A stretch of 63,931 nucleotides of DNA, filler included, from Bigelowiella natans CCMP2755 (taxonomy: Eukaryota > Protista > Cercozoa): NCBI GenBank assembly GCA_000320545.1. It is 6 parts of 6 records of this genome, joined end to end, with 100 filler letters (N's around TTAATTAATTAA, not from the genome) between each part and the next. Parts side by side here need not be neighbours in the genome. Positions count along the whole stretch, not along the records: positions 9,246 to 34,834 come from ADNK01002147.1; 5 more parts are not named here. The stretch is one strand, 5' to 3'. How positions within the stretch are numbered: position 1 is the stretch's first letter; the number at the start of each line of letters is the position of its first letter. Positions 1 to 63,931 of this stretch are shown here, piece after piece. The notes under the pieces were generated by a model that was not told where the DNA came from, ran no database searches, and saw only the letters and a program-made list of their open reading frames with translations. A program made the translations under genes and the position numbers.

Positions 1-12722: not shown

Positions 12723-14346
12723 GAGAGAGAGAGATTTGAACATATTTCTACTACTACCTCTTGACAGGTGTTTTGACGTAGGAGGAGAGGTTGGGCGCTT
12801 GGGCAGCAATGGTCCTGACATCCTCTTCTTCCCTTCGCGATGGTGTTGATGATCATCATCTATACTACGACGCAACCTCGCTAAGTGCTCTTTGTCAACC
12901 TGATGGTGAGTGTTTGTTCGATTAGCAGCCCCAAGAAAGAATGCAGAACGAAAGGGGGGTGATGATCTAGCGATGTTTTACTTCACACGGGTGCTGAGAT
13001 TTGTTTCGTGTCGCTATTTAGCTGAGTAGGTGGATGGGAGGTATTTCTACGACCCTGATACTCGTGCATGTTATTTGATCTCTCCACGTTCGATCCATCA
13101 TCATGCTGTCCTCGCCAATCACCACCACCAGCAGCTAATTTGTCGTTTTTAATAAAGTATCAAGTTGAGCGACCTCCTCGGGTACACGCTGCCTCATTTT
13201 CAATCGAGCTAGCATCTTTCGTCGCTTCATAGCCTGAGCACCACGTCGGAGAATTAACCACCAGGATGATGATGGGCAGCAACGTTGGTGTAAGATTCAA
13301 GAGAGAAGGGCGGAGAGTTGGGGGGGGGGGGGGGAGAGGAGGAGAGAACAAAAGAGAGAGAAGCAACACGCACCTGGTAAAGGGCCTGAAATCGGTTTCT
13401 TCTCCACTCTTGATGGACAAGCGAGGAATGAAGGACGCCATGCCTGCTATCTTCTAAACATAGCTCTCTCGCCTCGTATAATTCTCCCACAGTAATCGAG
13501 TTCCTGACCACGATAACGATGAAATAACAAAGACACAGTCATCGGCATGTATGTATATATCTAAGATAAACATGCATACTTCGCAGGGTATGGTACTCCT
13601 ACCACAGTCCCCTCGAACGGTTGATGTTACTACCACTACTACTACTACTACTAGTACTAATACTACTCACTGCCTTTGATACCTCCTACGCACTTTCGCC
13701 TTCCCTACCGTTTTTTCGATCTACAATTTGCAAAAAAAAAAAAGAATCGAGTGGGGGGAAGGAAGATTAGGAGGGTGCTAACACGACGGGCGTCTCGCCC
13801 ACAACCCACCACCAACCTGACCTTGTCTAAATCGACGAGTAGATTCCGATTGCTGCTGCCAAAGTTCAGAGAGAGTCTTGGAGTCACATCGCCGGGGGTT
13901 GAAGGGGCTGACCCCTTCCCCAACCCACCCACGCAGATCGATGCATTCCTCTTTACAACTACTGGATAACGATCCTGACGGACCAGTGACTGGCCACGGC
14001 GATAGAAAGAATCCCTCCCCTCGTGAAGGCTATCAAATTCCTCGAAGATGTGTGGTAATTCCGTCTCTGAATCACTACCGAGCGGGTTGATATGCTGTGG
14101 CATCGTGTGGGAGCGTAGGTGTTGGACGAAGGGGAGGGGGCTCCCACTGCCAAAACGCTCCAACTGGGGAAGCGCGAGAGCAGTTTTGCGAAGGTTTGAT
14201 GGGTGGCGATAGTGGTGCTTCTGCCCTTCTTGCTGCGACTCTTTTTGGGGGTTTTTGTCTCTATAACTCCTCCTCCTCCTCCTCCTCCCTTTTACATCAT
14301 CATCGCCATCATCCGGGGGCCGTTCTGCAGAACTACTCGACGACAT
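9366..14346 (-). CDS. Protein with C-terminal histidine phosphatase (phosphoglycerate mutase-like) domain and long uncharacterised N-terminal region; 3' end lost in gap
   Basis: Exons give TRHGEREDHVNPK, DPPLSERGFRQA, IIASPFTR-TIQTA, IHIDMGIAE, YPEEEEQLFDR and NVLLVSHQ in canonical order. There is one apparent 1-nt frameshift just before RHG. Linkage of exons upstream of about 12250 to the same gene is less certain. Confidence 0.7.
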
Positions 14347-14709
14347 CGTTGGCTTCCCTATTTGCTAGGTGTACTACTTCTGCAACTACTTTGGCTACCA
14401 GGGTTGATGCTATTTCAAGTGCTCCTGATGTGTCTACTCCTTTGTTAACACCACCGCCCTTCCCTCCGTTGCGCCGTTGCGTTTCTGTTTTTTCACTGAG
14501 GGTCTTCCTATCGAAAGCCAAAACAATGCTTACAATGACTATCCTACACATAGACTCAACGTACGTGGCAGTACAGGTTTATCGCTCAAATGGAGCATCT
14601 ATTTTAATTTGTAAAGATTGCTTCTCCCAACGTTACTCTTTTCTCTCACCTTCCTTTCTATTCTCGTGCAAACACACATGACACACATATACACATACAT
14701 GCACATAGA

Positions 14710-14764
<55 letters not shown>

Positions 14765-15437
14765 GAGAGAGAAGAGAGAGAAGAGAGAGAGACAGATAGA
14801 GAGATTTGCGCATGTATGAATACATACACAGCCCTGATATATATATCACAGTATCCTCGAACGAGGTCCTGTTTTCTACTAATATTAACTCTTTCCGCTT
14901 TTCATCCTCTCTTCTCCCTGTGATTCTCTCTTTCTCTGGTTTCCTGTATTATTATACTTTACATCCTAATGACAGTTACTTAGGAAGGTGGAGTTTGTCT
15001 TCCTTTCGCCATCCTTCGACCTGCTCCTCTACTGGCGCTGGTACGCTGCTCCTCGGGTTGACGATCTTCCAAGGGGGGAGATCAAGTCGAACAAATCTAG
15101 AAGTTTTGCAATTTTCGAATTACGACAACAAAGTTTGCTGACATCACCCTCTTAACGCAGTGCATATAACAGATATTTTGGTAGGCAATTTGGGCAACGC
15201 TGGCGACACAGGACTACATTTGTCGCGAGCCTAAAATCCCCAACGCGTTCCTTAAAAATCAGTGGGAAATTAGCCTGCGACCTGTCGGCAGAAAGTGATG
15301 CAGCACATGTAGGGGTAACGACACGATTTAGAGCATGTCGCAAGAGCAATTCGTGGATAATAATGAACATCTGAGAACTACAGCGGCGGCTGCGAGCACC
15401 TCCTGCAGCAAAGCTTTACGTTACACCTCACACCAAA

Positions 15438-16247
15438 ATGCGACTTCTGTTTCTTCTGCTACTATCCCCCCTTCCAGCCTTCAGCTCCCTCCCCCCCCCA
15501 CCATCATTGCGACGGTTACGGACACGAGTCCAAGGGGAAGAGAGTCCTCGTGGCGAAGGGGAGGGATTGTGTGAGGCACTCAAGGACAAGCCAGATGTAG
15601 AATTCAGTCTTGGAGGACTTCTCTCGCACGGTGATGTGCTGACGAATCAAATTATCGGCTTGCAAGTCGAGGCTTATAGCAACCGCCTTCAGGTGAATCT
15701 TATTTCTACTGCAAAAATGCTATACAACTACCACTACCGCTACTACCATTATTACTACTGCTACCTGCTACTACAACTGGTACACTATCAAAATACATTT
15801 TGTTTCCAAATCTGTGAAAATGAAGCATGAGAGAAACGCTAATCGACTCATCAATCGTTCAGTATGAGCCCGAATCATTTATTGAACGAGAGTTGGGAGT
15901 TGTATAGCATAGTCCCACGTCCCATTTGCACCTAGTTTATACCATGAAATAATTGACGACAGGGCCCCGGGAGCGCAGTGATCTTCGACTCGAATGGGTC
16001 GTGGGAAAATGATGTGGATCTACAGGTTGGAGTCGGTAATTTGGTTATCATTCAAGACCCTACCTCCAGAGCTCCAGGTACTACAATAGTATCGTTGCTA
16101 TTGCTTCAACCGAACTGTGTAGCAATCCCGGGAACTGTGGGATCTGCTCTCTCAAATATTGCTCAACATAAACTATTTGCGTATGTTTTGTTGTTGGTGT
16201 TACCATGTTCGCACGTACATGTGTATATGGCTGCATTTGTATATGGA

Positions 16248-16281
<34 letters not shown>

Positions 16282-17843
16282 TGTCTCAAGTGTGGGATGT
16301 ACTTTCAACATACAAACGTCTTCCTTTTTCCCACAAATATAGATGATGATCGCCTGGGTGGTAGTTTGACATTTCGCTTTGCTTGTCCTGTAACCGTCCT
16401 GCAAGTAACAATGGTCGATATTGATGACGAAAACGTTGGAACGGTGAGTTTTAGTTTCTAGAAGTTTTGTACTTTCCTTTTTTTGTAATTTCTTTTCCTC
16501 TTCCCCCCCCCTACCTTCTCAAATTTGATCGAACCCACTCGCCTGTTTTTGAAAGATAATGTGCTACGATGAGAACGATATTAAACTTGCTAGTGTCCCG
16601 ATCCCGAATGAAGGTCCTCGCAGAAATTTAGAACTGAGCAAACCATACGATAAATTGCACGCACGAAGCTGCCTTGTGAAACCTACCAAAAAGAACATGA
16701 GTATCAAAATTCTAAAGTCTCATTGAAATATCAGGTGAAAGTTCAGTGAACAAGCTTCCAGTCGTTGTCGCAAGCGTCTCCACAATGAGGATAGCTCTAA
16801 GGTCCTCTGGCGCCGTGGCACGGATCAAAATTCGAGTAGCATCTCCTGGGGGACTAACTGCAGCACCAATCCAAGAAGCTGTCGCGACGAGTAGTCCAAC
16901 AGTCAAAAAAACCACTTCTCCTTCCGTTGGCCTTTCCTCTTTGAGCCCCACGACAGTCTTTCCGAATAAAACCAACGTCCCGGTAGCAGCCCCCTCCTCA
17001 TATTCTCCTTCCACAGACGTTCCTACTCAAAGCCCAGCTACAAACTCGCCCCTCACATACTTTCCCTCTCCTTTACCCACTAAATTTCCGAGTGCGAGCC
17101 CATCGACAGAGACTCCCATCTCCCTCTCCCCATCCTCAAAGTCTCCTCATTCCGTGGGCCCTGTGACGGTGGGGCCGGCAACGAGTGCACCTTCGTCTTT
17201 AAGGCCAACAACACACCCGAATACCGTCTCGCCCAGAACGGACTCCCCCACGCCTACTCCCACACGCTATCCGACCAACAGGTTTTAGTTGCAGGGCATG
17301 TGAAACAGTATATGTTCTAGGGTTTGGTTTGATTCGATGGAGCAGGCTAGTAGAACGGAGACAAAGAGGAGAGAGAAAAAAATGCATCGTCCAATCATTG
17401 TATCAGCTCTCACTACCTTACGCACGTTGGTACTGTACTTGAGTTCATCTGTCTTTATTAGCCCAAGCACTATCGTCCCGACGTTGTCGCCCTCGTTTTG
17501 CCCAACTGGAAGTCCAGCAACGGCCAAACCCTCGATCAGTCCTTCAACTTGGAGTCCCTCCTCCTTTGCTCCAACCGTATCACCGAGCCAAACTCCGTTG
17601 ACCTCTATTCCTTCGACTTCCCCATCCTCTCGAGTCCCCACTCCGAGTACGACAAGCCCGTCCGCAGATCTGCCGATTTGCTTCGGAGAATCGCTTCATT
17701 GCCATGGAAATGGATATATCTGTGCGCAGAATTATTTTGCGAGGTGTTCTGAGGGTTCGTACATCTTTTCCCAGTATCGAGACTGTCAGAGCTGCACAAT
17801 CGACTCCGAAACGAACGCTCCTATACTCATTGATAACTGCTAG
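15438..17843 (+). CDS. Secreted protein: signal peptide, beta-rich extracellular domain, P/S/T mucin-like stalk, C-terminal Cys-rich module
   Basis: MRLLFLLLLSPLPAFS leader. Exons AVIFDSNG..DVDL..GNLVIIQD / DDDRLGGSLTFRFACPV..VDID / SSGAVARI. Then SPT/APT-rich repeats and a CHGNGYICAQNYFARCSEGSYIF..CQSC tail. Confidence 0.75.
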
Positions 17844-17853
17844 GTCTTATCCG

Positions 17854-17923
<70 letters not shown>

Positions 17924-18115
17924 GCGTCCAACTTAATTGCATTTGATCTTCGGTTCTATTAGTCTGACTAGTATAGCTAGTGGCACGGCGCCCGGAAGAT
18001 CTAGAGTTGTGCGTACATGCGTAAAAATTATAATATCTAAAACAATATAGTTTATATATGTCTATGTCTAAAAATAAATATGCTGCATAGTCCATTATTC
18101 AAATATATAAATATT

Positions 18116-18155
<40 letters not shown>

Positions 18156-18895
18156 TTATATACATCAGTTCACGTGTGGGCTGACGCCAGCGCTTGCATT
18201 GTTTGATACATAAAAATAAGTCGATCAATGAAGTCGCAGATCGAAGCATGTAGCACTGGTCTAGTGGTACGCCACACTACGCACGAGAACTAGATATGTT
18301 AATATATATGCGCAGTACAGCTCGCCTATGCTAATCCAGACAAAATGTATATGGTCTACACAATAGGGATGTATATATGCTCATGAGTCAGGTAGCTACA
18401 GTGCTTAGGATACATGTATATCAATCGTTCGAAGATGTCTAGATGTTCCCGCAGACTCCGCACAAATCAGCTAGCAGCTTATCTAGAGCTTGCATCTTAC
18501 GACATGGCAAGAGGGTGCATATAAGAGCCACAACAGTTATTTTTTAAACAGTATCTAAATGTGCAACGAAGCCTGGCCTACTAGCTAACTAGCTATCACT
18601 GCAGCAAAAATAATTATATTGTATCATTGTATCGGATAGCGCTGCTGATGAGCACATATTAGCAACATACAGAGCTGCGGCGCAATTTAGCTTCTAGACT
18701 TTGAATTCAGATGACATAAAAATGAGGAGGTACACAAGATCGAGGGACACAAACGCGCTAAGCTTTTACATACGATCCCGTAAGTCAATAAATAATGCAT
18801 AGCCATATTGCTAACATATTCCAAACAGAAATAGCTCGTTATTTGATCCTATGCTACTATGTTTTTCCTCGTTCCTCGACTTCCTTTTCTTCGAT

Positions 18896-20224
18896 TTACC
18901 ACGAGTAAGTAAAGCCCTTGCTTCCGGAAGAAGGAGGTGCCTGGTATCCTCCTCCGCCCTGCTGCTGAGTTTGTTGAGGGGAGGCCCAGCTCTGCTGGCC
19001 GTAGCCAGGTGCTGGTCCGGAATTAGGAGGCTGCTGATAGCCACCGTAGGATTGCTGTTGCCCATAAGAAGGAGCTGAAGCAGAATTGAAAGCCTTGCCA
19101 GGGCGAGAGGCGAGGAAGCCCATGCACTGAACTTGCTTGATATTATCGAATCCGAGTACGCGGATGAATGAGTCTGGATTGTTCTGCTTGCACTCGGCAA
19201 TTTCACGCATAACGGCTCCAGCGTCAGTTGCTCCAAACATGGGCAGTTTCCACATCGTCCAGTAGCGCCCATCGTAGTATCCTGGCATGCGGCTGTGCTC
19301 GCGGAAGATTTGCCCCCCTGATATTTACGATAATTGGCATGAATGGGCGATATTGAAATCGTATCTAGGTGAAGTATGTACATATAGAACACACATATGC
19401 ATGTATGAGTTTGTGTGTTTTGATTCATGTCTAAATTTTGTGCTACAATAATAATGCATCATGTCACCATTTATATTGTGATATATGGATAATAATTCAT
19501 CCATGTTTACAACACACATGTACCTTTATCAAACTCTACACATGGAATGAGACCATTTTGGATCATGTAGTTAATCTGGGCGGCGATATCTTGCTCGGTA
19601 AATACGTTGGTGTAGGACATCGTTTCGTACTTGAGATTGTTTGCAGGGTCGACAACCTAAGTGGGTGTTAGAATCATTACAAAATATTGTAAGGTATCTT
19701 TATTAGGGTGAAAACAGGAGATATCGTAACCGTCTCCCCCCCAAATCGAAAGGTGATATGTTATAACCGATGCCTCTGATACAAGCTAGCAAGAGTTAGA
19801 AAATTACTTTTATAAGCATACCTCTTCACAATAAGCGTTAGCGATTGCCGAGCGGAAGGTGGGTGCAGGAGACATAGTACGTGCAGCAAAGGAAGTTGAC
19901 ATTGCTGCTCTGGTTGCGACTGGAGCCCCTAGCTGCTGGCTGCTTGGTCCCATGGAAAGAAGGCATCCAAAGGCAATGACGAGAGCCACGTTGGCGAAGA
20001 CGCTGAGGGATTTTCAAAGAGTCAGCAGGTTAGCGAACTGTGATACATGTAAACTAAAACGACGATTTTAACAACGCTTGAAATGTCTTTGTTTTAATTT
20101 CATCGTGATTTCCGCGTAGACTCGAGTTCCCTCTAAGTGATTTTCTCACTCAACACCGATCTGCTTCAACCCTCCCCACCCATTCCCCTTTGTATACGCA
20201 CATAGTAGAGAGGGAGAGCTTCAT
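18896..20224 (-). CDS. rbcS: Rubisco small subunit (form IB, nuclear, bipartite plastid leader) with 67-aa low-complexity C-terminal extension; 252 aa
   Basis: Four phase-compatible GT-AG exons: 20202-20224, 19822-20002, 19524-19656, 18896-19317. Motifs [48 protein letters not shown]. Leader [25 protein letters not shown] followed by an S/T/A/R-rich transit-like segment. Confidence 0.96.
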
Positions 20225-20834
20225 CGTTACCGATTATGAGCTTCCGCAGACAGAGAATAAGTTCCGAAAGTCTTTTTCTGGTAAATGGAACTTATTTTAT
20301 GTATTTCGAAGAAGGATTGGGTTGTCGTAGACCGATGTTTCGCCGTACCTACACGTGATCGGTAGGTCCCCTTTTCGAAAGAAAGGCGTATAAAAATGCT
20401 CCGATCCAAGTCGACGAAGAAAACACCGGCAGGAAGGGAGATTTCATCTCTGCGACAGCATTGATTCGGATTCAGGCGCTGTACGAAGCCATGCAAAAAA
20501 GTTCCGAAGGTGAGTTTTTGGTACAGTTTTACCAGCCAGTTTTGTTCCTTTTGCGCTTTCTGGCCCGATGGCCAGGGATTTTCCAGAGAACCTCCGCAAG
20601 ATCTCCGCGAACCTGTTGCGTACATATTTTCGACGAATCTTCCTCGGCCGAAACTTGAGAGAGACATCAAATGTCGTCGCTATGTTTGCAATTCTTCTCT
20701 CCGGTACAGGACCTTCAAAACGCTACAATGCAGGGGATTTAGTTTCTACGACAACAATATTGAGCAAATATCTGCGACGTTGCCTCCGCGGACCGCTTCC
20801 CGACTCCCAAAAATCGTTCCGCACACACACAGCC
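20225..20834. promoter_or_regulatory. Putative bidirectional promoter between rbcS and BCAT
   Basis: 610-bp head-to-head spacer, essentially microsatellite-free and rich in TTCG/CGAA/CCG words. Inferred from gene positions only. Confidence 0.5.
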
Positions 20835-21677
20835 ATGTTAAGGCAATGGACTAGGAAGAATGCCAGGATCATCCAGAGATTCCAAAGGTGTACCTGCTTG
20901 ATGGCCCTATCTTCCACAATTTGGCTGATTCCCCTCTCCCTATTGTCAGTTCCAGACGTTGTTTGAGCGTAGCCCCGGGTTCAAAGAACCTTGATTGGGA
21001 CTCCCTTGGATTTGCGTATGTTCCAACGGATGCTATGGTATGATGGGCATATGTTTCCCGCGTCAATAGCTATTGCAGCATTCTTCATCATTAAAATGTT
21101 CTTGTGTGATATGTTAAGGGTTAGTTCCTCACAGCAGATACCCACCCCCTATCCCCTTCTTTGACTCCTTCAGGTAACTTACACGTACAAGGATGGCAAG
21201 TGGAGCGAGGTCATATTCGAATCCCTTTGGAATACTACTAAGATAGTGATGACGATAGAAAGACGGGGCATCATGGCAAAGAATGAGTTTCCTTCTTATT
21301 AATATAAATTAATAATTGAAATTATTGCTCTGTTCGCTGATACAGGCAGAGGTATTGACGGAGCCTTACTTCAAGTTGAATGCTTTCTCCAACATCCTTC
21401 ACTACGGACAGGGTGTCTTTGAGGGGTACTTTATTGAAAAATCTGAAGCATTTTTGTTGATGTCAACATAAATTATTGTTTGATGTTTGCGTGAAATGAA
21501 TTGGGAGTTTATTATTCTTCCTCTACCCCCCCCCCCCCCCCTCCTCGCTCTCTTTCCTTCTTCTTCACTCTTATTCTTTGCAGCCTCAAGGCCCACTGTT
21601 GCGCCGATGGAAAGGTAGCAAGAGAAGGATGAAATGATGCAATTATAACTAATTATTTGAGCTCTCTCACCCTCTCC

Positions 21678-21711
<34 letters not shown>

Positions 21712-23894
21712 TAACACATACGATAAGGTTCGTGTGTTCAACTCGGATATGAATTGGGAGCGAATGCGCAATGGTGCTCATCGTCTAGGAATGCCTGAGG
21801 TAGTAACAACACATCAGCGAAAACACAATGTTTCAAGACATTCTGGCCTTCTAGCATGATGGATTTGGGTCGACATTATGAAGGATGGGAGGGGGAGCGT
21901 GTCGTGTGGTGGAGGAAATGTATTAATAGATACATATATATGGATCATTGGTGTACGCCTGAGTTTTGGTAGAAGAGGAATCGTGCTGCTGTAATTAAAC
22001 ACACACATACACAAACACACATACACACTTATTCGTGTTTACTAAAATGTGAGCCTGCAATCAGGTGCCATTGGAGCTCTTTACCGAGGGAGTTGACTCC
22101 GCCGTGTCCAAGAACATTGGGTATCTGCAACTTAACCAACATATAAATGGAGAAATACCAAGAACCAGGGAGGGCGGGAACCTGATGAATTACTTCACAA
22201 AGAGATATGTAACACTGCTCGTCTTCTTCTTCTTCTTCTTAATCTTCTTCTTAATCTTCTTCTTCTGTCATATCAACTATGCTAGCTATGTTCCTCCTTA
22301 TGGCCATGGTGGATCTCTTTACCTTCGGTAATAGCACTAGTAGTAGTAGTAGTTGTTGTAGTAGTTGTTGTTGCAGTAGTGGTAGCAATGGTACTTTTAA
22401 CAGCTTAGTTCACTGTCGTTCGTCCTCCTCCTCCTCCTCCTCCTCCTCCTCCTCCTCCTCCATTTGCGTCTGGGGTCAATTCCTGAAATGTGTTCGTGAT
22501 CGTCGTCGTTGTCGTTGCTGTATCATTAAATCACCAACCAACCTCACCAGGCCTTTACTCTTCGGTCAAGGTGCACAGCTCGGACTAGGTATCGATCGTA
22601 CTTATCTATCATATCTCATGTGTGTGTGCATGCGTGCGTGCTCATGGCGCCCTTCTCACTTCCCCCCCCCTCCTCCTCTCATTAGGTGCTGCGCCTGAGT
22701 ATACTTTCGCTGTGATGTGCGCTCCTGTGGGTGCTTACTACAAATCGGGTATGTTATAGAAGAAGAGCCCTGTGCAATAGATAGCGTGTCACTGCCGCTG
22801 CGTGCTGCTAAGATACAAGATGCCAATGGACGATGCATTTCAAAATACAATCCCCACTGCCCCGCATCTTCCCTATACGAGTGTTTTGAATGCTCCTGAC
22901 GAAAGTGTGCTATCTACTTGAGGGTGGTGCTGAGGAGGGGGGTTGCCCACAGCAAACTTTGTGATATTTTTATTTTTACTATAATGCGGTAGGACTGAAG
23001 GCTGTGAAGAGCCTTGTCATCGACGAGTGCGTAGTGCGAATATTGCATAATACACCGCGAAATACGGCCAAGCATGCGGGCATCATACTTGGGAAAGAGG
23101 AATAATAAGCAGAAAGGGGGGAAAGAAAAACACAGCAACATCACAAGCATCAATCGTACAGTACCATGATCACTACTAACATCATACGCCTCAATGCTCT
23201 ACCTCGCAGATACGATCGTGCTGCTCCCTTCGGTGTAGGAAACGTTAAGTGTCCTGGTAACCAGGAATAGCCATAGCGATAGATCCCCATCACCAGCAGC
23301 GACAGAAAAGAACAAGTCAATTAAGACAAATATGACAACCATCCTTCATTCGTGTTCCGTTTGTCGTGATGATAAGGCAGCCACCGCGTGCACGCTGCTG
23401 TCTGTGTGTGTGTGTGTGTGTGTATATATCTTCTGCCCGGTGCAGGAAACTATGCTGCCGACGTTCGACCAGCAAAAGAAGCAGCAGAGAAAGGGTGAGG
23501 AGGAAGAATAAGTGAAGGACACAACGATACGTAGATTATGATGATAATGCATGGTCGTATAATCCCTGGAGCAGCGAGAGATATTCAAATCGAATGCATA
23601 TATCTGTTGTATGTTATAAAAACAGATACCCAATCGCCCTGTACCTTGATGCAAAGGAACGCAAGTACATCGAGGTGATCTCCTGCTGATAACTACAAAT
23701 ACTTACTAGCCCACTCACACACGCATACGTGACGCAACCACGCGCCAGGCTTCCATTTGTGTTGAGATCTATTCGTGCATGCTTGTGTATTCTTTGTGTG
23801 TTGTTGTGTGCTGCTCTTGGCGCTAATTAGGAATTCTCCACCTCAAACTTCATCGGCATAAACGAGAAGGTGGTGTCCAGATGCAACGCACACA

Positions 23895-23951
<57 letters not shown>

Positions 23952-24617
23952 ACTTACACCAACGTACCAACTCCTTCACATAACGCTCGCACGCACGCAT
24001 GGACGTCATGTTGTCACCACAGGGTAACTACGTGACCCCGAAATCGGACTCCATTCTTCCCAGCACGACTAACAAGGCAAGCTACAATGCCTCATACAAA
24101 CCTTGCTGCATGCTAGCTCAACGGTGGTGGTTGTGGTGGTTGTTGCCTCGGAAGAGACTTGTGCGAAAACACAGTACCAAACCGTGGAAAATCAACGAGC
24201 CGATGATTACTCTCGGTGAACGGCGGAAGAAGACAAGCAGTCCTTCACAGCGTGGATGCGTTTTCGTCTGAGACGTGCTTGTTGTTGTTGCTGTCGCAGG
24301 TGCTGATGAAGCTTGCTCCCGATTTGGGCATGGAGGTGGAAGAGAGGCCTGTGGCCTATGACGAGGTAGCACCTGACTAGTTAATGAACCGATGATGACA
24401 CTGTTGATCCTGCTTGTCATGATACGGATTGGTACGCACAATAATGCCAACGCTAAATATTCTAGCTACGAATCTCTACCGAGATCTTCCTGGACAAGCA
24501 TCCAACCCCACCCCTTAGTCTCCCTTTCCTGATCGCGTCCCCTTTCTTTCCTCAGCTCAAGAGCTTCTCGGAAGTCGCTGCTTGTGGCACTGCAGTTGTC
24601 CTTACACCGGTAGTAGG

Positions 24618-24656
<39 letters not shown>

Positions 24657-25049
24657 ATACACATATATCAGTATCGAAAGAGGAGGCGAATCAACAACCA
24701 AATACTTTCGCATGCGTGAGGAGTGTGATGCTGGTGGCGAAGGAGTAATGCAATACCCTTCCCCTGTTTGTTTTCTTGCTGTGCGAGCGTAGATAGCGTC
24801 TGTTACGCGTGGCAACGAAACTATAGAGTTTCAGGAGATAAGCAAGCTCAAGGCTCTTTACGAGAAGGTAACACTGACTGCTATGAGTGGGTTTTCATAA
24901 AAGATTTTCCAAAAGGGACAATGAGAACTCGGGCAGTCATTTCTATTCGATCAGGCGCTCACTGCTGTTTTGTTTTTGCGCCACAGGTGAAGGCTCTCCA
25001 GGTAGGAGAAGAAGAAGATGCTTATGGCTTAACTCGTGTTGTCGAATGA
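20835..25049 (+). CDS. BCAT: Branched-chain amino acid aminotransferase (class IV PLP), probably mitochondrial; 20 exons
   Basis: LDWDSLGF, LHYGQGVFEGLKA, YVPPYGHGGSLYLRP, GNVKCPGNYA (PLP lysine), EEFSTSNF, ILPSTT, ACGTAVV. Arg-rich N-terminal presequence. One GC-AG intron (24077-24299). Confidence 0.95.
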
Positions 25050-26156
25050 TGATAATCATTCCATCGTTTTTCTTATTATCGAAATGCGAAGAGACGAAAA
25101 CCCCCATGGTTGTGTTAACGGGGGAGTTGCTCCTGGATACTGCATGTTCCTGGCGAACAGTGTCGACTGCTGCGAGCTGTTTTGAAAGCAAATAAGCTAG
25201 AAACATCGAATCTAATGTAGCACACATAGACCGAATCACGGAACAATATGTACGCATGCTGGGCGCGTTGCGTACTGACGTTATAGCGCATGCACATGCG
25301 ACAACATATATGGGCACAGCAGCGCGCCATGGCCTTATTTGCGCTAGACTAGTAGAGCGTATCGTACGCGCGTGTATATGTACACATACACATGTAGGCT
25401 AGATTGCACAAATTGTATTAGGGAGAGTATTTGAGAAGATAACAATGTTGTAATAAAGATTTACTAGTTCATTCATTACGCCCGTTTCACATATAGCTAG
25501 ATACGCTAGATTAGAGAACAAATAAATGGCGGCACGCAGTATAGCAGACCTTCAATCGCGCACATTGTTAACAATGCCTTCTCGTCACGAGTCCTATGGC
25601 TTCTACCGCGCCGATCAAGACACTCGCTTGGTTGCGTTGTGCTAAGGGCTGTCTAGATGTGCATGCATGCATGATGCGAAGAATACTAGAACACACGGTA
25701 CGCATAGCATGTTGCAATTACACCTCAATTAATTAGAGACATCATCATTACTAGATTACCCAGGTCAACCTTACTAGCATGTTTTGACTTAATGCAACAT
25801 GCTGCATCACATAACGGTCGCAATAGCCGCCATGAGACCAAAACCTATCGAGAAAGCAATGACATCATACGAAAACACTATACTATCCTCTTTTTCTTGA
25901 CACCAATTAGATGCATGGCCGTAAGACGCATTTTTATCGCCACCGCCTTTTGGACTACATCGGCTTTCTACGCCAAGCAGTCCTTTGGATTCGTAAGATA
26001 CAGCGGGGTCCTGGCAAACAAATATTACGCATTTCCACATTTCAAATTGGCAGATGATGATGATGATGATGATGGTGATGATGAGACGGCAGCGCATGCA
26101 GACAAGATATGCCTTGGTTTTTTATGTAAATGTATTCGTTTCTGCGAAAATTGCTG

Positions 26157-27604
26157 TCATTCATTGAACCCAACAAACTGTGTAGTGAGTACTAAAAGAA
26201 ACCATAGAACAACACCCAACAAGACCTTGGTTGTTCTGTGGGGCTTTGACCGACACAACAACAACAACCAAGATCTTTCAAAAAAACCACAAAGTAGTAT
26301 TTCGCGGTCCGTCTTCTTCGATCCCAGTCACCACAACCCCCTTAATATTTGTTTTGCTTCCTTCCCAAACTAGCAAGACTTGTCGTTATTATCATCATCA
26401 TCATCATCATCATCATTACTCATTACCATTCCTTTGACGAGCTCATGGCCTAGGGCTATACTCACCCAGAACTTGTGAACGATAATAGCAAACGCAATGA
26501 CGCCAGCCCGTGTTCCCTGAGACAGCAGATGTTGGTAAGTGTTGAAAATTGGAAACAACATACTGCAGTACCATTATGTGTAGAGCAAGGAGCTCAGCCT
26601 ACAAGCACAGTCGCAATGGCCAGTGCACAAGCATCTTACTTACTACCTTTGAGGAGCTAATTGCAAACCCGTCGAAGACTGCGTGGCAACTGATGAAGCA
26701 GATGTACGTCAATAGTACTAGCAAATTTAGAAACATATAAATAAATAAATATATATATATATATATATATATTTAATTATATTTCATCATTATCATCTTC
26801 TGTTGGTAGCACATATACTGCCCCTTCCCTAGATTTCTATGAAACCAGAACGTCGTGTGCGCACGGAAGCTACTGGCTGGTCTTGGAAGCAAACCCACGT
26901 TCATGCTTTCACGCTCTCATCTTTTCGCGCTGCTCTTTACATACCTCATCAGGAGCACAGCGATGACGCTTTTTGCGCGACTGGCGGTTTCGTCTATGGT
27001 ATGCACGCAGGTATGACCATCAGAGTGGCCTCTCATAGTAGAAATAGCCTCAAAGTCCATGTAGAGGAAGGTCCCGCAAGCGACGGATTGTACGATAAAT
27101 GTCATCATATGGTATTGGCTTATTTGGAACGCAGCAGACACCAGCAGTGCGATGGGGGAAGTGATAATGAACAATGACGCCAAGACCATGTTTACGCAAT
27201 GTATCCATAGGTTTTTGGGTTTGTCCACCGTGCGGCTGCTGCTTCCCTGCTCCATAGAGGAAGGCGATTTTAGCTCGGTGGCGTCAACTCTTCTACCATT
27301 GCTGTTCCTTTTCGTTAGCCTTTCTGATCTCTTGGTGCTTGCCATATCAAAAATCACCATCGACGAGAATGTCAACCCCACGAGGAAGGGGACCACCTGT
27401 GATCCAGCACACAATAATCTTGTTATTGCCCATGTCATCATCGCTCAACTATATGATGAAGGGCTAGGAGATGTGTTACACATGTGGTCGTACACGTTAA
27501 TATGCACAAGTTTATATTCGTAATGTCAATCTATAAGCAAAGCTAAGTAACATCATAACGCTGATAATGATACGGCATAACACCCATGATGTGTCCACCC
27601 ATCC

Positions 27605-27687
<83 letters not shown>

Positions 27688-28138
27688 ATTCATATACAAA
27701 CACACATGGTTGCTGTACAGGGTAGTCGGTGACGACGTCGTTCTTTCGAACGTAAGTTGTAAAATGGTCCATGGCTGAGTCGAGCATGTGGCAGAGTGCC
27801 ACTCCCAGGAACAACCCAGCGCTATGTGCGTTCCCCAGCCTCTAATGATTTAGGTGATAATGACGAAATATAAATTGATTCGAACACAAAAATCATGCAA
27901 CGCTTGTGACATCAATCTCGCCCACGTACATCTGCTGCAGCCACCGCAGCACATGTCTTACCTGGAATCGTTCAGAAACTCTCACCAGGCTCATCGATAG
28001 GAAGAATCCACCAACCGCCGAGATAAACATCAGGACTGCGTAGACGATATACATCTCGAAGTCACTCGAAGAATCAGGCTGTGCTTCTTCGAGCTGTGCT
28101 TCGAAGCCTTCCCTGTAACCATAGCCAGGCTGGCTCAT
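26157..28138 (-). CDS. ZIP (Zrt/Irt-like) divalent metal transporter with non-canonical order of transmembrane segments
   Basis: TM2 GLFLGVALCHML, TM3 YPVVPFLVG, TM6 LFIITSPIALLV, TM7 QSVACGTFLYM, TM4 CHAVFDGFAI, TM5 IIVHKFWVSIALG and TM8 KVLLGVVLWF, found in that genomic order. Confidence 0.85.
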
Positions 28139-28790
28139 CTTCGGAAATTGAACACGGGCGTCGCGTCAAGCAGAGAGATATTTAATGAGAAGAGGACTGA
28201 AAATGACGTGTCGTTCCCACTTTACGCCCTGCAATTTTCCAAATATGTCCAGCATTTCTTGTCGTTCTTGCCCCATGGCCTGACTTCCTTATATCTCGGA
28301 CCATCAGAGCTCACGGACTCGCACTTTCGGCCTTCGGACAAAGCGCGGGACCGAACGAACGGATGCGAGAATCTCTCGAGGCTCTCCGAATCTCTCATGT
28401 CCTCTACATCCTCATCCGAACGTCCAGATCATAGATGATGGATGTAATTTCCGGTGTTCCGGTGCACTATTTTAGGTAATTTCATGGCCTGGCTAACCAA
28501 GAAAAGCTCTTCAAATGCTCTTCAATTTGTGTCTTTTTTGGTCATTTCCGCCAAAACAAAGCGCTGTTCCAAGCACAACGTGGCTCAGGTGAAAATGTTC
28601 CCGGTCGGTGAATTTGATTAGAGTGTTCGACTACGTCGACGGAGCCTTTTAGGCGGCTTTTAGCAAGTTTCCCGTCTATTTTTGGATGTCGCAATCATGA
28701 AATAGCATTGAGTTTAATGATGTTGTGCAAAGCACGTAACGCCCATCTTCAGATCCCAAGTTGTCACATCCCCCCCAACTATCCCACACG
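28139..28790. promoter_or_regulatory. Putative bidirectional promoter between ZIP and AMT transporter genes
   Basis: 652-bp head-to-head spacer, microsatellite-free, with repeated TTCCGG/TCGG words. Inferred from positions. Confidence 0.45.
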
Positions 28791-30931
28791 ATGGCTACTA
28801 GTTCGCCTACCACCGCAGCCTCTGTGGTCGCTGCAGACCTCGCTAAACTTTCAGCCAACGCAGATCAGATCTGGATCTTGGTATGCACTAATTGGGAACT
28901 CATGTTGTTGAGATTTCGGGCTACATTTGTGTTAAAGACATGCATTGTTTGGACAGTTATGCGGTTTCCTTGTGTTCTGGATGCACGCTGGGTTTTCCAT
29001 GCTTGAGGTAAGAAACTGCTTCCTTCTCCAGATATATCTTCTCTGTTTTCAACCGAGGTTGTGGTGCGGTGTGTGGTGCCTAATTCATACTCCAGGCAGG
29101 GTCAGTTCGTCAGAAAAACACAGTGAATATCTTGTTCAAGAATGTGGGAACTATTTGCATTGGTGCAATCATGTACTTCATCTTTGGATTTGCTTTCGCA
29201 TACGGATCAGATGGAGCGGTAAGCACTCAATACATTACACGTTGCTTCCTCCCTCTCACGCTCGTAAACAACCTACCTACCAAGATGAACTCATTGTCTT
29301 GTCTACATTCGTTCTTTTCACTATAATTCCTCAGAACGGATTCATCAGTTCCGGAGACTACGCTCTAGTAGATTCCCTGAACGATAATAAGCACAATTGG
29401 TTTTTCCAGTTCGCTTTCGCCGCTACCGCCTCAACCATTCTTTCCGGGGCAATTGCTGGTCGTGCAAAGGTGAGTGAATGTACCTTCCCATCCTAATCTC
29501 TGCGTCCTTAAGAAAGCGAAATTTGCTCGAAATATGCCTTATCTGTCTCTAATATCTTTAACTTCGTATCAGCTCGAGGCTTACTTCGTTTGCTGCGCTG
29601 TTCTCACTGCTTTCGTCTACCCCATTGTGTCACACTGGTAATTATCTCTTTTTTGTATTCTTCTGACCGACATGTTTTCACTCGAGTACCAACCTGTCCT
29701 GTCTGCAGGGTGTGGGACAATGACGGGTGGCTCTCTGCTTTCCAGAAGCCTGAAGAACGTATCGGCTACAGCCAGGATAAGAACACTTGTGGTATGATTG
29801 ACTACGCGGGTTCGGGAGTCGTTCACTTGACTGGAGGTGTTGCTGGACTTGTTGGAACAATAATGGTCGGCCCTCGTACCGGTCGCTTCGAGAACCCAGA
29901 AGCATTCGCTGGCCATAACTACGCGCTCGTTGCTATTGGTGTGCTCATCCTCTGGTTTGGATGGTACGGGTTCAACTGCGGTTCTACCCTTGCATTTGAC
30001 GGACAAGTTGCTTCGAAGGTTCTTCCGCTTCTGATTCATATGTTGTCCGTGCCATTTATGACTGGAGAACTTTTTTTTTTTTGCAGGTTGCTGTCACTAC
30101 CACGCTCTCTCCTTCCGCTGCTTGTATCACCGGAATGCTCGTGCAATATGTAACTTCTAACTAGCACTTGCCTCTTCGCTCCTCTCCGTTATTTCTCGAA
30201 AGCTCACACAAAGTGCGGTTTTTCTTCTCTAATTCCACAGGCCATGACCAGAAAGTGGGACATCACCATGGCTCTCAACTGTATTCTTGCTGGACTCGTC
30301 TCGATCACCGCGGTAAGAGTGTTATTCCTACGTTGAACAGGCGTTGAGTATGAACTCAATTTAATTTGTATACAATTTTATTAGGGATGCTCTGTTGTTT
30401 CTGACTGGCATGCAATCTTTATTGGACTCATCGGTGCTTTGGTTTACATGGGAGCTTCCAAAGCCATGGTTGCTATGCAGCTTGACGACCCAGTTGATGC
30501 TGTTGCTGTGCACGGAGCATGCGGGTAAAATATAAACTCTATGTGGCACAATATGTATATCAAACAAAGAGTGACTACCAACTATTTCTCACGTCTGAAC
30601 TTCTGGTTCCATCAGTCTCTGGGGAGTTCTTAATGTCGGAATTTTCGCTGAGGCAACTGAGATCAAGAATGCATACTCCTGCCCAGACGCAGAAGGAAAT
30701 GGAACTGGTCTCCAGTTCGGAATTCAGCTGGCTGGTGCTCTTGCCATTATCGCCTTCGTTGGCACTTGTTCCTTCATTATGCTGGGTGTCGTCAAATTGA
30801 CCATTGGACTACGCGTCTCTGCTGAAGAAGAAAAACTTGGACTCGATGCATCCGAGCATGGGGCAAAGGCATATGAGCTAGGCCAAGTCCAAGGCGACGC
30901 GAAAGCACAACCTGCTGCACAGAACGTTTAA
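28791..30931 (+). CDS. AMT: Ammonium transporter (Amt/Mep/Rh family, AMT1-like); 10 exons
   Basis: [88 protein letters not shown]. Both pore histidines are present. Confidence 0.96.
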
Positions 30932-31951
30932 AGATGAGGAAAAAAGCAGCCTTTTACGTACTTTGTCGACAATGCTACAGCTTATCATACGACAACATTC
31001 CTCAACGTAAGATATGAATCGAAGATGAGCAAGGAAAGATTTCAGTGCACATTGTTCAGTATCACTTTAAGGAAAGATTTGTTGTTAGTCATACTTCAAC
31101 TGTATTGCTGGATCTAACCGCTTACAAGGATTTAATCACTTGAAGATAGCGGCCACATCCAAGCAGAGAGATGCAGCTACGACTATGAGCAAGAATTGTA
31201 CACAAAAAAATATGTAAATACATGACATAGATCAAGGCGAAAAACAACGTGAGCGATAGATGCTGTATCAAAGTGTAAATGTAATGACACTTCGATTCAT
31301 TGTCTGTACGTTGCACATTCTTATCATATCTAGATGTGTGCATCTAGCGGCAGTGTGTGCATTGTTTGTTACATCATGCACAACATGCTAGCATGCACCT
31401 TCGTACAATGATGATGCACACGCAACCTGACCTAGTAACATTAATGCGCGCAATTGCACGGCATCGCTAGATCGTGTGCACCGTGCACACTACAATGGAC
31501 GCATGGCGATGTGTGATGATGATCTGCACGCATGCATGCTCACATACACACGTGCATGACTATAGATGAGACGACTTATAGACTAGGCATGTCCGCGGCT
31601 TCAGACGCGCCAGTGCTGTGTGCTAGCTAATGTGTGACTCTGATGCATTTCAGCTATCGTATCAGACGTCATTCAATGATCTCGTCGTCATGCATCCCTG
31701 TCGTCTGCTGTGCATGACGATGGCCGCCAATTGATGATTCTTCATTTGTCGTGCTAGCGCGGTTGGTGCAGTGCTAGCAGTGTTTGTTTAATAGCTATAT
31801 TAGTAGAGCGACTATAAACACGCTCGTCTCATGTACTAAAAGGTTGAATAGAATAAACGCGATTTGTTGATGTATCCTGCTGCTTCGACCAGTCGGCGCG
31901 ATAGGCTAAAATTGCAACAATACATGCAACGCACAACAATCTCAAATTATG

Positions 31952-34062
31952 TTACAAACTTTTATCGATATCACTCGTCATCCTTCGCATCCTTTCACTT
32001 CCTCCACGTAGACGTGGCCCTTTTCCTGCGTATGTTGGATAGATCATTAAACCGTGCACGTGATGATTTTTGCGCTTATTCGCAGCTTGTCGTCTCATCA
32101 TCAATTTCTGTACTATCATCGCAGCCCTTGTGTTATCATCAAACACCACCATCCCGCTGCTGCTACTACTACTTCTACCACAACTTCTACTACTTCTACT
32201 ACCACCTTGCTCATTGTCAGGCATAATTTTTTCACTGGAGGCTTTACATGGACTTCCTGCCCCCCCCTGTCGATCATATCCTCCCCGGTATAATTTGCAT
32301 ATCTGTTGTGGCGGTGTTGTTGTGATGGAAGTATTATTGGCGGCATAAAAGCTAGAGAGCGTTGGTGGGAGAAGACAGACAGCACTCTCGATCACTCTCG
32401 CCGCGCCACACACAACGGCACGGCACCGACTCACAAAGAAGGAGAACAAACGCAGTAATTCGGTGATCGAAAGCACAAGTATTATCGATAGGAAGAGGAG
32501 GAGGAGGAGGAGGAGGAGGAGGAGGAGGAGGGATGGGAGAAGCATTACTTTCCTAAGAGCTGCGGGGCGCATAGGGAGCCTTCTGTTAGCCTATAATGTT
32601 AGGATACAGGAGATCTTTGAGGATTGCTTCTTCTTGCGCTCCTCTTGTAATGATGACGATGACGACGACGATGATGATAGCAATAATTTACCAGTAAAGT
32701 AATAAGAACAAATATATGATGGAGAAGAGGATTGTTACGCAAATTCTCTCCCTCCACTGCTACCCAACAACACGCACACACAACAGGGAGTGAACCAGTA
32801 CCTTTCTCCTCCATCTTTCATCGTCATCATCGTCATCATCATCATCATCACCATCGTCATCATCGTTATTATTATCACCACCACGATGGCATTCTCCCTA
32901 CTATGTTACTACTACCCGTCACAGGCTTTGAGAAGATCATACACCACCTCCTCGTTCAGACGGGAATCATCCTACAAGGAGAAGAACACAGCAAAGCAGA
33001 CGGTGGTGTGATATGTGATGACGATGACGATGATGGCAATGACGATGATGGCAATGATGATGATGATAATGATGATGACGATGATGATGATGATGATGAC
33101 GATGATGACGATGATGACGGTAATATCGTCAAGGAATCTCATCACAGCTCTGTGATCATAACCACCTTGTAGCTTGGGTGCAAAGAGACATACTTTCGCA
33201 GCCAACTTGATGCCTTGTTATTATTATTGTTGTTGTTGTTATCTATCTTTCGGCCGTGGCATGTTGATGTAATCATTAACGACATTCATGATTGGATGAT
33301 GATGAGGAGGAGGAGAAGAAGGATGATGATGACGATGATATGATGATGATGATGATGATGATGATGGTGATGATGACGATGACGATGACGTGATGAACTA
33401 TGCCCAAAGCTACCGTCATGAGCTTTCCTCTCGCGCGATCTGCGATGAGGCTCAAGTAGCGCTCTACCACCTTACGAGACTGATGATGGTCAACAGTCAA
33501 CAGTTGTGATCGTGATGACGACGACGATGATGATGATTGGTGATAATGGTGATGATGGATGATCATACGGATGAGGAGGAGGAGGAGGAAAGGAACAAGG
33601 GAGCGAAGATACGTATGTCCGCGATTCACATCAATGCACATGCATGCATACAGTTGCAGACCGTATTATGTTATGGTGAGTGTTGATGCACCACTGCATT
33701 CATGCACACATCATGACGAATCATCGTCGTCCAAGCCTCTCTCTCCCCAACATACAGAAAGAAAAAGAACTCACCCGTTCATCGCACCCAATCATGTCCA
33801 GATATCTGAGGGGGGGGGGGGGGGGGGGAGAGGGGAAAAGCCGAGCCACAGTATCAGGGTGGATTATCGAGAAAACTGAAGAGAGATGGAAAAACTTATG
33901 ATGATGCCCGGATTCATTTAATCTAAGCATGATATTGACGACGACGACGACGATGGTGATGATGATGATGATGCTAATGACCGCAGAGCGAGTACACAGA
34001 TCATGATATATTTATAATAAATATGTGCCAACACACAAACGCACACATTCACACACACAAAC

Positions 34063-34123
<61 letters not shown>

Positions 34124-34343
34124 ATTAATAATCGGCGTGCGTGTGTGTGGGAGTGTGTGTGTGCGCGTTCACATTATTGCCAAAAATTTTTTCTTCTATG
34201 GGGCAGGGGGAGTGTTGGCGCCCTCACCAGCACCACCTCCAGCGAAAGCATCACGATCATCACTGTTATCATTGTCAGCAGTGAGAGCGTGATTGTCTCA
34301 TCTGGTACTTCTACTACTAGTAGTGTTTATCAGCAGCTGAACC

Positions 34344-34388
<45 letters not shown>

Positions 34389-34603
34389 GTGTATATTATC
34401 TCCCGCGTGGCAGGAGAGGGGTGAACTTGTTTTGTCGTTGTGGCATACATTATTATGGAGCAGTGGCAGTTGTGGCGGCTGTGGGATCACCGCGGCGAGA
34501 GATGTACCATCGGCACCATGGGATCATCAGGTGTGTCTAGAGCCCCCGCGAACACGCTATATATATATATAGAGATAGCGATATATAGAGATATATAGTT
34601 GTT

Positions 34604-34664
<61 letters not shown>

Positions 34665-34760
34665 TGAATATTACGCCTGCACAATAGGGATAAGTCCTAA
34701 TGGCCCATTCTCGCCATCGCCAAGCATTATTTCTTCTATCGACAAAGCTCCGTACTTCCA
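31952..34760 (-). CDS. GCLC: Glutamate-cysteine ligase catalytic subunit (animal/fungal GCLC type), 3' part; 5' lost at contig end
   Basis: Exons YGALSIEEIMLG..GLIPIVQA / YLDMIGCD / YLSLIADRARGKLMT / WLRKYVSLHPSYK / DDSRLNEEVVYDLLKAC / CAPQLLG match the GCLC C-terminus. Long low-complexity tail follows. Confidence 0.85.
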
Positions 34761-34768
34761 GAGAAAAC

Positions 34769-34803
<35 letters not shown>

Positions 34804-34834
34804 CTGAATTACAACATAGAACTACTAGAAAATA

Positions 34835-34934
34835 NNNNNNNNNNNNNNNNNNNNNNNNNNNNNNNNNNNNNNNNNNNNTTAATTAATTAANNNNNNNNNN
34901 NNNNNNNNNNNNNNNNNNNNNNNNNNNNNNNNNN
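34835..34934. other. Assembly gap/linker
   Basis: N block with TTAATTAATTAA. Confidence 0.97.
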
Positions 34935-34998
34935 CTTCCTCCTCCTCCTCCTCCTCCTCCTCCTCCTCCTCCGCATTTCAATTTCATTCTCTTTTCAG

Positions 34999-35139
34999 TG
35001 GTTGGAAGGATGGGGTACAAGAGGCGATGCCGGAGCTGACAACTATCTTATCAAATGTATAACAACTATCTTAACAAACGTATGATGGAGATAGATGATG
35101 TAGTTATCATCTGCTATTATTATTCATATGCTTGCATAC

Positions 35140-35172
<33 letters not shown>

Positions 35173-36229
35173 AATGATGATGATGGCGTTGAGGAAAGGG
35201 GCTGTTGTCCTTATACTTGTAGATACCAGAATTCGAGTCCTGCGTTGTCGTACTAGGAGTGTGTGACGCTTATATCAGCAGGTGACTGAAGATTTATTAT
35301 TAATGATGTAATGTGGTGGAAAGTGTTGTAGTTGCTGTGAAATTCGTTATCATATAATAAGCACCATCTTAGAAGCGTTGTTGTTGTTGATGATGATGAT
35401 GATGGGGAAAATTAATACATGTACAGTAGTAACACAACACACATCAGATTGCCTGATTGTTAAAATTGCTACTACAATGTTGTTTCTCGTTTTATTGAAC
35501 AGATTGACCCCTGGAACACATATCAAGCCACACTGTACCAATAATACATTAAAATAATAAAATTATATATATACCAGTATATATATACACTTGGAAGCTG
35601 TTGATAATGTATGTAAAATGTATTATGCACAACTACCGTTGTGCCTATGATGATCAGGATCATGCTGTTCAGATGTAAAATTCTCATGATGATTATAATT
35701 CCACTTCTATTATCATAACCACTCCTGCAAATTTGCTTCAATTACTGTTTCATTATTGTCATCAACATCATCGTTATCATCACCACCTCCTTCCTTGTGT
35801 GTATTTAGGTGGGCCGACTAATTTACGAATACGGACACATTTAGGGATTGATGTGCCTGAGGAATGGTTAGATCATATCTGAGAAAGAGAGAGAGAGGGG
35901 GGGGGGGGGTTAAGGGGGGAAATAAGAAGAAGATGGATGACACGGAGGAAAGAATTATAGGGTGGTGGTGGTGGTGGTTGTAACCATAAACCATAAAGAC
36001 CTGCTCGCTCGGGCAGTAAGTAGTATTGTTATTATAATAAATAAATCCCCATGATGATGCTCAAATAGTAGTAGTAGTAGTAGTAGTAGTAGTATAGGCA
36101 GTAGTATTGTTGTTATAATCACTCACTACACCTATGTGATGCTTAATTATTATTATTACTACTACATCCATCCCATCATTTGGCTGCTGCAGTCACTATC
36201 CATTCAATCCTGCTCGCTTACTCCTTGTG

Positions 36230-36261
<32 letters not shown>

Positions 36262-36317
36262 TCCTCTCTTCTTGTTCTCCCACCTCCTCCTCCTCCTCCT
36301 CCTCCTCCTCCTCCTCC

Positions 36318-36349
<32 letters not shown>

Positions 36350-36893
36350 CTTCTTCTTGCCGTTGTTCTCCTCTTTTGTTACACGATGATCGATCGATCT
36401 TCCCTCCGATGACAAAGCTTCATTCGAGTAGCAGATAAAGCACCTTCTCGCATGTCACAAGGTGTCGTCATCATCAGCATTAGCAGCAGCAGCATTACAA
36501 GTCAATAAGTTTAATAAAAAGTGTTATCTGATTGGATGATATAATTCAAATTCTTACAATGATGATGATGATAATGAATATGACGATAATAGTGATAGTT
36601 ATTGACCGCCGAATTTATTGCAAAAAGAGGGAGATGTAAGGCTGTCACTTGTAGTTAGTAGGAAATGATATATTTTGCCCAGAACTTTTCAACAATTTCC
36701 CTTCCTCCAAGTGGGCTGCTATGTAATATACTAATTATGTTTCGAAATGAGAGAGAGAAAGAGAGAGAGGGACCTACCCACAAACAAACCTTCTCGACGA
36801 TTTATTTAATGGGCATCATCGTTTTTAGGTGGATTTTTTGTCTTCGATGATGCTTACGAACACGAGGTCGTTGTAACGTTATGATAGTCAAAT

Positions 36894-36926
<33 letters not shown>

Positions 36927-37719
36927 ATGACGATGATGGGCAATAAAAGTGATCGATCAAATTAAAAAGGAGAGTTCTGCTGCTGCGTAATGTACATTAT
37001 GCATAATAGCTTTTAGAACGAAAGAAGAATAAAGACAGTAGTAATAAGCAGCCTATTTATTATCATCACTCACTGGTTCCTGGCACAACGACCCTACAAA
37101 TACTATATTGCACTATTATATTCGTCTTGGTTGCTCAATACTCAAATAGTTTAGTATCGTATCGTTATCTCCTCCTCCTATAAGATTTTGCCCTCCCTCC
37201 TCCAAAAAGGTATGGAATAATGGAACAAGGATACGGATCAACCTAGTTGTAGACATATTTCATCCAGGAATCAACGACAAAAGGTACTACTGAACAGACT
37301 ACTACTCGAATAAAATAGTAGTAGTAATCATATTTCAAGATTGCATGGGACTGAAACAAAAATTATCGATTGAATATCTGTCCTGTGACAATGCAGTAAA
37401 ACTCTTGAGGTACTGACAACAGTGATAATTTATCCACTAGAAGCATACAGGCGTGCAATTACTGTTGGAAAACATCATATTATTTACATCGATTACGATG
37501 ATTGTGAGGATAATGATGATGTGATGGTCTCTTCCCTTCTATAAGCTAAATATCTTCCCATGACTGTGTGCGCAAAGGTTATTGAATGAACTTCAAGAAA
37601 TCAGGCAAAGTACTGACGCCAACGTTGCCAAAGCAAATAGCTGGGAAGTTTCATCATCTCCATCACACTCTTCACCATCGTCTTCAATGATATCTAATTC
37701 ATCCCATGATGAACTATGA
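34999..37719 (+). CDS. Aspartyl/asparaginyl beta-hydroxylase-domain protein (2OG-Fe dioxygenase), 3' part, ER retention signal HDEL
   Basis: Exons LTPGTHIKPHC-GPTNLRIRTHLGIDVP, FIRVAD, FFVFDDAYEHE-VWNNG..RINLVVDIFHP. Last exon ends SSHDEL*. Some micro-exons are unresolved. Confidence 0.8.
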
Positions 37720-37798
37720 TCTCTCTATTCGATCATAGTTTTCATTATGAAGAAATGTAGTGGCGAGAGCAATACAATTAGATGGACATGAATGGGAT

Positions 37799-37829
<31 letters not shown>

Positions 37830-37936
37830 CTTATTTATATATATAATGAGAGGGATGTACTGAATATTTTTATTTTTTTCAGTTGTCATCCTAATGTAAC
37901 TTTGCGAAGCTGATTGTATAAATGACAAAATGAGTG

Positions 37937-37968
<32 letters not shown>

Positions 37969-38577
37969 ATAAATCATTTGTCGTGTAAGTACATAATATT
38001 TCCAATTAGTTCAAAAAAATATGCATTGATTTAGAAATGGCGTGAATTGATGTGATGCTCTTAACTTGCAACAACGCTTGCACTGGAATATGGTTGCGCA
38101 CACATAGCGTGTGACGGATGTAATGAATAAATTAAATTTGTGCAATGGTCACCCTGATGTAGCTGTGTAAAGCAGTGGCTACAGCGCTGATGCTAAATCT
38201 ATTTGTTTCCATTGTCACGTGCTGCATGCATTTGAAAGCATCAGCCTCTTTGCGTGGATACCACGCATGAAGCGCAGCCATCTGCATCTTCTTTTCAGTT
38301 GTATGCTAGCATGGCGTGCATGTATAAATTATTGCCACAAATCGCACACAGAAAATAGTGCAAGAGCACATTATCTAATCCCCAGAATCATCAGGATTGT
38401 GCATGTATCTACGCAGTATATGCACTAGCGCCACTACTGAAAGACACGTACATACATCGCACGCACATCACATGTATTTGAATGAATCGAATATCGTACC
38501 ATGAGCGCCACGTGCCCGATTAATAACACATGGGTATTATGATCTAGTTATCTATGATAAAGAAATAGTCATTGAAC

Positions 38578-39930
38578 TCATGAAAACTTTACATTTGAAA
38601 TATAATTTCTAGCCCAATCACGACCAAATTGAGCTTCATATATCCCCAGTGATGGATCCACTTTTGCATTGTAGCGATTGTATTCATCCTGTCGCTCTCG
38701 CCTATCATCTGCAGTAAGACTATCTACATTTTCATCTGTCACATTTTGCCGTTGATCCACCATTTGAATGTATTCCTCAATCGCTAACTTCATCGCCGGA
38801 AATGCAACATCTATCATGTCTCGTGATTTTTCGAATTTTCCAAGTATCTGAGTCAAAAAATTCAGTTAGCTCTCATTATAAAGCCACATATATTCTCTAA
38901 TTTTTACCATGTGAGGAGAGAAATATTTTCCGTCATAGAATTTGGTGCTCAATGTGCCATTGAGTGATGGATGGGTCTCTTTAATATGTCTCAGGGGCAA
39001 AGCAAGGTCTTCATGCTGACTATCTAGAGGTTGAAAATCGATGATGCACAATTGCCTCCGACCTTCTTCACCAAAGCTAACCATATTGATTCCTAGTAGA
39101 GGGGCATCAATATGTGTGTGCGGGTACCACAGCGAGTTGAAAACCTGCGTTTCTCCGCCATCATAGTGGGTTATTCGTATTCTACGAAATTTCTTTGATT
39201 CGAAGACTAATGTTCCCATTCGAATTGAAGGTAGATGCCGTTGACTACTACTGCTGCTGTCGCCACTACCTTGATTGGAAATGTAGGCAGCTCCGCCAAG
39301 ATGGAGCATCATATCTCTATCCATTGTCGTAGTAGTTGGTGAAAGATGGTCCAGATTTTGAGCAATGTACGGAAGAAACCAATCCATAAGTGGCTGAAAT
39401 ATTGTTGGGAAATCTTTCCCTTGAATGGAGTGTTCCCACGGATATTCTATATTTGTTTCAGCATACGCCACAGGATCGAAAGGAGGAGGGGTGAGATAGT
39501 CGTCATCGTCTAAAGCGATATTATTCAGTTTTGATAATGATGATGATGATGATGATGATGCGAAAGTTGACGGGAGGTTTCGGAAGCCTCCTCCTCCTCC
39601 TTTGTGCGGCGATGGTATAATGGTGGCAGCTTTCCTTCCCGTCGACCGTCGAAAATATGGTATAGTAGTAGTAGCAGCTCGTTCTTTGCAACGAGGGGGG
39701 GGGGACCAATTGGTATCTACTCGAAGTTTGGCGAGTAGGAGCATACTCTCAGCCTTATTTACAAAGAAAGAGCATCTGGATTTTTGAGATGTGTGATGAC
39801 ACAAATCAAGAGCGTAGCATGCGTAAAGGGACAGAAACAGAATTGTAAAAGAGAGCAGCAGGGCTATTGTGGGGTTCTTCTTCTTCTTCTTCCTGGCCTC
39901 CCACCAAATGTGCCAATCCATCTCGAACAT
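38578..39930 (-). CDS. Ferredoxin-dependent bilin reductase, PebA-like, with bipartite plastid-type leader
   Basis: FRRIRITHYDGG, QVFNSLWYP, PLLGINMVSFG, IIDFQPL, KFYD..YFSP, RQDEYNRYNAKVDP, FGRDWA. One 60-nt intron at 38848-38907. N-terminal hydrophobic segment followed by a basic S/T-rich region. Confidence 0.88.
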
Positions 39931-40791
39931 TCAACTTGATTACTGGATATCCTCCATGGAAGAGTAGAATATTTTAGCGGTAAAGAGCCTCCCCTCCATT
40001 TTCCTGTAATCGCATTGAAGAACAATGGAGGTGGTAGGTACTCCTACGTACGTCACGTCTATGAGATGAGTGAGTGCTACTATATCTAGTCAAATATTCA
40101 TCCCTAATCTGACTTAGATGATCGATGAACAACTTGGAACGAATCATTTAATACATGCATTCATGGCTGTTGCAACAACAATAATTTGTACTTTGTACAG
40201 GGTACTACTTCCTACAATTTTAGTTTAAATACTACAAGAAGAGAAGAGAACACACACACAACAACAACAACGACAAAATTACTGGTACTGTTGGAAGAAT
40301 AATCCACGCTACCTATAGGTGGTGTTCCTTTGTTGTCGCATATATTAATATGGGGGCAAATCTATCAACAACTTGCTAGTACCGGTAGTATCCGTGCTAC
40401 GTAATTCTGCAAAGTTGTGGGAAAGAACGCACAAGTCATACTCGTTGAAGGTACGACGAACACGAACACCCCAAGGGGGAGGAGAAAGGGGAGGAGGGAG
40501 GAGGAGGAATAACTGCAGTATTGCTGAAAATATAATTATGCTTATATTCTTCATATTGTCCCCTTTCCTCATTTCTGCACAAGAACCATTTACAAGGGCA
40601 ATGAGGGTTCAATTGCTTGGCACATTATATAGGGGGGGGGGTCACTGTACGAACGATAATTATGAGAATTCACAAATTTCTTCGGGCATGACATGACACA
40701 TGGTCTACATTATTCCTGTTGTAAACACAGAAATTATAAAATTTTGGGAAGGGACATCATCCATCATTGGAATCGATCGATCGAATCATCG

Positions 40792-42846
40792 ATGCTGCGC
40801 CGCCTCCAATGCACCCGTCGTGTCGTCTGTGGCACAGACAACAAGAACTTGAGAGGAGGCCATTTAATGAGGATGCAGCAGCAGCAGCAACAACAACAAC
40901 AACAACAACAACAACAGCAAAAATATCACCATCACCATGTCTCCAGTAGTCGTCCCCCTGCTCCTCCTCGTGGCTCCTCCTCGCCGCTGCTGCACAGAAA
41001 GCAGTGCACTACTACTACTACTACTACTACTACTATTTTAGGTTGTAGTCGTGGTAGCAACAGTTTTACGACCGCTGCCTCCGCTCCTGCATTAGAAGAA
41101 GAAGGAGAAGAAGCTGTAGAAGAGGCAGAAGATACTGGTCCAATGGGATTGCAAAAGTTTGATGATGATAGTACTCTTGAAGAAATTCTGTACAGCGTTT
41201 GCGAAAAACGCCCAGATGTGGGACTGACTCATTCTGGTGTGCCGCTAAGTTTGAAAGCCTTCAATAGTTTTGACTTGCAAACCCTCGGAGATACGTCTAA
41301 GTTGTCAGAAAGACAGTGGTAATGATGATGATGACAAAAACAACAACAACGGCGACATCAGCACTCTCTAAACTAATTACGACACCAAACATAAAGCATG
41401 TGCTTATGATGAATTATTGGCATTTTTTGCCGAGAACTGCTTATCCGTTAACTTGCCGACTAATAATTATTACTTCCTTACCAATCACCATCTTACGATG
41501 CACTTTGCTATCGCTATATTTAGTTCCGGTTATGTGTGGCAACATAATATTGCATACTGTTTATTATAATTATTATTTTTATTATTGTGTCTGTTGATAT
41601 GTTGATGTTATTGTAGGGAACAGTTGGATGAAATCGGGCTTGTTCCTGGAGTAGAGACTGTTATCAAAACGATCCTTTATGGAGGCTATTTCCCTGAGTA
41701 TTCTACAGAAGTGGCTAAGAATGGAGAAATACTGGATTTTAAGAAAAGATTGGAGAGGAATCTATCCACTGACCCATATTATCAACCTTGTGATCTAGGA
41801 GAGGTAGTAAAATAGTATATTAGTAACATACTACTGAAAGGCAGCAGCAGCAGTAGTAGCAGCAGTAGTAGTAGCAGTAGTAGTAGCAGCAATATCAGCA
41901 GAGAACTACTAGTAATAGTACTAGTAGATGCAACAAAAGCAGCTGTGGAAGTAGAAGTAAACGTATTATCAGTATAATTATTATTTTATTATAATATATA
42001 TATACGTATTATCAGTACAATGCTGTGTGTTACAATATCTCCAATCGATATAAATAATCATGTGTATGTATGTGTCGTGATCATCAATCAGCCTTTACCT
42101 TCTTCACCACACGCATGTTCGGTGTCGATGCCATGCTGGGAACATATTGTGGGCTATGAGGAAGGAGATCCAAAAGTATGGGAAGCTCTTGCACTCGGAT
42201 ACCCCCGATTCGTCGTACATCCGTATAATGCAAAACTATTTCGTGCGTGTGAGAGAGAGCTTGCAAAGTACGGGGTAATGTCAATCAATAATAATAAGAA
42301 CGACTTCTCATCATTATCAATATAGTAGTAATAATATTGTGTGTGTGAATAATATGTGTTTGCTCCTTCTTCTTCTTTTTCTTACTCTTCTTCGGCGCCA
42401 GCTGTTAGCAGCATCGTTACTATCGTCTGTATTTCACTACATGTGATGCTACTACTTACTACAACTACATACTACACCCTAATATTTATAGTTGCTTCGT
42501 CTTTGATGATGATGATGATGATGATAGTGATCCATTTTGTGCTAATATTTATAGGAATCTTGTTTCGCCTTTCCCTCCAAAAAGGTGTTCATCGTCCGTC
42601 GTTTTTCAATATTCATAGTCGATTTGATCATTATTTGCTTTTTTATAAATATATTTATTTAAAAATCATATGTGTATGATACTTCTAGCTTGCTGTTATG
42701 TTTTATCTTCTTCACTGCTGCTGCTGATGATGAAGATGATGAAGATGATGATGATGCAACACACACAACGTACTAATGATTGGATCTATATCTGTCAAGT
42801 GAAGAATGACGACGTTTTCTCTTGCTGCTGGTGATGGTTGTTGTCG

Positions 42847-42881
<35 letters not shown>

Positions 42882-43371
42882 AGGTGGCAAGGCGTGCCTG
42901 TGACTACATTCGTCACAAAAACGGCGACCAAACTCCTTTAAGAATCGAGCAATATCGTAACACTGGCATCTACGCAGTCATATTTCCTTCTGGAGCTCGT
43001 GATGCTGTGTTGAAGTTCTGGCAGCATTTTGGTTTTGTACTGAGTTCCCGCTGGTCAGAGGATGTTCTCAAACAAGACGATCAACAAGGAGAAGAAGAGG
43101 AAGAAGAACAACAAGGAGAACTATTCAACAGCAGCAGTATCAGCCAAACACCAATCCTCTTTCCGTTTGTAGAGCCCTGTGATGTACGCAATCACACGTT
43201 GCCTATAGATTTTGATGTTGATGCTGCTAGTACAAAGAGCACCACTGCCACCACGGCAGAGAAGCAGGCACCACCACCACTTTCTTGCGCTCAAGAAGCA
43301 AAACACGCCATATGTCAAAGACTTGCAGATGCAGCAGGCGCTCACGATGCTACCGATGTGTATGTTATAAT

Positions 43372-43405
<34 letters not shown>

Positions 43406-43815
43406 CAATTAGATAGAGATTCCTTATTGTAACTATTTTTACTTGCTACTACACGGTTTCCTTGTTATTGTTGAAATTATCGTTTATTTCTGGCTCTTCT
43501 TCTTTCCTTGTTGAATAATTAAGATGGTAATAATAGTTGATATTCTTGATTGTTATATAAGATACTTATACCCTTCTGGAATGGCTGCTATCTCGTCTGG
43601 TCTTCTCGCTGCACAACAAAGCTTTCCTGATTGTAAATCCATTCAACTGGGATTTCCCTATCTGGACGTCTACAAGATCCAAACGGTGCTATTATTAGTG
43701 TCAGTAGTAGTAAGTAGTAGTAGTGGGAGGAAAGGAGGAAGAAGAAGAGTACACACCTCCTTAAAAAGATTTATGTAATTATCATTAGTATTCACCAAAT
43801 ATATACGACAAATGA

Positions 43816-43859
<44 letters not shown>

Positions 43860-44130
43860 TTTGTCGTCGTCGCAAATAAATAAATAAATAAATAATACAT
43901 CATTAAAAAAAAGGTGTGGGGTCCTGGAGCTCATTACATTTCAGATCTAAGCCCTGATTGGTTGCAGCAGGTTAATAATAATAAGAAGAAGAAGAAGAAG
44001 AAGAATAAGAATAATACAAATCATAATTAGTATTAGTGTTCCCATCATCATCGTCATCATCATCATCATCATCATCATCATAAAGGAGTAGCAGCAGCTT
44101 CTTTTTGTTTGGTGAAACATCATCGAAGTA

Positions 44131-44164
<34 letters not shown>

Positions 44165-44382
44165 CTCTGTCTCTCTAAATTCTGTTAAAGTTATGCTCTT
44201 GTTCTTGAGCAAAAATACTAGTAATAATAATGATAATAGGCATGTTTTGATGAAATTATGTTGATTCGTTGTGATAGTAATAATAATAAACTAGTAGTTG
44301 TTGATTCATCTGCTCTCATACAATATATAATCAAGTACTACTTGTTGATTCATCTGCTCATACATATTATTCCGTATATAAT

Positions 44383-44429
<47 letters not shown>

Positions 44430-44531
44430 CGTATAGTAGTTGCTGTTATCTGCTCATACATATTCTGTGGTTGTTCGTTACCGTTGTGTATCTTCTTTCT
44501 CGTCATCATTTATTTAATTTGCTCTAACTAT

Positions 44532-44563
<32 letters not shown>

Positions 44564-44738
44564 TTACCCCTGATTAGGTGGAAGAGCTCTTAAAAGACCA
44601 ACAGATTAGTAGTGTTGTGTTGGAATACCCTGGAAATCCTTTGCTTCAGGTTTATTAGTATTATTATTATTATTATTAGTAGTAGTAGTAGTGTAGGAGA
44701 AAAGACACATGTGGCATCATCGATATAACTCCTGTGAG

Positions 44739-44773
<35 letters not shown>

Positions 44774-46086
44774 TGTCTTCTTCACTACGATATGTTGCAG
44801 TGCAGATTACATTCCATATACATGCATATATATATATGCTACATATACACGTTTTATACCAACATCTGTATTTAGTTGTGGAATGATAATAATAATAATA
44901 ACTATAACATTAATAGCGGGTGATAATGAATTAATTAACTCATTAATGTGTGATTTCTTACTAATGTGTCGTTATCATTCACGATCATTCCTCCTCCTCC
45001 TCCTCCTCCTCCTCCTCCTCCTCCTCTTAGGTACCTGACCTGAAGGCATTATCTGGATTGCTTAAGCAGCATGAAGTTCCTCTTCTTGTTGATGATACCA
45101 TAGGAAGTTCAGCAAATTACAACTTGCTGGAGCATGTTGATGTCGTTATGACATCACTTACGAAGTGGTTTAGTGGCACGGTTGTAGTAGTAGAAGAAGA
45201 AGAAGAAGATTACTATGTATCATCATCATTCATCATTCACCATCACCACCAACAACAACCACTACCTACCTAGCTATCTACCTGCTACAACCACGATTAA
45301 ATCAACACCAGTGATCAATCAGTCAATCACCATCCTCCTATCTTTACTCTTACCACGATAATACTACGTATAATAATTAAACGTGATGATGATGATGATG
45401 ATGATTCTGCTGTCGGTAGTTAGTTCTTTCTTTCTTTCCTACTTGCTTACTCATCGCCTGCCTGCCATCATTAATTATCACCATTGCTTACTCATCGCCT
45501 GCCTGCCATCATTAATTATCACCATTGGTGAAATGCTGTTGTGCACATTATTATTAGTACTATTATTTATTTACTATCTATCTATATCTATCTATCAGGG
45601 GGATGTTATGGCAGGATCTATGGTTCTCAATAGCAATTCTCTTCATTATGACAGATTTAAAGCTTTCACAGAAACCGAGTCAGTTAATAGAAGAAGGACA
45701 ATATAACAACAACCTGCATCGATTAATAAAGACTAAAATATCAACAAAAACAAAAAGGCGAATAAATACTCATCATATCAACACACGTGTTTTTGATCAT
45801 TTTTCAAGTACTACGTACATTGCCAGTAATAATATCGATTGTTGGATATTCGTTGTTGTGCCTAATATTGATAGTATTATTGTTTATTATTATCATTGTT
45901 ATTTTCTAAACAATTATCCACTAGTAGTACTAGTGCTTAAAACTTGATGATATAGCACCAACTACCAAATAACCAAATAATATATACATGCATAAATCAT
46001 ACAACAACTATACATATCTACTACTACTACAATACATACATACATACATACATACATACATACAACATACAACAACTGTGCATCAT

Positions 46087-46122
<36 letters not shown>

Positions 46123-46608
46123 GGTACGAGGATATGCTTTATCATAAGGATGCAATTGCTTTAGAGTATGAATTAACACATTTCATAATATTAAACAACA
46201 ATAGTAGTAGTAGCAGTTGTTTTCCAATTTGTAATGGTACAGTATGTTGTAGATGAAGAGATGGGAGGAGGCGGTCGTTTTACCATATCACACACCATAT
46301 TTATTATTGTTGTTGCATTGGAAAAAAATTGATTCGTGTTTTGATTAATCATGTTATTTATCATCTATCATCAAAATTGGAATTAATAATTTTTGCGGTA
46401 AGAAGAGTCGTATGTAATATAACACGAATACTACTAGTAGTACTTACTATAGTACTATATCATACCAACTTTATACTACTACCTATATAGAATTAATTCT
46501 CGAAGCTACATTCCTCGAATGGAAAGGGTATTATTTATTATTCATCATTCATTCATCTTTTACTGGGGGGGAGGGAGAATGAAAGATTGTATGTATATTT
46601 ATATATAC

Positions 46609-46648
<40 letters not shown>

Positions 46649-47639
46649 ATTATTATTTAATTAGTAATTGTAATACTAGAACAACTGTGAATCAATCAAT
46701 CAATTCATGTATGCATGCCCCCCCCCCTCCACACACACACGTACTATTTGTTGATTGAGATGATTATGATAACGATAATGATGATGATGAGCATTATCGT
46801 AATGATTATTACTGTTATTATTAATTAATTAATTATTCATGCATGATGAACGAAAAGGTAAATGAGAACACAAAGCCTCTGGTAGATTTCATGCGTGGTC
46901 ATCCTAAAATTGAGAAAGTATGGTATCCTGATTCTATCCAAGATCCTGCAATTATCAAGGTAGTAGTGTGTGGTCACAAATTAGTTATAGCATTCATCAA
47001 CACGACGTGACGATGTATTATTATATTAATAACTAAATAAGCGCAAGTTGATTCTTATTCATGCTTGTTCGAGTAGTAGTAGTAGTAGTCTGATAATGTA
47101 TGCTGCTGCGTGGGGGAGGGGAGACAGTAAGTACTTTGCACATCATCTATCTACTACTCGTGCATATTATTATTTATCGACATGATGATAAGAAGAAGCG
47201 ATTGGATGTTATTTCTTTATTTATTTAATAATTCACTTACTCTATTTTTGTATGTAATAGCGAGGTCATGGCGGACTTTTCTCTTTCGTTCTCAAGAATA
47301 GGGAGGATTCCATGGAATTCTACAAAAACCTGAGGGTGGGTCGTCTTCTTTTCCATCGTCAATTCATACAACATCACAATATCGTCTGTCTCTTTGCTGG
47401 TGCTGCTGCTGCTGCCAAATACGATCATCGATGGTGATATACTATAATGAAAGAAGAGTACAGGAGATAGCTATTTGTGTTCTATTCAATACCAAAGAAA
47501 GAGGGGTAGGAGGAGTAGGAGGAGAGAAGGGGCACAGGGATGATGATTAAATCAGGGGGGGAGATGACCATTTCAGTACATATGTGGTGATATGATGTGC
47601 ACGGAGATGATGATCGTTTTCCCTCCCTCTCTTTCTCTT

Positions 47640-47681
<42 letters not shown>

Positions 47682-48108
47682 CCCCTCTACTACTACTACT
47701 ACAACTACTACTACTAATCAGGTTTGCAAAGGCCCTTCATTAGGCACAAACTTTACCATTGCATGTCCATACACGCTACTTGCACATTACGACGAGCTTG
47801 AATGGGCAGAAGGGCTTGGAATACCCAGAGATCTGGTTCGCGTATCTACGGTCCGATCACCACGATGAACGACTGATGAACAAACAACAAACACAATTTG
47901 ATGGTATATATATGTGGTACTACTACATGCACAAAGTCCAGAAGAACAACAAGAAGTAAGAAGAGAACTGTGATGATGAAAAGCCTCATCAACAGAAATT
48001 ACCTCAATCTATATTTATTAATCGGTTCTGCTGTACATATTTATGTAGGGTCTTGAAGATGCTGACGATCTGATAAAGAGATTTGGAGATGCATTAAATA
48101 CAGTTTAA
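40792..48108 (+). CDS. Cystathionine gamma-synthase, fungal Str2/Met-7 type (Cys/Met metabolism PLP enzyme), with N-terminal extension
   Basis: [68 protein letters not shown] (PLP Lys), [31 protein letters not shown]. Confidence 0.92.
45443..45527. repeat. 41-bp perfect tandem duplication in an intron
   Basis: ttgcttactcatcgcctgcctgccatcattaattatcacca occurs twice in tandem. Confidence 0.85.
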
Positions 48109-48156
48109 CCTTACGATATGATGAAGGGATTTGGAGATGTATTAAATACAGTCTAA
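48065..48156 (+). repeat. 44-bp imperfect direct repeat of the last codons and stop of cystathionine gamma-synthase
   Basis: Copies at 48065-48108 and 48113-48156, period 48, five mismatches. Confidence 0.85.
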
Positions 48157-49563
48157 GCTGTTTCTGCTTAATTGGAACAATTTAAACAAGATAGATAACA
48201 AATGAAAAGTAGGATAATAGTTGCTACCATACATAGGATGAGCTAAAAACATTTTCAATCACTAAAAAGAATGGCAGTTGTCACTCAATCCTCAGTTAAG
48301 AATACATCTGATGCCATCCCATGAGAAGACTCTGTCATTCATGTGTGTATGATGTTTTGCATCTCTATTGTCTATCAGCATACGCGTATTCCTAACAGAA
48401 CTTTGCACTACAGCTCTCAATCTGATCCTAACTGAGTACAATATTATTCAGCGAGATCCATCAAATGCATGCATACGTACATGTGTCAAAATATAAATAT
48501 CCAATTCAAATTATGTTACATGTTCATTGTGGGAGGTGAAATTGTACAGAAATCAATCGCTGAGCCTGCAGCAGGACACGTGAACGCTACACTACGGCAA
48601 TAATGCAGACAACGTGACCTTATTTGGCATGTGGGTGCCTTTTCCAGCGCACATGTACGAAGTACTAAACCATTATTCCGCTAAAAAATGCGTAGAGTTC
48701 ACAAAGTTTCTGGCCGCCGGATGCTGTCCCTTTGCTTCTCAACAAAATGAGCACGAAACCATGCTGCATAGCATGCATTGAGGACATCACATAAAGAATA
48801 TAGAGCAATTTTTCAAATTGTCTAGAACACATATGGGCAACACAACATCGAACGAAATTGAGGAAACGACTGACGGAAATCATGGATAGCAACAACGACA
48901 CCAAATTTTTTGACGGCATGCGGATCGACGAGAAAAAAGAGACTCATACACACGTCTAGATGTGCACATGCTAGCATGCGGCTTGCGCTACATGTGCAAC
49001 AATGCGAATGCTTTTTGCGAGCATGAAACTCATATTTGCGGTAACAAACAAATATAATTCAAGCGCTCTAGCCAGTTTTGCACAGTGTCTACATCAGGAT
49101 CACCATTGAAAGAATGTAATCATTTCATTTCTTCCGTCTCAAATACATGTATACATTTTATCATATATGAAGGTCAGAGAGGTGGCAGAGCCATTTGATT
49201 TTTTTGACCAGATAAATGGTTTAGCTGGGCGGATAAAGGATCAGCAATTCTTTTTCCATGCTTATCACCAAATCTAATATGCTGCTAGGCAGTATAATCG
49301 CTACGAAAAATCATGTGACACTGATAAAATTGTAAGATGTGCAGACTTCCCATAGCGTAGCAAAATGCAACTGTTTGCTTATCTAATAGCGCACACGTAT
49401 AAAATAAAATGTTCTCATTGATATTACTGTTTTTTTATCATATATGAAAAACCATTGTTTGCTTGGTTGCTGATGTACCATGACGTCAAGAATAGCCCAA
49501 TATTTGTAGTTTCAAATGAGTAGAGGAGCTGAATAAACTGATCGTATCCTTTCCACAAGTTAT

Positions 49564-50183
49564 TTATAAATCGCTTGTGATCTTCACTAATGCTTCTCCT
49601 TGTTTGATTCTGTGAAAGAAAAGATTTAAGCATCAATTTCGATTTCACCATTCTAATTTTACATCATCTACCTATCTCCCAGCTTTTTACACCAAATGAT
49701 GTTGTTGGATTTGTAGCTTTCATTAGGTAATAAATGTGTCGTTTCAAAGATTAACACTATAGAACTTCCTGCTTTGAAATGCCCGAGTTCCGAACCTAGT
49801 ATTGTAAATGTGGTAGAAATATAAGAAAAAAAGTTCAACATTTAGGGCAATACTTCAATATACTGTGTGATACGATACTCAATTTATCCTTATTCGGTCC
49901 TTTTTATATGTTTGGGTACTTTTCTCTGTTTGCTGCTGAGTTCATGTAAAGGATATCTTTTTATATGCATACCCCTCTAATCTCTTGTCTCTTAGTAAAT
50001 TAGATACCCCTACTGTACTGAAGAGATGGTTGATACTGACGAAAGTATCCATATGTACTCAGACGATACGGATATCTGATAATCAATTTAAAGCACATCT
50101 ACATCAAAAACACTTTCAATCATCCATATTATGGACATACATTGTTTGGCTGCTGTATTACATTGAAGCTGGCTACACATTCA

Positions 50184-50217
<34 letters not shown>

Positions 50218-51078
50218 CATATTACATAGATTATAAGTTTCTACGTAAATATTTTACCTGGTATTAACTCCCGGAGATTGACCAACAATATTCGTTTCAA
50301 CCTGAAATTTAATATACACTCAAAGAATAATAGTAGTTCTCTCATCCACAAATGTATAAATTTAAAGTATGCGAGAAAATGGATAATGGCATATGATCAC
50401 CATTTCGGTGTCAATAATTCAAAAATGTCTCATATTCATACAAGATTGTGATGTTAATAACCTCCGGCTCAAATTTAAGATGAATTGAACCGCGGCCAAT
50501 CGATCTAATTTATACAACAATGTAATTTTACTTTACCATCATAAAAAAGCGTTCCTGCTTGATAAAAGTATTCTGCTGCTTAATATTACATAGGTGTAGG
50601 ATTATTTGTGATGAAGTAATTTTTGAGTGAATATATATAGGTTATTAGAGAGTAGAAGAATTAAAATTTAAACAATGCTTCATTCAAAAAAAAGTAGTGT
50701 GTTTTATTCAATCAGTCATAGAAAATCAATAGAATTGCGTAACTCGGTGATTCCGTTCTAGAATTTCTTCACAAGGAAAAAATCTAACTACCCAACAGCA
50801 ACTAATGTGCAAAAACCACCAGCCCATTCGCCGATCATACCTGACATGCATCAAATGATTTAAATCTCTATTAAGATGAATTTCACAGTTTACTTCATCA
50901 ACTGCTAGCTTACTTATTCGCTCGTTAAATGCGACATTTAGAGGATTGATGATGGAATGAAATGGGTGCAGATATCCTGGTGTGTGAAGTCTCTTATGCA
51001 AACTAATATCGCATGGAGAATGAAAATGATGATTCCATCCAACTTAAATCATTGAAAATAGAGTAATTAGAATGTTCG

Positions 51079-51111
<33 letters not shown>

Positions 51112-51301
51112 GTAAAGGAAGGAAGAATAGTAGGAATAACACAAATAACAAGAGCAAAAAAGAACAAACAAACAAACAAAAAGAGGTAAGTGAAAATTAC
51201 AAAATCACTCAATTTTTAATTGTGATTTCGTCCTTCCCTCCCGACTTTGCTGTCTGTATGTTCACTTTTCCATTCCCCTCCACTAAAACATTCTATGATT
51301 A

Positions 51302-51342
<41 letters not shown>

Positions 51343-52786
51343 AGTCTGTGTGTATATCAACATACACGGGATGTTAACGACGACATAATGTAGTATTTTC
51401 TTGGAGCTAGAGTCCAAACTACTCTCCTTCTCATCTTTTCCCCCAGGTATAGAGCCTGGATATCCTCCGGTCAAACTTCGGATATCTAAACTCCAACCTT
51501 TAATCTGAGAATCAGCAACTAGGTAATTCGCAAAATCACTTGACATACACACTTCACGAATGAGTGTCCTCTAATACAAAACATGTTCCTGTTACTTTCA
51601 AAATATAACTTTCTATTTACGTAGCATTTTTCATTTATTTATGTAGCATTTAACATAAACAACAATACCGTGAGAAGATGATGGCCGCTGGCCTCTCTCT
51701 TTATCTTCATTTTTTTCGTACTTTCACGGTCGTTATTGAAAGTATCAACATCCTCATTAGCTTCCACAATCTTTCGAAACAGTGATACGCTTCCTAAAAC
51801 GTAAAATTCAAAACAATCTGGAAAATTTGATATGACACCGTTGATGCATAATCAGTACCTTGTGCTGTAATTACTCCATCGCACGGAGCCACCTAGTTAC
51901 AAAAAAAATTGATACTAACGAGTTGCAACAACATAATGATTACAAAGATGCATTGAAGAAAGCCTTGGCAACAAGAATCGCTGCTACTATCATTATCACT
52001 TCATACACTGACACCTCCATCTCCACAAATCAATATTATGTCACAATATCTTATTCTTTGAAGTAGCAGATTATATTTACAAGGAACTATGTACAAGAGA
52101 AGCGGTAGCATCGATTGGTCTTGCACTCGCTGCTATTCGGCGTTCGAGAAACTGCTGAATCCTGATATATATATTACAAGAGTAAATTTGAATTTATATA
52201 ATCATAAATGTACATATATTCTTTCATAAAAAGGTACATATCTTATACATGAATTGTTTGATACTTACAGCGCTCACGTATTTTTTCACTTGATACCGAA
52301 ATATAATAAATGTTATACTTCTTGGAAGTGTGTATGTATTTGTGTGTGCTCGTAATATTCAACTAGTACGTGCAAGTTCCATAAATTTATGCAAGCATTA
52401 TCTTAATTTACGTTTCATAGTGAGAGAGCGGTCTTTCTAGGTCCTAAATAAGTAATTATTCGTCAGAAGAGCTCAAGATATAGATCATAAGAGAGAAAGT
52501 GGCAACGATTTTATTCCAGTCCCATCATCCTTAACATAAAGTCGGATCGTGTAGATAGATATTTTTGTACGTACCTCGATTCCTTGCTGCTGCTGCTGCT
52601 GGATTTTCGTCATGACTCCTTTAGTATCGCTGGTGCTAATATTCCTCTTCTTATTTCCTTTTCCTGCTGTATTTGATGCTTCTTCTGTTTGAAGTTCTTT
52701 TTCAGTCGTAAGTTGCGTTTTAGGTGAATGTGGGGAAAGTAGTCCTGGTTCTGTGAGTATCCTATAGAGAGGCGAACGAATCCATA
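49564..52786 (-). CDS. PSD: Phosphatidylserine decarboxylase proenzyme (type I-like); 5' end lost in gap
   Basis: WIRSPLYR, QFLERRIAASARPID, VAPCDG, QIKG, GWNHHFHSP, HTPG..FNER, GSIHLKFEP, ELGHFKAGSSIVLIFE (autocleavage G-S) and GDRIKQGEAL, in canonical order. Confidence 0.85.
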
Positions 52787-52949
52787 CTAGAAGAAGACAA
52801 AAAAATGAAAGTAAGAATAAGAAATAATTAACAGGAACACACATACTTAACTTTTTCAACTTATAGATTCTAGATTATCACCATCCGCCATTCGCTCCAA
52901 TAACAACAAAAATATTATTTATTTCCATGACTACCATTATCATCATCTA

Positions 52950-53049
52950 NNNNNNNNNNNNNNNNNNNNNNNNNNNNNNNNNNNNNNNNNNNNTTAATTA
53001 ATTAANNNNNNNNNNNNNNNNNNNNNNNNNNNNNNNNNNNNNNNNNNNN
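52950..53049. other. Assembly gap/linker
   Basis: N block with TTAATTAATTAA. Confidence 0.97.
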
Positions 53050-53199
53050 GGGTTAAGGCGGGAGGGTTGCAGGCCCGTTGTTGGATGCGTCGTCCTTGCT
53101 TCATGCGTGGCACACACGGAGCGAATGCTAGCTTATTGACGATGATGATGATGGCGATGATGATGATGGCGATGATGATGGCGACGATGATAGTGACGG

Positions 53200-53231
<32 letters not shown>

Positions 53232-53237
53232 TCGTAG

Positions 53238-53879
53238 GTTTTCAACGGGGACATGGGCTACATAACGAGCGTCAACTCGAAGGAGCGCAGGCTCACTGTC
53301 AGCTTCCCGAACAAAACAGCAGCCGCCACAGCTTCCTCCGGGCCGTCATCGCCGTCGTCGCGGAAAGCATCATCAGCTGGCATCGCCGCAGCCGCCAAGG
53401 CCGCAGCGGCCGCCAAAGCAGCCGCGGCGGCGGCTGCAGGAGGAGGCGGCGCTGCGATGAGGCGCAAGCAAAAGGCAGCACACGTCCACACGGTGGAGTA
53501 TCAAGGCATGAGCTTACGTGAGTTAGAGCCTGCGTGGGCAATCACCGTGCACAAATCACAAGGCTCCGAGTACCCTGTCGTACTGATTCCGGTCGCTTTC
53601 TCCCATCGGCCTCTGCTCAACCGCCGCCTGCTCTACACCGCCCTGTCGCGCGCCAAGGCGCGCGCGATCTTAGTGGGGCCCCGCGCGGCCATCGCCGCGG
53701 CCGTGGAAGAGGTGGGGGAGATGCGAATGACGGACCTGGATGAGCAATGGAAGCAGAAGTTCAGGGAGGAAGAAGGAGAAGGGGCTGCTGCCCTGTCAGA
53801 GGAGGAGGAGAAGGATGGGGGTGAAGCTGCGAGGGGGAGAGGGGGGGGAAGGAAGAGGGAGAAGGGGGAAAGAGCATAG
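53238..53879 (+). CDS. RecD2-like SF1B DNA helicase, last exon (UvrD-like C-terminal domain)
   Basis: VFNGDMG, AWAITVHKSQGSEYPVVLIP, LLNRRLLYTALSRAK. The exon starts after a TAG acceptor preceded by a microsatellite-rich intron. Confidence 0.88.
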   Translation, partial: VFNGDMGYITSVNSKERRLTVSFPNKTAAATASSGPSSPSSRKASSAGIAAAAKAAAAAKAAAAAAAGGGGAAMRRKQKAAHVHTVEYQGMSLRELEPAWAITVHKSQGSEYPVVLIPVAFSHRPLLNRRLLYTALSRAKARAILVGPRAAIAAAVEEVGEMRMTDLDEQWKQKFREEEGEGAAALSEEEEKDGGEAARGRGGGRKREKGERA

Positions 53880-55080
53880 CAACTCTCCAAAGGCAGGGGC
53901 AGTTCCTGGTCGAGAAGAACAACGATCACCGTGTAAATCAAGATGACTTCATCTCCTCCTCCTCCTCCTCCTCCTCCTCCTCCTCCTCATCCTCATCCTC
54001 ATCTTCTACCACGACAACAACGATTGAGCTGGCAAACGTCGGGAGAAGCATATCTTCGTCAGTGTGAGAAAGAGAAGGAAGGGGAGGGGAGGGATTAGCG
54101 TATGTGGCTTCTTCCCGCCAAAGATGAGGATATGCATCATATCCCGGACGGAGTATCTTCGATCGAGGAGAATAGTAGGAGCGATGAATCACGGGGCACT
54201 AGATGTGCCTCCATTTCTCTGACCAAACGTGCGCATATATGTAATTAATAGCAGCAGTGTAAACAGAAAACCTTAAGAAAAAAGAAGAATATGAAGCAGC
54301 CATCGAGGCAACAAAAGTGGGGGCGGAACGAATACGTCACCTCACCTGTCGGGATTCGAGGCACGACGGTGTATGAGCACATCTTTAAAAAAGTGTCCAT
54401 CATTGCCGCCACGACAATAGTCTAGAAGTGGCATTTGAGGAAGACGAAAAGTGTATTAACGAGCGCACGCAAATGCTTCTGATCATGTGTAGATAAAAAC
54501 ATCCCCCCCAGCTGCTGATAAAAATTTTGTTTTTCATATAACAGCTGATTGTCTATTCTAGCAGTACGTTGTCGTTTTCTACCGATACGCGATGCGTACC
54601 TTGCATGCTTGTTCGTGCGTGGCATCACTTGCACATGAGACCAGCTACAAGCGCTGCATGTGACATACTAGCATAGTGAGTAGCTAGTAGCATCGGGCCG
54701 TAGGTAGATAGCTCCATGTTAGGATGACCCTCGAAAAAATATAATAATTGTTTCACCACATCCGTCTTTTTTGTTCATTTTTGTACGGAGACAAACAAGC
54801 TGTAGCAGCCGCAGCATTGCAAAGCTACAATAAGGATGATAATTGAAAAAGCAATCAATATTCATTACATCCGCTCTGGTATGTACATGTACATATATGT
54901 TTATGATCTTCAGCTCCATTGCTCCCCCTGCTATTTGCTATTTGCTTTATCTTTGAGTAGTTCATAAATCTCTTCCAGCATCATCGGCCTTGTCAATATA
55001 TGATACGTCCTTGCACGCTAGCACGTATAGTATATAACAGTATACAAAATAGAGATTGGACGAGTGACCAATCAATCAAA

Positions 55081-58000
55081 CTACACCGTGCACTCCTTCC
55101 CCCCCCTTCCTCTTCCTCCTCCTCCCATCCCGCTCCCTTGCTTTTGCATGAGCAAGAGCTCCCTCTCCCTTTTCGCGTCTTGCATCTTATACATGTCCTC
55201 CTCGTCCTCCGCGGTGACGATTCTGCTCTTCCGAAGGCACTCCTCGCTGAAGCAACAGCGCAAGAACCACACCACCTCCCCCACCCCTCCTTCCGGCCCC
55301 GCGACGAGCAGAAACCCCATGAAAAAGAGCAGGGAGAATGTGAGCGAGAACGCCACCGTCGCCGCCATCAGCGCTCCCATCGTTGGGAAGAACAGGTGCT
55401 GCGTTCCGAGGAGAGGCAGCGCCGCCCCGAAGGAGGTAATCCCGCCCGCGATGACCGTTCCGCCCATCCCAACCGCCGCGTGGTTGAAACGGGAAGCACG
55501 GTCGGGCAGGCCATATCCATGATAGGCGTCCATGAAGCTGTGCCCGAGATGGATCACGTAGTCCACCGAAAACCCGATGACGATGACGCCGGCGATCGCC
55601 TCCGCGATCCCAAGCTGGTTGCCCTGCCAAACAATGGTTGCCAGCACCGACACGACGATGAAGAAAATAGTCCCGATGGCGACGAGCGACAGCACCAGGT
55701 TTTGCGTGCTGGCGAGCATGACCGCAAACGCCACGGGGAAGCAGATGATCAGGCCTTGGTAGAAACCGGCCACGATGCCGAGCTCGGCCTCCACGCCCAC
55801 CCACACGGGGGAGGCGGAGAAGGTGTCCCCCATTGAGAACCGGTCTGCGCCTACACTCCTCGCATAAGCGTTCACCGCGTCAGCGAAGTCGTCGGCCGTC
55901 TCTCGCGCCTCGGCCTTGTCAACCGTGGACTCGTCCGTCTTTATCGACGTGTAGAAGTCGATTCTCACGTAGCGCAGCTCCCCGCCCACGAACCCGATCA
56001 GGGCTAGTTTGTCAGGGCGGCTGAGGCCATCGTCCGCCTCGGTGTCGGCGCCCCGATACGCCATTAGCTCGGAGAGGAACGTCTCCCTCGTCGCCTGCGT
56101 GGTCGTCATGTTGTTGCGAGAGAGAAACCACGACTGGAAGGAGGGCAAGAAGCACTTGATGGCGCCGGGGGAGGGGAACATGAGCGTGCTGAAGCTGCAC
56201 GCGGAGTCCGAGCACGAGAAGCCCCTCGCGGTGTCGCAAGCGAAGTTGAAGGTCTGCTGCGCGGCCGCGGGGTAGAGGTCAAACTGACCAGAGAACCTCA
56301 CCTCCCCGCGGTCCTGCCCGGGCTCGTACACGTTGAAGTCTCCTCGGTCAAACCTATCGATCCCAAAGGGGTACCTCACCTCCGCGAATTGGCTGAACTC
56401 CCCCGCCAAGAAGTCCTCCGAAATCTGCTCGGGCACGATGACGAGCATGTTGTCGTCGGGGAGAAACTGCGCCGACTCGTCGGGCGGCTCTAGGAAGAGG
56501 GAGAACGCGAACGACACCCAGCCGTATGCGAAGAGCGCGGCCACGATAGCCATGGCTACGAGGTAGTAGCGGCCTCTCTTTACAGTCATCAGAGGAATGT
56601 AGGCGCTAGCAATGAACTTATCGAGCCAGTCCTCCGGGTGGTGCTCCTCGCTCTCAGATGCCTTTCTCTCCATCCCCCCATGTGGCGGCTGCTCTCCATG
56701 CTGCTCGTCGTTCGCGTTGTTGTGCTTGATCTTTCTGTCCCCCCCCTCCTTCCCCACCACCACGTTGGTGCCGCTGCCGGAGTCTCCTCCCCCCCCCGCA
56801 GCGACGAGGGCAGCCTTTGAATCAATGCTCGCAATGCTCCTCCCCACGCTCAGTCTCGTTGCGATCGTAGCATCAGATGTACGGGTTCTGGGTCCAACGA
56901 TTACACCACCGCCGCCTTCTCCATCAGGGGGGCGTTTCTTGCTGTTACTACTGCAGCTACTGTTTTGAGGACGCCTCTTTGTATCATCATCGTCGTCGTC
57001 GTCGTAATGAGCACCATTCCCTTCCTCACCGCCTCCTACGACTGCTGCTGTCGTTATGTCATCGTTCACGCCACCCTTCTTCTTCTCCCTCGAATGGCAC
57101 TCCTCTTCCTCCTCCCTCTTGCCCTCCTCCTCTTCCTCCTTCTGCCCCCCCACGCCCCTCCCCTTCCCCTCTTCTTTTCCCTTGCCATCGCCGAGGAATT
57201 CGACGTCCTGGTCGCGCTCCGTGACGAGCATCTCGTAGATGTCGTACATGCAGCACTGCCTCTTGACGAACAAGATGTGGTTGGTGAGTAGGATGGCTGG
57301 AATGAGGGAGATCACGAGGAGGAAGTTGAGAAAGATGGCGGTCGCCGCTAAGATGCCGAACGTGGAGATGGGCATGATGGGCGAGATAGAGGTGGCGAGG
57401 AAGGACACAATCGTCGTGAACGATGTGGTGAAGATGGCTCCGATTGTATTTGTGAAAGCGATCTCCATCCTTTGGTTATTTTGTTGTTACATTGCTAAAG
57501 GTTCATTCGTAATTTTGATGAAGATGCTGCTACTTCTAGCACTACCGCTTTTCCAAGATGGCATCTTCTTCTTCACCGAGCTGCTCCATTTCTTTGATTT
57601 CCTTTGAGTCCTTGCTACATCATGGATTGGGGGTGAAGAGTGTTTGTTTGTTTGTTTGTTTGACAGCGGGGGGGAGGGGGGGATCGATAATATCACTGAC
57701 GACGGCATATCGGCACAAATATCAAGGGGAAATCGATGATAAATGACTATTTATTATTTGAAGCAAAAACGTATCATCATCCTGATCATGCAACACCACC
57801 ACCACCACCCTGAGTAGTACCTAAATCGCCAGCCGTCGTACATGACGAAGACGTCATCAGCTCCAATGCCGAGCACGAGGAATATTACGAGAATATGGAT
57901 GAATTGGAAGTAGGGAACCTGTCGTCATTGAGGACGAGGAGGAGGGAGAAGAACAGAAGAGAGAAAGAAAGAAAGAAAGAAAGAAAGAGTTGAGGTAGGC

Positions 58001-59151
58001 GCAGGGGCGGCGGTGGCGACGGGCAATAATAAAAGACCTTACGTGATAAGATCAAAAAGTCCCCCCCCCCTCTTTTGTCTTTTGGCTATTCCCGTATATC
58101 ATAATAATAGTGTTGATAACACGGGGAGGGAGGGGTATTATTGCCACAGGGATAGTGACAATGATGATGATGATGATAACGATGACGATGATTGATGAAA
58201 ATCGATGCCAACTGATGATGGAGAACCTGGAATACGCTTCTGTAGACAACAATGGCCACGGGGAGAGACATTAGCACCTTTGTAGCCATGCATACGCGCA
58301 TACACGCACGCACGCACACACAAACACACACGCACACACAAAGCACTACATCAGTATTGATTTGTTGAAGCAACAACGAGTATGTCCATGTTCTGTTCCC
58401 CACGCCTCCCTTTGAATCTATCGAAGGACATCTGCCATCTTCCCTCCCGAATGAAGGAGGATGATGAACGTGTATCCGCGGTACGGCTTAAACGCGGCGT
58501 AGTTGAGCACACATCTAAAAGATGGTCATCGTCGTCGTCGTCGTCGTCGTCGTCTTCTTCTTCTTCTTCTTTCTACGTGGTTGGCCTGCTATATATTGCG
58601 ACTTGCAGCATGCAGAATGTGCCGAGGAAAAAGCTCTGCATCTGCGCCAGCATCCACGCGTAGACGAAGCCGAGAGAGAGGATGGCGAGCATCACGTCTC
58701 CGTTAGCAATCTCGCCTTATTTCCGTTGGGTGGGGGTGGCAGGTAGCAGCAAGTAGCAACGATTGAGTAAGTAGAAACCTTTCGATGCAGTGCACACGTA
58801 ATATCGATGATATATAGTGATTGTAGCGGCAGCAGTGCAATATGTCAGCTGCAGGATAATAAAGATCGTTAAGAAGATGGTGACACGACCAGCATCATCA
58901 TCCATCATCATCATTATCATCATCATCGTCGTCGTCGTCTATTGCACCCATCATCACTTCAGATTCAATAGCAGAAGCATCCTCCCCCTTCCCCTCCTCC
59001 ACCACTTCCACTATGTTACCTGACTCGATGTCCACCAATGGCTGCGAGTACCACTTGACTGTCAGGTCCCCTCTCGTTTGCTTTTCTCTACCACAAACAG
59101 CAGCAGTAGTAATAGTAGCAGCAGTAAGTAGCAGTAGTAATAGTAGTGTAA

Positions 59152-59183
<32 letters not shown>

Positions 59184-59541
59184 AGGAAGTAGAAAAACAG
59201 ATGAATTTCGAATTAATGAGACCGGCTGCCACCCCCCTCACAACCGTGCCTTCTCCCATATCCGCACATATCCACCTGCCATGCGTATCAACCACATCCT
59301 ACTACACGGCACGGTAGCAGTGTCACACACCACACACACACACACACACTCACACTCACACTCACTCTCATTCACTCACTCACTCATATTTCTCACACAC
59401 ACATTACGCATACACAGATTACACACTTTGCACCTGTACGCGCTAAACAGCCACCTCGATTCCATGTCAAACGCATCAAAATAGTCTGTCTTGACGTCGC
59501 GGTAGTACTCGAGGAAATCTTGCTGCTGCTCGGATTCCTGG

Positions 59542-59579
<38 letters not shown>

Positions 59580-59640
59580 CTCCGCTCGTCAGGCGAAGAA
59601 CTTCTATTTGTAAACTTAGAGGCGACATTGCTCTCTCCTT
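55081..59640 (-). CDS. Dispatched/Patched-family RND membrane protein with sterol-sensing domain; 5' part lost in gap
   Basis: FLVLGIGADDVFV (GxxxDD), TTSFTT..SFLA, PISTFG, IGFSVDYVIHLGH (GxxxD) and multiple TM segments. Terminal exon of about 2.4 kb plus small upstream exons. Confidence 0.9.
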
Positions 59641-59747
59641 CGAGAGGAGCGGGGGGGGGGGGGGGGGGAGGGGCCAAGCAGCCAAAATCGACGTCCCCCC
59701 TAGAATGCAGGAGCCCCCACGCGCCGCATATACAACATATAAAAAAT

Positions 59748-59792
<45 letters not shown>

Positions 59793-59944
59793 CTATATGG
59801 GGGGGGGGGGGTGGGAAAAAAAAAAGAGGGGGATACCTTACTTTTACCCAGGCAGCAGTGGGGGGGCCCCTAAGGGGGGGGGGGGGGGATATCCCCCTCC
59901 CCCCCCGCTATCAAAATAAAATTGGTGCTATCCCCCCCCCCCCC

Positions 59945-60044
59945 NNNNNNNNNNNNNNNNNNNNNNNNNNNNNNNNNNNNNNNNNNNNTTAATTAATTAA
60001 NNNNNNNNNNNNNNNNNNNNNNNNNNNNNNNNNNNNNNNNNNNN
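59945..60044. other. Assembly gap/linker
   Basis: N block with TTAATTAATTAA; homopolymer-rich flanks. Confidence 0.97.
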
Positions 60045-60319
60045 CCCCCCCTTTCCCCCCCCCCCTCCCAGGAAACCCGGTTCTTTTTTTGGCAATTTCG
60101 ACGCGCGCGAAACAGGAGGAGACGCGCCTTCATCTCTTGAAATCGCGCGCTCCCCTCTCCCCCACACCCCAGAGAACTTATCCCCGAGTGCGCGCGCAGA
60201 GCAACACACAAAAAATCTGCGCCCCACACCCCCACCCCCCCCCCCCCCCCCCCCTTTTCTGTCCCTCTCGGTTCCTACGAGGCAGCACACACTCTGATCT
60301 TTCTATTCCTATGCTTTCA

Positions 60320-61220
60320 GCCTACATCCCAGTGAGTATCAATCTCTCCTTCGAGGACAAGTGGCAGGTCTTTGAGCAGACTCCATGCATGCACACCACG
60401 ACGCCAGCAACCTAAAAAAGCCGAACACGCGCGCGGCGCAAGCGCAAAAGACCGAACGAAGGCCTTTTTACCAAGACAGCCTAAGAACAAGAATGAGCAG
60501 TGGCATCATCAACGTGCATGAGACCGGGGGGGGGGGGTAGAGGATGGGGGTGAGGGGCGGAGATATTAAGCATGCTGCTCTGCTCGCGCACTCGGGTAGA
60601 AGTTCTCTGCCGTTTGCGGGAGAAGGAAGCGCTCGATTCCAAGCGATGATAGACTCCACTCTACCCCTCCCGCGCGCACGCCACATAGGTCAATGAGCAC
60701 AAGATGAGGCAAGGGCGACGCCGTGGGGGGCGGTCACTGACAGCGGCAAGCAGCCAGGCGGCTCCGTTCAAGCACAGCAGCAAAATCGTAAACTTTTTCG
60801 AGAAGCGACTTGCTGTTAAGATGCGCTTCCCAAGGCTTTTCAGGTATTGCCACTAGCGTGGTGATAATAATGGTAATAGTAGTAGTAGTAGTAGTGGTGG
60901 TGGTGGTGGTTTCACAGCAGCAGCAGCAGTTCAGGCGATAACAGCGTCGTCCTGCGATTGGAACATGCGGCTTGTGATTGATCGCTGTGCATCGGATATG
61001 CGGCATGCTGTGTTCGAGCGATGGCCACTAACAAACTGCACGTTTGCCTTGCCAAATGTTGTGTGTGTGTTGTTGTCGTTGATGCTATTAGGCTGGAGAC
61101 CCGCTCTGTATCACCATCCTCTTGCAAGTAGTGAAGAGATATCGAAAACACGATGACTGCGAGCGGGACGAGACATGGGATGCAGTATTCACATCTCGGG
61201 TTGATGATGATGATGGCTGA
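60320..61220 (+). CDS. Hypothetical protein, 3' exons
   Basis: Short AG..GT-bounded segments such as DALPKAFQ| and AITASSCDWNMRLVIDRCASDMRHAVFERW. No family recognised. Confidence 0.3.
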
Positions 61221-61316
61221 GCGCAGTGATGGTATTGCGTGCACATATGCAGCACGTGTCTAGGCAGGTCCTCGATATTAGTTATTAGCTACAAAACTGG
61301 TGCTTATATAAATATG

Positions 61317-61355
<39 letters not shown>

Positions 61356-61362
61356 CGGATGT

Positions 61363-61367
61363 AAAAA
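61363..61367 (-). terminator. Pol III oligo-T terminator of tRNA-Ser
   Basis: TTTTT on the minus strand, 11 nt downstream of the tRNA 3' end. Confidence 0.6.
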
Positions 61368-61378
61368 TGTACAGTCTG

Positions 61379-61460
61379 CGACGCCGACAAGATTCGAACT
61401 TGCGCGGGCAATGCCCAATTGCTTTCGAGGCAATCTCCTTAACCACTCGGACACAGCGCC
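61379..61460 (-). tRNA. tRNA-Ser (anticodon CGA)
   Basis: 82 nt. Acceptor stem GGCGCTG/CGGCGTC, D-arm TGTCCGAGTGGTTAAGGA, anticodon arm ATTGC-CTCGAAA-GCAAT, long variable arm GGGCATTGCCC, T-loop GTTCGAATC, discriminator G. Confidence 0.96.
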
Positions 61461-61468
61461 AGAAAGAT

Positions 61469-61509
<41 letters not shown>

Positions 61510-62293
61510 CTTTACTAGCTTATATTTACGTAGCTTGCAGTCGTAGTCGGCGTGCGCGTACAATGATGATCCAGCAGCTTGCTTTCTAGCTTTACTCACC
61601 CATATTTCAAAGCATAAACATTTTCTAGTTTTGCATGTGCGCTGCTTGTTGCAGCTACAGCACGTGCTTAGTTTTAGTGTGTGTATGTGTGAATAAATGT
61701 ATGCGTTTTATTGTTGCTAACAGCAAGCAGACAACAAACAACGTAACATCATGGTTACATGCTAGCATGTGTTACAGACATTACTCTGTCCATCTAGCTA
61801 TGAACGTGATGTTGTGTGTGTATGTGTACGTGTCATCATGTACACATTACATTGCTGTGTCATGTCAATGATAATCAAGTTAGCATGCGATAAACAATTC
61901 GAATGTGCTACACTAGCTAGCACAGACAAAATGCATTTTGCTTCACAAGTAGTAGCAGGCGCTGTACGAGTGCGTGCAAAGCTCAAGAAACGGTGCGCAA
62001 ATAATTCACATGTGCATGGTCGTTCAGACAATTAGCTAGCTAGGAAAAAAAGGCTGCATTCATGGATTTTTGATCTCGAGGATGTCGATCGATCCAGCGC
62101 ACTAGCGCGCGCGCTCGATGTGCAGCCGCACGCGCACAATCACTTCATGCTTGTGTGATTCCCACAAACACATTCAATGCAGTTACTACATTCCATTTTC
62201 TAGTTCTCATCATTCCACAGTACATTTTTGTTGTTTTTGACTTCATGCTGCAACAGCAGGTATTTGCTCACTCGACCTGCCTCCCCCCCCCCC

Positions 62294-62393
62294 NNNNNNN
62301 NNNNNNNNNNNNNNNNNNNNNNNNNNNNNNNNNNNNNTTAATTAATTAANNNNNNNNNNNNNNNNNNNNNNNNNNNNNNNNNNNNNNNNNNNN
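62294..62393. other. Assembly gap/linker
   Basis: N block with TTAATTAATTAA. Confidence 0.97.
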
Positions 62394-62797
62394 TGGTGAT
62401 GTGGCAATGGTTCTATCTGAGTAGCGATATTAAGCTGCGGCAGCTGGGAGAGAAACCTTCGTAGTAATGATGATGTCCCCGTGTGATCAATCCTCCGAAT
62501 CTAAATCAATGGCAAACAATAGATGATATCGTATTGAAGCTCAGCATTTTCATCGTCATTCAAGCATGAATAACCTTGATGGGCATTTCCTCTATTACGT
62601 ACACGTCCTCAGTATTCCTATTGCCTTCATAGGATGTACGATGTTGTTGATTCAAACTTAGTAGTAGCAATGTTTGAGTGCATAGTACGAGTTTGTGGTA
62701 TTATCTTCTTGTGCGTCTGATGTAGAGTAGTAGTAGCGTCGTCTGGTCGTGAATAGTTTTGCACCCATGCCCTTGGTTCATGATGATGGGGAGATCT

Positions 62798-62831
<34 letters not shown>

Positions 62832-63288
62832 GAAGGAAGAGTCGTCCGACTCATATTTCCCCCCCCCCCCCCCCCCCCTCCTCTCCCTAGAACACCCCTC
62901 CTGTTTGCCTTGCCCCTGTCTCACAGAATGCGGTGTGTAGATCCCACGATTCAGCCCGTCGAGGTAGATCATCCTGCCCACAAACAAGTCCCTAGCAAGG
63001 AATTTAAGGCCAGCATGTTCATTGGTCAACCCCCGTGCTTCGATCACCAACAACTCAACTTCGCCCCCCACCGTCTGTTGTCTCATGCATATGAGCATTC
63101 CCCCCAATATGATTAGCATGGCCGCATCAATGTGTGTGTGTGTGATATACTACCAGAGAAGCACATGGGGCCATTCTTCAGCAATAAATCCATCCACCTG
63201 GAAGTTATGATGTGTTTGTTATGCATCATTCACTTTCCCGTAACCCCTCCTTTCTTACCCTTCAACTACTCCGCCCCCCCCCCCCTCC

Positions 63289-63382
<94 letters not shown>

Positions 63383-63599
63383 CGACCTTGGGACTACCTA
63401 AACACTACGACTACGAGAGAGAGAGAGCGAGAGGGAGGGGGGGGGGGGGGGGGGGGGGTTTCGTCTAGCGTCGCTTGTGGATGTAGAGTGTAGGTCTGGT
63501 GCAGGGGGGGGGGCGCAGGAAAGGCTGGGGGGGGAAAACCCTCTCCTAAAAATTAAAAAAGAAACCCCCATGACACCGCGCCTTTCCTATGTGTCATAT

Positions 63600-63860
63600 G
63601 CAAATGCGGGATTGCTGCCTCCGACACACTGGTATATTTATATCTGTGGTTTGGAGATTGCATGGACGGTTCCTTCGTTGCCTTCGTGGTTTGCTGGCTT
63701 GTTGAAGCGCCACAAGGAGCTTATGGACTGGCTCACGACCATGAGACCAAACGTTTACTGGCTGACCGGGTTTTTAACCCTCAGGGATTCCTGAAGCCAT
63801 GAGGCAGGAAGGTCACTCTTCCACATGCAAAGCAAACTGGGGCTCTGGACGAGGGTGGGA
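63600..63860 (+). CDS. Axonemal dynein heavy chain C-terminal-domain fragment (frameshifted, low-quality sequence)
   Basis: SLPSWFAGLLKRHKELMDWL..RPNVYWLTGF, then across indels NPQGFL..AMRQE..WALDEV, the conserved dynein C-terminal motif. Confidence 0.75.
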
Positions 63861-63931
63861 CCCCTTCACGAGGGTTACTTTGCCCTGCACGAACACGGGA
63901 CAAACACAAGAGAGGCAGTCAGGGATGGGAA

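Follow-up and report, generated by a model that had tools for sequence, protein, structure and literature searches.

The window analysed here, 63,931 nucleotides of Bigelowiella natans CCMP2755 (assembly GCA_000320545.1; six parts of six records joined end to end), carries on its minus strand, within the part from ADNK01002147.1, a four-exon gene for the small subunit of Rubisco (RbcS). Joined by script and checked for frame, the four exons encode a 252-aa product identical to the database protein of this species, JGI Bigna1 model 55284. A first-pass annotation had described the gene as an RbcS from an alga with a secondary green plastid, which B. natans is. The features of the gene, in the order of its transcription, are the following.

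20202..20224, minus strand: exon 1, with the start codon at 20224-20222, encoding MKLSLST plus two bases of an Ile codon; the N-terminus is as in database proteins.
19822..20002, minus strand: exon 2, bipartite leader with last residues ...AYCEE, from translation and spliced contigs.
19524..19656, minus strand: exon 3, N-terminal part of the RbcS domain (VVDPANN...EFDK), from Pfam PF00101 and contigs.
18896..19317, minus strand: whole exon 4, including tail and stop codon, from the gene model.
19100..19317, minus strand: first part of exon 4, remaining RbcS domain to ...GFLASRP, from Pfam PF00101; the acceptor reads TATCAG.
18899..19099, minus strand: C-terminal tail of 67 aa, in frame after the RbcS core and colinear with it in transcript contigs.
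18896..18898, minus strand: stop codon TAA, from translation.
18742..18895, minus strand: 3' UTR, with a poly(A) site near 18742; some transcripts extend to 18671.

The three introns (199, 165 and 206 nt) all have GT..AG ends. The donor of exon 1 reads GTGCGT, and a transcript contig joins 20202 to 20002. In the leader encoded by exon 2, a hydrophobic, signal-peptide-like stretch is followed by a transit-peptide-like stretch, and the whole can be aligned to the leaders of other chlorarachniophyte RbcS proteins. Both domain exons match PF00101 above its curated cut-off of 27 bits: exon 3 over profile positions 1-34 (E 6.6e-08, 32.9 bits), and exon 4 over profile positions 32-97, corresponding to residues 6-72 of the exon product (E 2.8e-22, 79 bits). 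The conserved core motifs of the family are present, the closest relatives of the gene product are RbcS, and its alignment with chlorarachniophyte and streptophyte RbcS contains 36 invariant columns. Judged by its sequence, it is an ordinary small subunit of green-type (form IB) Rubisco that carries a C-terminal extension. The large subunit, RbcL, is absent from the B. natans nuclear assembly (91.4 Mb, 3736 contigs).

The minus strand of 18896-19315 translates into the RbcS core, followed by 67 in-frame codons and TAA, and the tail so obtained is exactly the one quoted in the first-pass annotation. Since PF00101 stops at ...FLASRP, these residues are extra to the RbcS domain. The composition claimed for them from a hand count was reproduced by script: 13 Gly, 13 Gln, 11 Ser, 8 Pro and 6 Tyr make up 51 of the 67 residues, Asp and Glu do not occur, and there are two Lys. 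The tail is also free of Ile, Leu, Val and Met (GRAVY -1.22) and is weakly basic (pI about 9.2), whereas the core is acidic (pI about 4.9). Ten of the 67 residues are aromatic (positions 4, 12, 18, 21, 33, 38, 52, 63, 65 and 67). The gaps between them are 8, 6, 3, 12, 5, 14, 11, 2 and 2 residues, and with a range of 2-14 they do not support the regular spacing that had been proposed. The accompanying proposal of [S/G]-Y-[G/Q] units holds for the immediate context of five of the six Tyr residues, but not for a regular arrangement of such units. Neither TRF nor a repeat finder detected any tandem or microsatellite repeat in the DNA at 18850-19150, which rules out a microsatellite or tandem-repeat origin of the tail; the first-pass annotation had likewise called it not microsatellite-derived. 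Trypsin is expected to cut the tail into two fragments, of about 60 and of 6 aa, and standard proteomics would therefore fail to detect it.

The tail is part of the mature mRNA. RNA runs were chosen in which about half of the sampled words from a 1.8-kb stretch were present, a fraction equal to the exon share. Two contigs, of 985 nt (run X2) and 929 nt (run X7), run unbroken from 18671 or 18703 to 19316, through 3' UTR, tail and core, while skipping 19317-19522 and 19655-19819; the X2 contig also skips 20003-20201. Two overlapping contigs from a third run (X1) give the same picture, and the three runs come from three different studies. Their contigs cover 19523-19654 with both flanking introns gone, and end at 18742, 18703 and 18671. 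Raw reads of a 3'-biased RNA-seq run from 2026 (X21, a fourth study) cover 18722-19087 on the gene's strand only, with poly(A) junctions, seen as loose T runs, near 18742. No splice joint within the tail was found in the transcript contigs and reads of these runs. Splicing out of the tail is therefore ruled out, as the contigs are continuous through it while three introns have been removed, and its presence in RNA, which the first-pass annotation had asked to see confirmed, is established. Transcript variants at 19247 and 19256 equal synonymous codons of the paralog described below and are cross-mapped reads of that gene. In addition, a protein search with the intronless paralog as query retrieved a complete MMETSP transcript-derived ORF that includes the tail and clusters with model 55284.

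Aligned to itself, the tail falls into two related halves:

18986..19084, minus strand: tail unit A, residues 6-38, containing SYGGYQQPP, last residues GYGQQSW.
18899..18991, minus strand: tail unit B, residues 37-67, containing GGGGYQAPP, last residues GFTYSW.
18899..18916, minus strand: terminal motif G-F-T-Y-S-W, more conserved than any other element of the tail.

The self-alignment of residues 6-38 with residues 37-67 scores 68, compared with 32 +/- 6.6 for shuffled tails, and one of 1000 shuffles scored as high. Both units contain a GGY-Q-x-PP-x-SG block and finish in G-[Y/F]-...-S-W. Because the two halves align above shuffled tails, we interpret the tail as the product of an old duplication within it, the duplicated unit being about 30 aa long. 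Unit B is the one that can be aligned to the single-unit tails of the paralog and orthologs. The internal duplication has doubled the sticker-like motifs in the tail of this gene. In an AlphaFold2 run on a 29-sequence alignment the core was confidently modelled, and the tail had pLDDT values of 33-39 throughout, with no helix or strand. The tail is thus predicted to be intrinsically disordered. Nor did this model place the terminal motif with confidence against the core of the same RbcS chain, in cis.

When the whole assembly was searched in six frames with the exon-4 protein and PF00101, only two RbcS genes were found in the B. natans genome. The second, the long-known RbcS1 (AAP79188, Q7XYK6), lies on contig C86, is intronless and encodes 229 aa, including a 47-aa tail with the block SYGGGYQAP and the end SGGFTYSW. 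Two RbcS copies were also detected in plastid proteomics of B. natans (PMC3542566). As both genes are tailed, eight tails are to be expected on each L8S8 holoenzyme, in line with the "up to eight" of the original proposal. If the mature N-terminus lies near EEVVDP, the calculated mass of mature RbcS with its tail is about 20.6 kDa for the gene of the window and 18.4 kDa for RbcS1, compared with about 13.7 kDa for a form whose tail has been removed. Nei-Gojobori counts between the paralogs gave pS 0.83 and pN 0.12 for the core, and pS 0.69 and pN 0.31 for the alignable part of the tail. Synonymous sites are thus saturated, and the SYGG(G)Y block and the end have nevertheless been kept; the final six codons of the tail differ by three synonymous and no nonsynonymous changes. 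These counts indicate that the tail is under constraint, strongest at its end, although it evolves faster than the core.

Comparable tails are found on the RbcS of several Bigelowiella strains, B. longifila, Norrisiella sphaerica and Chlorarachnion reptans, which end in S-G-(G/K)-F-T-Y-S-W. GFTYSW was invariant in all eight tails aligned (Bigelowiella, Norrisiella and Chlorarachnion). Besides this motif, an internal SYGG(G)Y-x-x-P block is conserved across the alignment, while the remainder drifts in length and sequence, the tails with GFTYSW being 37 to 67 aa long. The first-pass annotation had suggested a search for orthologous tails with conserved Tyr spacing; the tails do exist in other species, but conservation lies in the terminal motif and the SYGG(G)Y block, not in the spacing. 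A metatranscriptome sequence (P0003) was left out as an independent ortholog, being an apparent chimeric assembly. In a maximum likelihood tree built from RbcS cores alone, the tailed Bigelowiella and Norrisiella proteins form one clade (support 98/97), with the gene of the window near its base. This topology is compatible with a single origin of the GFTYSW tail.

Other chlorarachniophytes present a more varied picture. Amorphochlora amoebiformis has one RbcS form with a short ...SGGGGYSW end, an RbcS1 whose tail holds three SSSFG units, and another paralog in which the core is followed, within one exon, by a Q/S/Y/H-rich tail of about 95 aa. These tails differ in sequence from that of B. natans, and their aromatic residues are again set in a G/S/Q background. 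Only short RbcS ends were found in the pyrenoid-bearing Lotharella and Gymnochlora and in a second Chlorarachnion isoform, with a last residue that is often aromatic; ends such as ...GY, ...GF and ...YSW occur among relatives. The RbcS of Partenskyella glossopodia, a species that lacks a pyrenoid (PMC10927497), ends in ...RPGQ and has no tail, so that any correlation between tail and pyrenoid drawn from Partenskyella rests on one species.

Outside RbcS we found no trace of the tail. The pattern FTYSW-stop occurs four times in the genome, compared with five matches for the reversed control; two of the four are the RbcS genes and the other two lie outside any open frame, which leads us to reject the motif as one common to other pyrenoid proteins. 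A word-based database search with the tail alone returned only RbcS, a profile search with the tail alone against 1.84 billion representatives gave no match at E <= 0.001, and the ESM Atlas returned only disordered regions of unrelated proteins at TM < 0.4. A six-frame search of the B. natans genome with the tail retrieved only the tail itself. As neither the genome nor the databases contain another protein with the tail or its motif, a shared "Rubisco-binding motif" network like that of Chlamydomonas is not indicated. The protein sequences have been publicly available since 2003, and an annotation of the gene exists. The full-text literature on chlorarachniophyte and Bigelowiella RbcS extensions, pyrenoid linkers and RbcS-STAR that we searched does not describe the tail, nor do the pyrenoid proteomics paper and two reviews of 2026 mention it. 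What appears to be new here is the description of the tail; an RbcS with a built-in C-terminal module is already known as a kind.

Our tentative reading, to which we would give slightly less than an even chance, is that the tail serves as a Rubisco linker built into the enzyme in eight copies, each with an aromatic, disordered spacer and, at its end, a conserved sticker. Every L8S8 holoenzyme would display eight tails, four around each pole. The variable spacer would provide reach and weak aromatic cohesion; the stickers would be the SYGG(G)Y block and the GFTYSW at the end, which would attach to a neighbouring Rubisco or to the tail of a neighbour. In this way Rubisco would condense to form the pyrenoid matrix, and a separate linker protein would be needed little or not at all. 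We infer that the tail is retained on the mature protein, and that it binds and condenses. Two features of the comparative data shape this model. A composition-driven role of the spacer is favoured because what the independent tails of Amorphochlora have retained is the setting of aromatic residues among G, S and Q, not the sequence, and a specific docking step is favoured because the end of the tail is invariant. That the Rubisco of Bigelowiella, Norrisiella and Chlorarachnion is self-condensing with no dedicated linker, GFTYSW docking in trans on a neighbouring holoenzyme, strikes us as possible, if rather doubtful. Such docking may re-use the site where the ancestral short aromatic C-terminal end of green-type RbcS packs in cis.

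Condensation is a reasonable function to propose in view of three precedents. EPYC1, PYCO1 and SUPA1 bind Rubisco through stickers centred on W or Y; a hornwort RbcS extension, RbcS-STAR, condenses Rubisco, as summarised in PMC13655443; and in tobacco a weakly dimerising sfGFP fused to RbcL suffices for Rubisco condensation (PMC13655443). The hornwort case had been cited in the first-pass annotation and is a real one. On the other hand, a general linker role is counted against by A. amoebiformis, which has a tailed RbcS plus a separate linker candidate, and by the several pyrenoid-bearing genera without long tails. The linker candidate, PPAP28, is the only one from chlorarachniophytes and was reported to be specific to A. 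amoebiformis. A long tail is evidently not required for a chlorarachniophyte pyrenoid, as the pyrenoid-bearing Lotharella and Gymnochlora have short ends. The tail-less RbcS of the pyrenoid-less Partenskyella may be counted in favour of the linker reading, with the weight that the sequence of one species can have.

Conservation that is focused on the last six to eight residues, with a spacer varying from 37 to 67 aa and in sequence, also typifies short linear motifs carried by disordered tethers. GFTYSW could accordingly bind some other component of the plastid or pyrenoid and serve to recruit or anchor Rubisco, without the tail alone cross-linking it. The component might be a scaffold, a membrane tether located at the periphery of the pyrenoid, one of the pyrenoid GTPases or Rubisco activase. 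Conserved proteins of the chlorarachniophyte pyrenoid matrix do exist, for instance the GTPases PPAP3, 6 and 8. However, the pyrenoid-less Partenskyella, whose RbcS is tail-less, has the conserved GTPases as well, and the retention of an aromatic-rich composition in the otherwise unrelated tails of Amorphochlora argues for more than an inert tether. We regard this adaptor role as unlikely, though far from negligible.

The ability of other pyrenoid-bearing chlorarachniophytes to manage with tail-less RbcS, together with the faster evolution of the tail relative to the core, would also fit a role in biogenesis. The tail might improve solubility, or assist passage over four membranes or assembly of the holoenzyme; it might also be a propeptide at the C-terminus, either cleaved off or without a role in the mature enzyme. 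An extreme C-terminus that is invariant in two old paralogs and in at least three genera would be hard to explain if the tail were passive or discarded, and we know of no C-terminal import signal for chlorarachniophyte plastids. Such a role is, in our judgement, quite unlikely. Low-complexity composition might even suggest a neutral read-through or an annotation artefact without function, and by our own arithmetic 67 open codons would arise by chance in about 4% of cases, (61/64)^67. This is very improbable for a tail that is transcribed and not spliced out, shows no repeat at the DNA level, and is conserved in other genera and in the paralog despite saturated synonymous sites. Its occurrence in spliced transcripts and its conservation in the paralog and in orthologs from other genera make it more than a chance open frame, and transcripts, paralog substitution counts and ortholog alignment together effectively refute the artefact.

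The route by which Rubisco condenses differs between lineages, and condensation is the first step in engineering pyrenoids into crops. To our knowledge, all condensation solutions known until 2026 were separate linker proteins; hornwort RbcS-STAR then showed that an extension of RbcS can take their place. If our reading of the B. natans tail is true, it would represent a second, independently evolved linker built into Rubisco, physically unlike the coiled-coil STAR, and would suggest that fusion of linker and enzyme is a recurrent evolutionary route. It would also provide a linker candidate for most chlorarachniophytes. At 47-67 aa the module would be very small and, for that, attractive for plant engineering. 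The RbcS that carries it has been described as streptophyte-like (PMC10927497) and so may be compatible with the RbcL of crops. Should the tail turn out to be processed off or irrelevant to condensation, it would still be a documented, conserved and lineage-specific extension of RbcS.

With the separate linkers EPYC1, CsLinker, PYCO1, SUPA1 and the candidate PPAP28, the tail shares disorder, spaced and repeated stickers (often W or Y), a mildly basic pI and a presumed role in cross-linking Rubisco. Those linkers, however, are independent polypeptides with 5 to 90 repeats and have no sequence similarity to the tail. In B. natans the module is fused to RbcS, each chain has one or two units, and multivalency would come from the L8S8 scaffold. 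Fused to RbcS and consisting of two diverged units, the tail falls outside the class of repeat linkers, defined as separate proteins with at least three Rubisco-binding repeats.

The low-complexity domains of FUS, EWS and TAF15 resemble the tail in the dominance of G, S, Q and Y, in the near absence of charged and aliphatic residues, in [S/G]Y[G/Q] contexts and in predicted disorder. The density of aromatic residues, about one per seven, is also that of FUS/EWS/TAF15-type domains. Compared with these domains, the tail is shorter (47-67 versus about 200 aa), has more proline and is carried by a rigid enzyme that is octavalent. A strictly conserved motif at the end is another feature of the tail that is missing from the low-complexity domains, and there is no homology between tail and domains. 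The FUS-type grammar assigned to the tail in the first-pass annotation is thus apt for its composition, but its organisation looks more like a spacer with a terminal short linear motif.

Closer in architecture are two other green-type RbcS proteins. Ulva RbcS2 (bioRxiv 10.64898/2026.07.16.738900) is likewise annotated with a disordered C-terminal extension. The Ulva isoform has a doubtful gene model and an expression of about 3% of the level of RbcS1, and the authors consider a role in condensation unlikely; the B. natans tail, in contrast, has transcript support and occurs on all RbcS genes. RbcS-STAR of Anthoceros agrestis (Robison et al., 2026, as summarised in PMC13655443) is also a nuclear green-type RbcS whose C-terminal extension would turn Rubisco into its own linker, and it too arose independently of EPYC1-type linkers. 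As described there, STAR has two predicted alpha-helices that lead to coiled coils, and among the several RbcS isoforms of the hornwort it is a single, specialised one. The modelled B. natans tail does not have this helical, coiled-coil character. It is rich in Q, G, S, Y and P with no predicted helix, has a conserved aromatic end, and is carried by all RbcS genes of the genome.

Raw RNA reads differ from the window at two positions in the RbcS gene, T>C at 19247 and C>G at 19256. At both sites the variant letters are the synonymous codons of RbcS1, the intronless paralog of this gene in B. natans, and the reads carrying them are therefore cross-mapped from that paralog; they fall in the most conserved motif. 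Neither RNA editing nor allelic variation accounts for these letters. The tail itself differs at residue 44 only, which is Thr in the genome and Ala in P0005, the full product of the gene derived from an MMETSP transcript. Either the strains or alleles differ at this residue, or the assembly is in error.

P0003, a sequence from the Tara metatranscriptome ERR1719198, has two differing halves: its N-terminal half is similar to RbcS of the Partenskyella type, and its C-terminal half is of the Bigelowiella type, including the tail. P0003 is probably a chimeric assembly and for that reason is not to be taken as a separate species.

The surroundings of the RbcS gene in the window include the following features:
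16746-17843, plus strand: neighbouring pair of ORFs of 180 and 168 aa, very high in Ser/Thr/Pro
17857-17925 and 18118-18155: long (AT)n microsatellites, just 3' of the RbcS gene end
28945-30153, plus strand: two ORFs with a Pfam match to the ammonium transporter family PF00909 (better ORF, E 3.6e-29)

The last two ORFs are probably exons of one AMT gene, which would lie approximately 9 kb away from the RbcS gene. The Ser/Thr/Pro ORFs look mucin-like, and neither had a Pfam match. The intergenic DNA that holds the microsatellites is AT-rich.

Two further RbcS sequences come from Amorphochlora amoebiformis:
P0132: RbcS1, ABW97363
L008:5088-5720 and 6078-8472: RbcS paralog P0145, AAMO2058_000728300

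The promoter of the RbcS1 gene is the one used in published GFP-fusion vectors. In the tail of this protein an SSSFG unit, similar to FG repeats, occurs three times; the tail ends in ...GGFTPGKWTRPVE. In P0145, a single exon encodes the core and approximately 95 aa of a Q/S/Y/H-rich tail, and the annotated model appends two further, distant exons after it. If the first junction to these exons is kept unspliced, the open frame continues into a PSHPI repeat. The product of the two distant exons, taken from the annotated gene model, looks helical and coiled-coil-like by eye. Provided that this model is correct, it would be reminiscent of STAR, the C-terminal extension of hornwort RbcS-STAR with its predicted coiled-coil-forming helices.

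What the first reader, a model, noticed from the sequence alone, without database searches (positions are those of the whole stretch)
26157..27396. Scrambled or permuted ZIP transporter: TM6-7 hairpin encoded before the metal-binding TM4-5 hairpin
Seen: in transcription order the gene encodes TM1-2-3, then TM6-7 (26945-27246), then the TM4 exon (26647-26717), the TM5 exon (26427-26516) and the TM8 exon (26157-26235). Each segment is present once, and no other recognisable gene here is out of order. Established: ZIPs run TM1-8 with HxxxE/D-G in TM4 and H in TM5. Inference, three models. (A) Out-of-order exons: 27297-27396 (ends phase 1), TM4 (1 to 0), TM5 (0 to 0), 26945-27246 (0 to 2), TM8 (2) all join through GT-AG sites into a canonical 313-aa ZIP, while the same exons in genomic order clash in phase at three junctions; this needs trans- or back-splicing or DNA unscrambling, and the 50-nt intron 27247-27296 was chosen post hoc. 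(B) A real hairpin-swapped protein 1-2-3-6-7-4-5-8, which is topologically consistent and reachable with alternative sites such as AAAG|PHRTTK. (C) A local block swap in the allele or the assembly.
Basis: partly seen in the sequence, partly recalled or inferred. Interest (0 to 1): 0.87.

Follow-up and report, generated by a model that had tools for sequence, protein, structure and literature searches.

The report
Naturally hairpin-swapped ZIP metal transporter
This Bigelowiella natans gene is spliced in the ordinary collinear way, yet it encodes a ZIP-family metal transporter whose membrane helices run 1-2-3-6-7-4-5-8, a rearrangement shared by every chlorarachniophyte relative found and, as far as I could find, not described before.

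Summary
On the minus strand, the TM6-7-like hairpin is encoded before the metal-binding TM4-5 hairpin.

RNA contigs from two studies show one ordinary six-exon GT-AG transcript in genomic order. It encodes a 362-aa ORF identical to JGI model Bigna1/78516 (P0007).

- The "TM8 exon" (26157-26235) lies inside the last intron. The real TM8 is in exon 25759-26010.
- The 50-nt intron is not spliced.
- TM4 starts at the end of exon 3.

The swap is a family trait, not a local accident:
- An intronless paralogue in the same genome has the same order.
- So do homologues from Chlorarachnion, Lotharella, Norrisiella and Gymnochlora, and one from a eukaryotic metagenome bin.
- Pfam Zip and an HMM I built from 115 canonical ZIPs both map all members as HMM TM1-3, TM6-7, TM4-5, TM8.

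An AlphaFold2 model matches BbZIP (Z 13.7). It aligns about 50 fewer residues than a canonical control, which is one hairpin.

Model B (a real swapped protein) is supported. Models A (out-of-order splicing) and C (misassembly) are rejected. Transport activity and the 3D positions of the swapped hairpins are inferred, not shown.

The parts
27962..28159 (-). Exon 1. The RNA contig reaches at least 28159. The CDS starts at ATG 28138. Encodes the N-terminus and TM1 (MYIVYAVLMFISAVGGFFLSMSL).
   Evidence: RNA contigs X15 and X17. Joined ORF. Family HMM positions 4-39.
27717..27841 (-). Exon 2. Encodes TM2 (AHSAGLFLGVALCHMLDSA) and the DYP start of TM3. The donor position is ambiguous by 2 nt (GT at 27718-27717).
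   Evidence: Joints 27841/27962 and 27394/27717 with GT..AG ends. Canonical HMM positions 40-104, iE 4.5e-9.
26945..27394 (-). Exon 3, one continuous 450-nt exon. Encodes TM3, a basic loop, the TM6-like and TM7-like helices, a His-containing loop and the N-terminal half of TM4.
   Evidence: A single piece in both RNA contigs. Its translation matches P0007 residues 102-250 at 100% identity.
27034..27216 (-). The displaced TM6-TM7 hairpin (P0007 residues 161-221; motifs FIITSPIALLVS and ACGTFLYMDFEAI).
   Evidence: Pfam Zip HMM 233-286 (E 0.005 and 0.0019). Canonical-ZIP HMM 175-221 (iE 8e-4). Helices 161-189 and 196-221 in the AF2 model.
26646..26689 (-). Exon 4. Encodes the C-terminal half of TM4 with the metal-site motif C-H253-AVF-D257-G258.
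   Evidence: Joints 26689/26945 and 26515/26646. H253, D257 and G258 are invariant in the family.
26427..26515 (-). Exon 5. Encodes TM5 (AFAIIV-H279-K280-FWVSIALGHEL). The usual TM5 glutamate is replaced by Val.
   Evidence: Pfam Zip HMM 168-229 for residues 233-293. H279, K280 and W282 are invariant.
26011..26426 (-). Last intron (416 nt, GT..AG), flanked by (GAT)n/(ATC)n microsatellites.
   Evidence: RNA contig records join 26427 directly to 26010 (table 8). Tandem repeats. No family similarity.
25759..26010 (-). Exon 6. Encodes a 45-aa cytoplasmic loop and the real TM8 (about 25810-25914), then the stop at 25807-25809 and the start of the 3' UTR.
   Evidence: RNA contigs and raw RNA reads. 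Family HMM positions 254-315, iE 3.7e-11. F348, G351, F352, A356 and A359 are invariant.

Best explanation
The locus is an expressed nuclear gene of the chlorarachniophyte alga Bigelowiella natans (JGI model Bigna1/78516). It has six collinear GT-AG exons and encodes a 362-aa member of the ZIP (Zrt/Irt-like, Pfam PF02535) metal-transporter family.

In this protein the two central helical hairpins have changed places in the chain. The order is TM1-TM2-TM3-TM6-TM7-TM4-TM5-TM8. The rearrangement is in the protein itself, not in RNA processing or the assembly. It is shared by both paralogue clades of a small family found in chlorarachniophyte transcriptomes and genomes and in one unnamed metagenome bin. 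It therefore most likely arose once, before those genera diverged.

Inference on structure and function: all three new connections (3>6, 7>4, 5>8) are long loops on the cytoplasmic side, so each helix keeps its canonical orientation. The protein can then fold into the usual eight-helix ZIP bundle, with the TM4 His/Asp and TM5 His at the metal site, and work as a divalent-metal (probably zinc) transporter. Its chain crosses the transport/scaffold domain interface five times instead of three.

Inference on origin: the simplest route is a tandem duplication of the TM4-7 block followed by loss of the first TM4-5 and the second TM6-7. That amounts to a circular permutation of the inner four helices.
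For: Transcript:
- Spliced RNA contigs from two studies (X15, X17) join 28159-27962, 27841-27717, 27394-26945, 26689-26646, 26515-26427 and 26010-25759, all with GT..AG ends.
- The joined ORF is 362 aa and is identical to P0007, which is jgi/Bigna1/78516.

Family membership:
- P0007 scores 44.9 bits against Pfam Zip, with a cut-off of 35.1.
- The paralogue P0001 scores 78.5 bits.

Helix order:
- Fragment scans of four members place hairpin 1 on Zip HMM 231-287 (E from 2.7e-5 to 0.66).
- They place hairpin 2 on HMM 167-232 (E from 3.8e-9 to 7.7e-6).
- An HMM built from 115 canonical ZIPs hits 8 of 8 members in the order HMM 1-100, 175-221, 104-168, then 236-255 where the TM8 hit was reported (5 of 8).
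- Swapping the hairpins back in silico restores one collinear domain. The best-domain score rises from 44-52 bits to 83-94 in four members and to 67 in a fifth.

Family-wide:
- The intronless paralogue at G000:C907 has the same order.
- So do homologues from Chlorarachnion, Lotharella, Norrisiella, Gymnochlora and a metagenome bin.
- There are 40 invariant columns, including H253, D257, G258, H279 and K280.
- The tree separates the family from canonical ZIPs at 100/100, with B. natans in both sub-clades.

Topology:
- The 6>7 and 4>5 loops are 5-7 aa.
- The 3>6, 7>4 and 5>8 loops are long and mostly rich in Lys/Arg or His/Cys.

Fold:
- The AF2 model has pTM 0.63 and eight long helices.
- The ten best Foldseek hits are all BbZIP.
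- VIA-align gives Z 13.7, rmsd 3.3 A and 178 of 233 residues against 5tsa; the next unrelated hit has Z 7.8.
- A canonical control model aligns 226 of 233. The deficit across four BbZIP entries is 48-54 residues, which is one hairpin.

Context: the metagenome-bin member P0012 sits between two cobW/COG0523 genes, a family of zinc-linked GTPase chaperones.
Against: - No transport assay or solved structure exists.
- I could not read model coordinates, so the spatial positions of the swapped hairpins are inferred only from the aligned-residue deficit and from motif conservation.
- The AF2 model is of middling confidence (mean pLDDT 64) and rests on nine sequences.
- For P0007 itself, the TM6-7 hairpin match is weak on its own (Pfam E 0.002-0.005; own HMM iE 8e-4). 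The in-silico unswap gave no single-domain gain for P0007 or P0008, which have long loops.
- TM5 lacks the usual glutamate (HKFWVS), so the metal site is non-standard. The nearest canonical relatives (HKGSAAFALG) lack it too.
- The RNA runs are labelled RNA only as a guess, although their GT-AG joints can hardly come from DNA. Raw RNA reads (X21) were too few to show joints.
- DNA contigs break at intronic microsatellites, so no single DNA contig spans the gene.
Confidence: 0.8

Rival explanations
1. The helices are misassigned. The hairpin after TM3 is not homologous to TM6-7: it only looks like it, through hydrophobic composition or ZIP internal pseudo-symmetry. On this view the protein is a divergent ZIP relative with an ordinary or unrelated architecture.
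For: Single-sequence scores for the first hairpin are modest (Pfam E from 0.002 to 0.66 in three of four members). No PDB sequence hit was found with the family profile. Sequential structure searches give low TM-scores (TMt 0.34-0.44; no ZIP cluster by structure in the Atlas).
Against: - The same HMM interval (TM6-7) is hit in 8 of 8 members by two independent profiles.
- Signature motifs are conserved: the S/T-P of TM6 and the (A/C)GTF..E of TM7.
- Unswapping restores a collinear full-length match in five members.
- The published ZIP symmetry pairs TM6 with TM1 and TM7 with TM2, not with TM4-5 (PMC13192868). Pseudo-symmetry therefore does not explain the match.
- Low sequential TM-scores are what a permuted fold should give.
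Confidence: 0.08
2. This is a degenerate or neofunctionalised paralogue. The rearranged protein is made but no longer transports metal; it might be a sensor, a regulator or a decaying gene.
For: The TM5 glutamate is missing. The P0007/P0008 clade sits on a long branch (2.47). Part of the last intron appears in the RNA contigs at about a quarter of exon depth. If retained in the mRNA, it would truncate the protein before TM8.
Against: - Intact ORFs are conserved in at least five genera and in two paralogue clades, with 40 invariant columns that include the TM2, TM4 and TM5 histidines.
- The nearest canonical ZIPs also lack the TM5 glutamate.
- The gene is expressed in independent studies.
Confidence: 0.08
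3. One reading: a canonical ZIP is produced from out-of-order exons by trans-splicing, back-splicing or DNA unscrambling.
For: None from the tools.
Against: - Both RNA contigs are collinear and give an open frame.
- One required exon (26157-26235) is intronic and unrelated to the family.
- The required 50-nt intron is not spliced.
- The intronless paralogue has the same order, so no splicing is needed to explain it.
Confidence: 0.01
4. One reading: a local block swap peculiar to this assembly or allele.
For: The short-read DNA contigs of run X4 break at intronic microsatellites, so none spans the whole gene.
Against: - Spliced RNA contigs from two other studies bridge every block in the same order.
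- Fourteen DNA runs hold 98% of the stretch's words.
- The order is the same in the paralogue and in other genera.
Confidence: 0.01

Closest known systems
ZIP (Zrt/Irt-like protein, SLC39, Pfam PF02535) transporters, structurally typified by Bordetella bronchiseptica BbZIP (PDB 5TSA, 5TSB, 8CZJ)
   Same: It scores above the Pfam Zip cut-off. It has eight TM helices, and TM2, TM3, TM4 (HxxxDG), TM5 (HK), TM6 (S/T-P), TM7 (GTF..E) and TM8 (GFG) motifs are all present once. The best structural matches are all BbZIP (Z 11-13.7).
   Different: The chain order is 1-2-3-6-7-4-5-8 instead of 1-8. The chain crosses between the transport domain (helices 1/4/5/6) and the scaffold domain (helices 2/3/7/8) five times instead of three; the domain definition is from PMC9873690. 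The His/Cys-rich loops sit at 3>6, 7>4 and 5>8 instead of one loop at 3>4. The TM5 glutamate is absent.
Bacterial ZIPII-like proteins of about 256 aa, labelled 'zinc transporter 1/2/3' (e.g. P0006; P0053 of Desulfocapsa sulfexigens)
   Same: These are the nearest canonical sequences found: 31% identity over TM1-3, and the same HK....ALG form of TM5 without the glutamate.
   Different: Canonical helix order, short loops, prokaryotic. They are separated from the permuted family by a long branch with 100/100 support.
Proposed ancient circular permutation in the origin of the ZIP fold (4-TM ancestor, duplication, rearrangement, fusion; PMC13192868)
   Same: It shows that rearranged helix order has been invoked for ZIP evolution, and that hairpin-level blocks behave as modules.
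   Different: That event is hypothetical, ancestral to all ZIPs, and yields the canonical 1-8 order. Here a modern family departs from that order.
Natural non-circular permutations of other folds (e.g. the HK97-like capsid fold of phage BPP-1, PMC3863775)
   Same: The same fold is reached with segments in a different chain order that a simple circular permutation cannot explain.
   Different: Those are soluble or capsid proteins. This case is a polytopic elevator-type membrane transporter.

Membership tests
ZIP family (Pfam PF02535 Zip) | Whole-protein score above the Pfam gathering cut-off (35.1 bits) | tested here: met
   P0007 44.9 bits, P0008 55.8, P0012 70.1. Paralogue P0001 78.5.
ZIP family (Pfam PF02535 Zip) | Eight transmembrane helices with N- and C-termini on the same (outer) side | tested here: inconclusive
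   The AF2 model has eight long helices. Loop lengths and Lys/Arg counts fit the canonical orientation. The sidedness itself is inferred, not measured.
ZIP family (Pfam PF02535 Zip) | Metal-site motifs: H-x3-D/E-G in TM4 and H(-x3-E) in TM5 | tested here: inconclusive
   TM4 H253, D257 and G258 and TM5 H279 are invariant. The TM5 glutamate position is Val/Ala, as in the nearest canonical relatives.
ZIP family (Pfam PF02535 Zip) | Canonical collinear helix order TM1 to TM8 | tested here: not met
   The HMM intervals hit, in protein order, are 1-100, 175-221, 104-168 and (where reported, 5 of 8) 236-255, in 8 of 8 members. Pfam fragments agree.
ZIP family (Pfam PF02535 Zip) | ZIP fold (BbZIP-like eight-helix bundle) | tested here: inconclusive
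   VIA-align gives Z 13.7, rmsd 3.3 A and 178 of 233 residues against 5tsa, well above the next unrelated hit at Z 7.8. A canonical control aligns 226 of 233. No non-sequential alignment was possible.
ZIP family (Pfam PF02535 Zip) | Divalent-metal transport activity | not testable with these tools
   Needs expression and uptake or complementation assays.

The most novel reading that the evidence does not exclude
A whole, conserved and expressed family of elevator-type ZIP transporters, so far seen in chlorarachniophytes and one unnamed metagenome bin, works with a non-circularly permuted chain (1-2-3-6-7-4-5-8). If so, the ZIP fold and its transport cycle tolerate rewiring of the links between the transport and scaffold domains. 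The family probably arose by duplication and partial deletion of the inner four-helix block.
Probability: 0.7. Interest if true: 0.75.

Novelty: new variant of a known kind. Interest (0 to 1): 0.7.

Why it matters
Natural permutations of polytopic membrane transporters are rare, and non-circular ones rarer still. ZIPs are elevator-type transporters in which helices 1/4/5/6 slide against helices 2/3/7/8. A natural variant that exchanges the 4-5 and 6-7 hairpins changes which loops tether the moving domain.

That gives a ready-made test of how much chain connectivity matters for folding, membrane insertion and the elevator movement. It is also a living example of the block rearrangements proposed for the origin of the ZIP fold.

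There is a practical point as well. Collinear profile searches and sequential structure aligners under-score such proteins. Pfam bits were about 34-59% of the canonical control's (44.9-78.5 against 132.1), and Foldseek TM-scores fell below 0.45. Similar permuted members of other transporter families may therefore go unnoticed.

Tried and rejected
- Pfam on raw ORF pieces of TM1, TM2, TM4 and TM8 gave nothing; they are too short.
- The family profile found no PDB sequence hit even at E 10.
- An alignment-based search of the 5.8-billion protein set returned only three known members, because the word filter saturated. The family's true range beyond what phmmer found with exon 3 is therefore not settled.
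- I looked for cobW/COG0523 genes next to the B. natans ZIP genes, as seen in the metagenome bin. There are 34 matches in the genome but none on contig C1590 or C907.
- The Atlas structure search gave no ZIP match at any useful TM-score. That is uninformative for a permuted fold.
- Raw RNA reads (X21) gave only 26 reads, mostly in the 3' exon, and no joints.
- In-silico unswapping gave no single-domain gain for P0007 or P0008.
The joined ORF was built only inside a script and was never typed into a search. It proved identical to database protein P0007, which one search returned, and that id was used from then on.

Full report
**What is there.** The piece is a contig (G000:C1590) of a 91-Mb eukaryotic genome. 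Source names attached to identical proteins identify the organism as the chlorarachniophyte alga Bigelowiella natans (jgi/Bigna1). The finding lies on the minus strand.
- a TM6-like FIITSPIALLVS and a TM7-like ACGTFLYMDFEAI in the long ORF 26917-27441;
- a TM4-like CHAVFDGFAISS at about 26650-26690;
- a TM5-like IVHKFWVSIALG at about 26430-26510.

Pfam places the first on Zip HMM positions 233-286 and the last on 168-197. The gene order is therefore the reverse of the profile order.

**The transcript.** Logan contigs of two runs from different studies (X15, 2016; X17, 2019) hold one spliced molecule. It joins 28159-27962, 27841-27717, 27394-26945, 26689-26646, 26515-26427 and 26010-25759.
- Four joints are listed with CT..AC ends on the plus strand, which is GT..AG on the gene strand.
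- The fifth joint (26427 to 26010) follows from adjacent record positions in table 8. Its splice-site dinucleotides are visible.

Joined in a script, these exons give a single 362-codon frame from ATG 28138 to the stop at 25807-25809. A whole-library phmmer search with exon 3 alone returned a 362-aa protein, P0007, at 100% identity. P0007 equals the joined ORF residue for residue and is JGI model Bigna1/78516.

The mRNA is therefore ordinary and collinear, and its product has the helix order 1-2-3-6-7-4-5-8.
- The 'TM8 exon' (26157-26235) is inside the last intron and has no family similarity.
- The 50-nt intron is not removed.
- TM4 begins at the end of exon 3.

The true TM8 (FSIGFGLMAAIATVM) ends the protein in exon 6.

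**Is the order real, or a local accident?** The same genome has a paralogue at C907 as one uninterrupted 312-codon ORF (P0001, Bigna1/90890). It scores 78.5 bits against Pfam Zip and has the same order. So do transcriptome proteins of Lotharella, Norrisiella, Chlorarachnion and Gymnochlora, and a gene on a eukaryotic metagenome-bin contig.

The nine-sequence alignment has 40 invariant columns. They include the TM2 histidines, the TM6 proline, the G-T-F and Glu of TM7, H253/D257/G258 of TM4, H279/K280/W282 of TM5 and the G-F of TM8.

A tree separates the family from canonical ZIPs at 100/100. P0007 groups with the Chlorarachnion protein at 100/100, and B. natans is present on both sides. By parsimony, the swap predates that duplication. 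Misassembly and allele-specific rearrangement are therefore excluded.

**Statistical support for the assignment.**
- Fragment scans of four members against Pfam put the first hairpin on HMM 231-287 (E 2.7e-5, 0.0019, 0.0036, 0.66).
- They put the second hairpin on HMM 167-232 (E 7.1e-7, 7.7e-6, 3.8e-9, 1.3e-8).
- I built an independent HMM from 115 canonical ZIPII-like proteins retrieved with the nearest canonical hit, P0006.
- All eight permuted proteins match it as HMM 1-100, then 175-221, then 104-168. A weak TM8 hit (HMM 236-255) follows in five of them.
- Exchanging the two hairpins in silico restores one collinear domain over HMM 1-221. The best-domain score nearly doubles in four members (44-52 to 83-94 bits) and rises to 67 in a fifth.
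- Other reorderings that leave TM6-7 ahead of TM4-5 after TM3 gave no gain. Placing TM4-5 directly after TM3 gave a partial gain (HMM 1-168). P0007 and P0008, with long loops, do not chain.
- The published internal symmetry of ZIPs pairs TM6 with TM1 and TM7 with TM2 (PMC13192868). It cannot explain a TM6-7 match at this position.

**Topology and fold.** The 6>7 and 4>5 loops are 5-7 residues. The 3>6, 7>4 and 5>8 loops are 15-61, 16-20 and 33-54 residues long. Most of them are rich in Lys/Arg or His/Cys. This fits a cytoplasmic location for all three new connections and the canonical orientation of every helix.

An AlphaFold2 model of P0007 built from the nine-sequence alignment has pTM 0.63 and eight long helices with pLDDT of about 70-90.
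- The ten best Foldseek hits in the PDB are all BbZIP, but with low global TM-scores (0.34-0.44).
- VIA-align gives Z 13.7, rmsd 3.3 A and 178 of 233 residues for 5tsa, against Z 7.8 for the best unrelated chain.
- As a control, a model of the canonical P0006 (pLDDT 90) aligns 226/233, 217/224, 225/230 and 232/238 residues of four BbZIP entries. P0007 aligns 178, 169, 174 and 178 of the same entries.
- The constant deficit of 48-54 residues is the size of one hairpin.

That deficit is what a sequential aligner must drop if the fold is kept and two hairpins are exchanged in the chain. This is indirect evidence, because I could not read coordinates.

**Mechanism (inferred).** The protein most likely folds as a ZIP bundle and moves a divalent metal, probably zinc, with TM4 His/Asp and TM5 His at the transport site. 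The TM5 glutamate is missing, but it is also missing in the closest canonical relatives.

In BbZIP the transport domain is helices 1/4/5/6 and the scaffold domain is helices 2/3/7/8 (PMC9873690). The swapped chain therefore crosses the domain interface five times rather than three, through long flexible loops.

One family member lies between two cobW/COG0523 genes in a metagenome bin. This is a weak hint of zinc homeostasis, and B. natans shows no such linkage.

The simplest origin is a tandem duplication of TM4-7 followed by loss of the outer halves. No relics remain in the introns.

**Comparison and novelty.** By score and motifs this is a ZIP. By helix order it fails the canonical architecture. 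B. natans also keeps a GufA-like ZIP gene with its motifs in canonical order. Full-text searches found no report of a permuted modern ZIP, only the proposal of an ancestral circular permutation. The gene model itself is public, so what is new is recognition of the architecture. I rate it a new variant of a known kind.

**Limits.**
- There is no functional or experimental structural evidence.
- The alignment is shallow.
- The family's range is known only from one exon-based library search.
- The RNA runs are labelled RNA by guess.
Searches used exon references or the database id P0007.

Noticed in passing
window 26091-26377 and 27420-27585: RNA-run contigs also cover part of the last intron, at about a quarter of exon depth (X15 10 against 35; X17 13.9 against 55.2). 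In X15 only, they cover part of intron 2 (depth 4.8). Other introns have zero depth. This could be partial intron retention or DNA carry-over. Retention of the last intron would end the protein 18 residues after TM5, before TM8.
   Followed up: partly
L005/L006/L007, positions 1579-2781 and 4327-6048, around the gene at 3001-4050: In a eukaryotic metagenome bin (GCA_977009605.1), the intronless permuted ZIP P0012 is flanked on both sides by cobW/COG0523-family genes on the opposite strand. The arrangement suggests a zinc-homeostasis cluster.
   Followed up: partly
G000, many contigs: B. natans carries a large cobW/COG0523 complement: 34 exon-level matches on more than 15 contigs. None is on the contigs that hold the permuted ZIP genes.
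   Followed up: no
L001 (G000:C1220:3107-6331), plus strand, about 1100-2400: A GufA/ZupT-like ZIP gene with introns has its TM4 (IGIHNLPEGLA), TM5 (IGIHNIPEGLC) and later helices in the canonical order. The genome therefore holds both canonical and permuted ZIPs.
   Followed up: partly
window 26053-26084, 26391-26416, 26723-26772, 27615-27682: Every intron of the gene except the first and the fourth carries a microsatellite: (GAT)10, (ATC)9, (AT)19, and (CT)16 followed by (CA)18. These are the places where the short-read DNA contigs break.
   Followed up: yes
P0005 (Lotharella globosa, UniRef A0A7S4DGF1): This 182-aa partial family member has an unrelated Cys-rich insert of about 60 residues between TM4 and TM5, relative to its close homologue P0002. 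It looks like a retained intron in the transcript model.
   Followed up: no
P0010: A 531-aa protein made of nine tandem repeats of about 57 aa matched residues 106-132 of exon 3 at E 7e-6. This is a repeat-driven false positive, not a relative.
   Followed up: no
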